From positions 6,778 to 70,777 of the forward strand of contig DATFFT010000032.1 of the NCBI GenBank assembly GCA_035249905.1: a stretch of DNA of 64,000 nt, written 5' to 3'. Within the stretch, counting starts at the first letter, position 1, and each line of letters starts with the position of its first letter. This DNA comes from Actinomycetota bacterium (GTDB taxonomy: Bacteria; Actinomycetota; UBA4738; HRBIN12). Shown piece by piece: positions 1 through 64,000 of this stretch. Both the position numbers and the translations under genes were made by a program. The notes beneath the pieces are model-generated. The model made no database searches. It worked only from the letters and a program-made list of their open reading frames with translations, and had not been told where the DNA came from.

Positions 1-42
1 TCGTGGCGTCGACGCTCTGACGCACCGCCCCGGACCGTCGCC

Positions 43-1224
43 GTGACCCTGCGCACCCTCGACGATCTGCCCGACGTCAACGGCGGGCGCATCTTCGTTC
101 GCGCCGACTTCAACGTGCCCATCGCCGACGGAGCGGTCGCCGACGACGCCCGCATCACGGCGACCCTGCCGACGATCCGCGAGCTCCGCGAGCGAGGTGC
201 TCTGCTCGTGCTCGCCTCGCACCTCGGTCGTCCGGAGGGTGAGCCGCACGACGAGCTGCGGCTCGCCCCGGTCGGAGCGCGCCTCGCCGAGCTGCTCGGG
301 GAGCCCGTCGCCTCGCTCGGCGAGACCGCTCCGGCGACCCTTCCCGACGCGCCCGTCGTCCTGCTCGAGAACCTCCGGTTCGATCCGGGCGAGGAGGCCG
401 ACGACCAGGGGTTCGCCGGCAGGCTCGCGGAGCTCGCCGACGCGTACGTCGACGACGCGTTCGGCGCCGCACACCGGGACCATGCGAGCGTGTCCGCGGT
501 GCCCGAGCTGATGCTCGCGAGCGGACGTCCTGCGGTGGCAGGGCGCCTGATACAGCGCGAGGTCGAGGTGCTCTCCCGGCTCCTGCGCGATCCCGAGCGG
601 CCGTACGTGGCGGTGCTGGGGGGTGCCAAGGTGAGCGACAAGCTCGGCGTGATCGGATCTCTGATCGACCGTGTCGACGCGCTGCTCGTCGGCGGGGCGA
701 TGGCCTTCACCCTGATCGCGGCGGACGGGGGCGAGATCGGCTCGAGCCTCTGTGAGCGGGACCGCTTCGACGCGGTGCGCGCGGCGAAGGACCGAGCGCG
801 CGACCGAGGGGTGCTCCTCGAGGTACCCCAGGACGTCGTCGCCGCGGCGGAGGCCTCGTTGAACGCGAAGCCCCGCACGGTGCCGGCAGCGGAGATCCCG
901 CGTGGCCTGATGGGCCTCGACATCGGGCCGAAGACGGTCGAGGAGTACGCGCGGATCATCGCCGAGGCGAAGACGATCCTCTGGAACGGCCCCATGGGGG
1001 TGTTCGAGTTCGAGCCCTTCAGCGCCGGCACGCGAGGTGTGGCCACGGCCATCGCTCATGCCCATGCGTTCAGCGTGGTCGGCGGGGGAGACTCGCTGCT
1101 CGCGGTGAAGCGGGCCGAGCTGTCGGACGCGTTCGACCACCTGTCCACCGGCGGGGGTGCGTCGCTCGAGTTCCTCGAGGGGCGAGCGCTCCCCGGGATC
1201 TCGATCCTGGAGGATCGTCGATGA
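43..1224 (+). CDS. pgk: phosphoglycerate kinase
   Basis: 393 aa. N-terminal [11 protein letters not shown] and overall PGK architecture. Stop overlaps the tpiA start (ATGA). Confidence 0.93.
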
Positions 1225-2006
1225 CCTCCGCACCCGGAAACGACCGACGGCCGATCATCGCCGCGAACTGGAAGATGCACAAGACCCACCTCGAGGCGAT
1301 CCAGGCCGTGCAGAAGCTGAGCTATCTGCTCGACGCGAACGACGCCGACCGGGTCGAGGTCGTGATCTGCCCGCCCTTCACCGCGCTCAGGTCCGTCGAG
1401 ACCGTCCTGGACTCCGACAGGCTGCCGTACGGCCTGGGCGCTCAGAACGTAGCGTTCGCGGACCATGGAGCGTTCACCGGCGAGGTGTCGCCGCTCATGC
1501 TGGCCGCGTTGCGGGTCGGCTACGTGATCGTCGGGCACTCCGAACGCCGGCAGCTCTTCGGGGAAGACGATGCCGTCGTCAACAAGAAGATGCGAGCGGT
1601 GCTGCGGCACGACATGGTGCCGATCCTCTGCGTCGGGGAGACGCTCGAGGAGCGTGATGCCGGCGGCACCGAGACGAGGGTGGCACAGCAGATCAGGCGG
1701 GGGTTCGACAACGTCACGCCCGAGCAGGCAGCGACGGCGGTCGTCGCCTACGAACCCATCTGGGCGATCGGCACGGGTCGCAACGCCGACGCCGCAGACG
1801 CCGGCCGCGTCGTGGAGGTGATCCGTGCGACGCTCGGCGATCGGTACGACGACGATCTCGCGCACGCGGTCCGGGTGCAGTACGGCGGGAGCGTCAAGCC
1901 CGGCAACATCCGAGAGTTCATGGCGCACCCCGAGATCGACGGCGCGCTGGTGGGCGGGGCGAGCCTCGATCCGGAGGACCTCGCACTGATCGTGAAGTAC
2001 CGCTGA
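1221..2006 (+). CDS. tpiA: triosephosphate isomerase
   Basis: 261 aa. [11 protein letters not shown] start and the catalytic-region motifs VIVGHSERR and [11 protein letters not shown]. Confidence 0.95.
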
Positions 2007-2059
2007 TCGAACTCCATGCACGAGCCCACGCTGCGCAGGCCGATCGAGGAGGGATCGCC

Positions 2060-3343
2060 GTGAGCACGCTCCTGTACGTCTGTCTCGACGGCCTGGGTGA
2101 CGACCCGATCCCCGAGTTCGACGGCCGGACGCCGCTCGAAGCCGCCGAGACACCGCACCTCGACGCCCTCGCTACGAGCGGAGCCACCGGCACCGTGATC
2201 ACCGTCGGACCGGGCATCGCGCCGGAGTCCGACATCGGGGTGTTCGGCATCCTCGGGTACGACCCGCGCGAGGAGCACCCCGGGCGCGGCGTGCTCGAGG
2301 CGTTGGGCAGCGGGATGGACTTCCGTGATGGCGATCTCGCGTACCGGGTCAACTTCGCGACGGCCGACGGACGGAACATCGTGGACCGTCGGGTCGGACG
2401 CGATCTCTCGAGCGATGAGGCGCATTCCCTCGCCGACGAGGTCAACCGATCGTTGCGCCTCCCTGGGGCCTCGTTCGACCTACGGGCCACGGTGGAGCAT
2501 CGGGGTGCACTCGTGATCCGGACCGACGATGGGCGGCCTCTGTCGGCCGACGTCACGAACACCGATCCGGCCTACGAACGCCGGGGTCACCTCGGCGTGG
2601 CGCTCGAGACGTTCGATCCAGTCGTCGCGGCGGCGGTCGCGCTCGAGCCGACTTCCGGGGCGGAGCGAGCAGCCGATCTCACGAACGCGCTCGTCGAGGG
2701 CTCGGCGAGCATCCTCGACGCGAGCGAGGTGAACGAACGCAGGCGAGCCGAGGGAAAGCTTCCCGGCAACGTCATCCTCACCCGCGACGGGGGCGACCAC
2801 CTTCCGGCGCTGCAGCCGATCGCGGAGCGATCCGGCATGCCGTGGGGATGCTTCGTGGAGATGCCGGTGGAACGAGGTATCTCCATCGCCCTCGGGATGG
2901 AGCCGGTCGACGCGCCACGGCTGGACGCCAGCGGCCACGGCACCGAGGCGGAGGAGCGCTACGCGACGTGGGCGGACCTCGCGGCCGACGCGCTCGGCGA
3001 GTTCCAGGCGCTCTACGTGCACATCAAGGGGCCAGACATGCCGGCCCACGACGGACGGGCCGAGGACAAGCGCGACGTCATCAGCGCGATCGACCGGGCG
3101 TTCTTCGGCACCGTCCTGCCGCGTCTGGGCGACGACACGGTGGTGGCGGTGACGGCCGATCACGCGACGTCATGCGTGCGGAAGGCGCACACGGCCGATC
3201 CGGTGCCGTTCGTGGTGAGCGGCGGGTCCGTGCGCCCCGACGGCAGCACGTCGTTCGGCGAGCGGCCGTGTGCCGAGGGATCGCTGGGCGAGATGCTCGG
3301 CCCTCAGATCCTCCCGCGGCTCAGCGCACTCGCTCTCGGCTGA
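2060..3343 (+). CDS. apgM: archaeal-type 2,3-bisphosphoglycerate-independent phosphoglycerate mutase (ApgM family)
   Basis: 427 aa. LLYVCLDGLGD...TPHLD...GYDP...AYRVNFAT...DRRVGR resembles Pyrococcus/Methanocaldococcus ApgM (PhosphMutase + metalloenzyme domains) rather than bacterial GpmI. Confidence 0.85.
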   Translation: MSTLLYVCLDGLGDDPIPEFDGRTPLEAAETPHLDALATSGATGTVITVGPGIAPESDIGVFGILGYDPREEHPGRGVLEALGSGMDFRDGDLAYRVNFATADGRNIVDRRVGRDLSSDEAHSLADEVNRSLRLPGASFDLRATVEHRGALVIRTDDGRPLSADVTNTDPAYERRGHLGVALETFDPVVAAAVALEPTSGAERAADLTNALVEGSASILDASEVNERRRAEGKLPGNVILTRDGGDHLPALQPIAERSGMPWGCFVEMPVERGISIALGMEPVDAPRLDASGHGTEAEERYATWADLAADALGEFQALYVHIKGPDMPAHDGRAEDKRDVISAIDRAFFGTVLPRLGDDTVVAVTADHATSCVRKAHTADPVPFVVSGGSVRPDGSTSFGERPCAEGSLGEMLGPQILPRLSALALG

Positions 3344-3465
3344 ACACGCAGGTTCGCGCGCTTTGCGGATTCCTGCCCTGTTTCTCGTTGGCGCGTCCCT
3401 CCCACCTGCGTCTTCGGCCGGTTGTGCGTTGCCGAGACCGTGGAAGGGGCCTATCATCCGCGCCG

Positions 3466-4623
3466 GTGAGCGACAAGCGAAGCGACGCACCGGGCGACGA
3501 CCACGGGTCATTGCTGGCACCCGGAACGACGGGCACCCGCCCGGGTCTGGGCAAGGAAGAGGAGTTCGTCGAGCAGGCGATCGTCGAGACCGAGGTCGTC
3601 CCCGGCGCCATCCTCCCCAAGGAAGACATCGGCCGTTCACCGTGGCAGATCTTCTGGCGGCAGTTCCGCCGCGATCGATGGGCGCTCGCCGGTATCGGCA
3701 TCATCGTGGTGATGATCACGCTCGCGATCATCGCGCCGCTGGCGGTGAGCTGGACGGGTCACGACCCCAACTTCGTGAACCTCGAGGCGCTCGACTCGTT
3801 CGGCCTTCCGGGCGCGCCAGAATGGTGGCCGTGCCCGGAGGGCGCCGCCGATGCGCCCCTGGTCATCGAAGGCGGACAGGTCCAGCCACAGAGTCAGGGA
3901 TGTTTCGCAGTGCCCGGCTACCTGCTGGGCGTCGACTCGACCGGTCGCGACCTCTTCGTCCGCATCCTCTACGGGGCACGCACTTCGCTGATCATCGCGG
4001 TCGCGGCGACCGGCATCTCACTGATCATCGGCACGATCCTCGGCGTGATCTCGGGGTTCTTCCGTGGCAAGACCGACACGTTCATCTCCCGGCTGACCGA
4101 CGTGGTGCTGTCGCTGCCGATCCTGCTGCTGGCTCTGGGGCTGGCCTCGGCGTGCGGCGCCACCGCGGAAGGCTGTCTGGGTGGCCTGATCAAGCCGGGA
4201 CTGCTGCTCGTGAGCCTCATCATCGGCCTGTTCAGCTGGCCGTACATCTCTCGCATCATCCGGGGGCAGGTCCTGTCGCTGCGCGAGAAGGAGTTCGTGG
4301 AAGCGTCGAGGTCGCTCGGCACGACGAACTGGCGCATCATGGCGCGCGAGATCCTGCCGAACGTCGCCGCGCCGTTGATCGTGTACACCACCTTGATCAT
4401 CCCGGCGAACATCCTGTTCGAGGCAGGCCTGTCGTTCCTCGGCGTCGGAGTGCCGGACACGACGCCGTCGTGGGGAGCGATGCTGAGCCAATCGGCGAGC
4501 GCGTTCCAGTACGCGGTCTGGCTCATGATCTTCCCGGGCATCGCGCTGTTCATGACGACCCTCGCGTTCAACCTCGTGGGCGACGGACTCCGCGATGCAC
4601 TCGATCCTCGGACGCAGGCGTGA
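3466..4623 (+). CDS. ABC peptide/nickel transporter permease (OppC/DppC-type)
   Basis: GTG at 3466 is in frame with ORF 2842..4623. The ORF-track N-terminus overlaps apgM and is rejected. N-terminal EEEFVEQAIVETEVVPGA..SPWQIFWRQFRRDR is typical OppC. GVDSTGRDLF motif. Multi-TM. Confidence 0.85.
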   Translation: MSDKRSDAPGDDHGSLLAPGTTGTRPGLGKEEEFVEQAIVETEVVPGAILPKEDIGRSPWQIFWRQFRRDRWALAGIGIIVVMITLAIIAPLAVSWTGHDPNFVNLEALDSFGLPGAPEWWPCPEGAADAPLVIEGGQVQPQSQGCFAVPGYLLGVDSTGRDLFVRILYGARTSLIIAVAATGISLIIGTILGVISGFFRGKTDTFISRLTDVVLSLPILLLALGLASACGATAEGCLGGLIKPGLLLVSLIIGLFSWPYISRIIRGQVLSLREKEFVEASRSLGTTNWRIMAREILPNVAAPLIVYTTLIIPANILFEAGLSFLGVGVPDTTPSWGAMLSQSASAFQYAVWLMIFPGIALFMTTLAFNLVGDGLRDALDPRTQA

Positions 4624-4729
4624 CCGTACTTCCTATCGGTGCGACGAACGGCACGAGGGGAGGCGATCGGGTAGCGCGTACCACATCGATTCCGACCAGA
4701 CGCATGAAGGTGCATGAGAGGGGGTCCAG

Positions 4730-6604
4730 TTGAACAGGAAGCTGAGGATGATCGCGCTCGTCGCGGTACTCGGGCTCGTCGCGGCCGCGTGCGGCGGCGA
4801 CGACGATCCGGGCCAGGACGAGCAGACCACCGGCGCGCCGGCGGAGAACCTGAGCGGTGGCACGCTCACGATGGCGCAGCTCGCCGACGTCGTGTCGGCG
4901 TTCGACCCGCAGAAGGAGTACTACTCGGTCACGTGGGAGTACTACAGGTGCTGCCTGCTTCGCACGCTGATGTCGTACGAGGGCGTGCCGACCGAGGAAG
5001 GTGGAGCGGAGATCCATCCCGATCTCGCGGCCGCCGAGCCCGAGGTCTCGGAAGACCAGCTGACGTGGACGTTCACGATCAAGCCGGGCATCAACTACGC
5101 CCCGCCGTTCGATGACGTCGCGATCACGGCCAACGATTTCGTCACCGCGCTCAAGCGCACGGCGAACCCGAAGGCCAACGTGGGCGGCTACTCGTTCTAC
5201 TACTCGGTGATCGAGGGCTTCGACGACTACGCGAACGGCGACGCGAAGGACATCTCGGGCGCCGTGGCGGTCGACGACACCACGCTCGAGATCACGCTCA
5301 CCGAGCCGACGGGAGACCTCGGGTACCGGTTCGCGATGGCGACCACCGCTCCGATCCCGCCGCTCGAGGGGGCCGAGCTCGGCGTCGCTCAGGGCCACGA
5401 CAAGAACTACGGCCGATTCCTGGTGGCGTCGGGTCCGTACATGTTCGAGGGGTCCGAAGCGATGGACTTCTCCGTCCCGGCCAATGACCAGACCGAGGTC
5501 GCGGGGTATGTGCCCGGGCGCTCTATCGTGCTCGTGCGGAACCCGTCCTATGACCCGGCGACCGACGGGCTCCGGCCCGCGTACCCCGACCGCATCGAGG
5601 TGACGATCGGCGGCGACAACGACGACCTGTACAACCAGGTCGCCGCCGGCGAGATCGACTTCGTGGTCGACGGTGCTGTGCCGCCGGACAAGATCCGTGA
5701 GTACCAGACCACGCCCGATCTGCAGGACCGGATGAACGTCTACCCGTCCGATGCGATGCGCTACGTGTCGTTCAACCTGGCGATGCCGCCGTTCGACGAC
5801 GTGCACGTGCGGAAGGCGATCAACTGGGCGTTCGACAAGCAGGGCTTCCGCCAGCAGCGAGGTGGCGAGACGACCGGCGAGCTCGCGGGGCACATCTTCG
5901 TGAACTCGCTGCAGAACAACCTGCTTGCCGACTACGACCCGTACGCGACGCCGAACGGTTCGGGCGACATCGAGGCCGCTCAGGAGGAGATGGCGCAGTC
6001 GAAGTACGACAGCGACGGCGACGGGGTCTGTGACGACCCGGTCTGCGAGGACATCCTGACGGTCACCGACCGCGAGGATCCGTACCCGAAGCAGTCCGCG
6101 CTGATGCAGCAGTTCCTCGAGCCGCTGGGTATCACGCTCGACGTGAAGCAGCTCGAGCGCGGCGTCATGTACACCAGATGCAACGACATGAACTCCCAGA
6201 CCGCGCTCTGCGCCGGCCCGGGGTGGGGCAAGGACTACGCCGACGGCTACACGTTCGGTGGTCCGATGTTCGACTCCAGCGGCCTGTGGGAGAGCTGCTG
6301 CAACTACCAGGGCACGGGTGCGACAGCGGAACAGCTCAAGGAGTGGGGCTACGACGTCACCGAGGTGCCGAGCGTCGACGACATGGTCGACGAATGCTCG
6401 GCGGCCACCGGTGACGAACGGTTCCAGTGCTGGGCCGACTTCGACTCGCACCTCATGGAAGAGGTCGTGCCGATGGTGCCGTACCTGTTCGACAACTCGG
6501 TCGACATCATCTCGCCGAACGTGACGAACTACTCGTTCGATCAGTTCGCGGGGCTGGCCGACTTCGGCGCCATGGCGGTCTCAGGCGGTGACGCGGCGGC
6601 CTGA
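4730..6604 (+). CDS. ABC transporter substrate-binding lipoprotein, family 5 (peptide/nickel)
   Basis: 624 aa. Lipoprotein signal MNRKLRMIALVAVLGLVAAAC|GGDDD. Size and composition typical of SBP_bac_5. RBS GAGAGGGGG upstream of TTG 4730. Confidence 0.85.
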   Translation: MNRKLRMIALVAVLGLVAAACGGDDDPGQDEQTTGAPAENLSGGTLTMAQLADVVSAFDPQKEYYSVTWEYYRCCLLRTLMSYEGVPTEEGGAEIHPDLAAAEPEVSEDQLTWTFTIKPGINYAPPFDDVAITANDFVTALKRTANPKANVGGYSFYYSVIEGFDDYANGDAKDISGAVAVDDTTLEITLTEPTGDLGYRFAMATTAPIPPLEGAELGVAQGHDKNYGRFLVASGPYMFEGSEAMDFSVPANDQTEVAGYVPGRSIVLVRNPSYDPATDGLRPAYPDRIEVTIGGDNDDLYNQVAAGEIDFVVDGAVPPDKIREYQTTPDLQDRMNVYPSDAMRYVSFNLAMPPFDDVHVRKAINWAFDKQGFRQQRGGETTGELAGHIFVNSLQNNLLADYDPYATPNGSGDIEAAQEEMAQSKYDSDGDGVCDDPVCEDILTVTDREDPYPKQSALMQQFLEPLGITLDVKQLERGVMYTRCNDMNSQTALCAGPGWGKDYADGYTFGGPMFDSSGLWESCCNYQGTGATAEQLKEWGYDVTEVPSVDDMVDECSAATGDERFQCWADFDSHLMEEVVPMVPYLFDNSVDIISPNVTNYSFDQFAGLADFGAMAVSGGDAAA

Positions 6605-6691
6605 TCGAGGGCACGATCCGCTGAGATCGACGGCAGGTGAGGGGGCCGCCACGGCGGCCCCCTCCTCGCCGACGATAGGGAAGGAGGCACG

Positions 6692-7663
6692 GTGGGCAGG
6701 TACCTGATCCGCCGCACGATGTTCCTGGTGCTGGTCCTGTTCATCGTGTCCCTGCTCACCTTCCTGATCTTCGTGAAGCTACCGGCCGGAGACCCGGCGC
6801 GCCGAGCGGTCGGGCGGACCACCACGCCCGAGCAGATCGAGGCGGCGCGCGTGGCGTTCGGCTTGGACAAGCCGCTGATCGTTCAGTACGCCCGGTTCGC
6901 CAAGGGCCTCATCCCGTTGCCCGGAACGTTCCTCACGGAAGACGTCTACTACTCCTACGGCAGCTTCGTCGCGGTGAAGGAGGAGATCTATCGCAGGCTC
7001 CCCGTGACCATCACGCTCGCGCTGGGTGCGGCGGTCCTCTGGCTCGCGATGGGCATCCCCATCGGCATCATCTCGGGGGTCCGCAAGGGGTCGATCTGGG
7101 ATCGAGCCGGCATGGTGTTCGCCTTGATCGGGGTCTCGATGCCGGTCTTCTGGCTGGGCCAGTTGCTGCTCTACGCGTTCTGGTTCCAGCTCGACTGGGC
7201 TCCGTCATCCGGCCTCGAGATCGGTGACTCGATCTGGTCGTCGATCGCGAAGGGCGAGTTCATCCTGCCCTGGATCACGCTCGCGTTCACGTCGGCGGCG
7301 TTCTACGCCCGCATGGTGCGCGGGAACCTGATCGAGACGATGAGCGAGGACTACATCCGGACGGCGCGCGCCAAGGGCTTGGCGGAGCGCCGGGTGATCT
7401 ACAAGCACGGTCTACGCGGCGCCCTCACTCCGGTCGTCACGATGCTCGGGCTCGACATCGGCCTGCTCTTCGGCGGCGCGTTCATCACCGAGACCCTGTT
7501 CGGATTGCCGGGCATCGGGCAATACGCCGTGCAGGCGATCTCGACCAACGACTTCCCGATCGTGATGGGCGTGACGGTCCTGGGCGCGCTGTTCATCGCC
7601 GTCGCGAACCTCGTCGTCGACGTGGTCTACGCGTTCCTCGATCCGAGAGTGAGGTACACGTAA
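6692..7663 (+). CDS. ABC peptide transporter permease (OppB/DppB-type)
   Basis: 323 aa. N-terminal YLIRRTMFLVLVLFIVSLLTFLIF..LPGDPA. RBS GAAGGAGG before GTG 6692. Confidence 0.88.
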   Translation: MGRYLIRRTMFLVLVLFIVSLLTFLIFVKLPAGDPARRAVGRTTTPEQIEAARVAFGLDKPLIVQYARFAKGLIPLPGTFLTEDVYYSYGSFVAVKEEIYRRLPVTITLALGAAVLWLAMGIPIGIISGVRKGSIWDRAGMVFALIGVSMPVFWLGQLLLYAFWFQLDWAPSSGLEIGDSIWSSIAKGEFILPWITLAFTSAAFYARMVRGNLIETMSEDYIRTARAKGLAERRVIYKHGLRGALTPVVTMLGLDIGLLFGGAFITETLFGLPGIGQYAVQAISTNDFPIVMGVTVLGALFIAVANLVVDVVYAFLDPRVRYT

Positions 7664-8674
7664 GTGCCCGAGCCGCTCCTCGAGGTCAAGGACCTCAAGG
7701 TCCACTTCCACACCGACGACGGCGTGGTGAAGGCGGTCGACGGCGTCACGTACTCGATCGAGCCGGGTCAGACCCTCGGCATCGTCGGGGAGTCGGGCTC
7801 CGGGAAGAGCGTGAGCTCGCTCACGGTCATGGGCCTGATCACCTCGCAGCAGGCCGAGATCTCCGGTGAGGTGATCTTCCGAGGGCAGGACCTCTTGAAG
7901 CTGCCGGCCGACGAGATGCGGAGCATCCGCGGCGACCAGATCTCGATGATCTTCCAGGACCCGATGACGTCGCTGCATCCCTTCTACCGGGTGGGAGAGC
8001 AGATCGCCGAGGCGATCCTGCAGCATCAGCACGTCTCGAAGAAGGAGGCGTTCGCCCAGGCCGTGGACATGCTGGGGAAGGTGAACATCCCCAAGCCGGC
8101 GGAACGGGCCAAGCAGTTCCCTCACGAGTTCTCGGGCGGCATGCGCCAGCGGGCGATGATCGCGATGGCGCTTGCCCTGAACCCCGACCTGCTGATCGCC
8201 GACGAGCCCACCACGGCGCTCGACGTCACGGTGCAGGCGCAGATCCTCGATCTGATCGACCGCCTCAGGGAAGAGTTCAACGCCGCGGTGATCATCATCA
8301 CCCACGATCTGGGCGTCGTCGCCGAGCACTGCGACGACATCCAGGTGATGTACGCGGGGAAGGCCGCGGAGTACGGGAACACCGACGACATCTACTACCG
8401 GCCGCTCCACCCGTACACGTGGGGACTGCTGGGATCGATCCCGCGGCTGGGGGAGGAGACCGATCGGCTCAATCCGATCCGGGGACTGCCGCCTTCGCTG
8501 ATCAACGTGCCCCCCGGCTGCGCCTTCCACCCGCGGTGCCCGTACCGGTTCGAACCGTGCGACAAGGAGGTGCCGGAGTTGGTGCCCGTCGACGGTCACC
8601 ACGCCTCGGCGTGCCACCTGCCGCTCGCGGAGAAGGAGCGCATCGTCCGCGAGGAGGTGCTCGCGGCTCGATGA
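7664..8674 (+). CDS. ABC transporter ATP-binding protein (OppD/DppD-type)
   Basis: Walker A GESGSGKS, signature LSGGMRQR, Walker [13 protein letters not shown]. OppD C-terminal Cys-rich tail [15 protein letters not shown]. Confidence 0.9.
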
Positions 8675-9762
8675 GCGTCGAGGCGAACGAACGTCCCGGA
8701 ACGGCGCCCGTCAGGCATGGCGACCCCCTGCTCAGGGTCACGGGCCTGCGGAAGTACTTCCCGATCACCCAGGGCATCCTGTTCCAGCGCCATGTCGGCG
8801 ACGTGCATGCCGTCGACGGTGTCGACCTCGAGGTGTATCCCGGCGAGACCTTGGGCCTCGTGGGAGAGACCGGCTGCGGCAAGTCGACGCTCGCCCGGGT
8901 GGTGACCCGGCTGTTCGAGCCCACCGAGGGATCGGTGGAGTTCGAGGGGCGCGACATCACCAAGCTCAAGGGAAGCGAGCTGCGCCAGATCCGTCGCGAC
9001 ATGCAGATGGTGTTCCAGGACCCGTACGCGTCGTTGAACCCCCGCAAGACGGTGGGCACCATCATCGGAGCGCCGTTCCGGCTGCACAAGACGGTCCCGT
9101 CCGACAAGGTCAAGGGCGAGGTCCAGGAGCTGATGGAGCTCGTCGGCCTGAATCCCGAGCACTACAACCGGTACCCGCACGAGTTCTCCGGGGGCCAGCG
9201 TCAGCGGATCGGGGTTGCTCGTGCCCTCGCCCTGCGCCCGAAGCTGATCGTGGCCGACGAGCCGGTCTCGGCGCTCGACGTCTCGGTGCAGGCCCAGATC
9301 CTGAACCTGCTCGACGACCTGCAGGCCGAGTTCGACCTGACGTACCTGTTCATCGCGCACGACCTGTCCGTGGTCAAACACGTCTCCGATCGGGTCGCCG
9401 TGATGTACCTCGGGAAGATCGTCGAGATGGCCGACGGCGAGGCGCTGTATCGGTCGCCCAAGCACCCGTACACCGGGGCGCTGCTCTCGGCGGTGCCCAT
9501 CGCGGATCCCGAGCTGGCCAGGCAGAAGCGGCGGATCATCCTGGAGGGCGACGTGCCCTCACCGATCGACCCCCCGTCGGGCTGCCGGTTCCACCCTCGG
9601 TGCCCGCAGACGAGGCTGATCGCCAAGGCCGAGGGCATCCCCGACGGCATCGAACCCAGGTGCCGCGACGAGGAGCCGCTGCTGAGGCCCTTCTCCCCGA
9701 GCCAATCGGCCGCGTGTCACTTTCCGCTCGAGGAATCTATCATCGGCTCTGCCGGCGACTGA
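8671..9762 (+). CDS. ABC transporter ATP-binding protein (OppF/DppF-type)
   Basis: ATG 8671 overlaps the upstream stop (ATGA), in frame with ORF 8419..9762. Walker A GETGCGKS, signature FSGGQRQR, C-terminal CRFHPRCP. Confidence 0.9.
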
Positions 9763-9791
9763 CCGGCTCGACCGACCCGGAGAGATCCTGA

Positions 9792-10019
9792 ATGCTCAAC
9801 ACCATCGTGATCGTGATCGACGTGATCGCCGCGCTCTTCCTGATCCTGACGATCCTGCTGCACTCGGGGCGGGGGAGCGGCCTGTCCGACATGTTCGGCG
9901 GCACGTCGTCGCTCTCGGGCGGCACCGCCATGGAGCGCACCCTCGACCGCCTCACGGTCATCACCGCCCTGGTCTTCGGCCTCTGCACGTTCTACCTCGC
10001 CTGGCAGTGGAACCCGTAA
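9792..10019 (+). CDS. secG: preprotein translocase subunit SecG
   Basis: 75 aa, two TM segments, LLHSGRGSGLSDMFGG motif. Classic actinobacterial position downstream of pgk-tpi. Confidence 0.85.
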   Translation: MLNTIVIVIDVIAALFLILTILLHSGRGSGLSDMFGGTSSLSGGTAMERTLDRLTVITALVFGLCTFYLAWQWNP

Positions 10020-10063
10020 AGGGCCGCGACCGGTCCGGTTGATACGATGCTCATCCGGTGCAC

Positions 10064-10153
10064 GTCGGAGTGGCGGAATCTGGTAGACGCGCTAGGTTGA
10101 GGGCCTAGTCCCCAGCGATGGGGGTGGGGGTTCAAGTCCCCCCTCCGACACCA
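10064..10153 (+). tRNA. tRNA-Leu (anticodon GAG), type II with long variable arm
   Basis: Cloverleaf folded by hand. Acceptor gtcggag/ctccgac, D-arm gcg-gaatctggtaga-cgc, anticodon stem ctagg/cctag with loop ttGAGgg, long variable arm, T-arm ggggg-ttcaagt-ccccc, discriminator A and encoded CCA. Confidence 0.9.
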
Positions 10154-10379
10154 CCTGCCCTGCGGAAACGCGAAAACGAGGGCCCAGGCACGGAAACCCG
10201 GCCGGGGCCTCTGTCTGACCGTTGTCTGCCCAGTTGCCACTTCAGCCATTGACGGCGGTGATGAGAAGGGGGGATAACACTCCGGGATGGTGGCCGGTTC
10301 GTCGCGTGGAAGTCGATCCCTGGCCCGGTCAGGAGGTTGAAGAGGAGCTACCCAGCGAGGCTTCGCGGCCAGCCACTGC

Positions 10380-10553
10380 TCCACATCCTCACGGCGCCAC
10401 AACCGATGCCGCCCGATCACCTTCGCCGGCTTTTGGGAAGTTGCCCGTGCTCGGCGACGATGTGGCTCACGCGCTGGTGGTCACGCCGAGAGCGTGCGCC
10501 TGACTGGTGTGGACCACCCGAGAGCGCAGGTTGTGAAACTGGCGAGTCTGCAT
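10380..10553 (-). pseudogene. frameshifted excisionase/AlpA-like HTH (HTH_17) remnant
   Basis: Minus-strand frame A reads ...MQTRQFHNLRSRVVHTSQAHALGVTTSA* with a TGA near 10467. The adjacent frame continues ...KVIGRHRLWRREDVEQWLAAK, the consensus ending of AlpA/Xis-type HTH proteins. The two pieces need a single indel to fuse. Lies immediately downstream of the tRNA-Leu 3' end. Confidence 0.35.
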
Positions 10554-10666
10554 GATGAGATGGACGGGCTCTCCCACCAACACGGCGAGTGGCAGGGTGA
10601 GCAGCGGCGGGCGGCTGTGGCTCCGCGTGCGGACCACCAATCGGGTTCGACCGTTGGGAGCCTCGT

Positions 10667-11179
10667 TCAGGGAGCCTCGTTCAGGTAGAACGCCCAGGTC
10701 CCTTCCGTTGAAGCCCACGGCACCGCATCGGTTCGCGGATCGAAGGATCGGCCGAACAAGCCGTAGCTCGTCTGCAGCACGAGTGTGCGGTTCGGTTCTA
10801 CGAGCGCGACGGTCCACCAGTTCGTCGGGCCCTTGGGGGCCCGGAAGAGATGCTGCCCCACGGCGAGGTCCTGCCATTTGGGCTGGATGCGATCAGCGCT
10901 TGGCTCTCCGTCGTTGTCCATCAAGTCCCAGCTGTACCAGCCCCCCCGGCCGCCACCCATCTGCACCAGCCAGCGCCAGACCTTCTCCGGTGGTGCTGGC
11001 AGGGTCGTGGCCATCGTCGCCTCCCCGTTCGGATCGGGGACCAGCTCATCGCCGGGGAAGCTACGGGTCGTTTCGGCTTGCGTCGCGCCCCAGCTCCGCA
11101 TCCGCGGCCGGGCCCACGAGGCGTACACCACGGCTGAAACCGCGGCGAGAGGGAGGGCGCTCGGTCGGAACCTCGTCAC
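10667..11179 (-). CDS. SRPBCC-family protein (polyketide cyclase/dehydrase-like)
   Basis: 170 aa, composition and length typical of the SRPBCC ligand-binding fold. Host-like codon usage. Confidence 0.5.
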   Translation of the reverse strand: MTRFRPSALPLAAVSAVVYASWARPRMRSWGATQAETTRSFPGDELVPDPNGEATMATTLPAPPEKVWRWLVQMGGGRGGWYSWDLMDNDGEPSADRIQPKWQDLAVGQHLFRAPKGPTNWWTVALVEPNRTLVLQTSYGLFGRSFDPRTDAVPWASTEGTWAFYLNEAP

Positions 11180-11236
11180 GGCTCTCCTCTAGCTTCGGTT
11201 GTCGCCCGGCTGCGATGTCAGCATCGGCATGGCCGG

Positions 11237-11443
11237 TCAAACAGCGTGAGGTGTGTCCCCCCGATAAGCCTGGAACAGGCCGGTGAAAGTAATGACCACT
11301 CCTGCGATCGCCGTGATGATCCCCACCCAGTCGGGGCCGCCACCGCTGGTCGTCAGACCGACCACGACGATCGCAACCCCGATGACACCGACCCCGGCCC
11401 CGGCGAGCGAGAGTCCGACCTTCCGTTCTCGTCTGGTTGTCAT
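11237..11443 (-). CDS. small membrane protein (hypothetical)
   Basis: 68 aa with two Gly/Val/Ile-rich hydrophobic segments. G/C-rich third codon positions. Confidence 0.35.
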   Translation of the reverse strand: MTTRRERKVGLSLAGAGVGVIGVAIVVVGLTTSGGGPDWVGIITAIAGVVITFTGLFQAYRGDTPHAV

Positions 11444-11660
11444 CCGAGGTCTCCCCCCAATCCAGTAGCTTCAATCATCACTCTGACCGATGGGCTCACC
11501 CGCCTGTAGAGGCAAGAGCCCTGTCCGGGTAGGGACCTGACTCTCCGCAGACCCACACCGTCGGCACGCTCGGCTAGTCTGCGTCATGCTCCCGACCTGG
11601 TCTTCACCCGGCTCGGTGGACATCTGATAGCTGGGACCGCGGTCCCAGAGGGGAGTCCAC

Positions 11661-11810
11661 GTGCCGAGGTCTCCGTACTCGGATGAGTTCCGAGCTGAGG
11701 CGGTGCGGCTTGGCCCGGGAATCGGAGCAGTGATTGACTGCCGGATCGGTCGGTCTCTACGAGGAAGGCGAGATGGCCGAGCGGAACGTCTCCAAGAACA
11801 TGGAGGATGA
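11661..11810 (+). mobile_element. IS3-family transposase OrfA N-terminal fragment (remnant)
   Basis: GTG 11661 translates VPRSPYSDEFRAEAVRLGPGIG..., matching the IS3/IS911 OrfA HTH start (..YSPEFKAEAVRL..IG). It diverges after ~20 aa and stops at 11808. No OrfB/DDE domain follows; dinB begins at 11835. Confidence 0.45.
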
Positions 11811-11834
11811 AGGACCGGGACCGATCAACGTCGA

Positions 11835-13025
11835 TCAGTCGGGGAGCAGGGGCACCGACGGGCGGTGGTTGCGCCCGAGGAGGACGGCTCGGGTGACGGC
11901 CCCCGACCCGAATCGATCTTGTACCTCGTCCAGGGTGGTGTCGATGGCGGCGACGGGCGCGCCGCCGAACGGCAGCGCGAGCTGGATGGCGCCGTCGTCG
12001 AGCAGGTTCGTGAACGTCAATCCGATCAGCGTGATGCCCTGACGCTCGATCGTCGGCATCGCCGCAGCGAGCAGTTCCCTCGCTACCTCGAGGATCGTCT
12101 TGGTCCGTGCGGTCGCCTCCGGCAACGTGTGTGAGCGCGTCGCGCGGGTGAAGTCGTCGAACCGCAGGCGGAGCGTCACCGTGCGGCATACACGGTGCGC
12201 CGCACGCAACCTGCGCGAGAGGCGGTCGACCAGGGCGACCAGATCGGTGTCGAGCGACGCCGGTGACCTCGGCCGTCGACCGAGCGCGCGCTGGGTGCCG
12301 ATCGAGCGCCGACGACGGCCCACCTGCACCGGGCGTGGGTCGCGGTTGTGGGCGAGGGCATGGATGTGGCGCCCGGCGGCCCGGCCGAGCATGCGAACCA
12401 GCGTCGCCTCGCGGAGCCGGGCGACCTGCCCCACGCTCGTGATCGCCTGCTCACGGAGCTTGGCCGCCGTGACGGGCCCGACGCCCCACAACGCCTCGAC
12501 CGGGAGCGGATGCAGGAAGGCGAGCTCGCCGTCGGTCGGCACGACGAGCAGGCCGTCGGGCTTGGACACCCCGCTGGCCACCTTGGCGAGGAACTTCGTC
12601 CTGGCGACCCCCACGCTGATGGGCAGCCCGACCCGGTCGCGAACCTCGCTGCGCAACCGCACGGCGATCTCGGTGGGCGTGCCCGAGATGCGCCGGAGGC
12701 CGCCGACGTCGAGGAACGCCTCGTCGATCGACAGCCCCTCGACGAACGGGGTCGTGTCGTCGAAGACCTCGAACATCGCCTTGCTCGCCTCGCTGTATGC
12801 CTGCATCCGCGGATGGACGACGACCGCCTGAGGGCACAGCCGGCGCGCTCGTGACCCCGCCATCGGCGTGCGGACGCCGTACGCCTTGGCCTCGTAGCTC
12901 GCCGCGAGCACGACGCCCGCGCCCACGATCACGGGGCGGCCCCGCAGCGAGGGATCGTCCCGTTGCTCGACCGACGCGTAGAACGAGTCGACGTCGGCGT
13001 GCAGGATCGTGGCCTCGCTCGACAC
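11835..13025 (-). CDS. dinB: DNA polymerase IV (Y-family)
   Basis: 396 aa. ILHADVDSFYASVEQR N-terminus, SIDEAFLDV catalytic motif, palm/fingers/little-finger architecture. Confidence 0.92.
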   Translation of the reverse strand: MSSEATILHADVDSFYASVEQRDDPSLRGRPVIVGAGVVLAASYEAKAYGVRTPMAGSRARRLCPQAVVVHPRMQAYSEASKAMFEVFDDTTPFVEGLSIDEAFLDVGGLRRISGTPTEIAVRLRSEVRDRVGLPISVGVARTKFLAKVASGVSKPDGLLVVPTDGELAFLHPLPVEALWGVGPVTAAKLREQAITSVGQVARLREATLVRMLGRAAGRHIHALAHNRDPRPVQVGRRRRSIGTQRALGRRPRSPASLDTDLVALVDRLSRRLRAAHRVCRTVTLRLRFDDFTRATRSHTLPEATARTKTILEVARELLAAAMPTIERQGITLIGLTFTNLLDDGAIQLALPFGGAPVAAIDTTLDEVQDRFGSGAVTRAVLLGRNHRPSVPLLPD

Positions 13026-13070
13026 GAACGTATGTTCGCATGACGGGCTGACGCCGATCCGACGGGAGGG

Positions 13071-13454
13071 TCAGCCTGGCCCGACGTCGTCGGCTCGAAG
13101 CACGTCGTCGGCGCGGATCGCTCGGAGCACCAGCCGCACCGGCAGTGGGAAGCCTCCGTGCCTCGGATCGCGGACGATCACGGGGTTCGCGATCCGCCTG
13201 GTTCGTCCTCGCGTGAGCAGCGCCGCTTCCCCCACGTCGAGCACGTTGTGAACCCAGTCGCCGCGGCCGTAGGTCAACGCGAACTGGAACCCGCCGGGTC
13301 GACGGAACACGTTGACGGGAGTGCGGTAGGTCCGGCCCGATCGGCGGCCCCGGTGGATCACGATGCCGAACCCAGGCAGGCGCCCCACGACGTCGCCGGA
13401 GAGCCGGTTCGTCACGCTCCTGTTGAATCGCGCGAGCGATCTGGGCAGCGGCAT
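13071..13454 (-). CDS. deazaflavin(F420)-dependent nitroreductase-family oxidoreductase (DUF385)
   Basis: 127 aa. PLPRSLARFNRSVTNR...GRLPGFGIVIHRGRRSGRTYRTPVNVF matches the DUF385/Ddn-like family. Confidence 0.7.
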   Translation of the reverse strand: MPLPRSLARFNRSVTNRLSGDVVGRLPGFGIVIHRGRRSGRTYRTPVNVFRRPGGFQFALTYGRGDWVHNVLDVGEAALLTRGRTRRIANPVIVRDPRHGGFPLPVRLVLRAIRADDVLRADDVGPG

Positions 13455-13461
13455 GGCCAGA

Positions 13462-13941
13462 TCAGGTCGCGAACACGGCGACCGCCCAGATCGCGATCAT
13501 GACCACGCCGGCTCCGAGCTGGATCGCGATGCCGAGGCCGACGCTCTTCAGGGCCTCCCACGTCGCCCGCCAGGCGGGAGCGGGATGACGGTGCCGAACG
13601 AGCTCGGCGACGAACACGCCCGCGGGGAACCCGATCAGCGCGCCGATCACCGGCACGGCGAAGAAGCCGACGACGAGGCCGACGATGCCCGCGGCGACGA
13701 CCCACGGCGGGGCTCCGGCCGACGCCGTTCTCCGCGCCGGCAGCACGCTCGACGCCACCATGCCGGCCACGCCGATCGCCGCCATCACGGTGGCCACCGA
13801 CCACGCCGTGGTGCCCCCCCGATCGAACGCCCAGACGGCGGCCGCTCCGATCACGAGCAGGAGCCCGGGCAGTACGGGCACGATCACGCCGACGAGTCCG
13901 ACGAGCATCACGAGGCCCAGCACGATCTCGGCCGACGACAT
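13462..13941 (-). CDS. DUF456-family membrane protein
   Basis: Start moved to internal ATG (MSSAEIVLGLVMLVGLV...), in frame. 4 TM helices. The N-terminal 43 aa of the ORF-track version is Arg/Ser junk. Confidence 0.55.
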   Translation of the reverse strand: MSSAEIVLGLVMLVGLVGVIVPVLPGLLLVIGAAAVWAFDRGGTTAWSVATVMAAIGVAGMVASSVLPARRTASAGAPPWVVAAGIVGLVVGFFAVPVIGALIGFPAGVFVAELVRHRHPAPAWRATWEALKSVGLGIAIQLGAGVVMIAIWAVAVFAT

Positions 13942-14155
13942 CGCCGCCCACCCTATGACGGGGCCCGAGCGGGTGTCGGACGTAGGGCCAAAGGACGTTG
14001 TCCGGCGTCGCACCACGCGGGTACCATCGTGCCCGCTCGCGGCGGAACGGGGGACGCCCGCGAGCGGCACCGCGCGTCGTCGGGCGAGGACGAGCGGTTC
14101 CCGGCGCGTCCGTCACTCGTCCGTAAGCACCGTCGAGCAAGGGAGGATCCCCCGT

Positions 14156-14851
14156 ATGACCCTTCGGAAGCTGCTGGCCCAGGCGATGATGCTCGCCGTC
14201 GCGGCCGGCTCCGTCTTCGTGGCCGGCGCCGTTCCGGCGTCGGCCGGCGCCGGAACCGCAACCATCTTTATCGTCCACGGCCTTCCTGGGGCGGGGAAGG
14301 TGGACATCTGCATCGGTGGCTCGGGCGAGGTGGCGTCGCGTGTTCCATACGCGACCCGCGTCAAGGAACGCGTCGCCGCCGGCAAGGTGAACATCAAGGT
14401 TCGCAAGGCCTCGAAGGGCCAGTGCAAGGGGAAGCTGCTCGCCGCCGGCGGTGCCACCCTTGCCGCCAACGCGAACAGGACGTTCGTCGCGAGCGTGGTC
14501 GCGGGCAAGGGGAAGGTTACCCACTTCAAGAACGAGATGGCTCCGACCGCGCCCGGAGAGAACCGGCTCACGGCGGCCCACAAGATGGCCGCGAAGGCGT
14601 TGGACGTTCTGAACGTCGGAGATAGGCGGATTCAAGGGTTGGCGCCAGGAGCCAGCGCTACTGCCTCGATCCAGTCGGGCGGCGTGTACTCACTTTGGGC
14701 AGCGAAGGCGGGCTCGCTCAATGCCGTGGCCGGGCCGCGACTCGTCACGAAGACCGACGAAGGACAGGCGTTCACTGTCGTGCTGGTGGGCAACACCAAG
14801 GCACCGACCAGGCAGATCGTCCTCTTCAAACAGAACGTGGGCGTCGCCTGA
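14156..14851 (+). CDS. secreted protein of unknown function
   Basis: ATG 14156 preceded by RBS GGGAGGA, in frame with ORF 13685..14851. Signal peptide MTLRKLLAQAMMLAVAAGSVFVAGAVPASA. Gly/Ala/Lys-rich mature part. Confidence 0.6.
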   Translation: MTLRKLLAQAMMLAVAAGSVFVAGAVPASAGAGTATIFIVHGLPGAGKVDICIGGSGEVASRVPYATRVKERVAAGKVNIKVRKASKGQCKGKLLAAGGATLAANANRTFVASVVAGKGKVTHFKNEMAPTAPGENRLTAAHKMAAKALDVLNVGDRRIQGLAPGASATASIQSGGVYSLWAAKAGSLNAVAGPRLVTKTDEGQAFTVVLVGNTKAPTRQIVLFKQNVGVA

Positions 14852-14926
14852 ATCGGCCTGACACGCCGGTGGTCGCTCCGCGACCTCCGCTATAGTTGCC
14901 CCATGGAATAGCGGGACTCCTTCGTC

Positions 14927-14954
14927 GACAGGGCGCCGTACTCGGCGCCCTGTC
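14927..14954. terminator. perfect 12-bp hairpin (gacagggcgccg-tact-cggcgccctgtc) without U-tract
   Basis: Seen directly ~75 nt downstream of the secreted-protein gene. A second 7-bp inverted repeat ccgctat..atagcgg lies at 14887-14914. Confidence 0.25.
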
Positions 14955-15059
14955 GTCATGCCCGCCTCCCACTAGGCACCGAACGAAGGAGTCACCGCCG
15001 ATGCAGCACCGGATCCGAATCGTCAGGCCCGCGTTCACTCCGACGTCCGGGGCACGCAC

Positions 15060-16655
15060 GTGATCCCGCTCGAGGTCCGCGATCTCGAGGTGCAGGCCGG
15101 CGGCCGAACGGTCGTCGCCGGGCTCTCGTTCATGCTCCGGGCCGGGGACAAGATGGGCGTGGTCGGCCGCAATGGGGCAGGCAAGACCAGCATGCTGCGG
15201 GTGCTCGCGGGGGAGCGGCCGGCGGCCGGCGGCCACGTCGCGCGCAGCGGAGCCGTCGGGTACCTGCGCCAGGATCCCCGCCAGCATCGGGCAGGGGACG
15301 CCCTCCCCGCGCTCGGGTACGTGCTCGAAGCCCGCGATCTGGTCGAGCTGGCGACGCGCCTGGAGAAGGCGAGGCTGGCGCTCGAGGAGGACCATTCCGA
15401 GCAGCGGGTTTCTCGGTTCGCCGCGTTGGAGGACGAGTACCGGGCCGAGGGTGGCTACCGCGCGGAATCGGAGGTGCGGTCGATCGCCGCCGGCCTCGGT
15501 ATCCCGCAGGATCGGCTGGCCTTGCCGGTCGGCACGCTCTCTGGCGGTGAGCGCCGGCGCCTGGAGCTCACGCGCATCCTGTTCGGTGGCTCGGACCTGC
15601 TGCTGCTCGACGAGCCCACGAACCATCTCGACGCCGACGCCAAGGCATGGCTGATGAAGTTCCTCGCCGCCTACCAGGGCGCGTTGATGGTCGTCAGCCA
15701 CGACCTCCAGCTGCTCGACGCCTCGATCACCCGGATCCTTCACCTCGACCGCGACGGTGTGGTCGAGTACCGGGGCACCTATTCGCAGTACCGCGAGGCT
15801 CGAGCCCGCGACGAGGAGCGGCTCACGACGCTCGCGGAGCGGCAGGACCGGGAGATCCGACGCCTGCGGACGCTTGCCGATTCGATGCGTGGCCAGACCC
15901 AGCGACGTGCACGGGTCGCGAAGTCGATGGACACCCGCCGGGGCAGGCTCGAGTCGGCCCGTGTCCATGCTCCGACACATGAACGTGCCGTGCGGTTCCG
16001 GTTCCCCCCGCCGCCGCACTGCGGTCGCACGGTCCTCACCGTCGACCGGCTGGCGAAGTCGTACGGCTCGACCCATGTCTTCGACGACGTATCGCTCGAC
16101 GTGGGTCGTGGGGAGCGTCTGATGATCATGGGGTTGAACGGCGCCGGCAAGACCAGCCTGCTGCGCATCCTCACCGGGCAGACCGAGGCCGACGAGGGCA
16201 CGTTCCTGTGGGGCCACGGCGTCGAGCCCGGCTACTACGCCCAGGAACACGAGGGCATCAGTGAAGGGGTCGACGTGCTCGCGCACATGCGGACGGCGTC
16301 CTCGGCCGACGATCAACAGCTCCGGTCGTTGCTGGGCATGTTCGGGCTCACGGGCGCGATCGCCTTCCAGGACGCGGGCACGCTCTCCGGCGGGGAGAAG
16401 ACGAAGCTGGCGCTCGCGCAGCTCGTCGCCGGTCGCAAGAACCTGCTCCTGCTCGACGAGCCGACGAACAACCTGGATCCTCCGTCGCGCACCGCGATCG
16501 CTGAGGCCCTGCAGGGGTGGCCGGGCGCGATGGTCCTCGTGAGCCACGATCCCGAGTTCGTGCAGGCGCTCGCCCCGGAACGGGTGCTGATGATGCCGGA
16601 GGCGACGCTCGGGTACTGGGACGACGACCTCCTCGACCTCGTCTCGCTGGCCTGA
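15060..16655 (+). CDS. ABC-F family ATPase (two tandem ABC domains, no TMD)
   Basis: 531 aa. Two Walker A motifs (GRNGAGKTS, GLNGAGKTS), two LSGGE(R/K) signatures, inter-domain linker. Confidence 0.9.
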   Translation: MIPLEVRDLEVQAGGRTVVAGLSFMLRAGDKMGVVGRNGAGKTSMLRVLAGERPAAGGHVARSGAVGYLRQDPRQHRAGDALPALGYVLEARDLVELATRLEKARLALEEDHSEQRVSRFAALEDEYRAEGGYRAESEVRSIAAGLGIPQDRLALPVGTLSGGERRRLELTRILFGGSDLLLLDEPTNHLDADAKAWLMKFLAAYQGALMVVSHDLQLLDASITRILHLDRDGVVEYRGTYSQYREARARDEERLTTLAERQDREIRRLRTLADSMRGQTQRRARVAKSMDTRRGRLESARVHAPTHERAVRFRFPPPPHCGRTVLTVDRLAKSYGSTHVFDDVSLDVGRGERLMIMGLNGAGKTSLLRILTGQTEADEGTFLWGHGVEPGYYAQEHEGISEGVDVLAHMRTASSADDQQLRSLLGMFGLTGAIAFQDAGTLSGGEKTKLALAQLVAGRKNLLLLDEPTNNLDPPSRTAIAEALQGWPGAMVLVSHDPEFVQALAPERVLMMPEATLGYWDDDLLDLVSLA

Positions 16656-16728
16656 ACCGATACGTGCCTCGCCCCGTCCGGCGGGATATCCTCCGCGCAG
16701 GCAGCGCAGGCGGGAGGGTCGCGAGGGG

Positions 16729-18402
16729 ATGTCGATCGACGGAGGAGCCGATGTCGCCTTCGTGAACGGTGCCGTCTACACGGTCGACGCGGGCCGTTCC
16801 TGGGCACAGGCCGTGGCGGTCCGCGAGGGCGCGATCGCGGCCGTGGGCACCGAAGCCGAGATCCGCAACCTCGTCGGCCCACGCACCGAGGTCGTCGACC
16901 TCGCGGGCAGGATGCTCGTTCCGGGCTTCCAGGACGCGCACGTGCACCCGGTGTCGGGCGGCCTCGACATGATCCGATGCGATCTGCACGACCTGTCGAC
17001 GCAGGAGGACTACCTGCTCGCGATCAAGACCTACGCCGACGATCACCAGGAGCGAGAGTGGATCCTCGGCGGAGGATGGTCGATGGACGCCTTCCCGGGC
17101 GGCACGCCCACCAAGGAGCTCCTCGACGCGGTGGTGCCGGACCGGTGCGTGTTCCTTCCCAACCGCGACGGGCACGGCGCCTGGGTGAACACGCGGGCGC
17201 TCGAGGTCGCGGGTATCACCCACCGCACCCCCGACCCGGCCGACGGCCGGATCGAGCGCACGGCCGAAGGAGAACCGTCGGGCACGCTGCACGAAGGGGC
17301 GGCCGATCTCGTCGGACGGCACGCGCCCGGCCCCACCGCCGAGGAGATGGCCGAGGCGCTGAGGAAGGGCCAGGGGTACCTGCACTCCCTCGGCATCACG
17401 GCGTGGCAGGACGCGATCGTCGAGGAGAACGAGCACGCCGGACCGGGGTACTCGACGTACCTCGACGCGGCGGCGCGCGGCGACCTCACCGCGCGCGTGG
17501 TCGGCGCCCTCTGGTGGGATCGCCACCGCGGCGAGGAGCAGATCGAGGAGCTGGTCGGCCTCCGCGATCGCGGCCGGGTGGGCCGGTTCGCCCCGACCAG
17601 CGTGAAGATCATGCAGGACGGCGTGTGCGAGAACTTCACCGCGGCGGTGCTCGACCCCTACCTCGACGCGCAGGGGCGACCCACCGAGAACCGGGGCATC
17701 TCGTTCGTCGATCCTGAGGCGCTGAAGCGATACGTGAGCGAGCTCGACCGACTGGGATTCCAGGTGCACTTCCATGCGCTCGCCGAGCGCGCGGTGCGGG
17801 AGGCCCTCGATGCGATCGAGGCCGCCCTCGTCGCGAACGGGCCGGGCGACAATCGGCACCACATCGCTCATATCCAGGTCGTTCACCCAGACGACATCCC
17901 GCGCTTCCGCGACCTGAACGCGGTCGCGAACGCGCAGCCGCTGTGGGCAGCCCACGAGTCGCAGATGGACGATCTCACGATCCCATTCCTCGGCGAGCCG
18001 CGATGGCGATGGCAGTACCCGTTCGCCAGCCTGGTTCGTTCGGGCGCGATGCTGGCGATGGGCAGCGATTGGAGCGTGTCGAGCCCCGATCCCCTCGAGG
18101 AGATCCACGTCGCCGTCAATCGCCGCATGCCCGCCGCGTATCCGTACCGCGTCGACCGCAACGACGTGTTCCTGCCCGACGAGCGGCTCGATCTCCCCAC
18201 GGCCTTGGCGGCGTTCACGATCGGGTCCGCCTACGTGAACCACCTGGACCTTCGGACCGGGTCGATCGAGGTCGGGAAGCTGGCCGACCTCGTCGTGGTG
18301 GACCGCAACCTGTTCGAACATCCGGTCGACGAGATCGCCGAGGCGAGCGTGGATCTGACCTACGTCGGGGGCGAGCGTGTTCACGCCGCGCCGAACGCAT
18401 GA
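16729..18402 (+). CDS. amidohydrolase-family protein (Amidohydro_3, metal-dependent hydrolase)
   Basis: 557 aa. N-terminal VNGAVYT..., PGFQDAHVHP metal-binding motif, C-terminal GKLADLVVVDRNLF typical of Amidohydro_3. Confidence 0.85.
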   Translation: MSIDGGADVAFVNGAVYTVDAGRSWAQAVAVREGAIAAVGTEAEIRNLVGPRTEVVDLAGRMLVPGFQDAHVHPVSGGLDMIRCDLHDLSTQEDYLLAIKTYADDHQEREWILGGGWSMDAFPGGTPTKELLDAVVPDRCVFLPNRDGHGAWVNTRALEVAGITHRTPDPADGRIERTAEGEPSGTLHEGAADLVGRHAPGPTAEEMAEALRKGQGYLHSLGITAWQDAIVEENEHAGPGYSTYLDAAARGDLTARVVGALWWDRHRGEEQIEELVGLRDRGRVGRFAPTSVKIMQDGVCENFTAAVLDPYLDAQGRPTENRGISFVDPEALKRYVSELDRLGFQVHFHALAERAVREALDAIEAALVANGPGDNRHHIAHIQVVHPDDIPRFRDLNAVANAQPLWAAHESQMDDLTIPFLGEPRWRWQYPFASLVRSGAMLAMGSDWSVSSPDPLEEIHVAVNRRMPAAYPYRVDRNDVFLPDERLDLPTALAAFTIGSAYVNHLDLRTGSIEVGKLADLVVVDRNLFEHPVDEIAEASVDLTYVGGERVHAAPNA

Positions 18403-18425
18403 GGCTCCGGTCGAGGAGGGTTTCC

Positions 18426-18797
18426 GTGCAGAGGAAGTGGGCTCAGTCGGTCCTGATCGTCATGCTGGCCGCGGCGGCCGTCTTCCCGATCGGTTCGGCG
18501 ACGGCCGTGAAGAGCACCGACCGCGTCCTCAGCTACCGGTGTGAGCTGATCGCCACGAAGCTGGGCGAGCAGATCACCCTGGCCCTGCGGCTCAGGACGA
18601 ACGCTCCTCATCGCTCCTGGCGCATCCGCATGTTCCACCAGGGAGAACGAGTTCTACTGAAGACCCGCAGGACCAACGCATCGGGCAGGTTGATCGTGGG
18701 CCGGGTCGTGCCGAACCTGCGCGGACGCGACGAGGTCGCGGCTCGGGCGCGCCACGTGGCGTCGGGGAAGGTCTGCAGGCTCCAGACCCGCATCTGA
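18426..18797 (+). CDS. small secreted protein (hypothetical)
   Basis: GTG 18426 with RBS GAGGAGGG. Signal peptide ..AQSVLIVMLAAAAVFPIGSATA. 123 aa. Confidence 0.5.
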   Translation: MQRKWAQSVLIVMLAAAAVFPIGSATAVKSTDRVLSYRCELIATKLGEQITLALRLRTNAPHRSWRIRMFHQGERVLLKTRRTNASGRLIVGRVVPNLRGRDEVAARARHVASGKVCRLQTRI

Positions 18798-18897
18798 GCG
18801 CAGGGCCACGTGAAGTCTGACCGGGGGACAGCAGGGGTGCTGCCTCGGCCCGCTCTCCGGTCATACGATGCGCTCCGACATCCCGGAGGGAGCGACC

Positions 18898-20058
18898 ATG
18901 CCTGAAGCGTTCGACATGTCCTTGGTCCAGCGCGGCGCCCGGAATCGCCGCACGCCGTACTTCGAGGCGACCCAGCGGTACGGACCCAAGGGGTTCACGG
19001 TCTACAACCACATGTACTTCCCGATCCGCTTCGACTCTTTCGAGGCCGAGTTCGACGCGCTGCTGAACGCCGTCACCCTCTGGGACGTGTCGGTCGAACG
19101 GTGCCTCGAGATCTCCGGGCCCGACGGCTTCCGGTTCGCGCAACTCCTGACGCCGCGTGATCTGTCGAAGTGCGCCGTCGGACAGGCGAAGTACGTGTTG
19201 ATCTGCGACAGCGACGGCGGCATCGTCAACGACCCCGTGCTCACGCGCATGGACGAGAACACGTTCTGGTTCGCCCTCGCCTCGAGCGACGCCCTGCTGT
19301 TCGCTCGCGGCCTCAAGAACGCGTACCCGGACCTCGACGTCACCATCCAGGAAGCCGATGTCGCCCCGCTGCAGGTGCAGGGGCCCAGGTCGAAGGACCT
19401 CATGGTGAAGCTGCTCGGCGACGAGATCCTCGAGCTCAAGTACTACTTCTGGACCGAGGCGAAGATCGCCGGGGTTCCCGTCGTGGTCACCCGCACCGGC
19501 TGGACGTCCGAGGTGGGCTACGAGGTCTACACCACGGACACCTCGCGCGGGAACGACGTCTACGAGGCGATCATGGAAGCCGGCCAGGAGTTCGGCATCG
19601 TGCCGACCGGACCCAGCGACATCCGGCGCATCGAGGGTGCGATCTTCAACTGGGGTGCCGACATGACCTACGAGAACAACCCCATCGAGATGGGCCTCGA
19701 GCGCCTCGTCGACTGGGACACGCTCGCCGACGACGCGTGCATCTCGCTCGCGGCCCTGCGTCGCATCCGCGACGCCGGTGCGGACCGCCGCATCGTCGGG
19801 GTCGAGCTCGACGGCGATCCGTTCCCGGGGTTGAACAACGTGAAATGGCCCGTGTCCGACGAGACGGGGGTGATCGGGAAGGTCACCTCGGCGATCCACT
19901 CCCCGCGGCTCGAGAAGAACATCGGATTCGCGTGGGTCCCGGCGGATCGGTCGGCGAACGGCACGTCGTTCCGCGTGGATTCCGAATGGGGAAGCCGCGG
20001 CGCGACGGTCGTGGAGATGCCGTTCGTCGATCCCAAGAAGCAGATCCCGGTCTCGTAG
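18898..20058 (+). CDS. DmdA-family (GcvT-like) tetrahydrofolate-dependent aminomethyltransferase/demethylase
   Basis: RBS GGAGGGA before ATG 18898. RRTPYFE..GFTVYNHMYFP..LWDVSVERCLEISGPD..LTPRDL..NDPV..PLQVQGP aligns along its length with Ruegeria DmdA and the GcvT fold. Confidence 0.8.
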   Translation: MPEAFDMSLVQRGARNRRTPYFEATQRYGPKGFTVYNHMYFPIRFDSFEAEFDALLNAVTLWDVSVERCLEISGPDGFRFAQLLTPRDLSKCAVGQAKYVLICDSDGGIVNDPVLTRMDENTFWFALASSDALLFARGLKNAYPDLDVTIQEADVAPLQVQGPRSKDLMVKLLGDEILELKYYFWTEAKIAGVPVVVTRTGWTSEVGYEVYTTDTSRGNDVYEAIMEAGQEFGIVPTGPSDIRRIEGAIFNWGADMTYENNPIEMGLERLVDWDTLADDACISLAALRRIRDAGADRRIVGVELDGDPFPGLNNVKWPVSDETGVIGKVTSAIHSPRLEKNIGFAWVPADRSANGTSFRVDSEWGSRGATVVEMPFVDPKKQIPVS

Positions 20059-20206
20059 CGGCTGCCTGAAGCGCCGTTCAGCGCTGGGCCCCCTGGCCCC
20101 GGGCCGGGACGAGTTGCGATAGGCTTCCCGTTTGAACGATGATTCAGCGAGCGCCGGCGTCGGCCGAGCACGCGGGTCAGGAAGCGAGAACGGGAGGGGT
20201 TCCCCG

Positions 20207-21388
20207 ATGGTGCATGAACGGCAAGAGATGCTCGAGAAGAGCGCGACCCTGTACTTCGGTCCGTGGTACCGCCAATCGCCCTTCTTCGCGGCGACCCGGC
20301 GGGCGGGCTGCACCGCCTACGACATCTACAACCACATGTACCTGCCCGGGTACTACGACGACCCCGAGACCGAATACTGGGCGCTGGCCAACGCCGTCAC
20401 GATGTGGGACGTCGGTGTCGAGCGCACGATCGAGGTGAGCGGGCCCGACGCCGACCGGCTGATCGACATGATCACCTGCCGAGACCTCACGACGTGCGCG
20501 GTCAAGCAGGGCAAGTACATGCTCGTGACCGCTGCCGACGGCTCGATCGTCAATGACCCCGTGCTGCTGCACGTGGGTGAGAACCGGTGGTGGATGCAGC
20601 TGGCCGACTCCGACGCCGGCCTGTACGCGCTCGGCGTCGCGGCGACCAGCGGGCTCGACGTCGAGGTCACCACGCCCGACGTGCACCCGATGCAGGTGCA
20701 GGGGCCCATGGCCGCCAAGACGCTCGAGAAGCTCGTCGGCCCCGCGATCTACGACATCAAGTACTACTGGATCGAGGAGTTCGACATCGACGGCATCCCG
20801 GTCGTGATCAGCCGCACCGGGTGGACCGCGATCCCGGGCTTCGAGGTGAACCTGCTCGATGGCGCCCGCGGCGACGAGCTCTGGGACAAGATCGCCTCGG
20901 CGGGCGCTGAGTTCGACATCCGTCCGATCGCCCCGTGCGAGGCGCGTCGCATCGAGGCGGGCATCTTCAACTACGGGTCCGACATCCGCCTGGGCGACAC
21001 CCCGTTCCACGTGATGGGGCTCGAGCGCCTCGTCGAGGAGCAGTCCCAGGACTACATCGGCAAGGCCGCGCTCGAGGAGCTCCGGGCGAAGGGTGTCGAC
21101 CGCAAGCTCGTCGGCATCGAGCTCGAAGGCGACGAGCTGCGCGCCGAGATGTCGGAGTACTGGAACGTCTCGCGCGACGGGAAGCAGGTCGGCCACATGA
21201 CCGACGCGGTCTGGTCACCCGGCCTCAAGAAGAACATCGGCTACGTGTGGGTGCCGATCGCGCTCGCCGAGGCCGGGAACCGCCTCGACATCGAGACCGA
21301 GGACGGTGAGCACCTGGTCGGCACGACCGCCACGATCCCGTTCGTGGACCCACGGAAGGAACAGCCCGCCGGCACGTTGAAGGGGTGA
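20207..21388 (+). CDS. DmdA-family (GcvT-like) aminomethyltransferase, tandem paralog
   Basis: RBS GGGAGGGG before ATG 20207. Same motif set as the upstream paralog (YRQSPFF..YDIYNHMYLP..MWDVGVERTIEVSGPD..NDPV..PMQVQGP). Roughly 45-50% identical to it by eye. Confidence 0.8.
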   Translation: MVHERQEMLEKSATLYFGPWYRQSPFFAATRRAGCTAYDIYNHMYLPGYYDDPETEYWALANAVTMWDVGVERTIEVSGPDADRLIDMITCRDLTTCAVKQGKYMLVTAADGSIVNDPVLLHVGENRWWMQLADSDAGLYALGVAATSGLDVEVTTPDVHPMQVQGPMAAKTLEKLVGPAIYDIKYYWIEEFDIDGIPVVISRTGWTAIPGFEVNLLDGARGDELWDKIASAGAEFDIRPIAPCEARRIEAGIFNYGSDIRLGDTPFHVMGLERLVEEQSQDYIGKAALEELRAKGVDRKLVGIELEGDELRAEMSEYWNVSRDGKQVGHMTDAVWSPGLKKNIGYVWVPIALAEAGNRLDIETEDGEHLVGTTATIPFVDPRKEQPAGTLKG

Positions 21389-21527
21389 CCGGCGTCCGGC
21401 GATCCGGCCGGTCCCCGGAACATCATCGGTGTCTCTCAGCGTTCTCCCAGCTGAAACCCCTAGCGTGGGGGCGTGGAACCACGCGATGTGGGATAGGAGC
21501 ATCCTGATGGCTGATGGGAGATCCTCG

Positions 21528-22637
21528 ATGAGACGAACGACGATCGTGATGCTGGCGACGCTCGCCCTGACGGCGAGCGCCTGCTCGCTGTCCTTCGGTG
21601 AGGGGGGAGATCAGGGCGGAGGTGCCGGACTCACCAGCGCCGACACCTCGGCGGCGCCGCTCGATCCCGGCAAGGAGCCGGTCGCGGCGGTGGTCGATCG
21701 CGTGCTTCCCTCCGTCGTCAACGTGACCACCGACGTCTACCAGGCCGACGGCAGCTCGGGCCAGGGCGTCGGCACCGGGTTCATCGTCCGCGAGGACGGC
21801 GTCATCGTGACCAACTGTCATGTCGTGGAGGGTGGCTCGCGGCTCACGGTGTTCCTCTCCGACGAGGATCGCACCGAGTACGAGGCGCGGCTGATCGGAG
21901 CCGACTGCCTGAACGATCTGGCCGTGCTCGACATCGACGAGGAAGGGCTCCCGACCGTGCCGCTCGGCGACTCCGGGGGCCTGCGCCTCGGCCAACGTGT
22001 GGTCGCGCTCGGCTACGCGCTCGGCCTCGAGGGCGGGCCGACCGTGACGACCGGTATCGTCTCGTCGCTCGATCGAACGATCGAGGCGCAGGACCCGAAC
22101 TGCCGAGCGTGCCCCAACCGCGTCCGGACCTACCCGAGCGTCATCCAGACCGACGCTGCGATCAACCCGGGCAACTCGGGCGGACCGCTCGTCGACATGC
22201 GGGGCCGCGTGGTCGGCATCAACTCCGCCGGCAACGGCCAGGCCGAGAACATCGGCTTCGCGATCAAGATCAACTTCGTGCGCGAGACGATCCAATCGTC
22301 GATCGAGGACCCGCTCGCGGCGACCGGCTACCTCGGCGTCTCCACGACCGCGGTCACGCCCGACCTCCGGTTCCAGCAGAACCTGTCCGTCGAGACAGGC
22401 GCCTTCGTCGTCGGCACCTTGGCCGACGGGCCGGCGGCCGCGGCGGGCATCGGAGAGGGCGATGTGATCGTGGGGCTGAACGGCGAGGCGGTCGACTCAC
22501 CCGACGACCTCGGCGCGGTGCTCGACGGGCTGAAGCCCGGCGACGCCGTCTCGGTGGAGCTCGCCGAGCCGGAGGGTGGTACCCGCACGGTCGAGGTGGA
22601 GCTCGCCGCGCGGCCGCTCCCGGTCGAGATCCCGTAG
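21528..22637 (+). CDS. HtrA/DegP-family serine protease with PDZ domain
   Basis: Trypsin-like catalytic motifs (VVTNCHVV His, D, GNSGGPLVD Ser) plus a C-terminal PDZ domain (GDVIVGLNGEAV). Lipoprotein-like signal MRRTTIVMLATLALTASAC. Confidence 0.88.
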   Translation: MRRTTIVMLATLALTASACSLSFGEGGDQGGGAGLTSADTSAAPLDPGKEPVAAVVDRVLPSVVNVTTDVYQADGSSGQGVGTGFIVREDGVIVTNCHVVEGGSRLTVFLSDEDRTEYEARLIGADCLNDLAVLDIDEEGLPTVPLGDSGGLRLGQRVVALGYALGLEGGPTVTTGIVSSLDRTIEAQDPNCRACPNRVRTYPSVIQTDAAINPGNSGGPLVDMRGRVVGINSAGNGQAENIGFAIKINFVRETIQSSIEDPLAATGYLGVSTTAVTPDLRFQQNLSVETGAFVVGTLADGPAAAAGIGEGDVIVGLNGEAVDSPDDLGAVLDGLKPGDAVSVELAEPEGGTRTVEVELAARPLPVEIP

Positions 22638-22680
22638 CCGAACCGGCACCTCGCGGGACCCGTGCGTTAGCCTGGGTCCC

Positions 22681-22881
22681 GTGAAGGTGAGGCTCCGCAA
22701 CCCCGACCGCGAGGTCGAGCTGCACGGAGGGCGACCGATCCGCGAGGTGCTCGCGGAGCTCGACGTCGACCCCGACACCGTGCTCGTGATCCGCGCCGGG
22801 GAGCTGGTGACCCGTCACGAGAACGTCGGTGAGGACGACGAGCTCGAGATCCGTCCGGTGATCTCCGGGGGCACCGCATGA
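22681..22881 (+). CDS. ThiS/MoaD-fold sulfur-carrier protein, TtuB-like, ending GG-TA
   Basis: 66 aa from GTG 22681: VKVRLRNPDREVELHGGRPIREVLAELDVDPDTVLVIRAGELV...ELEIRPVISGGTA. The ubiquitin-like beta-grasp pattern resembles Thermus TtuB. Stop overlaps the ttuA start (ATGA). Confidence 0.65.
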   Translation: MKVRLRNPDREVELHGGRPIREVLAELDVDPDTVLVIRAGELVTRHENVGEDDELEIRPVISGGTA

Positions 22882-23876
22882 AGTGCAAGCGCTGCAAGGG
22901 GACCGCGGTCATCGAGGTCCGCCGGCACAACGCCGCGTTCTGCAAGGCGTGCTTCACTCACGTGTTCACCGAGCAGGTCCGCACGGCGATCCGGCGGTTC
23001 GACATGTTCGAGCCGACCGACAGCATCCTGGTCGCGGTCTCGGGGGGAAAGGACTCGCTCGCACTCTGGGATGTCCTGCTCGGCCTGGGATACGAGGCCA
23101 CCGGCCTGTACCTGGGTCTCGGCATCGGCGGGTACTCCGATCGTTCGCACGATGCCGCCGCCGCGTTCGCGGGAGCCAGTGGGGCCGAGCTCCGCGTCGT
23201 CGACCTCGCCGACGAGTACGGCTACGACATCCCGACGGCGGGACGGAAGGGCTCTCGTTCCACGTGCGCTGTCTGTGGGCTCTCGAAGCGCTACGTCTTC
23301 AACCGGGCCGCGGCCGACGGTGGGTTCGACGTGATCGCGACCGGGCACAATCTCGACGACGAGGCCGCAACCTTGCTCGGGAACACGCTGCGTTGGAAAA
23401 CCGACTACATCGCGCGGCAGTCCCCGGCCCTGCCGGCGAGGGACGGCATGGTCAAGAAGGTCAAGCCGCTGCACCGCCTGAGCGAGCTCGAGACGGCCGC
23501 GTACGCGTTCCTCCGGGGCATCGACTACGTGGTGGAGGAGTGCCCCCTCGTCGCCGGGAACACCCAATTGCGCTACAAGAACGCGATGAACACGATCGAG
23601 GCGACGAGCCCCGGCACGAAGGCGCAGTTCCTCTTCGGGTACCTCGACCGCGGCATGCGGCTGTTCGCGGGCCACGACGAGGTGGCGCTCGTCCCGTGCG
23701 GTTCCTGCGGGCAGCCCACGACCGGCCGGTTCTGTGCGTTCTGCCGGGCGCGCGCGCAGATCCTGGGCGAACGTCTCGGAGCGGCCGATCGCCCGGGTAC
23801 CGACGATCGTGAGGTGGCTCGCTGGCTGTCCGACGAGGTGCTGCCGGCCGAGATCTACGGCAGGGCCGAGGTGTGA
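22878..23876 (+). CDS. ttuA: tRNA 2-thiouridine(54) synthetase TtuA-like PP-loop ATPase
   Basis: N-terminal Zn finger CKRCKG..FCKAC, PP-loop SGGKDS, central CAVCG, C-terminal CGSCGQPTTGRFCAFC. Near-colinear with T. thermophilus TtuA. Confidence 0.85.
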   Translation: MKCKRCKGTAVIEVRRHNAAFCKACFTHVFTEQVRTAIRRFDMFEPTDSILVAVSGGKDSLALWDVLLGLGYEATGLYLGLGIGGYSDRSHDAAAAFAGASGAELRVVDLADEYGYDIPTAGRKGSRSTCAVCGLSKRYVFNRAAADGGFDVIATGHNLDDEAATLLGNTLRWKTDYIARQSPALPARDGMVKKVKPLHRLSELETAAYAFLRGIDYVVEECPLVAGNTQLRYKNAMNTIEATSPGTKAQFLFGYLDRGMRLFAGHDEVALVPCGSCGQPTTGRFCAFCRARAQILGERLGAADRPGTDDREVARWLSDEVLPAEIYGRAEV

Positions 23877-24652
23877 GCCGAACGTTCGAGGCGGGCGACC
23901 GGGCCTTGCTGATCGACCAGCGCGACCGCACGTACCTGGTCAGGCTCGAGGTGGGAGCCACGTTCCACACGCACAGCGGCACGCTCGACCACGACGCCCT
24001 GATCGGCGCCGCCGAAGGCACCCGGTTCGAGACCTCGCGCGGCATGGTCCTCATGGCCTACCGCCCCAGGTTCGCCGACTTCGTGCTGAAGATGCCCAGG
24101 GGGGCACAGGTCGTCTATCCCAAAGACGTCGGGCCGATCGTGACCTATGCCGACGTTTACCCCGGCGCCAAGGTGATCGAGGCCGGCACGGGATCGGGCG
24201 CCCTCACGATCGCGCTCTGCCGCGCGGTCGGCGACGGTGGACGCGTCGTCTCCTACGAGGTGCGGAACGAGCATCGCGAGACGGCGGTCGCCAACATCGA
24301 GGCCTTCTTCGGCAAGATGCCCGACCAGGTCGATCTGCGCCGGGGGAGCGTCGGCGAGGTCGCCGGCGCCGACGAACGGTTCGACCGAGCGGTGCTGGAC
24401 CTGCCGGATCCGTGGACGGCGCTCGTGGCCCTACACGCCGTGCTGGAGCCGGGCGGCATCGCCTGCGCCTACCTGCCGACGACCGTGCAGGTGCAGCAGC
24501 TCGTGCTTGCCTTGCCGGGCAATGGATTCCAGCACATCGAGACCTTCGAGACCCTGCACCGAGGGTGGCACGTGAAGGAACGCAGCGTGCGACCGGATCA
24601 CCGGATGGTTGGACATACCGGGTTCATCACGATCGCCCGCCGTGAGGCATGA
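23873..24652 (+). CDS. trmI: tRNA (adenine58-N1)-methyltransferase TrmI
   Basis: 259 aa. SAM-binding VIEAGTGSGALT. Organisation as in M. tuberculosis Rv2118c, located upstream of the mpa/proteasome genes. Confidence 0.85.
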   Translation: MSRTFEAGDRALLIDQRDRTYLVRLEVGATFHTHSGTLDHDALIGAAEGTRFETSRGMVLMAYRPRFADFVLKMPRGAQVVYPKDVGPIVTYADVYPGAKVIEAGTGSGALTIALCRAVGDGGRVVSYEVRNEHRETAVANIEAFFGKMPDQVDLRRGSVGEVAGADERFDRAVLDLPDPWTALVALHAVLEPGGIACAYLPTTVQVQQLVLALPGNGFQHIETFETLHRGWHVKERSVRPDHRMVGHTGFITIARREA

Positions 24653-24838
24653 TCCGGCGGTGTCGCCGCCGCGCGATACGGTCCTCGCAGGGAGCGCGCG
24701 CGGGAACTACCTAGGAATGGGCATTACACGTTCACCGAGAACTTCCGTATGACTAAGGAAGGAGACTCGAGCAGCGCTCCACGGCAACAGGGGGAGCTGG
24801 GGGTACCATCCGGCTCGACCCCGCTGGAGGTGACACCC

Positions 24839-26578
24839 ATGGCGGATCGAGAGCAGGTCGAGCGGTACGACGCTCAGGTGCAGGAGCTCCGGGGACAGGT
24901 GAAGTTCCTGGAGGAAGAGATCGGCCTGCTCCGGCGTCGCCTCACGAACGCTCCACGCCAGGTCACCGTCCTCGAAGGGAAGCTCGTCGAGGCGCGCGAG
25001 CAGCTCGAGCGCGCGGTCTCCCAGAACCAGAAGCTCGCCGACGCCCTCCGCGCCGAGCGCGACAAGATCGAGTCGCTCGCCGAGGAGGTCGAGAAGCTCT
25101 CCCAACCCCCGGCGTCGTTCGGCATCTATCTGACCAGCAACGACGACGGCTCGCTCGACGTGTTCACCGCGGGCCGCAAGATGCGTGTGATGGCCGCTCC
25201 CGACGTCGACGAACGGACCCTGCGACCCGGGGCGCAGGTCGTGCTGAACGATTCGCTCAACGTGGTCGAGGTGGTCGACCCCGAGCGTTCGGGTGAGGTC
25301 GCGAAGGTCAAGGATCGGCTCGGCGACGATCGCGTGATCGTGGTCGGCCGCGGCGACGAGGAGTACGTCGCGCATCTCGCGGGGCATCTGCTCGGGTCGC
25401 ACGTGCGAGCCGGCGACAACGTGCTGTTCGACGGTCGTTCCGGCGTCGCGACCGAGCTGCTTCCCAAGGAAGAGGTCGAGGAGCTCGTGCTCGAGGAGAT
25501 CCCCGACGTGAGCTACGAGGACATCGGCGGCCTCGAGGGTCAGATCGATTCGATCCGCGACGCGGTGGAGCTGCCGTTCCTGTACGCGGAGCTGTTCGCC
25601 GAGCACGAGCTCGAGGCGCCGAAGGGGGTGCTCCTGTACGGGCCCCCCGGCTGCGGAAAAACGCTGATCGCCAAGGCGGTCGCGAAGTCGCTCGCCGAGA
25701 AGGTGGCGGAGCGCACCGGCCGCTCCGACGCCCGCAGCTACTTCCTCAACGTCAAGGGTCCCGAGCTGCTCAACAAGTACGTGGGGGAGACCGAGCGACA
25801 GATCCGAGAGATCTTCATCCGCGCGAAGGAGCGGAGCGAGGAAGGTCTCCCAGTGATCGTGTTCTTCGACGAGATGGACTCGATCTTCCGCACGCGGGGC
25901 ACGGGCATCTCCAGCGATGTCGAGTCCACGATCGTGCCGCAGCTGCTGTCCGAGCTCGATGGGGTCGAGACGCTGAAGAACGTCATCGTCATCGGGGCGT
26001 CGAACCGCGAGGACCTGATCGACCCCGCGATCCTTCGCCCGGGCAGGCTCGACGTGAAGATCAAGATCGAACGGCCGAACCAACAGCAGGCGGCCGACAT
26101 CATGTCGAAGTACCTGCACCCGGTGGTCCCGATCCACCCCGACGAGGTGTCTCGGTACGGCGACGACGCCGCTCAGGCATGTCGCCGCATGATCGAGAAG
26201 ACGGTCGAGCAGATGTACGACCAGAACGAGCGGAACCGGTTCCTCGAGGTCACGTACGCGAGCGGCGACAAGGAGATCCTGTACTTCAAGGACTTCAACT
26301 CCGGTGCGATGATCGAGAACATCGTGCGCAGGGCGAAGAAGGACGCGATCAAGCGATTCCTGTCGATGGGCGACAAGGGCATCAAGACCGACGACCTGTT
26401 GACCGCGATCCGAGACGAGTTCAAGGAGAACGAGGACCTCCCCAACACGACGAACCCCGACGACTGGGCACGCATCTCCGGCAAGAAGGGCGAACGGATC
26501 GTCTACGTGCGCACGCTCCTCGGCCACGACGGCGACGGGCGTCAGGTCGAACGCGTGAATGCCGGGCAGTACCTGTAA
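24839..26578 (+). CDS. mpa: proteasome-associated AAA+ ATPase Mpa/ARC
   Basis: N-terminal coiled coil, OB domains, Walker A GPPGCGKT, Walker [12 protein letters not shown]-terminal GQYL proteasome-docking motif. Start set at ATG 24839 (RBS GGAGGTGA); upstream ATG 24749 is an in-frame alternative. Confidence 0.93.
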
Positions 26579-26587
26579 GGTGGCCGC

Positions 26588-28072
26588 GTGGCCATCCCCA
26601 AGGTCTTCGGGACCGAGACGGAGTACGGCATCGCGGCGGCCGGTGCGCCCGATTTCAACCCCGTCCTGTCGTCGTCGCTGCTGATCTCGACCTACGCCGG
26701 CTCGCTCAGACGCATCCGCTGGGACTACGAGCAGGAGTCGCCGCTGCGCGACGCTCGCGGCTTCGAGCCGACCCCGGTCCGCGAGGGGAGCGACGAGGAC
26801 CTGGGGCTGGCGAACGTGATCCTGCCCAACGGCGCGCGGTACTACGTCGATCACGCGCACCCCGAGTACTCGACGCCCGAGTGCATCACGCCGAAGGAGC
26901 TCGTGGTGCACGACAAGGCCGGGGAGCGCATCCTCGAGCGATCGCTGCGCGAGGTGGCGAAGGCGATGCCGAGCGCGCCGCGTCTGTCGATCTACAAGAA
27001 CAACTCCGACGGCAAGGGGAACAGCTACGGGACCCATGAGAACTACCTGGTGGACCGGGCGACGCCGTTCGGTGACATCGTGCGCGATCTCACCCCGTTC
27101 TTCGTGACGCGCATCGTGTTCACGGGCGCCGGCAAGGTCGGAGCCGAATCCCCGTGGGACGAGCGGGGACAGGCGATCTACCAGCTCACGCAGCGAGCGG
27201 ATTTCTTCGAGACCGAGGTGGGGCTCGAGACGACGCTGAAGCGGCCGATCATCAACACGCGAGACGAGCCGCACGCCGACCCGGAGCGGTACCGACGGCT
27301 ACATGTGATCGTCGGCGACGCGAACCTGTGCGAGGTGACCACCCTGCTCAAGGTCGGCACCACCGCGATCGTGCTCAAGATGATCGAGGACGGGTTCCTG
27401 CCCGACCTCTCGATCGCGAACCCCGTGCAGGCCCTGCACGAGATCTCCCGCGACATCACGTGCACGCACGAGGTCGCGTTGGACGACGGTCGGCGCGTGA
27501 ACGCGGTGCAGCTGCAATGGGAATACCTCGAGCACGCGAAGAAGTACGTGGAGCGCGAAGACGACACGCCCGAGAACCGCGACGTGCTGGAACGATGGGA
27601 AGGGGTGCTGAGCGGCCTGGAGACCGACCCCGCCACCCTGCATCGTGAGCTCGACTGGGTCGCGAAGCATCGCGTGCTCCAGGCCTATCGCGATCGGGAC
27701 GGTCTCGAATGGAACGACCCGAAGCTTCGGGCGATCGACCTGCAGTACCACGATGTTCAGCGCGACAAGGGGCTGTACTACCGGCTGGAAGCCGCCGGAA
27801 AGGTCGAGCGGGTGAGCACCGACGACGAGGTCGAGATCGCGGTGATGGATCCCCCCATCGACACTCGAGCGTATTTCCGTGGGCGATGCATCGACAAGTA
27901 CCCCGATGCGATCGCGGCGGCATCGTGGGACTCGTTGATCGTCGACACGGGGGCAGAAGCCCTGCAGCGCATCCCGATGCGTGAGCCGCTCCGGGGAACC
28001 AAGGCGCACGTCGAGGGGTTGCTCGCCACGAGCGACGACGCCGCCTCGCTCGTGGCGAAGCTCCAGGGCTGA
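26588..28072 (+). CDS. dop: Pup deamidase/depupylase Dop
   Basis: 494 aa. KVFGTETEYGI N-terminus. Homologous to PafA but aligns with M. tuberculosis Dop (RWDYEQESPLRDARGFEP). Confidence 0.9.
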   Translation: MAIPKVFGTETEYGIAAAGAPDFNPVLSSSLLISTYAGSLRRIRWDYEQESPLRDARGFEPTPVREGSDEDLGLANVILPNGARYYVDHAHPEYSTPECITPKELVVHDKAGERILERSLREVAKAMPSAPRLSIYKNNSDGKGNSYGTHENYLVDRATPFGDIVRDLTPFFVTRIVFTGAGKVGAESPWDERGQAIYQLTQRADFFETEVGLETTLKRPIINTRDEPHADPERYRRLHVIVGDANLCEVTTLLKVGTTAIVLKMIEDGFLPDLSIANPVQALHEISRDITCTHEVALDDGRRVNAVQLQWEYLEHAKKYVEREDDTPENRDVLERWEGVLSGLETDPATLHRELDWVAKHRVLQAYRDRDGLEWNDPKLRAIDLQYHDVQRDKGLYYRLEAAGKVERVSTDDEVEIAVMDPPIDTRAYFRGRCIDKYPDAIAAASWDSLIVDTGAEALQRIPMREPLRGTKAHVEGLLATSDDAASLVAKLQG

Positions 28073-28158
28073 TCGGATCCCTGTGGCCCGGCGCTCCAGC
28101 GCCTGGATGGCGGGTCCGAAACCCCCGGTAGGATAGGCGCATCGAAAGGAGCCGAGCC

Positions 28159-28359
28159 GTGCCGCAGGAGCAGGAGCAGAAGAAGGCACAGCGCAAGGGC
28201 GGTGGCGACTCCGACGCCGACGCCGCCCAGGTGCGATCGTCCTCCAAGGCCTCCGAGCTGAAGGAGGAGATGGACGACATCCTCGACGAGATCGACTCGG
28301 TCCTCGAGGAGAACGCCGAGGAGTTCGTCAAGAGCTACGTGCAGAAGGGCGGCGAGTGA
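28159..28359 (+). CDS. pup: prokaryotic ubiquitin-like protein Pup (C-terminal GGE)
   Basis: 66 aa, acidic and disordered. DDILDEIDSVLEENAEEFVKSYVQKGGE. RBS AAAGGAG before GTG 28159. Confidence 0.93.
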   Translation: MPQEQEQKKAQRKGGGDSDADAAQVRSSSKASELKEEMDDILDEIDSVLEENAEEFVKSYVQKGGE

Positions 28360-29156
28360 CCGAACCCGTCCTGCCCCTATCGGGCGCGTCGTTCGGCGCG
28401 AACCCGAGCTTCGTCGACCTGCTCCGCGACGCCCGGCCCGGCGAGCTCGCCCATCTCCGACAGACCGTTTCGACCGAGATGGCGGCGGGCGTGCCGCATG
28501 GCACCACGGTGCTGGGGCTGATCTACGCCGACGGGGTGCTCGTCGCCGGCGACCGACGGGCGACGGCCGGGTACACGATCGCCGACGACACGATGCAGAA
28601 GGTGTTCCCCGCCGATGACTACTCGGCGATCGCGATCGCGGGAGCCGCAGGCATGGCGGTCGAGCTGGTTCGGTTGTTCCAGCTCGAGCTCGAGCACTAC
28701 GAGAAGCTCACCGGCGACCGGCTCTCGTTGGAGGGCAAGGCCAACAGGCTCGCCCAGCTCATCCGGCAGAACTTCCCGCTCGCGATGCAGGGGCTCGTCG
28801 TGGTGCCGCTGTTCGGCGGGTTCGACGAACGCCGCGACGCGGGACGGCTCTTCTACTACGACGCGACCGGGGGCCGGTGGGAGGAAGACGACTACCAGGC
28901 CACGGGCTCGGGCAGTCAGCCGGCGAAGAACTCCCTGAAGAAGCGTTGGCGAGATGGTCTGCCGCGAGACGAGGCGATCAGGGTGGCGGTCGAAGCGCTG
29001 CTCGACGCCTCCGAAGACGACGTCGCGACCGGCGGACCGAGCGTCTACCGAGGCATCTACCCGAACCTGCTGGCGGTCTCCGTCGGGGGCGCCGACGAGG
29101 TGCCCGAAGCGGAGGTCGAGGCCGCGGTGAACGCCGTGCTCGAGGAGCGCGCCTGA
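28356..29156 (+). CDS. prcB: 20S proteasome beta subunit
   Basis: Propeptide followed by the HG|TTVLGL processing site, the canonical Thr1 position. Overlaps the pup stop (GTGA). Confidence 0.92.
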   Translation: MTEPVLPLSGASFGANPSFVDLLRDARPGELAHLRQTVSTEMAAGVPHGTTVLGLIYADGVLVAGDRRATAGYTIADDTMQKVFPADDYSAIAIAGAAGMAVELVRLFQLELEHYEKLTGDRLSLEGKANRLAQLIRQNFPLAMQGLVVVPLFGGFDERRDAGRLFYYDATGGRWEEDDYQATGSGSQPAKNSLKKRWRDGLPRDEAIRVAVEALLDASEDDVATGGPSVYRGIYPNLLAVSVGGADEVPEAEVEAAVNAVLEERA

Positions 29157-29842
29157 TGTCGTTCATGCCCTACGTCGCACCCGAGCAGATGATGAAGGAC
29201 CGCTCGGAGTACGCGCACAAGGGCATCGCGCGCGGACGTTCGGTGATCGGCCTCGAGTACGCCGACGGCCTGCTGTTCATCGCCGAGAACCCCAGCGCGT
29301 CGTTGCACAAGATCAGCGAGATCTACGATCGCATCGCGTTCGCCGGCGTCGGGAAGTACAGCGAGTTCGAGGACCTGCGCATCGCCGGTATCCGACTGGC
29401 AGATCTCCGTGGATTCTCCTACGGCCGTGAGGACGTGAAGGCTCGCGACCTGGCCAACGCCTACAGCCAGGCCCTGTCGACGATCTTCACCCAGCAGATG
29501 AAGCCGTACGAGGTCGAGATCCTCGTCGGGGAGGTCGACGGCGACGCCTCAGGCACGGCGATCTACCACATCCTGTTCGACGGCTCGGTGACCGACGAGC
29601 ACGGATTCATCGCGATGGGGGGCCATGAGGAGGATCTGACCGGATCGCTCCGCGACCGGTTCCAGGCCGGATGGGATCTGGCGACGGCCGTGAAGACCGC
29701 GGCCGAGGTGTTGGGGTCGCCCGACGGCCGCACGATCGAAGCGGGCTCGATCGAAGCCGGGGTCCTCGACCGCACCAGGACCCAACGCCGCAAGTTCCGT
29801 CGCCTCGAGGAGCCCGAGATCGCCCAGCTGCTCGCAGGCTGA
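29156..29842 (+). CDS. prcA: 20S proteasome alpha subunit
   Basis: ATG 29156 overlaps the prcB stop, in frame with ORF 28877..29842. SFMPYVAPEQMMKDRSEYAHKGIARGRSVIGL is typical PrcA. Confidence 0.9.
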   Translation: MSFMPYVAPEQMMKDRSEYAHKGIARGRSVIGLEYADGLLFIAENPSASLHKISEIYDRIAFAGVGKYSEFEDLRIAGIRLADLRGFSYGREDVKARDLANAYSQALSTIFTQQMKPYEVEILVGEVDGDASGTAIYHILFDGSVTDEHGFIAMGGHEEDLTGSLRDRFQAGWDLATAVKTAAEVLGSPDGRTIEAGSIEAGVLDRTRTQRRKFRRLEEPEIAQLLAG

Positions 29843-29889
29843 ACCCGATCCGTCCTTGTTCCATCTCCGACCCGGCGTAGTCTTGCCGG

Positions 29890-31248
29890 GTGGACCGGCG
29901 CATCTTCGGGCTCGAGAACGAATACGGCGTCACCTGCACCTTCCGAGGGCAGCGGCGCCTCTCGCCCGACGAGGTCGCCCGCTACCTGTTCCGCCGGGTG
30001 GTGCACTGGGGGCGCTCGTCGAACGTGTTCCTCGAGAACGGAGCCCGGCTCTACCTCGACGTCGGATCTCACCCCGAATACGCCACCCCCGAATGCGACG
30101 CCGTGAAGGAGGTCGTCGCTCACGACAAGGCGGGGGAGCGGATCCTCGAGGCCCTGCTGGGAGCTGCGGAGATGCGGCTGCACGAGGAAGGCATCTCCGG
30201 GCAGGTCTACCTGTTCAAGAACAACACCGACTCGGCCGGCAACAGCTACGGCTGCCACGAGAACTACCTGGTCGGCCGCGACGGCGAGTTCGCGCGCATG
30301 GCCGACGTGCTGATCCCGTTCTTCGTGACGCGGCAGATCTGGTGCGGCGCCGGGAAGGTGCTCCACGGGCCTCGGGGGGCTCAGTTCTGTATCGCACAGC
30401 GCGCCGAGCACATCTGGGAAGGCGTCTCGAGCGCGACCACCCGTTCCCGCCCGATCATCAACACACGCGACGAGCCGCACGCCGATGCGGAGCGCTTCCG
30501 GCGCCTCCACGTCATCGTGGGCGACTCGAACATGAGCGAATGGACCACGTTCATGAAGGTCGGCATCACCGACCTCGTGCTGCGCATGGTCGAGGGCAAC
30601 ACGGTGATGCGCGACCTCTCCCTCGAGAACCCGATCAGGGCCATCCGCGAGATCAGCCACGACACGTCGTGCACACGCACGGTGAAGCTCGCGAACGGCC
30701 GTGAGCTCTCGGCGATCGAGATGCAGGTCGAGTACTTCGAGAAGACCGAGCGGTTCATCGAACGCCGCGGAGCCGATGAGGTCTCGAAGGTGCTGCTCCG
30801 CGAGTGGCGCGAGGCGCTCGACGCCCTGATCGACGGCGAGCCCGAACGGTTGGTGCGCAAGGTCGACTGGGTGACGAAGAAGGCGATGATCGAGCGCTAC
30901 ATGGCCAAGCACGACCTCTCGCTCGCCTCGCCTCGGATCGCACTGCTCGATCTCAGCTACCACGACGTGAACAGATCCCGCGGTCTCTACTACCTGCTCG
31001 AGAAGGCCGGCAAGGCCGAGCGCGTGGCCACCGACGCTCAGGTGAACCTGGCGATGCGTGAGCCCCCGCAGACGACGAGGGCGAAGCTGCGCGGCGACTT
31101 CATCAAGCAGGCGAAGGCGAAGCGCAGGGACTACACCGTCGACTGGGTGCACCTGAAGCTGAACGACCAGGCTCAGCGCACCGTGCTCTGCAAGGATCCG
31201 TTCCGCAGCGTCGACGAGCGCGTCGAGCAGTTGATCTCCCACATGTGA
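29890..31248 (+). CDS. pafA: Pup--protein ligase PafA
   Basis: 452 aa. [36 protein letters not shown]...[21 protein letters not shown] is near-identical in pattern to M. tuberculosis PafA. Confidence 0.92.
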
Positions 31249-31267
31249 CGACGGTCCACCGCGGCGA

Positions 31268-32086
31268 TCAGACGTAGCGTCGGATCAGTCCTTCGATGAA
31301 CGGGTTCAGCGTCTCGTGGGCATGGCCGTAGATCGATCCGTGCCCCATCGCATCGAAGAGGTGGTACTCAGCGTTCGCGGCTATCTCGGCGAGCTCGAGC
31401 CCGTCCTGGGGCGGCGCCTGCACGTCCTCGGTGAACGCCATCACGTGCATCGGCACGTGGCAGGTCGGAAGCGCGTCGCGTTGATCGAACCGCAGGGATG
31501 CGTCCCATTGCGGGATCAGCGATGTCTCGTTCTCGCCGGACTCCATCCAGGTGAGCAACCGGTCGCGCAGCATCGGCCACGCCACGCGATCGCCGAGCAC
31601 GCGAGCGGGATACAGCATCGCCGCGTAGTGGGTGGCGCCCATCAGCCCCTCGAGCCGGCCCCCAGCCTTGCGGAAATCGATCTCCGCCTCCTGGAAATCC
31701 CACCCCCAACCGGTGCACCACGCGCCGGTGCCCATCACCACCGCGCACCGGACGAGCTCCGGGAAGTCGATGCAGATCTGCTGGGCGATCGCCGAGCCGA
31801 ACGACAGCCCCACCAAGGCGACCGGGGGCTCGCACACCTCCGCGATCAGCTCGGCGGCGTCACGGGCGAAGTCCTCGATCGGCCACGGCATCGGCCGATC
31901 GCACGACGTGCCGCCGATGCCGCGGTTGTCGAACGTGGTATTGCGGAACGACCGCTCGAAGTGCGGCATCTGGAAGGGATGCCAGTCGCTGCCGGGGCTC
32001 CCTCCACCGGCCACCCAGACGATGTCCGGACCCTCCCCGAAGCGGTCGTAGTGCATCGTCGCTTGCGATCCCCGGAACGTCGTCAC
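31268..32086 (-). CDS. alpha/beta-fold hydrolase
   Basis: 272 aa. Nucleophile elbow GLSFG, HG-type oxyanion region, C-terminal His. On the opposite strand, inserted between pafA and pafB. Confidence 0.7.
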   Translation of the reverse strand: MTTFRGSQATMHYDRFGEGPDIVWVAGGGSPGSDWHPFQMPHFERSFRNTTFDNRGIGGTSCDRPMPWPIEDFARDAAELIAEVCEPPVALVGLSFGSAIAQQICIDFPELVRCAVVMGTGAWCTGWGWDFQEAEIDFRKAGGRLEGLMGATHYAAMLYPARVLGDRVAWPMLRDRLLTWMESGENETSLIPQWDASLRFDQRDALPTCHVPMHVMAFTEDVQAPPQDGLELAEIAANAEYHLFDAMGHGSIYGHAHETLNPFIEGLIRRYV

Positions 32087-32369
32087 CAGCCGCTCGTCTC
32101 CTTCAGATCCCGTCCAGCAGCGTCAGGACCGTCGCGGCTCCCAGACCGAGGCCCGCGGCACCCAGCCCCCGGAGCGCAGGTGCCGCTCCATCACGCGCAG
32201 CCGCACGGCGCCGTAGGTCAAGAGGAACACCCCGAGGGAGCCTGTAGCCGACCCCGAGCCAGCGGTAGACGGCTCGATCCTCGTCGAGGAACGTGCGGCG
32301 AGACGCGTCCTTCCGTCCGTCGACCCATCGCTCACCGGCGCATCGTGGCACACCCGAGATGCCGGCGCG

Positions 32370-33014
32370 TCAGCGCCAGCGTCGGTTCCCGGCGGCGATC
32401 CGGCCGGCGAGGACGCCGGTGGCCGAGGCAGCCAGCCCGTTCAGGCCGACGTCCGGCTCGCTCCGCGGGACGAGTCCCGGCCTCGGATCGACCTCGACGA
32501 CGTGATGCCTCGAGAACAGCCCGAGGTCTCGAGCCACCATGCGTGTTTCCTCACGCCGGCGGCCTTCGACCGAGGGGATCGCGATGTCGAGATCGATCCA
32601 GCAGGTGGCGAGCATCGTTCGAACCGTGCGTGGACGTTCGAACGGCAACACCGGGAGCGGCCTGCCCATGAGGGCTCGAGCGGTGACGAGGGCGTCGCCG
32701 GCTCCCTCCGGTGCCACGCGCACCAGGAGCACGTCGGCCGTCCGGGCGGCGTCGAGCACGGCGGCGCCCAGACCGCCCGGCGAGGCGTCGACGGTTCCCA
32801 CGACGGCGTCTCCGGAGCGGGCCGCGCCCGCTTCCACGAGCGGCGCGACCTCCTGCGAGATGAACACCACCACGGGCGAGCCGCGGAGGCCACCGGGCTC
32901 GACCTGCCCGATGGAACGGCCCAGAGGCACCCGGACCTCCCGAGCTTCGACCCCGACCACCACCTCGGCGACCGCCTCGAAGGAGCCGTCGGCTCGAGCC
33001 TCGACGCGGATCAT
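32370..33014 (-). CDS. hypothetical protein (214 aa), family not recognised
   Basis: About 90% G/C at third codon positions, which argues it is coding. No family assignable by eye. Confidence 0.45.
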   Translation of the reverse strand: MIRVEARADGSFEAVAEVVVGVEAREVRVPLGRSIGQVEPGGLRGSPVVVFISQEVAPLVEAGAARSGDAVVGTVDASPGGLGAAVLDAARTADVLLVRVAPEGAGDALVTARALMGRPLPVLPFERPRTVRTMLATCWIDLDIAIPSVEGRRREETRMVARDLGLFSRHHVVEVDPRPGLVPRSEPDVGLNGLAASATGVLAGRIAAGNRRWR

Positions 33015-33077
33015 GCAGCTCCCCGGCCGGTCGACATGGCGAGGCTATGATGCCCGACGATGACGGGCGACGAACGC

Positions 33078-34022
33078 ATGGAGCCGCTCGAGAGGCTGCT
33101 GAACCTCGTGGGTCTCCTGCTCGAGACGTCGACACCGCTCACGTTCGAACAGATCCGCGACACGCTCGATGCCTACCGGGCCGACAACGTCGACAGCGCG
33201 AAGCGCATGTTCGAACGCGACAAGGACCAGCTGCGCGAGTTCGGGATCCCACTGCGGCTCGTCGATACCGACGTCTGGGGCACGGAGCAGGGCTACATCA
33301 TCCCGAAGGATGAGTACTACCTGCCCGAGATCGCCTTCACACCCGAGGAGCTGGGAGCGCTGCTGGTGGCGGCGCAGAGCGGCGGCCAGGACACACGGGC
33401 CGAGCAAGCCGCCCGCAAGCTCCTGTACGGAGCCGACGGGGGCGTGCTGGCGGGCCTCGCCGGAGGGCCCCTGGCGTCGGGATCCGACGCTCGGAGCGCA
33501 CTGGTCCTCGACTGCGCCGACGCTGCGCAACGACGACGTCGGATCCGGTTCGGCTATCGCACGTCGCAGGGCGAGCACGGCAGCCGCACGGTCGATGCGT
33601 TCGCGATGGTCTTCCGGGGGGGTCACTGGTACCTGGTCGGACACGACGGCGACCGCGACGACGTGCGGGCCTTCCGGCTGTCCCGATTCACCGGTGACGT
33701 CGAAGATCTCGGCGAAGGCCGCCGACCGCCCGATGCGTTCCGAGCCGCCGACCACGTGCAGGCCGGAGCATGGACCGCCGCGGCCGAGGACCACGCCGAG
33801 GTCGCGTTCTCAGCCGAGGTGGCATGGTGGGCCGTGGGGTCGTTCGCCGGCGCTCGGGAGGAACGCGTCGAGGACGACGGCTGGGTCGTGGTCGACATCC
33901 CGATGGCCGATCCCGGGCTGCTGGCCTCGCTCCTGTTGCAGTTCGGTCCGGATGCCGTCGTTCTGGCGCCCGAGGTGCTGCGTGACGAGGTCGTCGGCCG
34001 CCTGGAGTCGGTCGGTGGCTGA
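33078..34022 (+). CDS. pafB: proteasome accessory factor PafB (HTH + WYL-domain regulator)
   Basis: MEPLERLLNLVGLLL aligns with the M. tuberculosis PafB start. WYL region GHWYLVGHD. ATG 33060 is an alternative start. Confidence 0.85.
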   Translation: MEPLERLLNLVGLLLETSTPLTFEQIRDTLDAYRADNVDSAKRMFERDKDQLREFGIPLRLVDTDVWGTEQGYIIPKDEYYLPEIAFTPEELGALLVAAQSGGQDTRAEQAARKLLYGADGGVLAGLAGGPLASGSDARSALVLDCADAAQRRRRIRFGYRTSQGEHGSRTVDAFAMVFRGGHWYLVGHDGDRDDVRAFRLSRFTGDVEDLGEGRRPPDAFRAADHVQAGAWTAAAEDHAEVAFSAEVAWWAVGSFAGAREERVEDDGWVVVDIPMADPGLLASLLLQFGPDAVVLAPEVLRDEVVGRLESVGG

Positions 34023-34986
34023 GACCCGGCGAGCCAACCCCCCGAGGACCGCGGACCGGCTCGGCCGGATGCTCGTCATCGTGCCGTACGTGGTTCGGCA
34101 CCCCGGCTGCTCGCTCGGCGAGGTGGCCTCGCTGTTCTCGGTGAAGCCCGAACAGTTGCGGCGTGACCTCGACCTCCTGTTCCTGTCGGGCCTGCCGCCC
34201 TACGGACCCGGCGATCTGATCGACGTCGAGGTCGACGAGGACGATCGCATCTGGATCACGATGGCCGACCACTTCTCGCGGCCGCTGCGCCTCAGCCGTT
34301 CGGAAGCGCTCGCCCTCACGCTGCGTTCGGCCGAGCTGCTCGCGACGCCCGGGCTCCCGGAGGCGCCGGCGTTGTCAGGCGCGCTCCGGAAGCTCCGAGA
34401 GGCGCTCGGCCCCGAAACGGCCGGCAGTGACGACGCGATCGAGACCGCGGAAGCGGGCAGGCCCCCCGAGCATCTGGAGCGCCTCCGGCGGGCGGCTCGG
34501 GAGCACGAGCGCATCACGATCGAGTATTTCGCGGGGTCGACCGGGTCCTGGACCACCCGTGACGTCGAACCGGAGGAGGTCTTCTCGGCGATGGGGAACT
34601 GGTACGTCGCGGCCTGGGACGCGGGGGCGGGCGACGAGCGCCTCTTCCGGGCCGACCGCATCCGGTCGGTCGCGGGCACCGGAGCGCGCTTCGAGCCGCG
34701 AGGGCTGGAGGGTGCGGGTCGAGCCCTGTTCAGGGCCACCGGAGACGAGGTCCGTGTCAGGCTGCGCCTGCGGCCGGGCGCCAGGTGGATCGCGGAGTAC
34801 TACATCACCGAGCACCCCGTCGAGCACGACGATGGATCCCTCGAGGTCACGCTTCCAACGGCACGGCTGGGATGGGTTGCGGCGCTGCTTCTTCGAGTCG
34901 GCAACGACGCAGAGGTCATCGCCCCGGCGGAGGCGGCCGACGCCGTCTCCGACCTCGCCCGCCGGACGCTCGGGCACTACCGCTGA
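34015..34986 (+). CDS. pafC: proteasome accessory factor PafC (HTH + WYL)
   Basis: GTG 34015 overlaps the pafB stop. RLGRMLVIVPYVVRHP aligns with the M. tuberculosis PafC N-terminus. WYL-like GNWYVAAWD. ATG 34069 is an alternative start. Confidence 0.82.
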   Translation: MAETRRANPPRTADRLGRMLVIVPYVVRHPGCSLGEVASLFSVKPEQLRRDLDLLFLSGLPPYGPGDLIDVEVDEDDRIWITMADHFSRPLRLSRSEALALTLRSAELLATPGLPEAPALSGALRKLREALGPETAGSDDAIETAEAGRPPEHLERLRRAAREHERITIEYFAGSTGSWTTRDVEPEEVFSAMGNWYVAAWDAGAGDERLFRADRIRSVAGTGARFEPRGLEGAGRALFRATGDEVRVRLRLRPGARWIAEYYITEHPVEHDDGSLEVTLPTARLGWVAALLLRVGNDAEVIAPAEAADAVSDLARRTLGHYR

Positions 34987-35122
34987 ACCGCCTCCCGGCC
35001 TGGTCCGAACGGCTCTCCGATCGAGCCCGGGGAAGGAGGAAACGCGTGGGTCGACCGGGGTAGCCCCGATCCGGCGCGAGGGCCTCAAGGCGTGCTCGCC
35101 CAGGGCCGATAGCACCCTTGAG

Positions 35123-35485
35123 ATGACAACCATCCGGACAACGTGCCCCAGGTGTGGTGAGGTCGACATGGGCCCCGAGGCGATCATGCTTTCGGTGCGT
35201 CAGAGCGGCCGTGAAGGCAGCTACCGCTTCACCTGCCCCAACTGTGCCGACGACGTGGAGAAGCGCGCCGATCGCAAGATCGTGGCGTTGCTGGTCTCGG
35301 CGGGTGTGGACATCGAACGATCCGAGAGCGACCAGATGCTCTTCGACGACGAGGATGCCGAACCTCGCGGCGTGATGCCGCAGGGCCCGGTCTTCTCGAT
35401 CGACGACGTGATCGAGTTCCACTACCTGCTCGAGGACGACCGCTACATCGAGGAGTTCCTGGCCTCGAGCGGCGGCGCTTCCTGA
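35123..35485 (+). CDS. zinc-ribbon protein of unknown function
   Basis: 120 aa. CPRCG...CPNC pair at the N-terminus, acidic C-terminal half. In frame with ORF 34427..35485. Confidence 0.5.
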   Translation: MTTIRTTCPRCGEVDMGPEAIMLSVRQSGREGSYRFTCPNCADDVEKRADRKIVALLVSAGVDIERSESDQMLFDDEDAEPRGVMPQGPVFSIDDVIEFHYLLEDDRYIEEFLASSGGAS

Positions 35486-35546
35486 CCGCCCGACCCACGA
35501 CCGATCGAGCTCCGAGGGGCGATCTGCCTTCGTGTAGCATCGCCGC

Positions 35547-35756
35547 GTGGACACGTGGCTCGTCGTGTGGTTCGTCATCGGTATCGTCACCACGATCGCC
35601 GTTCTGGCGTTCCTGATCGCCTTGATCCGGCACCTCCTCGTGTTGGGGCGAACCGCGAGGCAGATGCAAGAGGAGCTGTCACCCGTCGTCCGGGAGATCT
35701 CGGCGCAAGGCACGAGAGCGAGCGACCGGGCCGCTCGGCTTGGCCCTCGACGGTAG
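35547..35756 (+). CDS. small single-TM membrane protein (hypothetical)
   Basis: 69 aa. One TM helix then a charged tail. GC3-rich. Confidence 0.35.
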   Translation: MDTWLVVWFVIGIVTTIAVLAFLIALIRHLLVLGRTARQMQEELSPVVREISAQGTRASDRAARLGPRR

Positions 35757-35787
35757 GATTGGGCGGGGCACCGCCCCTCCCTGACAG

Positions 35788-36207
35788 ATGCTCAACATCG
35801 GACCGCCGGAGCTCATCCTCATCTTCGTCATCGCCCTCGTGATCGTGGGCCCGCAACGGCTGCCCGAGCTCGCCCGAACGGTCGGGAAGGGGCTGCGTGA
35901 GTTCCGGAGGATGCAGGACGAGGTCAAGGACCTCGTGAACACGGGTATGGGCGACGAGTTCAAGGACACCGCGGCCGAGCTGAAGCGGACGGCTTCCGAC
36001 CTGAAGAGCGCGACCGACGTGCGCTCGGCGTTCCGGGAGGATTCCGTTCGCACCAGGCCGCACCGCTCGAGGGGCGATGCGGCCGCCGTGGATCCGTCCC
36101 CGGCCACACCGGAACCGAACCCGGAGGTGTCGGCACCCGAGCCCGATGTCGACCGGACCCCTCCGGCCCCGGCCGCCGAATCGGACGACGTGGGAACCGA
36201 CGAGTGA
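35788..36207 (+). CDS. tatA: twin-arginine translocase TatA/E-family protein
   Basis: GPPELILIFVIALVIVGPQRLPELAR followed by an amphipathic helix and acidic tail. Confidence 0.9.
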   Translation: MLNIGPPELILIFVIALVIVGPQRLPELARTVGKGLREFRRMQDEVKDLVNTGMGDEFKDTAAELKRTASDLKSATDVRSAFREDSVRTRPHRSRGDAAAVDPSPATPEPNPEVSAPEPDVDRTPPAPAAESDDVGTDE

Positions 36208-36217
36208 GGCTCGCGCT

Positions 36218-37009
36218 GTGCGGGTGATCCCGAGGTCCCTTCGTCGCTCGGAGGCCGAACGCACCGGCACGATGTCGGTGATGGAGCACCTCGAGGAGCT
36301 CCGCCGACGGATCGTGATCGCCGGCATCGCGATCCTCGCCGGCGCGATCGTGGGGTGGTTCCTCTACCCGGCCGTGATCGACCTGCTGCGCGACCCCTAC
36401 TGCCAGTACCTGCGGGAGAACCCGGAGGTGCGACCGCCGGCCGGCTGCCGGCTCACGATCGTCAGTCCCGTCGACGCGTTCCTGACGAAGCTGAAGATGG
36501 TCGGGTTCCTCGGCCTGATCGTGGCCCTCCCGGTCGTGCTCTATCAACTCTGGGCGTTCATCGTGCCCGGCCTCACGAGTCGGGAGAAGAAGTGGTCGAT
36601 CCCGTTCATCGTGACCTCGACGTTGCTGTTCATCCTGGGAGCGGCGTTCTCGCTCTGGACCCTCCCGAAGGCGCTCGACTTCCTGTTGGGGTTCGCCGGA
36701 TCAGCGGTCGTGCCACTGATCACGTTCGACCGGTACCTGGGCTTCGTGACGCTCGTGACGTTGGCGTTCGGTTTGTCGTTCCTGTTCCCCGTGATCCTCG
36801 TGTTCCTCGAGGCGGTCGGGGTCCTGTCGTGGCAGCGCCTGGCGTCGTGGCGCCGTTGGGCGATCCTCGGCATCGCGATCTTCGCGGCGGTGATCACGCC
36901 GAGCGGCGACCCGTACACGATGCTCGCGATGATGATCCCGATGTACGTGTTCTACGAGGCCTCTATCATCATCGGCCGGTTCATGAAGCGCGGCCGAGCG
37001 ACGGGATAA
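36218..37009 (+). CDS. tatC: twin-arginine translocase subunit TatC
   Basis: GTG 36218 is in frame. MEHLEELRRRI, six TM helices, YxxAS-like C-terminus. ATG ~36272 is an alternative start. Confidence 0.88.
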   Translation: MRVIPRSLRRSEAERTGTMSVMEHLEELRRRIVIAGIAILAGAIVGWFLYPAVIDLLRDPYCQYLRENPEVRPPAGCRLTIVSPVDAFLTKLKMVGFLGLIVALPVVLYQLWAFIVPGLTSREKKWSIPFIVTSTLLFILGAAFSLWTLPKALDFLLGFAGSAVVPLITFDRYLGFVTLVTLAFGLSFLFPVILVFLEAVGVLSWQRLASWRRWAILGIAIFAAVITPSGDPYTMLAMMIPMYVFYEASIIIGRFMKRGRATG

Positions 37010-37018
37010 GGGCGGACG

Positions 37019-37762
37019 ATGGCGATCAAGGGCAAGAAGCGATCGAAGCAACGCTCGGCGCCACGTGCGCCGAGGCGCGAGCCGGTCGCCCTGCCGACGC
37101 CGTTCCTGCGTCGTCGGTGGGTACAGCTCACGGCCGGGTTCCTCCTCGGGATCCTCGCGATGGTCGTGTTCGTCTGGGTGACGAACAGCCTCCGGGCGAA
37201 CGATGCCGAGGAGGCCGACGCCGACGATGCCGCCACGCGCCTGGCCGCGGCCACGGCGTACCAGCAGGCGGTCCGGGGCGCGTTCAGCCAGGTCGGCGTC
37301 GTCGATCCCGGTGTCACCCCCACGGTGTTCACGGAGCTCGACGCGGCGCTCGACGCCCTCGCCCAGGGAGACCCACCGGCCGATGCGGAGGCGACGTTCG
37401 AGCAGGCGGCCCGCGATGCGCGGAGCGCGCGCAGGGATCTCGCGAGGTTCGATGTGGCCGGCGCGATCGCGGATCAGGGATTCGACGTGGTGGCCGCGAC
37501 CGCGTTCACGAGCTCCGGGACGACGCTCGTGGAGGCGCTGGATCGCTACCGTCAGGCAGCCGAGGTCGCATCGTCGGCGGTCACGATCGGCGGCGAGCAA
37601 GGGCGTCGCCTCGCTGCGGTGGCCACCGATCTTCGCGATGCGGCGCGTGCCGAGCTCGCCGCCGGGTGGACCGAATACCTGCAGGCCCTGCGCGCGGGCG
37701 GGGTCCCAGAGGCGCCGACGACCGGCGGCATCGTCCCCGAGCTCCCCGGCGGCGGGGGGTAG
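37019..37762 (+). CDS. membrane-anchored hypothetical protein (basic N-terminus, one TM, Ala-rich ectodomain)
   Basis: 247 aa. KKRSKQRSAPRAPRR then TM LTAGFLLGILAMVVFVWV. Strong GC3. Confidence 0.5.
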   Translation: MAIKGKKRSKQRSAPRAPRREPVALPTPFLRRRWVQLTAGFLLGILAMVVFVWVTNSLRANDAEEADADDAATRLAAATAYQQAVRGAFSQVGVVDPGVTPTVFTELDAALDALAQGDPPADAEATFEQAARDARSARRDLARFDVAGAIADQGFDVVAATAFTSSGTTLVEALDRYRQAAEVASSAVTIGGEQGRRLAAVATDLRDAARAELAAGWTEYLQALRAGGVPEAPTTGGIVPELPGGGG

Positions 37763-37777
37763 GGCCGGCCTCTCGCG

Positions 37778-38692
37778 ATGGGTGCACCGGCCCCAGTCGT
37801 CGTCGTGGCGAACCCGACCGCGGGTCGAGGCAAGGCGGGCCGCCGCATCGGCACCGTCGTCTCCACGCTCCGGTCCCTCCGTGTCGACCACGAGATCCGT
37901 GTCGCGGGCTCCCCGCAGGAGATGGAGGAGACCTGCCGTTCCCTCGGTGAAGGAGGCGCCGAGATCGTCGCGGCGCTGGGCGGCGACGGCACGGCCTCCT
38001 GCGCAGCCAACGGACTGCTCGGCACCGGCGCGGCGCTCGCCGTGGTGCCGGCGGGCACCGGTGATGACTTCGCGCACGCCATCGGAGCGGGGTCGTTCCG
38101 GGAATCGATCGGGCTGCTCGCCAACCCCAAGACCACTCCGATCGACGTCGTCCGCGTCCATGTCGAGGGTCTGACGCGGTGCTTCGTCAACATCGCGGGC
38201 GCGGGCTTCGACTCGGAGGTGAACGAAACAGCGAACTCGATGACCGCGAACCTCGGCGGGACGGGCACGTATGTCGCCGCCCTGCTGAAGACCTTGTCGA
38301 GGTTCTCACCGGCCCGCTACGACCTCACGATCGACGGCGCGCCTGCCACGGTCGACGCGATGCTGGTCGTGGTGGGGAACGGCCCGTCGTACGGAGGCGG
38401 CATGCGGGTGCTCCCGCAGGCGTCGCTCGTGGACGGCTCGCTCGACATCTGCATCGTCGAGGCCCTGTCGAAGGGTGCGTTCCTGCGGGCGTTCCCGAGG
38501 GTGTACTCCGGTCGCCACGCGACGCATCCGAAGGTGCGGATGATGCGCGCCCGCGCCGTGACGGTGGAGGCGAACCGTGGGCTGCACGTGTACGCCGACG
38601 GCGAGCGGGTCGGCCCGCTGCCCGCGCGGTTCGAGGTGATGCCGGCCGCCCTGCCCGTCGTGGCGGGGCCCGATGCGAAGGGGATCCGATGA
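37778..38692 (+). CDS. diacylglycerol-kinase catalytic-domain (DAGK_cat/YegS-like) lipid kinase
   Basis: VVVANPTAGRGKAGRR...GGDGT nucleotide-binding motif. Confidence 0.8.
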   Translation: MGAPAPVVVVANPTAGRGKAGRRIGTVVSTLRSLRVDHEIRVAGSPQEMEETCRSLGEGGAEIVAALGGDGTASCAANGLLGTGAALAVVPAGTGDDFAHAIGAGSFRESIGLLANPKTTPIDVVRVHVEGLTRCFVNIAGAGFDSEVNETANSMTANLGGTGTYVAALLKTLSRFSPARYDLTIDGAPATVDAMLVVVGNGPSYGGGMRVLPQASLVDGSLDICIVEALSKGAFLRAFPRVYSGRHATHPKVRMMRARAVTVEANRGLHVYADGERVGPLPARFEVMPAALPVVAGPDAKGIR

Positions 38693-39438
38693 ACGTCACC
38701 GCCGATGGGGTGCTGCTGATCCACGCCTTCCCGCTCGACGCCTCGATGTGGGACGAGCAGGTCGAGTGGCTGCGCCGCGAGGGGTGGCGAGTCGCCGCGC
38801 CCTCGCTCCCCGGGTTCGGCGGCTCGCCGGGGGTCGGCCCGGTGATGTCGATGGGCGCCGCCGCCGACCGATGCCTGCAGGCACTCGACGCTGAAGGGAT
38901 CGAGCGCGCGGCGGTGTGCGGTCTCTCGATCGGCGGATACGTGGCGTTCGAGCTCTGGCGTCTGGCGAGGCAGCGGATCGCCGGCCTGGTGCTCGCGAAC
39001 ACCAGGTCCGAGGCCGACACGACCGAAGCCGCCGAGGGGCGCCGGGCGCTGGCGACCCGGCTCGACGAGGAGGGGACCGGCTTCCTCGTCGAGGACCCGC
39101 CGCCGTTGCTCGCGGCGCAGGCGGGTCGGGGGCGGTGGCCGTTCGTTCGGGCGACGATCGCCGCCCAAACGGCGGAGGCGATCGCGGCGGCGGCCCGTGG
39201 CATGGCGGAGCGGCCGGACTCCACGCCGGATCTCGGCACGATCGACGTTCCGGTGCTGGTGCTGACCTCCGATGGGGATACGTTGATCCCCGCGGAGGTG
39301 AGCCTGGGCATGACGCGTCACATCCGAGGCGCAGGGTCGATCACGGTGACGGGAGCGGGCCACCTGTCCAACCTCGAGGCACCCGATGCGTTCCGTGACG
39401 CCCTGGAAGGGTTCCTCGCGGGATCCGAACGGGCCTGA
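38689..39438 (+). CDS. alpha/beta-fold hydrolase
   Basis: ATG 38689 overlaps the upstream stop. GLSIGG nucleophile elbow, C-terminal GAGH. Confidence 0.75.
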   Translation: MNVTADGVLLIHAFPLDASMWDEQVEWLRREGWRVAAPSLPGFGGSPGVGPVMSMGAAADRCLQALDAEGIERAAVCGLSIGGYVAFELWRLARQRIAGLVLANTRSEADTTEAAEGRRALATRLDEEGTGFLVEDPPPLLAAQAGRGRWPFVRATIAAQTAEAIAAAARGMAERPDSTPDLGTIDVPVLVLTSDGDTLIPAEVSLGMTRHIRGAGSITVTGAGHLSNLEAPDAFRDALEGFLAGSERA

Positions 39439-39498
39439 GCCGCCTCGGGTCCGGCTGAGCGCGGCCTGAGCTCGCGGACCCACTCGTAGACTGGATCC

Positions 39499-42153
39499 AT
39501 GACCACCCCCGCGGCGTTCGCCGCCCAGTTCCCGTTCGCCCTGGACGAGTTCCAGGTGCAGGCCGCAGGAGCGGTCGAGGCCGGCATGTCCGTGCTCGTC
39601 GCGGCGCCGACCGGCAGCGGCAAGACCGTGGTCGCCGAATACGCGATCGAGCGTGCGCTGGCTCGCGGCGGCAAGTCGTTCTACACGACCCCCCTCAAGG
39701 CGCTCTCGAACCAGAAGTACGGCGATCTCGCCGCGAAGCACGGTGCCGACACCGTCGGCCTGCTCACCGGCGACAACACCGTCAACTCCGAGGCGCCCGT
39801 GGTGGTGATGACCACCGAGGTGCTGCGCAACATGCTGTACGAGCGCTCGGACACCCTCGATGGCCTCGTCAGCGTCGTGATGGACGAGGTGCACTACCTG
39901 CAGGACCCCTATCGGGGCGCGGTCTGGGAAGAGGTGCTGATCCATCTGCCGCTGAGCGTGTCGGTCGTCTGCTTGTCGGCCACGATCTCCAACGCCGAGG
40001 AGTTCGGCGAGTGGATCGGCACGCTGCGCGGCGAGACCAGGGTCGTCATCGAGGAGCAGCGTCCCGTGCCCCTCGAGCACCATTACCTGGTCGGTCACCG
40101 ACTGCATCCCATGCACGTCGAGCAGGACGGCGTGCCGATCCCCAACCCGTACGTGATCTCGCTCGATCAGAACGAGCTGCGAACGAAGGTCTACCATCGG
40201 CGGAGCAGCGGGTACCCCCAGCACGAACGCATCTCCCGGCCGCGGGAGGGTCACCGCCGGGTGTACGTGCCTCGGCGCTCCGAGGTCGTCGACGTGCTCG
40301 AGGAACACGGCATGCTGCCCGCGATCTACTTCGTGTTCAGCCGGGCGGGCTGCGACCGCAGCGTCCGGTGGATGCGGGAGGCCGGCATCTCGCTCACGAG
40401 CAGGGCCGAGGCCGATCACATCCGAGAGCTCGCCGAGACGAGAGCGGCGTGGATGGACGAGGACGATCTCGTCACGCTCGGTTTCTACGACTTCCTCGAC
40501 GGATTGACGGCGGGCGTCGCGGCTCACCACGCCGGCATGCTGCCGGTGTTCAAGGAGACGGTCGAGGAGCTGTTCGAGGCCGGGCTCGTGAAGGTCGTGT
40601 TCGCGACCGAGACCCTGTCGCTGGGCATCAACATGCCGGCCAAGACCGTCGTGATCGAAGACCTCTGGAAGTTCCAGGGCGAGCGGCACGAGCTGCTCAC
40701 TCCGGGGGAATACACGCAGCTCACGGGCCGGGCGGGGCGGCGAGGCATCGACGAGGTCGGCCATGCCGTCGTGCTGTACCAGCGACGGGTCGACTTCGAA
40801 CGGGTGGCCACGCTCGCGCAGCGGCGCACCTACGATCTCGTGTCGTCGTTCCGGCCCTCGTACAACATGGCGGTGAACCTCGCCCGGAACTACACCGAAG
40901 AGCAGGCACATCGCTTGCTGAACAGCTCGTTCGGTCAGTTCCTGGCCGATCGGAAGGTGGTGGGCCTCGAACGGGAACGTCGACGCGATGCCGAGGCGAT
41001 CGAGGGCTACCGCGCGAACATGCGCTGCCATCTCGGAGACTTCGACGAGTACTGGGCGCTGGTGACGAAGGCGCGCCTGCTGCGCGAGCAGGATCGCCAT
41101 GGCCACGAGAAGGCCCGCGCCGACGCGGTCCGAGCGGCCGTGGGGAAGCTGCGGCCCGGCGAGGTGATCTCGGTTCCCAACGGCAGACGAGGGGGCATCG
41201 GCGTCGTCGTCAGCTCCCGTGACGGGAAGCCGACCGTGCTGACGCAGGACCGGCGCCACTTCCGACTGGCGGCGCGCGACTTCCGGGATCCGCCCGCCGT
41301 GCTGACCCGCATCCCGCTGCCTCGCACGGGGAGCGCGCGCAGCAGCCGCTACCGCCGCGACGTCGCGGCCAAGCTCGTCTCGCTCGACGTCCGGCCGCAG
41401 AAGGCTCCGAAGCACCGGGCGGATCCCTCGGTCGAGCGGGAGGCGACGAAGCTCGACGACCGGGCCGCGCGGCATCCGTGTCACTCCTGTCCCGAGCGGG
41501 CCAAACACGAGCGATGGGCGAGACGGGTCGACGAGCGGGAGGCATCGCTCTCGAGCACAGAGCGGCGCATCCGGGTGCGAACCGAGACGCTCGCCCGCCA
41601 GTTCGACCGCGTGCTCTCCGTGCTCAGGGCGCTCGGCTACGTCGATGGCTGGTCCGTCACCACGAAGGGCCGTTCGCTCTCCCGCATCTACGGGGAGGGC
41701 GACATCCTGGTCGCCGAGGCGCTGGCCCGGGGCCTGTTCGACGACCTAGAGCCTGCGGAGGTGGCGGCGCTGCTGTCCTCCGTCGTGTACGAGGGACGGG
41801 AACGGGTGCCGCTGTCGGGCGAGATGCCCACCCCGGAGACCAAGGAACGCTACGAGGCCCTGCAGCGCACCTGGCGCCGTGTGCGGCGCACCGAGGACGA
41901 GCACCAGGTACAGCTCTGCCGAGAGCTCGAAGCGGGATTCGCCACGCCGATCTTCCACTGGGCGAACGGTCGACCGCTCGAGGAGGTGCTCGCGGAGACG
42001 GAGATGGCTCCGGGCGACTTCGTGCGGAACTGCAAGCAGCTGGTCGATCTGCTCCGCCAGGTCGAAGAGGTCGCGAACCCGGAGACCGCGGCGTTGTTCG
42101 CCGGGGCCAGGTCGGCCGTGATGCGCGGCGTCGTCGCCTACACCGGCGTGTAG
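39499..42153 (+). CDS. helY: Ski2-like DEAD/DEAH-box RNA helicase HelY
   Basis: 884 aa. Walker A APTGSGKT, DEVH box, SAT, helicase-C motifs. Position downstream of tatC as in M. tuberculosis Rv2092c. Confidence 0.9.
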   Translation: MTTPAAFAAQFPFALDEFQVQAAGAVEAGMSVLVAAPTGSGKTVVAEYAIERALARGGKSFYTTPLKALSNQKYGDLAAKHGADTVGLLTGDNTVNSEAPVVVMTTEVLRNMLYERSDTLDGLVSVVMDEVHYLQDPYRGAVWEEVLIHLPLSVSVVCLSATISNAEEFGEWIGTLRGETRVVIEEQRPVPLEHHYLVGHRLHPMHVEQDGVPIPNPYVISLDQNELRTKVYHRRSSGYPQHERISRPREGHRRVYVPRRSEVVDVLEEHGMLPAIYFVFSRAGCDRSVRWMREAGISLTSRAEADHIRELAETRAAWMDEDDLVTLGFYDFLDGLTAGVAAHHAGMLPVFKETVEELFEAGLVKVVFATETLSLGINMPAKTVVIEDLWKFQGERHELLTPGEYTQLTGRAGRRGIDEVGHAVVLYQRRVDFERVATLAQRRTYDLVSSFRPSYNMAVNLARNYTEEQAHRLLNSSFGQFLADRKVVGLERERRRDAEAIEGYRANMRCHLGDFDEYWALVTKARLLREQDRHGHEKARADAVRAAVGKLRPGEVISVPNGRRGGIGVVVSSRDGKPTVLTQDRRHFRLAARDFRDPPAVLTRIPLPRTGSARSSRYRRDVAAKLVSLDVRPQKAPKHRADPSVEREATKLDDRAARHPCHSCPERAKHERWARRVDEREASLSSTERRIRVRTETLARQFDRVLSVLRALGYVDGWSVTTKGRSLSRIYGEGDILVAEALARGLFDDLEPAEVAALLSSVVYEGRERVPLSGEMPTPETKERYEALQRTWRRVRRTEDEHQVQLCRELEAGFATPIFHWANGRPLEEVLAETEMAPGDFVRNCKQLVDLLRQVEEVANPETAALFAGARSAVMRGVVAYTGV

Positions 42154-42169
42154 CTACGATGCTGCCGCG

Positions 42170-43099
42170 ATGACCAGTCCCTTCGGAAACCTCGCCGTGA
42201 TCGCCGATCCGTCGGCCGATCGCGGTGGGGTGGGGGAGCGGCTGCCGGCGCTGCGACGAGCGCTCACGGCCGCCGACCTCGACTTCCGGCTGAGCATCGC
42301 GGAGGGCCGAGGGCAGGGCGCCGCCCTGGCCACCGCCGCCCTCGACGAGGGCTACCGATACGTCGTAGCCGTCGGCGACGACGCCAGCGTGCAGGACGTC
42401 GTGAACGGGTTGTTCCGCGACGGCGCTCCGATCGTCGAGGAACCGGTGCTCGGCGTAGTGGCGGCCGACTCGGCCAACGACCTGCTGCACAGCTTCGGGC
42501 TGCCGGGCGATCTCGACGGCGGCGTGCGCCACCTGACCGGCGACACCACGTACCCGTTCGATGTGATGCGCGTCACGTGTACCGGGCCCGACGGCGAGCA
42601 GCGCACCCGGTACGCCCACAACCTCGCGCAGATCGGGCTGGGCGCGAACGCGGAGCTCGCGCGCCGCAGGCTGCCCGCCTGGCTGGGCGACCGACGTCGC
42701 AGGTTCCTCGGGTTCTGGCGCGGTTATCTGGGCACACGCCGGCGCGCCCTGCGCATCGGCTACGACCTGAAGACCTGGGAAGGGACAGGCTTCCACGTGG
42801 TGATCGGCAACGGCCAATTCACGTCCGGGGTGCGCCTCTCGCCCCGATCGTACCCCGGCGACGGCGTCCTCGATGCGTTGGTGTTCACCGGGCAGACCTC
42901 CGATGCGTACACGATGATGCCTCGCATCATGCGCCACGGTGGGCACGTGCCCGACGATTCGATCAAGGAGCTCCGGGCCAAGATCCGCTTCTCGGTCGAG
43001 GCCGACCGGCCGTTGGCCCTGGTGGCCGACGGGGAGCCCTTCGGCACCACACCCGCGATGTTCCAGGTCGTGCCTCAGCAGATCCTCCTCAAGCTCTAG
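42170..43099 (+). CDS. DAGK_cat-family lipid kinase (second copy)
   Basis: LAVIADPSADRG...VVAVGDDASV resembles the YegS/BmrU fold. Paralogous to 37778..38692. Confidence 0.65.
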   Translation: MTSPFGNLAVIADPSADRGGVGERLPALRRALTAADLDFRLSIAEGRGQGAALATAALDEGYRYVVAVGDDASVQDVVNGLFRDGAPIVEEPVLGVVAADSANDLLHSFGLPGDLDGGVRHLTGDTTYPFDVMRVTCTGPDGEQRTRYAHNLAQIGLGANAELARRRLPAWLGDRRRRFLGFWRGYLGTRRRALRIGYDLKTWEGTGFHVVIGNGQFTSGVRLSPRSYPGDGVLDALVFTGQTSDAYTMMPRIMRHGGHVPDDSIKELRAKIRFSVEADRPLALVADGEPFGTTPAMFQVVPQQILLKL

Positions 43100-43106
43100 G
43101 AGCCGT

Positions 43107-44204
43107 GTGAACGTTCGCCTCGTGGACCGGATGGACCGAGCTGCCGAGGAAGCCTCCTCGCAGGGTTTCGAGGCGCTCGTCATCCCTCCGTCGCCCGATC
43201 TCGCCTACCTCACGGGGTACGACCCGATGCCGCTCGAACGTCCGACGCTGCTCGTGGTGCGGCCCGGAGAAGCCCCCGCCATGCTCGTGCCGGAGCTCGA
43301 ACGTCCGCTGGCCTCGGATGCTCCCGGCGCCACGGCGATCGAGCTCGTGCCGTGGTCCGACGGGTCGGATCCGTACGCCCGGGCGGAGCGCCTGCTGCCC
43401 GATGCGGGCCGGGTCGCGGTCGGCGACCGCCTCTGGGCGAGCCACCTGCTCGGCCTCCAGCGGGCCCTTCCCGGGCTCACGTTCGAGGCGGCCTCGACGG
43501 TCATGGCTCGGCTGCGAATGGTCAAGGACGAGGACGAGCTCGCCGCCCTTCGGCGGGCCGCCCGAGGCGCCGACGAATCGTTCCGGACGATCTGCACGAT
43601 GCAGTTCCTCGGTCGCCGAGAGGACGAGGTGGCGGCGGACCTGGCCGACCTCCTCGTCCACAACGGGCACTCGCGCGCCGAGTTCACGATCGTGGCGAGC
43701 GGCTCCAACGCCGCATCGCCGCACCACGAGCCCGGCAGCCGCACGATCTTGCCCAAGGATGCGGTCGTGATGGACTTCGGCGGCGAGCTCGGCGGGTATT
43801 ACAGCGACACGACCCGCACGGTCGTGGTCGGAGAGCCGCCGGCGGGCTTCGAGCGCGTCTACGAATCCGTGCGCCGGGCCCAGGCGGCCGCGTGCGAAGC
43901 GGTGGTCCCTGGGATCTCGGCGCAGGATATCGACCGCGTGGCACGCCGCATCATCGAGGAGGCCGGATTCGGTGCACGCTTCATCCATCGCACCGGCCAC
44001 GGCATCGGCCTCGAGGTGCACGAGCCTCCCTATCTCGTGGAAGGGAACGATCAGACCCTGGAACCCGGCACGACGTTCTCGGTCGAGCCCGGCGTCTACC
44101 TCGAGGGGGAGTTCGGCGTCCGGATCGAGGACATCGTGGCGGTCACCGCCCAGGGGGTGGAGCGGCTGAACCGTTCGACGCGCGAGCTGCAGGTGGTCGG
44201 GTAG
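43107..44204 (+). CDS. pepE: M24-family Xaa-Pro aminopeptidase/dipeptidase
   Basis: GTG 43107 with RBS AGGAG. Metal ligands in DFGGELGGYYSD..HRTGHGIGLEVHE..EPG..RIED. Confidence 0.85.
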   Translation: MNVRLVDRMDRAAEEASSQGFEALVIPPSPDLAYLTGYDPMPLERPTLLVVRPGEAPAMLVPELERPLASDAPGATAIELVPWSDGSDPYARAERLLPDAGRVAVGDRLWASHLLGLQRALPGLTFEAASTVMARLRMVKDEDELAALRRAARGADESFRTICTMQFLGRREDEVAADLADLLVHNGHSRAEFTIVASGSNAASPHHEPGSRTILPKDAVVMDFGGELGGYYSDTTRTVVVGEPPAGFERVYESVRRAQAAACEAVVPGISAQDIDRVARRIIEEAGFGARFIHRTGHGIGLEVHEPPYLVEGNDQTLEPGTTFSVEPGVYLEGEFGVRIEDIVAVTAQGVERLNRSTRELQVVG

Positions 44205-44210
44205 GAGCGC

Positions 44211-45602
44211 CTAGATCCGCGGCCTCACGCGAGTACCCTCCGGAGTGTCCATCACCTCGAGCCCAACCCCCGTGAGCTCGTCACGCAGGCGGTCGCTCTC
44301 GGCGTAGTCCTTGGCGGCACGGGCTGCATCGCGGCGGGCCACCAGCTCGAGCACGTCGTCGGGCGCGGTCCAGCCACTCGTCGCCTCACGCTCCAGGTCG
44401 AGTCCCAGCACCGCGTCCCAGGCGGCGAGCAAGGCGTACTTCTCGCCGTCGGACACTCCTGCGTCGCCGACGAGGTCGTTCACGACCACCACGGCCGACG
44501 GCATGTCGAGGTCGGCGGCAACCGAATCGCGGAACCGCGCATCGAACGCCGCCGCGGCATCGCCCGATGTTGCTGCGGCGGGCGCCCAGTCGGCCATACG
44601 CCGCCGCAGCTGCTTGACCTTCGCGTCGGCCGCATCCATCGCGTCCCACGTGAAGTCCATCTCCGAGCGATAGCGCGTCTGGAACGTGAGCCACCGGAAC
44701 GACAGCGCGTCCAGGCCTCGCGCGGTCAGATCCTCGACCTGGACCACGTTGCCCGTCGACTTCGAGATCTTCTGCCCGGTCTGACGGAGATGCCCGCCGT
44801 GGACCCAGATCGAGACCACCTGATGTCCCACGGCCGCCTCGCTCTGCGCGATCTCGTCCTCGTGATGGGGGAAGCGCAGATCGTTGCCGCCCGTGTGGAT
44901 GTCGAAGCGTTCGCCCAGGAACTTCATCGACATCGCTGAGCATTCGATATGCCACCCGGGGAAACCGACGCCCCACGGGGACTCCCACTTCATCAGACGC
45001 CCTGGGCCCGCCGCCTTCCACAACGCGAAGTCGGCGGGATGCCGTTTGGCGGGATCGGCTTCGAGGTCGCGATGGCCCTCGCGCAGGTGATCGAGGGTGT
45101 TGCCGCTGAGCTTGCCGTACCCGGGGAACGACGTCACGTCGAAGTACACGCTTCCCGACTCGACCACGTACGCGTGGCCTCTGTCGATCAGCGTCCGGGT
45201 GAGCTCGATCATCTCCTGGATGTGATCGGTCGCCTTCGGGTACTCGTGGGCGGGGCGGATGCCGACCGCCTCCGCGTCGGCGAAGACGGCCTCGGCGTAC
45301 TTCTCGGCGATGTCGAGAGGCGTGAGCCCTTCGTCTTCGACGGCGAGCAGCATCTTGTCGACCGCATCGGACGAGGCCTCGTCGGTCATGTGGCCCACGT
45401 CGGTGATGTTCATGATCTGGGTGACCCGATAACCCTCGAGCTCCAGGCCGCGACGGATCAGATCACCCAGCATGAACGTGCGGAGGTTCCCCAGGTGCGC
45501 GAAGCGGTACACGGTGGGCCCGCACGTGTACATCGTGACGAGCCCCGCGTGCACGGGACGGACCTCGCGGACCTCGCGCGTCAGCGTGTCGTACAGCCGC
45601 AT
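44211..45602 (-). CDS. cysS: cysteine--tRNA ligase family (CysS; the MshC paralog cannot be fully excluded)
   Basis: HIGH-like AHLGNLRT, KISKS (KMSKS), Zn-ligand-region pattern. Resembles the Bacillus-type CysS (HIGNARP) more than the MshC (HLGHAATY) pattern. Confidence 0.7.
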   Translation of the reverse strand: MRLYDTLTREVREVRPVHAGLVTMYTCGPTVYRFAHLGNLRTFMLGDLIRRGLELEGYRVTQIMNITDVGHMTDEASSDAVDKMLLAVEDEGLTPLDIAEKYAEAVFADAEAVGIRPAHEYPKATDHIQEMIELTRTLIDRGHAYVVESGSVYFDVTSFPGYGKLSGNTLDHLREGHRDLEADPAKRHPADFALWKAAGPGRLMKWESPWGVGFPGWHIECSAMSMKFLGERFDIHTGGNDLRFPHHEDEIAQSEAAVGHQVVSIWVHGGHLRQTGQKISKSTGNVVQVEDLTARGLDALSFRWLTFQTRYRSEMDFTWDAMDAADAKVKQLRRRMADWAPAAATSGDAAAAFDARFRDSVAADLDMPSAVVVVNDLVGDAGVSDGEKYALLAAWDAVLGLDLEREATSGWTAPDDVLELVARRDAARAAKDYAESDRLRDELTGVGLEVMDTPEGTRVRPRI

Positions 45603-45635
45603 GGACGGGAGCCTACCGTCGGTGGCGGCCGTCGA

Positions 45636-48056
45636 TCATGCGTCGTCGGGGCGCGGTGGGGAATCGTGGTCGTGCCGGAGCCGTGGCCGCTCCGCCTGTG
45701 GAAGGTGGCCGCCGCCCGGCGCGCTCACGACCTCGACGGGCGGCGGGGGCACCGGCACCGGGATCCTCACGTCGACCCCCCCGTGCTCCTTGTGCGCGCG
45801 CAGGACCGCGTCGTGGTAGCGCTCGAGCATCTGACGGAACGCGGCGTCGTGGTAGGGGCGGCCGTCGACCGTCGGCCCCTGCATACCCTCGATGATCGCC
45901 TCGACATCGTCACCGGTGATCGTCTTCTCGGCCTCGAGCGCGTGGGCCAGCGCGAGGACGTCGATCCGGTGTTCGCGGAGCAACTCCTTCGTGCGGTCGT
46001 AGAGGTCGGCGAGCTTCTCCTCGACGCTGCGCCCGAACGTCGAATCGAACATCGCGCGGTCGGCTCCGGTCTCGAGCGCCTGAGCGCCGCGCATGCCTGC
46101 GAGCGTCACGGATCTGGAGGCCAACGTGTCGCCCATGGCGTAGAAGGCGAGCGCCTGGGTCGTCATCGCCGTCGCCGCGTTCATGTCCCCCCCGACGCCC
46201 ATCGAGTGGTCGTCGTCGAAGAACATGCGTTCGCCGGCCAGCGATGCCAGGGCGGTCATGACGTCGATCTCGCGCTCCGTGCGCCACTGCACGAACTGGT
46301 CCTCGGGCGGGATCGACGAGACGAATCCGCCGACATCGCCACGGCGTTCGATCGTGGCCATGTCGATCACGGCGTGCTTGCGCAGGCGGTACGCCACGAT
46401 CGCATGGCATGCCTCGTGCACGGCGACCGAGTGACGCTCGCGCTCGATGTACTCGTGGTCGTCGGGAAGCCCGTGCTGCTTCAGCTGCTTGGCCTTCACC
46501 ACGTCGGCGAAGGTCACGGTGTCACGGTCGTCGCGGATCGCGATGACCAATCCCTCGTTGACGATGTCTTTGATCGAGGCGCCCGAGAAGTACGGGGTGA
46601 TCGTCGCGAGCTTGTCGATCTGCTCCTCGGATAGGTCGTTGGAGACCTTCGCGAGGTAGTACTCGAACGTGGCCCGGCGCCCGTCCTTCTGTGGATAGCC
46701 GACCTTGTATTGGCGGTCGACACGGCCCGGCCGGAGCATCGCCGGGTCGAGCGTGTTCGGCATGTTCGTCGCGAAGATGTGCAGGATGCGGTACTTCGGC
46801 GGGGGTTTCGGCTTCATGCCGAGCAGCTTCCTGATCTTGTTGATCAGGCCCTTGGGCTTGGTGAGCCCCGACATCTCCGCGAGGAGAGCCTGCAGGGTGC
46901 CCATGCCGCCGCCGCCGCCCATGCCGCCCATGATGACCTGCTCCTTGTACGGCGCTCCAAGGCCTGGCGCGCTCGTGGCGGCCTGGAACGTGCTGTCGCG
47001 GCCGGCCTCGGACAGGTAGGCCAGTCCGTTGCAAGCGGGAGCCGTCGACCACGGGGAGACCGGCGTGTAGCTGGTCGCGACCTGCTGGCCGCGACTGCCG
47101 AGCGAGTCCGCCTCGTCGATGAAGACGATGGCGCCTCCGTACCTCATCGAGAGCTTGCGGAGCTTCCGGTAGAGCGAGCGAACCTTCAGGATCCCGACGC
47201 CCATGAACATGTTGATGAACGCCCCCGCGTCCACGTTCACGAACGGCTTGGCCGTCTCGCCCGCGACCGCCTGGGCCATCAGCGTCTTCCCGGTGCCGGG
47301 GGGACCCCAGAGCAGGATGCCGCCCGGCACATATCCGCCTCGCGACTCGATCGCCTCGGGGTCATCGAGGAAGACCAGCGTCTCCTTGAGCTGCCCGAGC
47401 GCCGCGTCCTGACCCTTCACGTCGTCGAACCGGGTCTCGATCTCGTCGGGCATGATCGTGTCGATGCCGCCCCTCGAGAGGAACCAGAAGAGCCCGACGA
47501 ACTGGAACATCACGAAGAAGAACCCGAACGCCAGCTGGAACACGAACGGCAGCGCGACCACCAGGCGTGCCGGCGCCTCGATCAGCCCGAGCCAAACGGG
47601 CTCCGTGCCGAAGATGCGTCCGAGCAGCGTGCTCACCACGAGCAGGAAGACGAGGAGCTTGAAGGCACGGGCGGCGCGGTAGCGGGTGTAGTCGCGCATC
47701 CTGCCGAGCTGTCGGTCGGCTCCGCCGAAGACGGTCTGCTGCCAGAAGCGGTAGTAGCCCTTCGAGCGTTCCTGGATGAAGTAGTGGACCTGCCGGAGGA
47801 ACTCGAGCCCCATCAGCAGCAGCAGCCACGAGTAGTCGCTGATCGCGATCCGGACGGCGTCGACGAACGGACCGTCGAGCGGCCGCACGGTGGTGCTCCA
47901 GACCACCGCGAGCCCGGCGAGCCACAGGATGCCCAGGAACAGGAGCAGCTTGATGCGATCCCACAGCACCGCCTTGGCGCGCGTCTGCCGCTCCGACGCG
48001 CGGGGCCGTGAAGGCCGGTCGACCACGATCTTGGAGTTGGGGCCGTTCGTGCTCAT
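45636..48056 (-). CDS. divergent FtsH-family membrane AAA+ zinc metalloprotease
   Basis: Four N-terminal TM helices, Walker A GPPGTGKT, Walker B IVFIDEADS, a ~70-aa Gly/Pro/Lys-rich insert before sensor-1, arginine finger LRPGRVDRQ, M41 zinc site HEACHAI. Start chosen at the internal ATG 48056, which overlaps the lipoprotein stop (ATGA); ORF-track start is 48116. Confidence 0.8.
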   Translation of the reverse strand: MSTNGPNSKIVVDRPSRPRASERQTRAKAVLWDRIKLLLFLGILWLAGLAVVWSTTVRPLDGPFVDAVRIAISDYSWLLLLMGLEFLRQVHYFIQERSKGYYRFWQQTVFGGADRQLGRMRDYTRYRAARAFKLLVFLLVVSTLLGRIFGTEPVWLGLIEAPARLVVALPFVFQLAFGFFFVMFQFVGLFWFLSRGGIDTIMPDEIETRFDDVKGQDAALGQLKETLVFLDDPEAIESRGGYVPGGILLWGPPGTGKTLMAQAVAGETAKPFVNVDAGAFINMFMGVGILKVRSLYRKLRKLSMRYGGAIVFIDEADSLGSRGQQVATSYTPVSPWSTAPACNGLAYLSEAGRDSTFQAATSAPGLGAPYKEQVIMGGMGGGGGMGTLQALLAEMSGLTKPKGLINKIRKLLGMKPKPPPKYRILHIFATNMPNTLDPAMLRPGRVDRQYKVGYPQKDGRRATFEYYLAKVSNDLSEEQIDKLATITPYFSGASIKDIVNEGLVIAIRDDRDTVTFADVVKAKQLKQHGLPDDHEYIERERHSVAVHEACHAIVAYRLRKHAVIDMATIERRGDVGGFVSSIPPEDQFVQWRTEREIDVMTALASLAGERMFFDDDHSMGVGGDMNAATAMTTQALAFYAMGDTLASRSVTLAGMRGAQALETGADRAMFDSTFGRSVEEKLADLYDRTKELLREHRIDVLALAHALEAEKTITGDDVEAIIEGMQGPTVDGRPYHDAAFRQMLERYHDAVLRAHKEHGGVDVRIPVPVPPPPVEVVSAPGGGHLPQAERPRLRHDHDSPPRPDDA

Positions 48057-48739
48057 GCGATCACCGCCCATGACTCGATCACGGATTCGATATCGCCGCG
48101 GTTGCGGCCGTAACATTCAGCGCTGCAGAGCACCGCGAGTACGTAGACCTTGTCGGATGCTGGGTCCATGTACGCGGTCTGCGAGATCTGCACGAACCGA
48201 TCGTCGAGCAAGACGGAACTGCCGTTGTCCGCGGAGGCTTCCCCGGTCAGCGCGGATGCCCAGATCTGCGCTTCGAAGTGAAGGCCGCGGAACCCGTCCT
48301 TCTCGATGCGGTCGTCATACGCGAGCAGTTGCACCGCCTCGCGTCCCACCTGATCCTGGATCGAGTCGATCGGCACGATCAGGTTCCGCAGGGCCCCGTA
48401 GTTGATGCCGTCGCGCTGTTGTGCGGTCAGCCGCAACACGGCGGCGATTCCCTGCGGATAATCGGAGTCGAAGGCTCCCTCGCTCAACACGTGTTCGACC
48501 GCGGGCGAGGGATGGGCGTCGAGCCCGATCAGCCACTCGACCGGATCCGGCGTGCTGACAGGCGGCCCGGCCGGTTCGCCCTGCAGGGCGGCCTCGTCGA
48601 AGACCGTCCAGTCGATCGGCACCTTGAACGCCGTTCGCGCCTCGGTGTTGCGCACGTACTCGTAGCTCGGCGAGCCGCAGGCCGCCACGATCGCCGAGGC
48701 GACCACGAGACCGGCTCCGAGGAAGGGGCGGCGCCTCAT
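48053..48739 (-). CDS. lipoprotein of unknown function
   Basis: Signal plus lipobox MRRRPFLGAGLVVASAIVAAC|GSP. 228 aa. Translationally coupled to the FtsH-like gene. Confidence 0.65.
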   Translation of the reverse strand: MRRRPFLGAGLVVASAIVAACGSPSYEYVRNTEARTAFKVPIDWTVFDEAALQGEPAGPPVSTPDPVEWLIGLDAHPSPAVEHVLSEGAFDSDYPQGIAAVLRLTAQQRDGINYGALRNLIVPIDSIQDQVGREAVQLLAYDDRIEKDGFRGLHFEAQIWASALTGEASADNGSSVLLDDRFVQISQTAYMDPASDKVYVLAVLCSAECYGRNRGDIESVIESWAVIA

Positions 48740-48822
48740 CGGTTCATCATCCCACGCTCTCTTCGGTGTGGAACCCCCAGGAGATGAGTATCGGCCCGGC
48801 CCCCGGAACCTTCAGCGTCTCG

Positions 48823-49266
48823 TCAGGACGGTAGGGGGCGGCGCTCGAACGGGATCGAGAGCACGATCGTCGTGCGGGTGGCGACGTTCGCCTTCTCACG
48901 GAGACGCCGGATCAGGTCCTCGAGCTCGGCCGTCGTGCCCGTGCGTACCTTGAGCATGTAGTTGGCCTCGCCGGCGATGCTGTAGCAGTCCTCGACCTCG
49001 GGGAACTCGGCGACCCGCTGAGGCAGGTCGTCGGGCTGGCGGGGGTCCAGCGGCGAGGCGGCGATCAGGGCGGTCACGAACAGGCCCAGCGCTTCGGGAT
49101 CGACGATCGCGGAGTAGCGCCGGATCACTCCCTGCTCTTCGAGCTTGCGGACCCGATCGTGCACGGCGGAAGCGGAGAGCCGCACACGCGTGGCGACGTC
49201 GGCGTAGGTCGCCCGGGCGTCATCCTGGAGGGCGGCGATGATCTCGAGGTCCCGGTCGTCGAGCAT
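48823..49266 (-). CDS. Lrp/AsnC-family transcriptional regulator
   Basis: Start at internal ATG MLDDRDLEIIAALQDDARATYADVA (HTH) plus a C-terminal RAM domain. Confidence 0.85.
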   Translation of the reverse strand: MLDDRDLEIIAALQDDARATYADVATRVRLSASAVHDRVRKLEEQGVIRRYSAIVDPEALGLFVTALIAASPLDPRQPDDLPQRVAEFPEVEDCYSIAGEANYMLKVRTGTTAELEDLIRRLREKANVATRTTIVLSIPFERRPLPS

Positions 49267-49489
49267 CGGCTCATCATAGGGGGGGTGGCCGGGCACGGGG
49301 ACGGGCGGACAGGCGATCGATCCGTCGCATCGGCCGGCCCTCACCCGGCCCACGAGCGGGGGAGCGGGGCGGGGGATGCTTCCTTATTCCGGCGGCCGAT
49401 TGCCCGGCCGGCCTCCTCCCGGGTACAAACGTGCTTCCGACGCCGACCTCCTTCCGGCCCGTCGTGACGATCCGGGGGGAGGGTTCCAC

Positions 49490-50230
49490 GTGCGTCCGAA
49501 CGATCCATCGCGCCTGCTCCGTCGGCGGAGCGACGCGATCCGCACGGTCGTGGTCGCGAAGCCGGGTGGTGGGATCCGCACGCTGACCGTTCTGGGTACC
49601 CGTGATCTGCGACGGTACGAGGCCGTCGTCGCCGCCGTCGTGCCGTCGGTGGAGCGAGCCCTGGGGCGGGTGGCGGCGGCCAACCGGGCTCAGGTCGTCG
49701 CGACGGGGCTCCGGCTCGAAGCATGGCCCAGCGCCCGACGTCGGTACCGTCGGGCCGTCGCCTCGGCCGCGGCCGGGCGGTTCCGGGCGGCCTTCGTGGG
49801 TGATGTCCGCGACTGCTACGGCTCGATCACGCTCGCCGAGGTGGCGCGGGCTCTCCACGGGATCGGTGTGCGCGAGGCCCGGGTGGAACCGATCGTCGAG
49901 ACGCTCCGATGGTTCGAGGAGCTCGGCGTGCGTGGACTCCCGGTCGGGCCCGCGCCGTCCGCCGTGCTCGCGAATGCCGTGCTCGCCCCGGTCGATCGGG
50001 CGCTCACGGGCGCCGTCGACGGCCCGGTGCTCCGCTGGGTCGACGACGTCGTGGCGTTCGCGACGGACCGTCAGAGCGCCGGACGGGCAGCGGCCGCGTT
50101 CGAACGGGCGCTCGACGACGTCGGGCTGACCCCGCATCCGGGCAAGTGCATGACGCTGCACGACCCCGAGGCCGTGGGGGCGAGCGCTGGCGGCAGTCAC
50201 TCGGGCCCGCAGGGTTCCGACGTGGCATGA
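49490..50230 (+). CDS. minimal reverse-transcriptase-like protein (fingers and palm only, 246 aa)
   Basis: GTG 49490 after RBS GGGGGAGGG.
- RT motif 1: VVVAKPGGGIRTLTVLGTRDLRRYEAVV.
- Motif 3: FVGDVRDCYGSIT.
- Motif 4: GLPVGPAPSAVLANAVLAPVD.
- Motif 5: VLRWVDDVVAF (WVDD in place of YADD).
- Motif 6: GLTPHPGKCM.
- No motif 7, thumb or any other domain. Confidence 0.6.
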   Translation: MRPNDPSRLLRRRSDAIRTVVVAKPGGGIRTLTVLGTRDLRRYEAVVAAVVPSVERALGRVAAANRAQVVATGLRLEAWPSARRRYRRAVASAAAGRFRAAFVGDVRDCYGSITLAEVARALHGIGVREARVEPIVETLRWFEELGVRGLPVGPAPSAVLANAVLAPVDRALTGAVDGPVLRWVDDVVAFATDRQSAGRAAAAFERALDDVGLTPHPGKCMTLHDPEAVGASAGGSHSGPQGSDVA

Positions 50231-50240
50231 TGCGCCCGCC

Positions 50241-51755
50241 GTGAAGACCCTCTACCGCGCTTCTCGTGTCCGAACCCTGGCCCACCCCGAGACGGGGGAG
50301 TGGCTCCTCACCGACGGCCGTCACGTGCAGCGCATCGGAGCGGGCGATCCACCCACCGCCGATCGCGTCGTCGACCTGCCCGGGACCACGATCGTGCCGG
50401 GGTTCGTCGACGCACATGTGCATCTCACGATGACGGGGCTCTCCCTAGCGAACGACGACGTTGCCTCGGCACGGTCCGCCACCGAGCTCCTCACCCTGGT
50501 TCGTCGGCGGACGACGGTCGAAGGGACGGGCGATGCGGTCTTCATGCTCGGCTATGACGAGTCGCGCTGGGATCGGCCCGAGGTCCCGACGATGGCGCAG
50601 CTCGACGCGGCCTGCGCTCGCCCGCTGATCGTCCGGCGCGTCGACGGGCACGTCGCCCTTGCGAACCGCGCTGCCCTCGATCGCTCCGGTGTGCTCGACC
50701 TGCCGGGCCTGACCCGCGACGAGGCGGGCGAGCCGACGGGAGCCGTGACGGGGCGCGCGAACGAGATGATCGGACGTTGGGCTCTCGCCTCGATCGACGA
50801 CCACGAACGGCAGGACCTGCAGCTGCAGGCGGCTTCCCTAGCGGCGTCGACGGGAATCACGGCGGTGCATGAGATGTCGATGCCCGCAACGGACGGCGAG
50901 CGTGATCTCGAGGTGCTGCTGAACCACCGGCATCGGCTTCCGGTCGACGCGCTGCCGATCGTCGCGACCATGGACCTCGGCGTGGCGATCTCGAACGGCC
51001 TGGCCGCGATCGGGGGAGATCTTCCGGTCGACGGCTCGGTCGGGGCCGGAACGGCTTGGCTGCGCGATCCCTACATCGATGGGACCCGGAGCACCCGGTC
51101 GTTCGCCGACGACGATCTGGCCGAGTTCTTCCACTCGGGCCAGGCCGCGGGGTTGCAGGTCGGGGTTCATGCGATCGGCGACGCGGCGATCGAGCAGGTG
51201 ATCTCGGTGTGGGAACGTGTGTACCAGGCACTCGATTCGCGTGAGCGGCGACACTTCCGGGCGAGGCGGCATCGCATCGAGCACTTCGAACTCCCGTCGA
51301 GCGCGCAGGTGGAACGTGCCGCGATGCTCGGACTCGCCGCGTCGGTGCAGCCGGCGTTCGACGCGACCTGGGGGCACCCGGGGGGCCTGTACGAGCAGCG
51401 GATCGGTCGTGACCGTGCGGCGGCGATGAACCCGTTCCGCTCGATGCTCGACCGAGGTGTCGATCTCGGGATCGGATCGGACGCTCCGATCACTCCGCTG
51501 GACCCGATGGCCGCGATCGAGGCGCTCGAGCGCCATCACGACCCGGCACAGCGTCTGTCGCGCATGGAAGCGATCCGCCTGCACACGATGGGCTCGGCCC
51601 GCATCGGCGGGCAGGAGGCCAAGAAGGGAGCGCTCGCACCGGGCATGCACGCCGACTTCGCCACCTTCGAGGTGGACCCGTTCGAGGAACCTTCGGTCGA
51701 GGGGCTGCGATCGATCCTGACGGTCTCGCTCGGTCGCGATGTCCACATGGCCTGA
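50241..51755 (+). CDS. amidohydrolase-family protein (Amidohydro_3), translationally coupled to the RT-like gene
   Basis: GTG 50241, 10 nt after the RT-like stop. PGFVDAHVHL metal site, C-terminal GKGALAPGMHADFATFEVDPF typical of Amidohydro_3. Confidence 0.8.
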   Translation: MKTLYRASRVRTLAHPETGEWLLTDGRHVQRIGAGDPPTADRVVDLPGTTIVPGFVDAHVHLTMTGLSLANDDVASARSATELLTLVRRRTTVEGTGDAVFMLGYDESRWDRPEVPTMAQLDAACARPLIVRRVDGHVALANRAALDRSGVLDLPGLTRDEAGEPTGAVTGRANEMIGRWALASIDDHERQDLQLQAASLAASTGITAVHEMSMPATDGERDLEVLLNHRHRLPVDALPIVATMDLGVAISNGLAAIGGDLPVDGSVGAGTAWLRDPYIDGTRSTRSFADDDLAEFFHSGQAAGLQVGVHAIGDAAIEQVISVWERVYQALDSRERRHFRARRHRIEHFELPSSAQVERAAMLGLAASVQPAFDATWGHPGGLYEQRIGRDRAAAMNPFRSMLDRGVDLGIGSDAPITPLDPMAAIEALERHHDPAQRLSRMEAIRLHTMGSARIGGQEAKKGALAPGMHADFATFEVDPFEEPSVEGLRSILTVSLGRDVHMA

Positions 51756-52163
51756 GTCCATCGCTCGGATCTCCCCGGGCGCCCCTTGTCATTCTTTCTC
51801 GGCCGGAGCGGTTGACCACCGGGCGCGCGCGGGCGTAGCGTGCGGGCCGCGCCGCCGCCTCGGCGGTGGCGCGAGGGTCCGAGCGGCTGAGTAGAGAACG
51901 CGGCGCTCCGGCGTCGCGGCCCCAAAGGTCGCTCGGGCCTTCCTGCCCTCCCGGCGCCGGTCACACTGCCGGCTCGAGCCGATCCCGCGCGGTGACCGTC
52001 GGGACGGGAATCCGGGCCGCCCCCCGAGCGTTGAGGTTGTTCCACCTCGTTCGTGGCGTTCTTGCCACGGTCAGACCCGATGCGGCCCACATGGTTGCAC
52101 GGCGGGACAGCGGCAGTAGGATACGCGCGCATCGAGGGAGGGCGGACCCTCGGAGGGATGAGA

Positions 52164-52538
52164 ATGAGCGACACCATGAACGAAATCGAGGAACCGGTCA
52201 GCGACGAGACCGAGGCCGATCACGAGGAGATCGACGACGGCGAGGAGCCCAGCGAGGAGGAGCTCGCCGACGCCACCGTGCCACCTGATCCGGCGACCGG
52301 CGGCGACGTCGAGTCGATCCAGGAGCTCCTGGTCAAGCAAGAGGCCGCCGAGGAGGCCGAGGAGGAGGAGGAGCCCGCGATCGCCCTCACGAAGGGCGAG
52401 CGCCTGGTCGCCGATCCCGGGGAGTCCCGCGTGACCCCGATGCAGTCGACCGAGTTCCTGTGTCAACGGTGCTTCCTGGTCAAGCACCGGAGTCAGCTCG
52501 CCGACAAGAAGCGGACGCTGTGCCGCGATTGCGCCTGA
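52164..52538 (+). CDS. DUF4193-family protein
   Basis: RBS GGAGGG before ATG 52164. Acidic N-terminus with Glu-rich stretch, C-terminal TEFLCQRCFLVKHRSQL...TLCRDCA Cys pairs. Confidence 0.7.
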   Translation: MSDTMNEIEEPVSDETEADHEEIDDGEEPSEEELADATVPPDPATGGDVESIQELLVKQEAAEEAEEEEEPAIALTKGERLVADPGESRVTPMQSTEFLCQRCFLVKHRSQLADKKRTLCRDCA

Positions 52539-54811
52539 GGGCGCGTCCCGGTCTTCCGCTCGCATCGGCGATCTCCGCCGCCGCCGGCCTCGCGTTGTCG
52601 GCGGCCTTCCCCCCGATCGGAGCCTGGCCCATCGCGTTCGTGGCGCTGGTGCCGCTGTTGTGGTTGTCGAGGGAACGTCCCGGGCGAGGGTTCGTCCTCG
52701 GTCTCGCGTTCGGGCTCACGTTCCATGGGGCCACCTTGTACTGGATCCTGCGCTTCGGCGAGATGGCGTGGGTATCGCTGACCCTGGTCTCCGCGTTGTG
52801 GGTCGCCGCCTTCGGCGCCCTCCTTCCCGGGCTGCGCCGCCCGGGGAGGCCGGTGGTCACCGTGTTGGCCGTCGCGTCGGCATGGACCGTGCTCGAGTGG
52901 CTGAAGGGCATGTGGCCGCTCGGAGGATTCACCTGGGGCACGCTCGGCATCTCCCAGGTCGACAACGTTGCCACGGCCCGTCTCGGCACCGTCGCGGGGG
53001 TGTGGGGCGTGACGTTCGCGGTGGTGGCGACGAACGCAGCCATCGCGCTCGCTTTCGAGCGTGAGGGTCCGAGCCGCGGAGGTGCCGCGGCCCTCGGGCT
53101 GGCGGCCATCCTGGTCGTCTCGCCCCTCGCCCTGCCGTTCGCGACCGCCCAGGGACAAGCGATCGACGTCGCGGCGATCCAGATCGACGTCCGTGAGGCG
53201 GAAGACGGCACGAGCACGGACGAGGACCTCCGGGTGGCGGAGCTGAACATCGAACAACACCGGCGTCTCGTCGGCGGGCCCGTTCCCGACCTCGTGGTGT
53301 GGGGTGAGGGGGCGCTCGATCCGGGAGCGGTCGACGATCCCGGCGTCAGGGCGACGGTCTCGCAGGTCGTCGCGGCCGTGGGTGCCCCGACGATCATCGG
53401 TGCTGTGGTCGACGACCCCGACGGCAGCCAGCACACGTCGGTGCTGCAGCTCGACGGCTCGGGCAACCAGGTCGGCCGCTACGACAAGACCCACCTCGTG
53501 CCGTTCGGGGAATACGTGCCGTTCCGTTCGCGTCTGGAGTGGGTCGACGCGATCGACCAGGTACCGGTCGACCGTGTCCCGGGGGACGGAGGTCAGCTGC
53601 TCTCGAGCCCGGGGTTGCCGCCGTTCGCGACACCGATCTGTTACGAGAACTCCTTCCCGGCGATCACGAGGTCGCTCGTGTCCGAGGGCGCCGGCTTCGT
53701 GGTGGTGCCGGTGAACAACGCGTCGTACGGGTTCACCGCCGCGAGCGCCCAGCATCTGCAGATGTCGCAGATGCGGGCGATCGAGACCGGTCGGTGGTAC
53801 GTGAACGCGGCGATCTCCGGCATCAGCGCGTTCGTCGATCCGTCGGGACGTGTCGTCGCGTCGGCAGGGCTGTTCGAGCCCGATATCCTTCGGCACACCA
53901 TCCGCATGTCCGAGGAACGCACGTGGTACGTCAGGCTGGGGGACTGGCTCCCCTGGCTGACCCTCTGCGTCGTGGTGCTGGCGTTCGCGATCCCCCGGCG
54001 CCGACGGCCCGATCGGCCGGCTCCCGCCCCGTCGCGGCCCGACGGAGATCGTCGCACGCTGGTGATCCTGCCCACCTACGACGAACGGGCCACGGTCGAG
54101 CAGGTGCTCCGTGGCGTGCGGAAGGCGCCTCAGGACGTCGACGTCGTCGTGATCGACGACTCGTCGCCAGACGCCACCGCGTCGGTCGTTCGCGACGTGA
54201 TGGCGACCGAACCGCACATCCGTCTCGTGGAACGCCCTCGTCGATCAGGTCTGGCCAGCGCGTACCTCGACGGGTTCCGGATCGCGCTCGAGGAGGGATA
54301 CGACCTCGTCGTCGAGATGGACTCGGACCTGTCGCACGACCCATCCGAGCTCCCCATGCTCCTGGAAGCCGCTGGGTCCGCCGACCTCGTCGTCGGGAGC
54401 CGCTACGTGCCAGGTGGATCGGTGACGAATTGGAGTCGCGGCCGTGTCGCCCTGTCGCGGGCCGGGAACACCTATGCGCGCTGGATGCTCGGGATCCCCC
54501 TGCACGACGCGACGAGCGGCTTCCGCGTGTACCGCCGGGCGTTGCTCGAGGATCTGGTCGCCGATCCGATCGCCTCGGAAGGATACGGGTTCCAGATCGA
54601 GCTCGTCCTGCGCTCATGGCAGCTCGGCGCGACGCTCGCCGAGGTGCCGATCACGTTCCGGGAACGCGAACATGGCCAGTCGAAGCTGTCCCGAGGCATG
54701 GTGGTCGAGGCCCTGTGGCTCGTCATGCGCTGGGGGCTCGCCGACCGGTTCGGAGGGGTACCCGCCAGGCCGGCACGGGAAGCCCGCCCCGGCAGCCCGG
54801 ACGCGGAGTAG
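52460..54811 (+). CDS. ppm1: bifunctional apolipoprotein N-acyltransferase / polyprenol-phosphate mannose synthase (Lnt-Ppm1 fusion)
   Basis: N-terminal multi-TM plus CN-hydrolase Lnt domain (residues ~1-500) fused to a C-terminal GT2 Ppm synthase domain (RTLVILPTYDERATV...DDSSPD...DSDLSHDP). Same fusion as M. tuberculosis Ppm1 (Rv2051c). Exact start uncertain: ATG 52460 overlaps the DUF4193 gene end. Confidence 0.85.
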   Translation: MSTVLPGQAPESARRQEADAVPRLRLRARPGLPLASAISAAAGLALSAAFPPIGAWPIAFVALVPLLWLSRERPGRGFVLGLAFGLTFHGATLYWILRFGEMAWVSLTLVSALWVAAFGALLPGLRRPGRPVVTVLAVASAWTVLEWLKGMWPLGGFTWGTLGISQVDNVATARLGTVAGVWGVTFAVVATNAAIALAFEREGPSRGGAAALGLAAILVVSPLALPFATAQGQAIDVAAIQIDVREAEDGTSTDEDLRVAELNIEQHRRLVGGPVPDLVVWGEGALDPGAVDDPGVRATVSQVVAAVGAPTIIGAVVDDPDGSQHTSVLQLDGSGNQVGRYDKTHLVPFGEYVPFRSRLEWVDAIDQVPVDRVPGDGGQLLSSPGLPPFATPICYENSFPAITRSLVSEGAGFVVVPVNNASYGFTAASAQHLQMSQMRAIETGRWYVNAAISGISAFVDPSGRVVASAGLFEPDILRHTIRMSEERTWYVRLGDWLPWLTLCVVVLAFAIPRRRRPDRPAPAPSRPDGDRRTLVILPTYDERATVEQVLRGVRKAPQDVDVVVIDDSSPDATASVVRDVMATEPHIRLVERPRRSGLASAYLDGFRIALEEGYDLVVEMDSDLSHDPSELPMLLEAAGSADLVVGSRYVPGGSVTNWSRGRVALSRAGNTYARWMLGIPLHDATSGFRVYRRALLEDLVADPIASEGYGFQIELVLRSWQLGATLAEVPITFREREHGQSKLSRGMVVEALWLVMRWGLADRFGGVPARPAREARPGSPDAE

Positions 54812-54992
54812 CGCGGGAGGTCGGCGGCGCTAGGCGATGCGCGGTGCGACGTGGCACGATTCGAGCGCGACCAGCAGACCTGCCACGACGCAGCACCTGA
54901 GCGAGCTCGCTCGGCTGCGCCGGGTTCGCAACCGGATCACGCGCTCCGGGACCAGAGTTCACCGTCACCCGTCTTCACAGGGAGGGATCGAG

Positions 54993-55463
54993 ATGGCCGA
55001 GAAGAAGACCCCGAGGAAGAGCACCCGCACATCCGCCAAGCGCACGGCGACATCGTCGACGGGATTCACGGCGGAGGAACGCGCCGCGATGAAGGAGCGC
55101 GCCCGGGAGCTGAAGGCAGCGGCATCCAGGGCGGACGGGGAGAAGGCGCTGCTGGCGAAGATCGGCGAGATGACGGGGAAGGATCGCGCCATGGCCGAGC
55201 GGATCCACGCCATCGTCACAGCCGCCGCGCCGGAGCTCTCGCCGAAGACCTGGTACGGGATGCCCGCGTACGCCAAGGACGGCAAGATCATCTGCTTCTT
55301 CCAGAGTGCGGAGAAGTTCGACGCGCGGTACGCGACGTTCGGCTTCAGCGACGATGCGAAGCTCGACCAAGGCGCCATGTGGCCGACGTCCTGGGCGCTC
55401 GGGGATCTGACCGCCGCCGAGGAGAAGAAGATCACGCAGCTCGTGAAGAAGGCGGTGCGCTGA
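54993..55463 (+). CDS. DUF1801-domain protein (YdhG-like)
   Basis: RBS GGGAGGGA before ATG 54993. 156 aa, basic Lys/Thr-rich N-terminal tail. Confidence 0.55.
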
Positions 55464-55516
55464 GGGCTCTCTCGAGCTTCGTGCGACTCGGTCCCCGATA
55501 ATGTTCATTATGACAC

Positions 55517-55752
55517 TTAGCGGGAGGCGCGTTCCAGACCCGTCTTCGATCGCTCGTTCCCCCGCTTGAAGTTGCCCGTCGCCCGGGCCAGGAGGCGTTG
55601 AACCTGCTCAGGGTCCGCCGCGGTCAGGGCCGCCGCCAGACGCGACGCCTTCGAGCCCGAAACGGTCACGACGACCTTCGAGCGCCACGTGATACGGATG
55701 CGGCCGTCCTTCGTGATCGCGTAGCCGAACGGCTCGGCCTCGAGCCCGCCCA
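55517..55752 (-). CDS. small hypothetical protein (78 aa)
   Basis: GTG 55752, 7 nt after the gcvPB stop. About 90% G/C at third positions. No family assigned. Confidence 0.35.
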
Positions 55753-55758
55753 CGTCGC

Positions 55759-57258
55759 TCAGTCCCGAGTGTCGCCGTCGGAGCCCCACCGCAGCTTGAG
55801 GTGCCGGGCGGCCCTGGCCTCGTCGAGGCGGCGCACGGGGGTCGTGGTCGGGGCCCGGTGCAGGAGATCGGGGTCGGTACGCGCTTCCCCGGCGGCGCGC
55901 AGGAAGGCGTCGGCCAGGCCATCGAGGGTCTGCTTGGACTCGGTTTCGGTGGGCTCCACCATCATCGCCTCGTCGACCACGAGCGGGAAGTACACCGTCG
56001 AGGGGTGATACCCCAGGTCGATCAGGCGCTTGGCCACGTCCATCGCCCGGATCCCGGTCTCCTTCTCGAGTGGCTCGGCCGTGGCCACGAACTCGTGCAT
56101 CGGGGGCGTGGCGGGGTACGCGAGCGGGAAGGCCGGCGCGATGCGCGCCGCCAGGTAGTTGGCGTTGAGCGCCGCGAGCTCGCTGACCTCGGCCAGCCCG
56201 TCGCCGCCGTGGCCGAACACGTAGGCGTACGCGCGCACCAGCACGCCAACGTTGCCGTTGTACCCGTGGAGCCGGCCGACCGATCGCGGCCGGTCGCGGT
56301 CCCACCGGAACGTGCCGTCCGGATCGCGCACGACGACCGGTGCCGGGAGGTAGTCGACCAGATGTCCCGCGACCCCCACGGGGCCGGCACCGGGCCCTCC
56401 CCCGCCGTGGGGCGTGGCGAAGGTCTTGTGCGTATTGATGTGCACGATGTCGAAGCCCATGTCGCCCGGCCGCGCCTTCCCCATGATCGCGTTGAGGTTG
56501 GCGCCGTCGTAGTACACGAGGGCGCCGACCGCGTGCAGCAGGTCGGTGATCTCCTCGATGCGTTCCTCGAAGAGGCCGAGCGTGTTCGGGTTGGTGAGCA
56601 TCAGCCCCGCTACTCCCTCGTCCGCGATCTCGCGGAGCGCTCCGACGTCGACCAACCCCCGCTCGTCGGAGGGCACGTTGACCGGGTCGAAGCCCGCGAT
56701 ACGGACGCTGGCGGGATTCGTGCCGTGCGCGGCGTCGGGGATCAGCACCTTCATGCGGCGCTCCCCCCGGTCCTCGTGGAAGGCCCGCATGATGAGCAGG
56801 CCGGTCATCTCCCCGCAGGCGCCCGCAGGAGGCTGCAGCGTGGCCCGCTCCATCCCCGTGATCTCGCAGAGCGCTCCCTCGAGCCGGAACAGCATCTCGA
56901 GGGTTCCCTGCACCGTGTGATCCGGCTGCAGCGGGTGCGTTCGCTGGAACCCGGGGAACGCCGCGACGGTCTCGGCGACCTTCGGGTTGTACTTCATCGT
57001 GCACGAGCCGAGCGGGTAGGCGCCGGTGTCGACCCCGTAGTTCCGCTGCGACAGCGCCGTGTAGTGGCGCACGATGTCGGTCTCCGCCACGCGAGGGAGC
57101 TCGGCCAGCCCCGCCCTGGCGTGCATCTCGGGGATCGAGGCCTCCGGCACGTCGAGGGGCGCGAACGACGATGCCCGTCGCCCCTCCGAGGAACGCTCGG
57201 CGATCGTGCCCGTGGTCGCGGCCGGGCCTTGGGTGCGGACGGGGGCGCCCTCCATCAT
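55759..57258 (-). CDS. gcvPB: glycine dehydrogenase (decarboxylating) subunit 2
   Basis: Start at the internal ATGATG at 57258, overlapping the gcvPA stop. PLP-lysine region NTHKTFATPHGGGGPG. ~499 aa. The upstream 104 aa of the ORF-track version is Arg-rich junk. Confidence 0.9.
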   Translation of the reverse strand: MMEGAPVRTQGPAATTGTIAERSSEGRRASSFAPLDVPEASIPEMHARAGLAELPRVAETDIVRHYTALSQRNYGVDTGAYPLGSCTMKYNPKVAETVAAFPGFQRTHPLQPDHTVQGTLEMLFRLEGALCEITGMERATLQPPAGACGEMTGLLIMRAFHEDRGERRMKVLIPDAAHGTNPASVRIAGFDPVNVPSDERGLVDVGALREIADEGVAGLMLTNPNTLGLFEERIEEITDLLHAVGALVYYDGANLNAIMGKARPGDMGFDIVHINTHKTFATPHGGGGPGAGPVGVAGHLVDYLPAPVVVRDPDGTFRWDRDRPRSVGRLHGYNGNVGVLVRAYAYVFGHGGDGLAEVSELAALNANYLAARIAPAFPLAYPATPPMHEFVATAEPLEKETGIRAMDVAKRLIDLGYHPSTVYFPLVVDEAMMVEPTETESKQTLDGLADAFLRAAGEARTDPDLLHRAPTTTPVRRLDEARAARHLKLRWGSDGDTRD

Positions 57259-58562
57259 GCCGCGAGCACCTCCCCCATCGCCGAGACGAAGGCGTCGATC
57301 TCCGACCGGGAGCGCCGCTCGGTCACGGCCACCACGAGCAGATCGGCGCCGGCCCGCGGGACCGCCACGCCGGCCAGGAAGCCACGTTCGACCATGGCGT
57401 CGATCACGTGGGACACGGGGAGCGGCAGCCGAAGCGCGAACTCCTTGAAGCAGGGTGCGTCGGGGAACCCGAGACGGACGCCCGGCAGCGAGGCCAGCGC
57501 CTCGGCCGCGTATGCGGCCTTCGAGACGCACTGGCGACCGATCTCGGCGAGCCCTTCCGGTCCGAGCCACGAGAGGTACACGGCCGCGGCGAGCGCCATG
57601 AGGGTCTGGTTCGTGCAGATGTTGGAGGTCGCCTTGTCGCGACGGATGTGCTGCTCGCGCGCCTGCAACGTGAGGACGTAGCCCGTGCGACCCTGAACGT
57701 CGACCGTCGCCCCCACGATGCGGCCCGGCAGCTTGCGGACGTCGGCCGTCCGCGCGGCGATGATGCCCAGGTACGGGCCGCCGTAGTTCAGGTGATTCCC
57801 GAGGCTCTGGCCCTCGGCCACGGCGATGTCGGCGCCCAGCTCGCCGGGGGGGGCGAGCATGCCCAGCGAGAGCGGATCGAAGACCTGGATCGCCTTCGCT
57901 CCCCCGGCATGCGCCGCGTCGAACCGCTCCCTGACGGGCTCGAGCACCCCGTAGACGTTCGGATGCTGCACGACGACGGCCGCCACGTCGTCGGTCACGT
58001 GAGGATCGCCCTCGTACGTCTCGGGGTCGTAGCCCGCTCCCCTGCCCGCCGTCCGCAACGCGTCCACCGCTCGCGGATCGACGCCGGCGGCGACCAGCAC
58101 CCTCGACCGTCCGCGGCCGATCGACATGTGCACCGCCTCGACGAGAGCGGTCGCGCCGTCGTAGAGCGATGCGTTCGAGACATCGAGGCCCGTGAGCTCG
58201 CAGATCATCGACTGGTATTCGAAGAGGGCCTGGAGGACCCCTTGTGAAAGCTCCGGCTGGTAGGGCGTGTACGACGTGTAGAACTCGCTGCGTCCTGCGA
58301 GCGCCCAGACCACCGAGGGCACGTAGTGGTCGTAGGCTCCGCCGCCGGCGAAGCAGATCAGATCGTCCGCGCTCCTGTTCCGCCCTGCCAGGCTGCGCAG
58401 ATCGGCCGTCAGCTCCATCTCGCTCACGCCGTCGGGGACCGCGAGGGCACGATCGAGCCGGACCGAGGCGGGGATCTGCTCGAAGAGCTCGTCGAGGGAG
58501 GCGCGCCCGGCCACCGCGAGCATCTCGCGGACCTCGTCGTCGGTGTGGGGGCTGAACCGCAC
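57255..58562 (-). CDS. gcvPA: glycine dehydrogenase (decarboxylating) subunit 1
   Basis: 435 aa. YTSYTPYQPELSQG motif typical of the P-protein N-terminal half. Confidence 0.9.
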   Translation of the reverse strand: MRFSPHTDDEVREMLAVAGRASLDELFEQIPASVRLDRALAVPDGVSEMELTADLRSLAGRNRSADDLICFAGGGAYDHYVPSVVWALAGRSEFYTSYTPYQPELSQGVLQALFEYQSMICELTGLDVSNASLYDGATALVEAVHMSIGRGRSRVLVAAGVDPRAVDALRTAGRGAGYDPETYEGDPHVTDDVAAVVVQHPNVYGVLEPVRERFDAAHAGGAKAIQVFDPLSLGMLAPPGELGADIAVAEGQSLGNHLNYGGPYLGIIAARTADVRKLPGRIVGATVDVQGRTGYVLTLQAREQHIRRDKATSNICTNQTLMALAAAVYLSWLGPEGLAEIGRQCVSKAAYAAEALASLPGVRLGFPDAPCFKEFALRLPLPVSHVIDAMVERGFLAGVAVPRAGADLLVVAVTERRSRSEIDAFVSAMGEVLAA

Positions 58563-58573
58563 GTCGGCTCAGT

Positions 58574-59002
58574 CTACGGAGCCTCGTCGCCGACGGCCCG
58601 GAACGAGAGCGACGCCGGCTCCGGAGACCGCGAGCGTGCGTCGCGGAGCCCGTACTTCGTCACGAGCGAAAGGTAGTCACGCTGGTAGAAGATCTTGCAG
58701 GTTATCTCGGGGTAGCGCTCGCGGAGCCGCCGGACCTTCCGGTTCTTCTTGGTCACGAGCTTCTGGTTCAGGGTCGTGATCTCGATGTAGAGATCGAACT
58801 CCGGAAGGAAGAAGTCGGGGGTGAAGCGCTGCAGCACGCGCCCTTCCTTGTCGAAGTCGATGTCGAACGAGGTCGGCTCGTACTCCCAGTCGATGCCGTA
58901 GAAATCGAGGAGCTGCGCGAACTGGCGTTCGGAGGCATGCGCGAACCCGATCGCGTCGCTCTTGAGGGGCGGAACGTCGAGGCCGGCGGTTCGCTCGCTC
59001 AC
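58574..59002 (-). CDS. hypothetical protein with possible PD-(D/E)xK (Vsr/DUF559-like) nuclease fold
   Basis: 142 aa. ...TPDFFLPEFDLYIEITTLNQKLVTKKNRK resembles the D...E.K core of DUF559/Vsr-like endonuclease domains. Overlaps the merR stop (ATGA). Confidence 0.35.
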   Translation of the reverse strand: MSERTAGLDVPPLKSDAIGFAHASERQFAQLLDFYGIDWEYEPTSFDIDFDKEGRVLQRFTPDFFLPEFDLYIEITTLNQKLVTKKNRKVRRLRERYPEITCKIFYQRDYLSLVTKYGLRDARSRSPEPASLSFRAVGDEAP

Positions 59003-59445
59003 GACCCTCCGCCCGCGGCCCGACGGGCCCGCGGTTTCGACGTTGAGGCGACGGAATCCTCGAGGTCGCTGTAGACGGCGTCGAGGGAGATCGCGAACAC
59101 GCCCTGGCCGTTCTTCAGCAGGTCGACGACCGCATCGGGTGAGTGGGCCTCGTACACCCCGTTGCCGTCGGACATGAGCGTCACTCCGTGCGGAGGCCGA
59201 TCCATCGCCTGGAGATGTTCGACCGCCTTCCGGACCCGCTGCAGCGACACGCCGGTGTCGAGCAGCTTCTTGATCACCTTCAGGGTCGCGAGGTCCTGGA
59301 AGGAGTACAGGCGCTGAGTGCCGGAGCCGTGGGCGTCCTTGACCGAGGGCGTGACCAGGCCGGTGCGGGTCCAGTAGTCGAGCTGACGGTACGAGATGCC
59401 CGCGATCCGCTTCGCCTCGGGTGCGCGGAACCCCTGTTCGCTCAT
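58999..59445 (-). CDS. MerR-family transcriptional regulator
   Basis: 148 aa. N-terminal HTH ..IAGISYRQLDYWTRTGLVTP.. Counterpart of M. tuberculosis Rv1830. Confidence 0.8.
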   Translation of the reverse strand: MSEQGFRAPEAKRIAGISYRQLDYWTRTGLVTPSVKDAHGSGTQRLYSFQDLATLKVIKKLLDTGVSLQRVRKAVEHLQAMDRPPHGVTLMSDGNGVYEAHSPDAVVDLLKNGQGVFAISLDAVYSDLEDSVASTSKPRARRAAGGGS

Positions 59446-59622
59446 GACAACTCCGTAATCACGTCCATGTGTTTCGGCAGCGTAGGGGGCACATGGGCGC
59501 CTGTCAACGGCTCGAACCGACGTACCAGGTCACCCGACGCCATCCGCCGGCTCAAGTTCGTCGTCGAGATGCCCGATGACTTTCTAGTCATGAAGGGCCA
59601 TCCGATCGGAGAGGGCGAAGCG

Positions 59623-60096
59623 ATGGCGTTCGCCTTCCGGCGCCTGACCGTGCTGGTTGCGGTGGGCGTCTGCCTCGCGCTCGTGCCCGCCACCTCGCGT
59701 GCGGCCACGCTCGAACGCACCTCCAAGACCCAGGAGCGGGCCACGGCCGCGCGGAAGATGTACGAGAACACGAACGCCGCCCGCGTGAGGCACCACATGC
59801 GCCGCCTCTCGAGAGCGCACGGACTCACGGACGAAGCCACCGCGCACGCTCGGGCGATGGCTCGACGAGGCGACCTGTTCCACTCGTCGGGCCCGAAGCG
59901 GTACGGCGTGCGATGCTGGACCTGGGGCGAGAACGTCGGCTACACGAGCGGGAGCATCTTCGAGCTGCACCGGGCCTTCATGAAGAGCATGTCGCATCGG
60001 CGCAACGTGCTCAACCGCGCCTTCGAGCGGGTCGCGGTCGGCGCGGCCACCGACAGCCGGGGCAGGCTCTTCGTCACGCTCTTCTTCTGCAGCTGA
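59623..60096 (+). CDS. secreted CAP/SCP/PR-1-like domain protein
   Basis: RBS GGAGAGGG before ATG 59623. Signal peptide MAFAFRRLTVLVAVGVCLALVPATSRA. C-terminal GENVGY....HR..M.S..HRRNVLN..FERVAVG matches CAP-domain signatures. Confidence 0.65.
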   Translation: MAFAFRRLTVLVAVGVCLALVPATSRAATLERTSKTQERATAARKMYENTNAARVRHHMRRLSRAHGLTDEATAHARAMARRGDLFHSSGPKRYGVRCWTWGENVGYTSGSIFELHRAFMKSMSHRRNVLNRAFERVAVGAATDSRGRLFVTLFFCS

Positions 60097-60129
60097 CGAC
60101 GATCCGGCTCGGCGAGCCTGCGCTTCGGA

Positions 60130-60603
60130 TCAGCCGGCGAAGTCCTCGGGGGTGACCGTGTCGAGGAACTCACGGAACTTCTCGACCTCGTCGTCCTCGT
60201 CGTCGGGGATCAGGATCGAGGCTTCGTCGAGGACCTCCTCGTCGACGAAGATCGGCACCGACATCCTGACGGCCAACGCGATCGCGTCGGACGGGCGTGA
60301 CGAGATCTCGTAGTCCTCACCCTGCCGGTTCATCGCGATCGTGGCGAAGAACGTCGACTCTCGTAGCTCGGTCACCTCGATGCGGCGGACATCGACGGAG
60401 AGATCCTCGAGGATCGCCCGGAGCAGGTCATGCGTCATCGGACGCGGCGTGACCACGCCTTGCAGGGACAGGGCGATCGCGGCGGCTTCGGCGGCGCCGA
60501 TCCAGATGGGCAGGTATCGCTCACCCTCCCGCTCTCTCAAGAGCACGATCGGTTGGTTCGTCGGGAGCTCGACGCGAACGCCCGTGAGTTCCATCTCGAT
60601 CAT
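60130..60603 (-). CDS. bifunctional nuclease (DUF151) family protein
   Basis: Start at internal ATG MIEMELTGVRVELPTNQPIVLLRE...PIWIG. Counterpart of M. tuberculosis Rv1829. The upstream 99 aa of the ORF-track version is junk. Confidence 0.8.
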   Translation of the reverse strand: MIEMELTGVRVELPTNQPIVLLREREGERYLPIWIGAAEAAAIALSLQGVVTPRPMTHDLLRAILEDLSVDVRRIEVTELRESTFFATIAMNRQGEDYEISSRPSDAIALAVRMSVPIFVDEEVLDEASILIPDDEDDEVEKFREFLDTVTPEDFAG

Positions 60604-60664
60604 GTTCCGAGCGTAACCTCGGGTCCCGGGTCGGGCAACCGAACGACGCACCGCCCGGGGGCGG

Positions 60665-61240
60665 TCACACCGATTCGAAGCGAGGCGTGAGCGCCGCCGG
60701 GTCGGCCTCGAGCGCGTCGATGTCGTCGACCTGCAGGATGTCGGGCAGGTTCCGATACCGTTCCCGGAAGTCGAGACCGTATCCGACCACGAACCGGTCG
60801 GGGCAATCGAACCCGACGTAGCGCGGAACCAACGGGACGATGCGCCGGACGGCCTTGTCCAGCAGCGTGCAGACCTCGATCGATGCCGGCCCGCGCGCAC
60901 GGAGGACCCCCAGCAGGTATCGGAGCGTCAGGCCCGTGTCCACGATGTCCTCGACCAGGATCACGTCGCGGTCGACGAGGTCGATGTCGACGTCGAGCAG
61001 GATCCGCACCCTGCCGAGGGACTCCTCCGCGTCGCCGTACCGGCTGATCGCCATGAAGTGCGGCTCCAGGGCAAGCGGCACGGCCCGCATGAGGTCCGCG
61101 AGGAACACCGCGCCGCCCTTCAGCACCGTGATCAGCACGGGCTCACGCCCCACGTAGTCCCCGGCGATCGTGCGGCCGAGCTCCTGCACCCGGCGGCGGA
61201 TGTCCTCGCGCCCGAACAGGACGCTCGCGACCTCCGTCAT
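60665..61240 (-). CDS. hpt: hypoxanthine-guanine phosphoribosyltransferase
   Basis: Start at internal ATG MTEVASVLF. PRPP-binding VILVEDIVDTGLT. ~191 aa. Confidence 0.88.
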   Translation of the reverse strand: MTEVASVLFGREDIRRRVQELGRTIAGDYVGREPVLITVLKGGAVFLADLMRAVPLALEPHFMAISRYGDAEESLGRVRILLDVDIDLVDRDVILVEDIVDTGLTLRYLLGVLRARGPASIEVCTLLDKAVRRIVPLVPRYVGFDCPDRFVVGYGLDFRERYRNLPDILQVDDIDALEADPAALTPRFESV

Positions 61241-61299
61241 GACGGCGGGGAGCCTAACAGGGTCCGCCCGGCCGGCCGCGCGAACCCGGAGGGTCCGTG

Positions 61300-62598
61300 T
61301 CAGGAAGCGAGGCCTCCGACCGCGTCGCCGAGGGCCCGGCCCACTGCACCGGCGGCGCGGATCCACCAGGGGTCTTCGCCGGCCGGAGGGGGCGGCGGCA
61401 CCTCGGACACGTGGAGGGGGCTGGAACCCAGGCCCACGCCCGGGATCGTGATCGATATCGTCCCCACGCGCTCGCCCGCTGCCGGCGGGAACACCGCGGT
61501 CGGGGCGACGGTGATGCGTTCCCGTACACGGTCGGCCTCGGCCGTCGGGACGAGCGCGGTGATCGCACGCGCCGCCTCGACCGGGACCGCCCCCCCTCGG
61601 ATCGCCACGGTGCCGATCGACTCGCCCGCACGCACGAAGGTCTCCTCACGGAACCCTCGGAACCCGTGGTCGAGCAGGGCCGCGCCCTCGGAGAACGCCT
61701 CGTTCCGATCGCCCAGCACGATCGCGACCAACCGTCGCCCGTTCCGTTCGGCGACCGCCACGAGGCAGGTGCCGGCGCCCGAGGTGTATCCGGTCTTCGC
61801 GCCGACGGCGCCTCGGTAGAGCCACAGCAGCGCGTTGCGGTTCTGAACGCGCCGGGGCTCGCCGCGCGGTGCCTCGATCGTGCGGAACCTCGCGGAGGCG
61901 ATCCGGCCGAACCCCTCCGTCTCGTACGCGGCACGGGTCAGCACGAGCAGGTCGCGGGCCGTGGATCGACCCCGGTCGTCGAGGCCGTGGGGCGAGAAGA
62001 ACCGCGTGTGCCGCATGCCGAGCGCCCTCGCGCGTTCGTTCATCAGCTCGACGAAACCGCGCTCGGACCCCCCCACGTCGATCGCGAGCGCGACGGCAGC
62101 GTCGTTGGCCGATTGCAGCATCAGCGCATCGAGCAGCTCTCGCACGGTTCGGGGCTCTCCGGCGCGGAGTCCCAGCGTCGACGTCGCACCGTAGTCGTCG
62201 TCGTCGAAGACCGCCTCGGCGGACACCACGACCACGTCGTCGAGCTCGCGGCGGCGCAACACGAGCAGCGCGGTCATCACCTTGGTGAGGCTCGCGACCG
62301 GGCGTCGCACGTCTGGCGCCTTGGCGAACATGACCTGCCCGTCGTCGAGATCGGCGAGGATCGCGACCGGAGGTTCGATCGTGGGGACGGGGACGGCATC
62401 CGAGGGGGTCGCCAACGCTTGCGGGAACGGCGAGGGCGATCCTCGCGGTGGCACCGGGGTCGGCGGGGGCCCGGCCCGTTGAGCGGAGGCGCCACCGAGG
62501 ATCGCGATCGTCATCGCGAGCGACGCCGTCACCGAGACGGCGATCGCGGTTCGCCCGAGCCGGAACGGCGGACGCCCCTCGGGACGGTCGGGGTTCAC
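61300..62598 (-). CDS. dacB: D-alanyl-D-alanine carboxypeptidase (S11 serine peptidase, PBP5 family)
   Basis: GTG 62598 overlaps the merR stop. Signal peptide, SLTKVMT (SxxK), SAND-like LQSANDAA, KTG. ~433 aa. Confidence 0.8.
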   Translation of the reverse strand: MNPDRPEGRPPFRLGRTAIAVSVTASLAMTIAILGGASAQRAGPPPTPVPPRGSPSPFPQALATPSDAVPVPTIEPPVAILADLDDGQVMFAKAPDVRRPVASLTKVMTALLVLRRRELDDVVVVSAEAVFDDDDYGATSTLGLRAGEPRTVRELLDALMLQSANDAAVALAIDVGGSERGFVELMNERARALGMRHTRFFSPHGLDDRGRSTARDLLVLTRAAYETEGFGRIASARFRTIEAPRGEPRRVQNRNALLWLYRGAVGAKTGYTSGAGTCLVAVAERNGRRLVAIVLGDRNEAFSEGAALLDHGFRGFREETFVRAGESIGTVAIRGGAVPVEAARAITALVPTAEADRVRERITVAPTAVFPPAAGERVGTISITIPGVGLGSSPLHVSEVPPPPPAGEDPWWIRAAGAVGRALGDAVGGLAS

Positions 62599-63320
62599 GC
62601 GCCGCGGAGGTCCTCGCGCATGTTCGTCCGCAGGAGCGCCTGCTTGAACTTGCGGGAGGTCACCGATAGCTCGGTCAGGGTCTCGGCGGCCACGCGACGG
62701 GCGTCGGGGTTCTTCTGGCGCAGCCGCGGTGCCACGAGATCCTCGAAGAACTTGGCCTCGCGATCGGCGAAGTGCTTGTACATCGTGAGATGTCGCGGCT
62801 CGATGCCGTGACGGAAGAAGTCCTTCACGATCGAGAGCACGATGTAGTCGTCGCCGTCGTAGTACCTGGCGCCGTCGGGACCGTGGGAGCACACGATGCC
62901 GAACGACTCCAGTTCCCTGATGCGGTCGCGTTCCACGCTGGTCGCCGCCGACATCTCTTCGATCGACATCTGCAGGCCCGTCGGCGCCTCCGCGAGCCCC
63001 TCGTCACCACTTTCGTCCTCACCGGCCGCCTCGTCCACACCCGGCGCCCCGTCGGCGGCGTCGACGTCGGCGTCTCGCTGCAGCAGCCGCTCCTTGATCA
63101 CCTTGAGCGGCAGGTACTCGTCGCGCTGCAGGCGCAGGATCGACTTCAGCCGATCGACGTCGTCGGCGTAGAACTTGCGGTACCCCGACGGCGTTCGCTC
63201 GGGCTCGATGAGCCCCTCGGCCTCGAGGAAGCGGATCTTCGAGATGGTGATGTCGGGGAACTCGGTCTTCACGGCCACGAGGACCTCTCCGATCGACTGG
63301 TAGTTGCGGGTTCCCGCCAT
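62595..63320 (-). CDS. MerR-family regulator with extended C-terminal domain
   Basis: Start at internal ATG MAGTRNYQSIGEVL.. HTH, then a long acidic C-terminus. Counterpart of M. tuberculosis Rv1828. Confidence 0.8.
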   Translation of the reverse strand: MAGTRNYQSIGEVLVAVKTEFPDITISKIRFLEAEGLIEPERTPSGYRKFYADDVDRLKSILRLQRDEYLPLKVIKERLLQRDADVDAADGAPGVDEAAGEDESGDEGLAEAPTGLQMSIEEMSAATSVERDRIRELESFGIVCSHGPDGARYYDGDDYIVLSIVKDFFRHGIEPRHLTMYKHFADREAKFFEDLVAPRLRQKNPDARRVAAETLTELSVTSRKFKQALLRTNMREDLRGA

Positions 63321-63328
63321 CTGCCTGA

Positions 63329-63790
63329 TCACTCCCCTGCCGCGAAGAAGACCAACTTGAACCGTCCGACCTGTACCTCGTCGCCTTGCCCGAGCTTCGT
63401 CTCGTCGACCTGCTCTCCGTTGACGTACGTGCCGTTGAGACTGCCGACGTCTCGCACGAACCATTCGGGACCCGGCCGCCGTTCGAACACTGCGTGTGAG
63501 CGCGAGACGGTCACGTCGTCGAGGAAGACGGCGGCGTCGGTGGCGCGACCCACGGTCGTCAGGTCATGATCGATTAGAAACGTCGACCCGGCGTTCGGAC
63601 CACGTTTCACGAGAACCAGAGCCTGACCCGGATGCAGTTCATCGTGAGGGAAGGGAAACTCATCGTGCGCGTCATCGTCGGTCTCGACGGGCGTCAGTGT
63701 CAGGGTCGGGTCCTCGTGGAGTGGAGCTCCACATTCCGCGCAGAATCGCGCGTCGTCTCGATTGCGATGTCCACAACGGGTGCAATACAC
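63329..63790 (-). CDS. garA: FHA-domain protein, GarA-like, with N-terminal zinc ribbon
   Basis: CTRCGHRNRDDARFCAECG zinc ribbon, then FHA (..TTVGRATDAAVFLDDVTVSRSHAVF...NGTYVNGE...). GTG start at 63790. Confidence 0.85.
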   Translation of the reverse strand: MYCTRCGHRNRDDARFCAECGAPLHEDPTLTLTPVETDDDAHDEFPFPHDELHPGQALVLVKRGPNAGSTFLIDHDLTTVGRATDAAVFLDDVTVSRSHAVFERRPGPEWFVRDVGSLNGTYVNGEQVDETKLGQGDEVQVGRFKLVFFAAGE

Positions 63791-64000
63791 GGTCTGGTCC
63801 TCGTACGGTTCGTCCTCCCGCCGAGGATGCAGGTCGAACGTTCGACCCTCCTGGTGGGCTGGAGACCGACGTTACCGCAGGGTGAGGGCACCTTCAACCG
63901 GCGCAGGGCTCAACCCTCGACCATCAGATCCGCTGAGCCTCGACCATGCATCGACGGGATGAAGTCTCGATCCCCACGCGTCCATCGCCGGGCTCACGAC

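Follow-up and report, generated by a model that had tools for sequence, protein, structure and literature searches.

How can a ubiquitin-fold sulfur carrier work when its C-terminal Gly-Gly is followed by further residues? This question is raised by a gene cluster in the 64-kb stretch of actinomycetotal DNA that was analysed here (the window), in which a TtuB-like carrier gene precedes ttuA and trmI. With moderate confidence, we postulate that the cluster is a translationally coupled three-gene operon for tRNA T-loop modification, whose carrier is made as a GG-Thr-Ala precursor and then trimmed. The features on which the argument turns are these:

22681..22881, + strand: ttuB-like ubiquitin-fold sulfur carrier, precursor form (ORF, Pfam ThiS, TtuB match in the PDB, AF2 model)
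22867..22872, + strand: Gly63-Gly64 codons, GGG GGC (sequence)
22873..22878, + strand: post-GG tail Thr-Ala, 2 residues (sequence), presumably removed before adenylation and thiocarboxylation
22878..23876, + strand: ttuA, predicted [4Fe-4S] PP-loop tRNA 2-thiouridine(54) synthetase (Pfam, NCBIfam and PDB matches)
23873..24652, + strand: trmI, tRNA m1A58 methyltransferase (Pfam and PDB matches, position downstream of ttuA)

The carrier ORF runs from a GTG start at 22681 to a TGA stop at 22879-22881 and encodes 66 residues ending in IRPVISGGTA. Pfam assigns the product to ThiS (E 8.7e-7), and its best sequence match in the PDB is T. thermophilus TtuB (E 4e-13, 53% identity), with which it aligns from end to end, the terminal ISGG included, whereas the match to SAMP2 is far weaker (E 7e-5). 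The AF2 model is a beta-grasp (pLDDT 87), for which Foldseek returned the TtuB chains of 5ZTB and 5GHA as top matches (TM 0.84-0.87, the highest value belonging to chain 5ZTB_E); residues 64-66 are modelled with a pLDDT below 50. GenBank annotates a MoaD/ThiS protein of the same 66 residues (HJR97176.1), and its accession neighbours that of the identical TtuA (HJR97177.1). The carrier adjoins ttuA and is closest to TtuB among solved proteins. Its translated product has no free Gly-Gly end, as is also the case for most of its relatives, and a free GG is obtainable only through processing.

The second gene, ttuA (332 aa), starts with an ATG at 22878 that overlaps the carrier stop (ATGA). Its product contains the Pfam domains TtuA_LIM_N (E 1.7e-9) and ATP_bind_3, the PP-loop domain. 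Alignment with 27 relatives revealed that the PP-loop motif SGGKDS at positions 55-60, which aligns with the Thermus motif, is invariant, as are the zinc-finger cysteines (Cys3/6/22/25 and Cys274/277/286/289), the [4Fe-4S]-cluster positions Cys130/133/222, which align without gaps to Thermus TtuA, and Lys137. The third gene, trmI (259 aa), begins with a GTG at 23873 overlapping the ttuA stop (GTGA), and its product matches GCD14 (1.1e-28) and TrmI-like_N (3.5e-15) in Pfam, and M. tuberculosis Rv2118c (223 bits) and T. thermophilus TrmI (164 bits) in the PDB. Of 81 loci from Actinomycetota, Binatia and one Bacillota MAG, 75 show the same gene order, carrier-ttuA-trmI, with trmI directly downstream of ttuA; the two genes overlap by 4 nt in 51 loci and meet to within a few nucleotides in most others. 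A scan of 21300-24900 for promoters and terminators found none. Judged from these sequences, the three genes form a conserved operon for T-loop modification, which borders on the Pup-proteasome cluster. An earlier note, made from the sequence of the window, had described a 66-aa ThiS/MoaD-fold carrier ending in SGGTA rather than GG, a TtuA-type PP-loop thiolase with three Cys clusters, and TrmI as the third gene joined by a 4-nt overlap; all of these assignments are borne out, and its reading of the cluster as a T-loop modification module is strongly supported by the conserved ttuA-trmI adjacency. Its further statement that m1A58 formation by TrmI promotes s2T54 formation in Thermus is confirmed by the literature, where m1A58 is a positive determinant of thiolation at position 54 (PMC6313347, PMC7912444).

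The target of the PP-loop enzyme is presumably position 54 of tRNA. Alternatively, the enzyme might be a TtuA paralogue that makes s2U34 (NcsA/Ncs6-like) or s2C32 (TtcA-like) or acts on a non-tRNA substrate, its link to trmI being incidental. Its score against the curated NCBIfam equivalog model for TtuA (NF049949) is 268 bits, under the cut-off of 450, the model being of the archaeal Pyrococcus type, and m5s2U54 has been described as thermophile-specific (PMC6313347), while the hosts look largely non-thermophilic. Nevertheless, we consider a paralogue improbable: the enzyme is nearer to characterised TtuA proteins (T. thermophilus, 302 bits and 50% identity; P. horikoshii, 244 bits) than to NcsA (91 bits) in the PDB, the NcsA and TtcA models of NCBIfam score only 115 and 74 bits, and the gene is tightly coupled to that of a T-loop enzyme throughout the 75 loci, which belong to several phyla. 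The bacterial Thermus enzyme is a closer relative than the Pyrococcus type.

The TtuA/TtuB system of Thermus thermophilus (with TtuC, TtuD and IscS), part of a TrmI-dependent m5s2U54 network, uses the same enzyme and carrier families, and the present locus shares with it the PP-loop, the Fe-S cysteines, the zinc fingers, Lys137, the ISGG end of the carrier and the presence of TrmI. It differs in that Thermus TtuB ends at GG in the deposited structure, while the present carrier ends in GG-Thr-Ala and carriers of relatives are fused; moreover, trmI is here joined to ttuA by the 4-nt overlap, and the hosts, judged by their names, belong mostly to non-thermophilic lineages. Our literature search, which was incomplete, returned no description of a ttuA-trmI operon, of TtuB tails or of TtuB-TtuA fusions.

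The most trivial explanation of the tail would be an artefact, i.e., an error of sequencing or assembly or a wrongly called stop, and the earlier note had named a true stop after GG, hidden by a sequencing error, as an observation that would overturn its reading. We give this explanation a negligible probability. Residues beyond the invariant PVISGG are found in 116 of the 120 closest carrier homologues, which come from independent assemblies and thereby rule out such an error; in the tailed homologues, the in-frame stop always overlaps the ttuA start, and GenBank annotates the 66-aa form. The tail comprises two residues in 88 and three in 20 of these 120 homologues, and from 1 to more than 40 residues family-wide. 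The 79 carriers encoded beside ttuA comprise 56 tailed forms, 10 that stop at GG and 13 in-frame fusions to TtuA; a profile search of 1.84 billion proteins yielded about 141 representatives in which the GG motif could be identified, only 9 of them GG-ended. When a fused protein was used as the query, all 120 matches listed (from JGI, ENA, NCBI and Logan) were 370-420 aa long, and in 119 of them the carrier GG leads through a short linker into the TtuA zinc finger. Distinct fusion clusters in public data number at least 119; many fusions have linkers of just 3-10 residues, and 18 linkers among the fusion matches listed have no Met at all. Hence, the post-GG tail is a family trait.

The composition of this segment is also informative. 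RPVISGG, both glycines included, is invariant in free, tailed and fused carriers, which, as it holds even in the fusions, argues that GG is used as a terminus and not as a mere linker. The position directly after GG is occupied by A, S, G or T in all 119 fusions and in 104 of 116 tails, and no such restriction applies to the remaining residues of tail or linker; the GG-plus-linker segment has a pLDDT below 50 and is thus predicted to be flexible. Moreover, the GG-ended, tailed and fused states are scattered over the TtuA tree and alternate among close relatives, so they are interchangeable. Given a tail after the reactive Gly-Gly and a fusion in many relatives, clipping is probably needed, and we suggest that a protease probably cuts the carrier after Gly-Gly. 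The need for C-terminal trimming had already been proposed for this carrier, and the family-wide tails and in-frame fusions strengthen the proposal.

Why should a carrier be produced with residues that have to be removed? The Gly-Gly codons provide a GGNGG sequence 6 nt upstream of the ttuA ATG, a spacing shared by 36 of the 66 unfused loci. Of these 66 loci, 35 have GGRGG, against a background of 34% and against 3 of 13 fusions; the enrichment over background codon use (p 0.0012, with related loci treated as independent) is not seen in the fusions. It is therefore likely, as read from the nucleotide sequence, that GGGGG at the Gly63-Gly64 codons is the Shine-Dalgarno element of ttuA. The Gly-Gly codons would then double as the ribosome-binding site, with the ttuA start about 6 nt downstream of it, and the carrier tail would exist because of this gene architecture: with the ttuA start at that distance and the carrier stop overlapping it, two extra codons follow. 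Tail lengths, among which 2 and 3 dominate, agree with the ribosome-binding geometry. The locus may serve as an example of gene overlap shaping a protein end.

If the tail is removed, a protease has to do it, and an E1-like enzyme and a sulfur donor have to act on the carrier afterwards. Pfam searches of nearly all called genes revealed no JAMM, ThiF/MoeB, rhodanese or cysteine desulfurase gene in the window, and none was recurrent within 10 kb of ttuA in 80 related loci; a JAMM-motif regular expression run over all six frames of the window and of these 80 loci gave only chance matches. The absence of a JAMM gene from the window, claimed in the earlier note, is thus borne out. Neither a TtuC nor a TtuD gene was seen nearby. 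The neighbours were surveyed with Pfam, covering 10 recurrent neighbour clusters and the 150 non-clustered ORFs nearest to ttuA (within about 2.3 kb); no JAMM, E1 or rhodanese occurred among these clusters or among the 25 commonest families of the 150 ORFs, a scope in which a single occurrence could be hidden. As to the unannotated recurrent clusters, numbers 12 and 18 are antisense artefacts, number 21 is a small membrane protein, and the conserved protein of number 25, about 130-210 aa long, shows no obvious protease motif. One protease gene does lie close to the carrier gene:

21429..22637, + strand: HtrA-like S1C protease with PDZ domain and lipoprotein-type signal peptide (Pfam Trypsin_2 and PDZ)

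An HtrA-like protease is linked in 39 of the 80 loci, upstream in the clade of the window and downstream of trmI in Acidimicrobiia. The copies of all relatives carry a signal or lipobox sequence or a multi-TM N-terminus, and because every copy has either a lipoprotein-type signal peptide or a multi-TM N-terminus, the protease domain should be extracytoplasmic. It is therefore unlikely, though not disproved, that this protein is the processing enzyme, and it probably stands outside the system. Since no linked JAMM or E1 gene was found, we purely infer the protease and the E1. The known tailed carriers QbsE and CxnE adjoin a JAMM gene, and the present carrier has none beside it, which speaks against our main explanation.

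Possibly, the tail or fusion is never removed and the beta-grasp protein assists TtuA in a structural or regulatory role, with sulfur coming from free sulfide or a [4Fe-4S]-bound persulfide. The lack of a linked processing enzyme or E1 in the 80 neighbourhoods and the frequency of fusions with 3-10-residue linkers would fit such a role. Arragain and colleagues reportedly found in 2017 that some TtuA enzymes, from other species, use inorganic sulfide in vitro, so a thiocarboxylate donor would not be strictly required. We nonetheless regard permanent retention as rather unlikely. A mere linker would hardly account for an RPVISGG that is invariant in free, tailed and fused carriers, the post-GG position is limited to small residues while the remaining tail or linker is variable, and the three forms interchange among close relatives; furthermore, the alignment of the carrier with Thermus TtuB runs from one end to the other and takes in the terminal GG, the sulfur-carrying end of TtuB (PMC7138817).

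The trimming that we favour has precedents. The earlier note had cited CysO and QbsE. The CysO part does not hold well, because the protease Mec acts on a CysO-Cys adduct, which makes CysO/Mec an imperfect model. The QbsE part stands (PMC5925218), and by analogy QbsE/QbsD, CxnE/CxnF and the MoaD-MoaE fusions are the better precedents (PMC5925218, PMC4326299, PMC8832034). QbsE (GG-CF) and CxnE (GG plus 10 aa), processed with QbsD and CxnF, respectively, are likewise ThiS/MoaD-fold carriers whose GG is masked by extra residues, which must go before E1 activation (PMC5925218). They differ in belonging to secondary-metabolite pathways, whereas the present operon points to tRNA modification, and in having a JAMM gene in the same cluster, of a type found neither in the window nor in the 80 related neighbourhoods. 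In the MoaD-MoaE fusions M. tuberculosis MoaX and D. radiodurans DR2607, the carrier lies upstream of its partner enzyme, as in the TtuB-TtuA fusions of relatives. The activity of MoaX needs cleavage after GG at Gly82|Ser83, again with a small post-GG residue (PMC4326299), and DR2607 is cleaved by DR0402 (PMC8832034). The gene for the mycobacterial MoaX protease is unlinked (PMC4326299). The partner enzyme and pathway are different, and the fusion design, present in relatives (13 of 79 loci), is absent from the window, where the tailed carrier is encoded by a separate gene. From the family-wide tails and fusions we infer processing at GG, as for MoaX, QbsE and CxnE. Ubiquitin-fold thiocarboxylate carriers also work with PP-loop thiolases of the TtuA superfamily in eukaryotes (Urm1-Ncs6/Ncs2) and archaea (SAMP2-NcsA), and these carriers have a dual carrier/modifier potential (PMC3980101), which the present one may share; in contrast, they target U34, are made GG-ended, and show much weaker similarity (91 bits for NcsA, E 7e-5 for SAMP2).

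Based on these comparisons, the proposed pathway would start with methylation of A58 by TrmI, which is known from Thermus to favour thiolation at position 54. TtuA would then adenylate U54 or T54 and exchange O2 for sulfur supplied by the C-terminal thiocarboxylate of the carrier. For this, the tail would first be cut off exactly after GG by a protease encoded elsewhere, most likely of the JAMM/MPN+ type, and the C-terminal Gly64 would presumably be the site of adenylation by an E1-like enzyme (TtuC/MoeZ type, also encoded elsewhere) and of subsequent thiocarboxylation via a persulfide donor. The same protease activity would free the carrier from the natural carrier-TtuA fusions of related organisms.

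Downstream of trmI, the window contains genes of the Pup-proteasome system:

24749-26578, + strand: arc/mpa (Pfam)
26588-28072, + strand: dop (Pfam)
stop at 28359, + strand: pup (translation ending in QKGGE)

These three genes form the start of the Pup-proteasome cluster, to which prcB (a proteasome subunit) and pafA, identified with Pfam, also belong; pup itself lies 3.5 kb downstream, and the Pup, Dop and PafA genes lie 2-7 kb downstream. The earlier note was therefore right that the same genome carries Pup, and it could be asked whether the carrier serves mainly for protein modification, as a second, ubiquitin-like tagging system beside Pup in which one isopeptidase both processes and deconjugates. 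In Thermus, TtuB is indeed attached to TtuA at Lys137, and the conjugates are changed in a JAMM mutant (PMC3980101); the corresponding Lys137 is invariant in the present family, ubiquitin-like proteins that undergo conjugation are typically made as precursors, and the Pup genes are close by. Even so, a main role in conjugation seems very improbable to us: a linked E1, E2 or JAMM gene was not found in the neighbourhoods searched, and the carrier's strict association with ttuA and trmI argues for tRNA thiolation. The nearness of Pup is inherited synteny, since trmI adjoins arc/mpa throughout Actinomycetota, and in Binatia, Rokubacteria and Bacillota the operon is found without Pup genes; this nearness is no evidence for an interaction of the two tagging systems. 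Pup resembles the carrier in being a small tag with a C-terminal GG-X motif (GGE), but its fold and chemistry are unrelated, as it is disordered and ligated via its Glu side chain by PafA.

The thermophilic lifestyle that the locus had been taken to hint at is unsupported. The great majority of relatives are MAGs labelled Acidimicrobiia, Microthrixaceae, Ilumatobacteraceae, Nitriliruptoria and Rokubacteria, by name mostly non-thermophilic-looking lineages. The apparent sources of these MAGs are surveys of soil, groundwater and sludge. The IVYWREL fraction of the window (0.407) translates into about 46 °C, a rough and equivocal value that lies inside the error margin of the method and is skewed by high GC content and stop-to-stop ORFs. 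All reports of m5s2U54 so far come from thermophiles (PMC6313347). We suggest tentatively, with rather less than even confidence, that thiolation of tRNA position 54 takes place in a large section of the Actinomycetota, most of it uncultured and apparently non-thermophilic, as well as in some Binatia, Rokubacteria and others, and that these bacteria routinely make TtuB as a precursor or as a TtuB-TtuA polyprotein. If this is true, bacteria that already use Pup would possess a dedicated GG-specific processing protease, which could also be the enzyme that cleaves mycobacterial MoaX. The search for such a GG-cleaving protease dates back to the work on mycobacterial MoaX (PMC4326299), and the tailed and fused carriers would offer a clean and abundant substrate for finding it. 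They would also place ubiquitin-like precursor processing, with cleavage exactly after Gly-Gly, among the regular steps of a housekeeping pathway in these organisms. Should the operon be active, thermophiles would not be alone in the 2-thiolation of U54 or T54, and the coupling of this thiolation to m1A58 would be hard-wired into one transcript across a large bacterial radiation.

On the plus strand of the window (G+C, 68.7%), three genes follow one another head to tail, and the ORFs read from the sequence have the coordinates, overlaps and carrier C-terminus that the earlier note described. The operon and its surroundings are as follows:

18868-21388, +: two tandem GcvT-like aminomethyltransferase paralogues, upstream of the HtrA-like protease gene
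21429-22637, +: HtrA-like protease, upstream of the operon
22681 (GTG) to 22879-22881 (TGA), +: ttuB-like sulfur carrier, 66 aa, C-terminus ...IRPVISGG-TA, Pfam ThiS
22878 (ATG) to 23876, +: ttuA, 332 aa, Pfam TtuA_LIM_N and PP-loop, start overlapping the carrier stop (ATGA)
23873 (GTG) to 24652, +: trmI, 259 aa, Pfam GCD14 and TrmI-like_N, start overlapping the ttuA stop (GTGA)
Downstream of the operon: arc/mpa, dop, pup (28159-28359, +, ending GGE), proteasome subunit prcB, pafA, WYL regulator, tatC, helY-like helicase

Pfam matches and nearest solved structures likewise support the gene assignments made in that note (TtuB-like, TtuA, TrmI). The TtuA-like protein, 100% identical to GenBank HJR97177.1, has T. 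thermophilus TtuA as its nearest solved relative (302 bits for residues 1-291; 50.5% identity) and scores 244 bits against Pyrococcus TtuA vs only 91 bits against the U34 thiolase NcsA; with the NCBIfam equivalog model for TtuA, which is of the Pyrococcus type, it reaches 268 bits, below the cut-off of 450. Its PP-loop, three Fe-S cysteines, both zinc fingers and Lys137, which in Thermus TtuA is a site of TtuB conjugation (PMC3980101), are invariant in 27 relatives. The structure nearest to the carrier is T. thermophilus TtuB (E 4e-13, 53% identity), whose terminal ISGG aligns with the ISGG of the carrier; in its AlphaFold model (pLDDT 87) the carrier adopts a beta-grasp fold with a TM of 0.84-0.87 on TtuB chains, and residues 64-66 are predicted to be disordered. 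For the trmI product, the nearest structure is M. tuberculosis TrmI, Rv2118c (223 bits).

A TtuA-alignment scan with one genome per species yielded 80 related loci, all from MAGs (81 including the window). Sixteen are close relatives (TtuA identity 71-82%), while the remaining loci, at 52-61%, bear the labels Acidimicrobiia, Nitriliruptoria, Rokubacteria/Methylomirabilota, Binatia, one Bacillota and one Acidobacteriota. The carrier gene lies upstream of ttuA in 79 of the 81 loci, both exceptions having ttuA at a contig edge, and trmI directly follows ttuA in 75, with a start/stop overlap of 4 nt in 51 loci and the two genes no more than a few bases off this in most others; loci without trmI belong only to Rokubacteria, Methylomirabilota and Acidobacteriota. 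Hence, the T-loop modification module proposed in the earlier note is borne out, and its conservation across several phyla argues that it is real and old. We found no published description of a ttuA-trmI operon in a literature search. The promotion of thiolation by TrmI activity, also invoked in that note, is documented for Thermus, where m1A58 is a positive determinant of 2-thiolation at position 54 (PMC6313347, PMC7912444). Additionally, 21 related loci (L078:11819-12109 and 20 others), though not the window, encode a small ferredoxin with a single cluster (Pfam Fer4_15, E 3e-17) between trmI and arc, whose presence could reflect either a role as electron or Fe-S partner of TtuA or no more than synteny.

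The tail after Gly-Gly is a family trait. Residues beyond the invariant PVISGG occur in 116 of the 120 closest carrier homologues (two residues in 88, three in 20, none in 4). Among the 79 carriers adjoining ttuA, 10 end in GG, 56 are tailed (1-22 residues) and 13 are fused in frame to TtuA with no stop codon, in the layout carrier-GG-linker-TtuA. Searching with a fusion as query brought up at least 120 distinct clusters (90% identity) from JGI, ENA, NCBI and Logan assemblies, with proteins of 370-420 aa; 119 of the 120 listed have a linker of 3-21 residues (mode 7) after the carrier GG. Since 18 of these linkers contain no Met, those fusions cannot be separate genes misread. The pattern was the same when 1.84 billion representatives were searched with a profile: only 9 of the ~141 in which a GG motif could be identified were GG-ended, a rough count because the set includes fragments and long outliers. 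The TtuA tree shows at least two origins of fusions and at least four of GG-ended forms, with tails present in every phylum. Methylomirabilota-type carriers (L063:~9990-10004; database matches P0412 and P0423) have tails of 22-34 residues with a shared end (...SHPLP or ...RHPLP), which argues for some constraint and not random read-through. Moreover, many 258-aa TrmI proteins are found in the 90%-identity cluster represented by a 401-aa fusion (P0330, 1078 members); TtuA-TrmI or triple fusions could exist and have bridged this clustering, and none was present among the 80 loci.

Thermus TtuC adenylates the terminal Gly carboxylate of TtuB, followed by thiocarboxylation and delivery to the TtuA Fe-S cluster (PMC3980101, PMC7138817). 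A carrier ending in GG-Thr-Ala, or fused to TtuA, is unfit for sulfur delivery of this type, and a cut after GG would thus be required. RPVISGG is invariant across free, tailed and fused carriers; the next residue is A, S, G or T in 119/119 fusions and 104/116 tails, while the rest of the tail or linker varies freely; the junction states swap among close relatives on the TtuA tree; and the stretch from GG through the linker is predicted to be flexible. From these features we infer that the carrier is probably cut after GG. There are precedents for a carrier GG exposed by cleavage: JAMM proteases trim QbsE (GG-CF) and CxnE (GG plus 10 residues; PMC5925218), the M. tuberculosis MoaD-MoaE fusion MoaX is cut at Gly82/Ser83 by an unidentified protease, as needed for activity (PMC4326299), and DR0402, a JAMM protein encoded elsewhere, cleaves the MoaD-MoaE fusion of Deinococcus (PMC8832034). 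Among nearly all called genes of the 64-kb window, Pfam detected none for a JAMM protease, ThiF/MoeB, a rhodanese or a cysteine desulfurase, and an all-frame scan of the window gave no JAMM motif, in agreement with the absence of a JAMM gene remarked on earlier. The only recurrent protease neighbour of the operon is the HtrA-like gene, whose product is exported or membrane-anchored and hence an unlikely cutter of the tail. HtrA/MarP-like serine proteases accompany the operon in 39 of the 80 loci, at two different positions: upstream and lipoprotein-type in the window's clade, between trmI and arc and multi-TM in Acidimicrobiia.

Tail length may also reflect translation of ttuA. Exactly two residues form 38 of the 56 tails, and 36 of those 38 loci have the [A/G]TGA overlap. 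In unfused loci the Gly-Gly codons form a GGNGG pentamer, located 6 nt from the ttuA start in 36 of 66 and 5-9 nt from it in 44. A 6-nt spacer together with a 4-nt start/stop overlap dictates exactly two extra codons, and any shorter tail (zero or one residue) would bring the start too near the pentamer. A purine occupies the third position of the first Gly codon (GGAGG/GGGGG) in 35 of 66 unfused loci vs a 34% Gly-codon background (binomial p 0.0012) and vs 3 of 13 fusions (Fisher p 0.045), both tests taking loci as independent and ignoring relatedness. GG-ended variants have the stop right after GG, and in several the start follows 4-8 nt on, again with GGAGG. Probably, the Gly-Gly codons serve also as the Shine-Dalgarno element of ttuA, the tail being a spacer in the carrier frame.

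The downstream region corresponds to the canonical actinobacterial Pup-proteasome region, trmI adjoining mpa also in M. tuberculosis; prcA has no separate annotation in this region of the window. The presence of Pup in the same genome, pointed out in the earlier note, is confirmed. Among the 81 loci, arc and dop follow the operon in Actinomycetota only, and thus the link to Pup is nothing beyond inherited trmI-arc synteny; protein conjugation by the carrier, and any interplay with Pup, are speculation. With GGE instead of GGQ at its end, this Pup would not need deamidation by Dop before ligation; dop is nonetheless present. The GcvT-like pair is kept in the window's close clade, and glycine-cleavage P-protein genes lie at ~55.5-58.6 kb of the window. 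At 49280-50227 (+), flanked by genes for an Lrp/AsnC regulator and an amidohydrolase, a 316-aa ORF encodes a reverse-transcriptase domain (Pfam RVT_1, E 1e-10) and matches best in PADLOC to defence-associated RTs (Drt8, 1.9e-19; UG23; UG33); it covers only profile positions ~50-255 of ~490 and is apparently a DRT-type RT that has been truncated or has decayed. The sole tRNA gene in the window, tRNA-Leu(GAG) at 10064-10153 (+) beside a secG-like gene, has the T-loop TTCAAGT and with it both nucleotides that the operon presumably targets, U54 and A58.

The operon is widespread in Microthrixaceae, Ilumatobacteraceae and Nitriliruptoraceae, which are mesophilic at the family level, and occurs also in MAGs whose names suggest soil, groundwater and sludge surveys; the amino-acid composition index of the window is ~46 C, within the method's error. 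Hence, the thermophilic lifestyle hinted at previously is not borne out. Given that m5s2U54 has been described as thermophile-specific (PMC6313347), the enzyme might have shifted to a target other than position 54. We favour this less, since the similarity to TtuA and the linkage to trmI speak for position 54, and we prefer the reading that the hosts thiolate position 54 at moderate temperature. The parts of the system are ordinary, the enzyme, the carrier and the methyltransferase all being known; what is notable is that the carrier would be made systematically as a precursor or polyprotein, within a conserved T-loop operon, in hosts that were not expected to have the modification.
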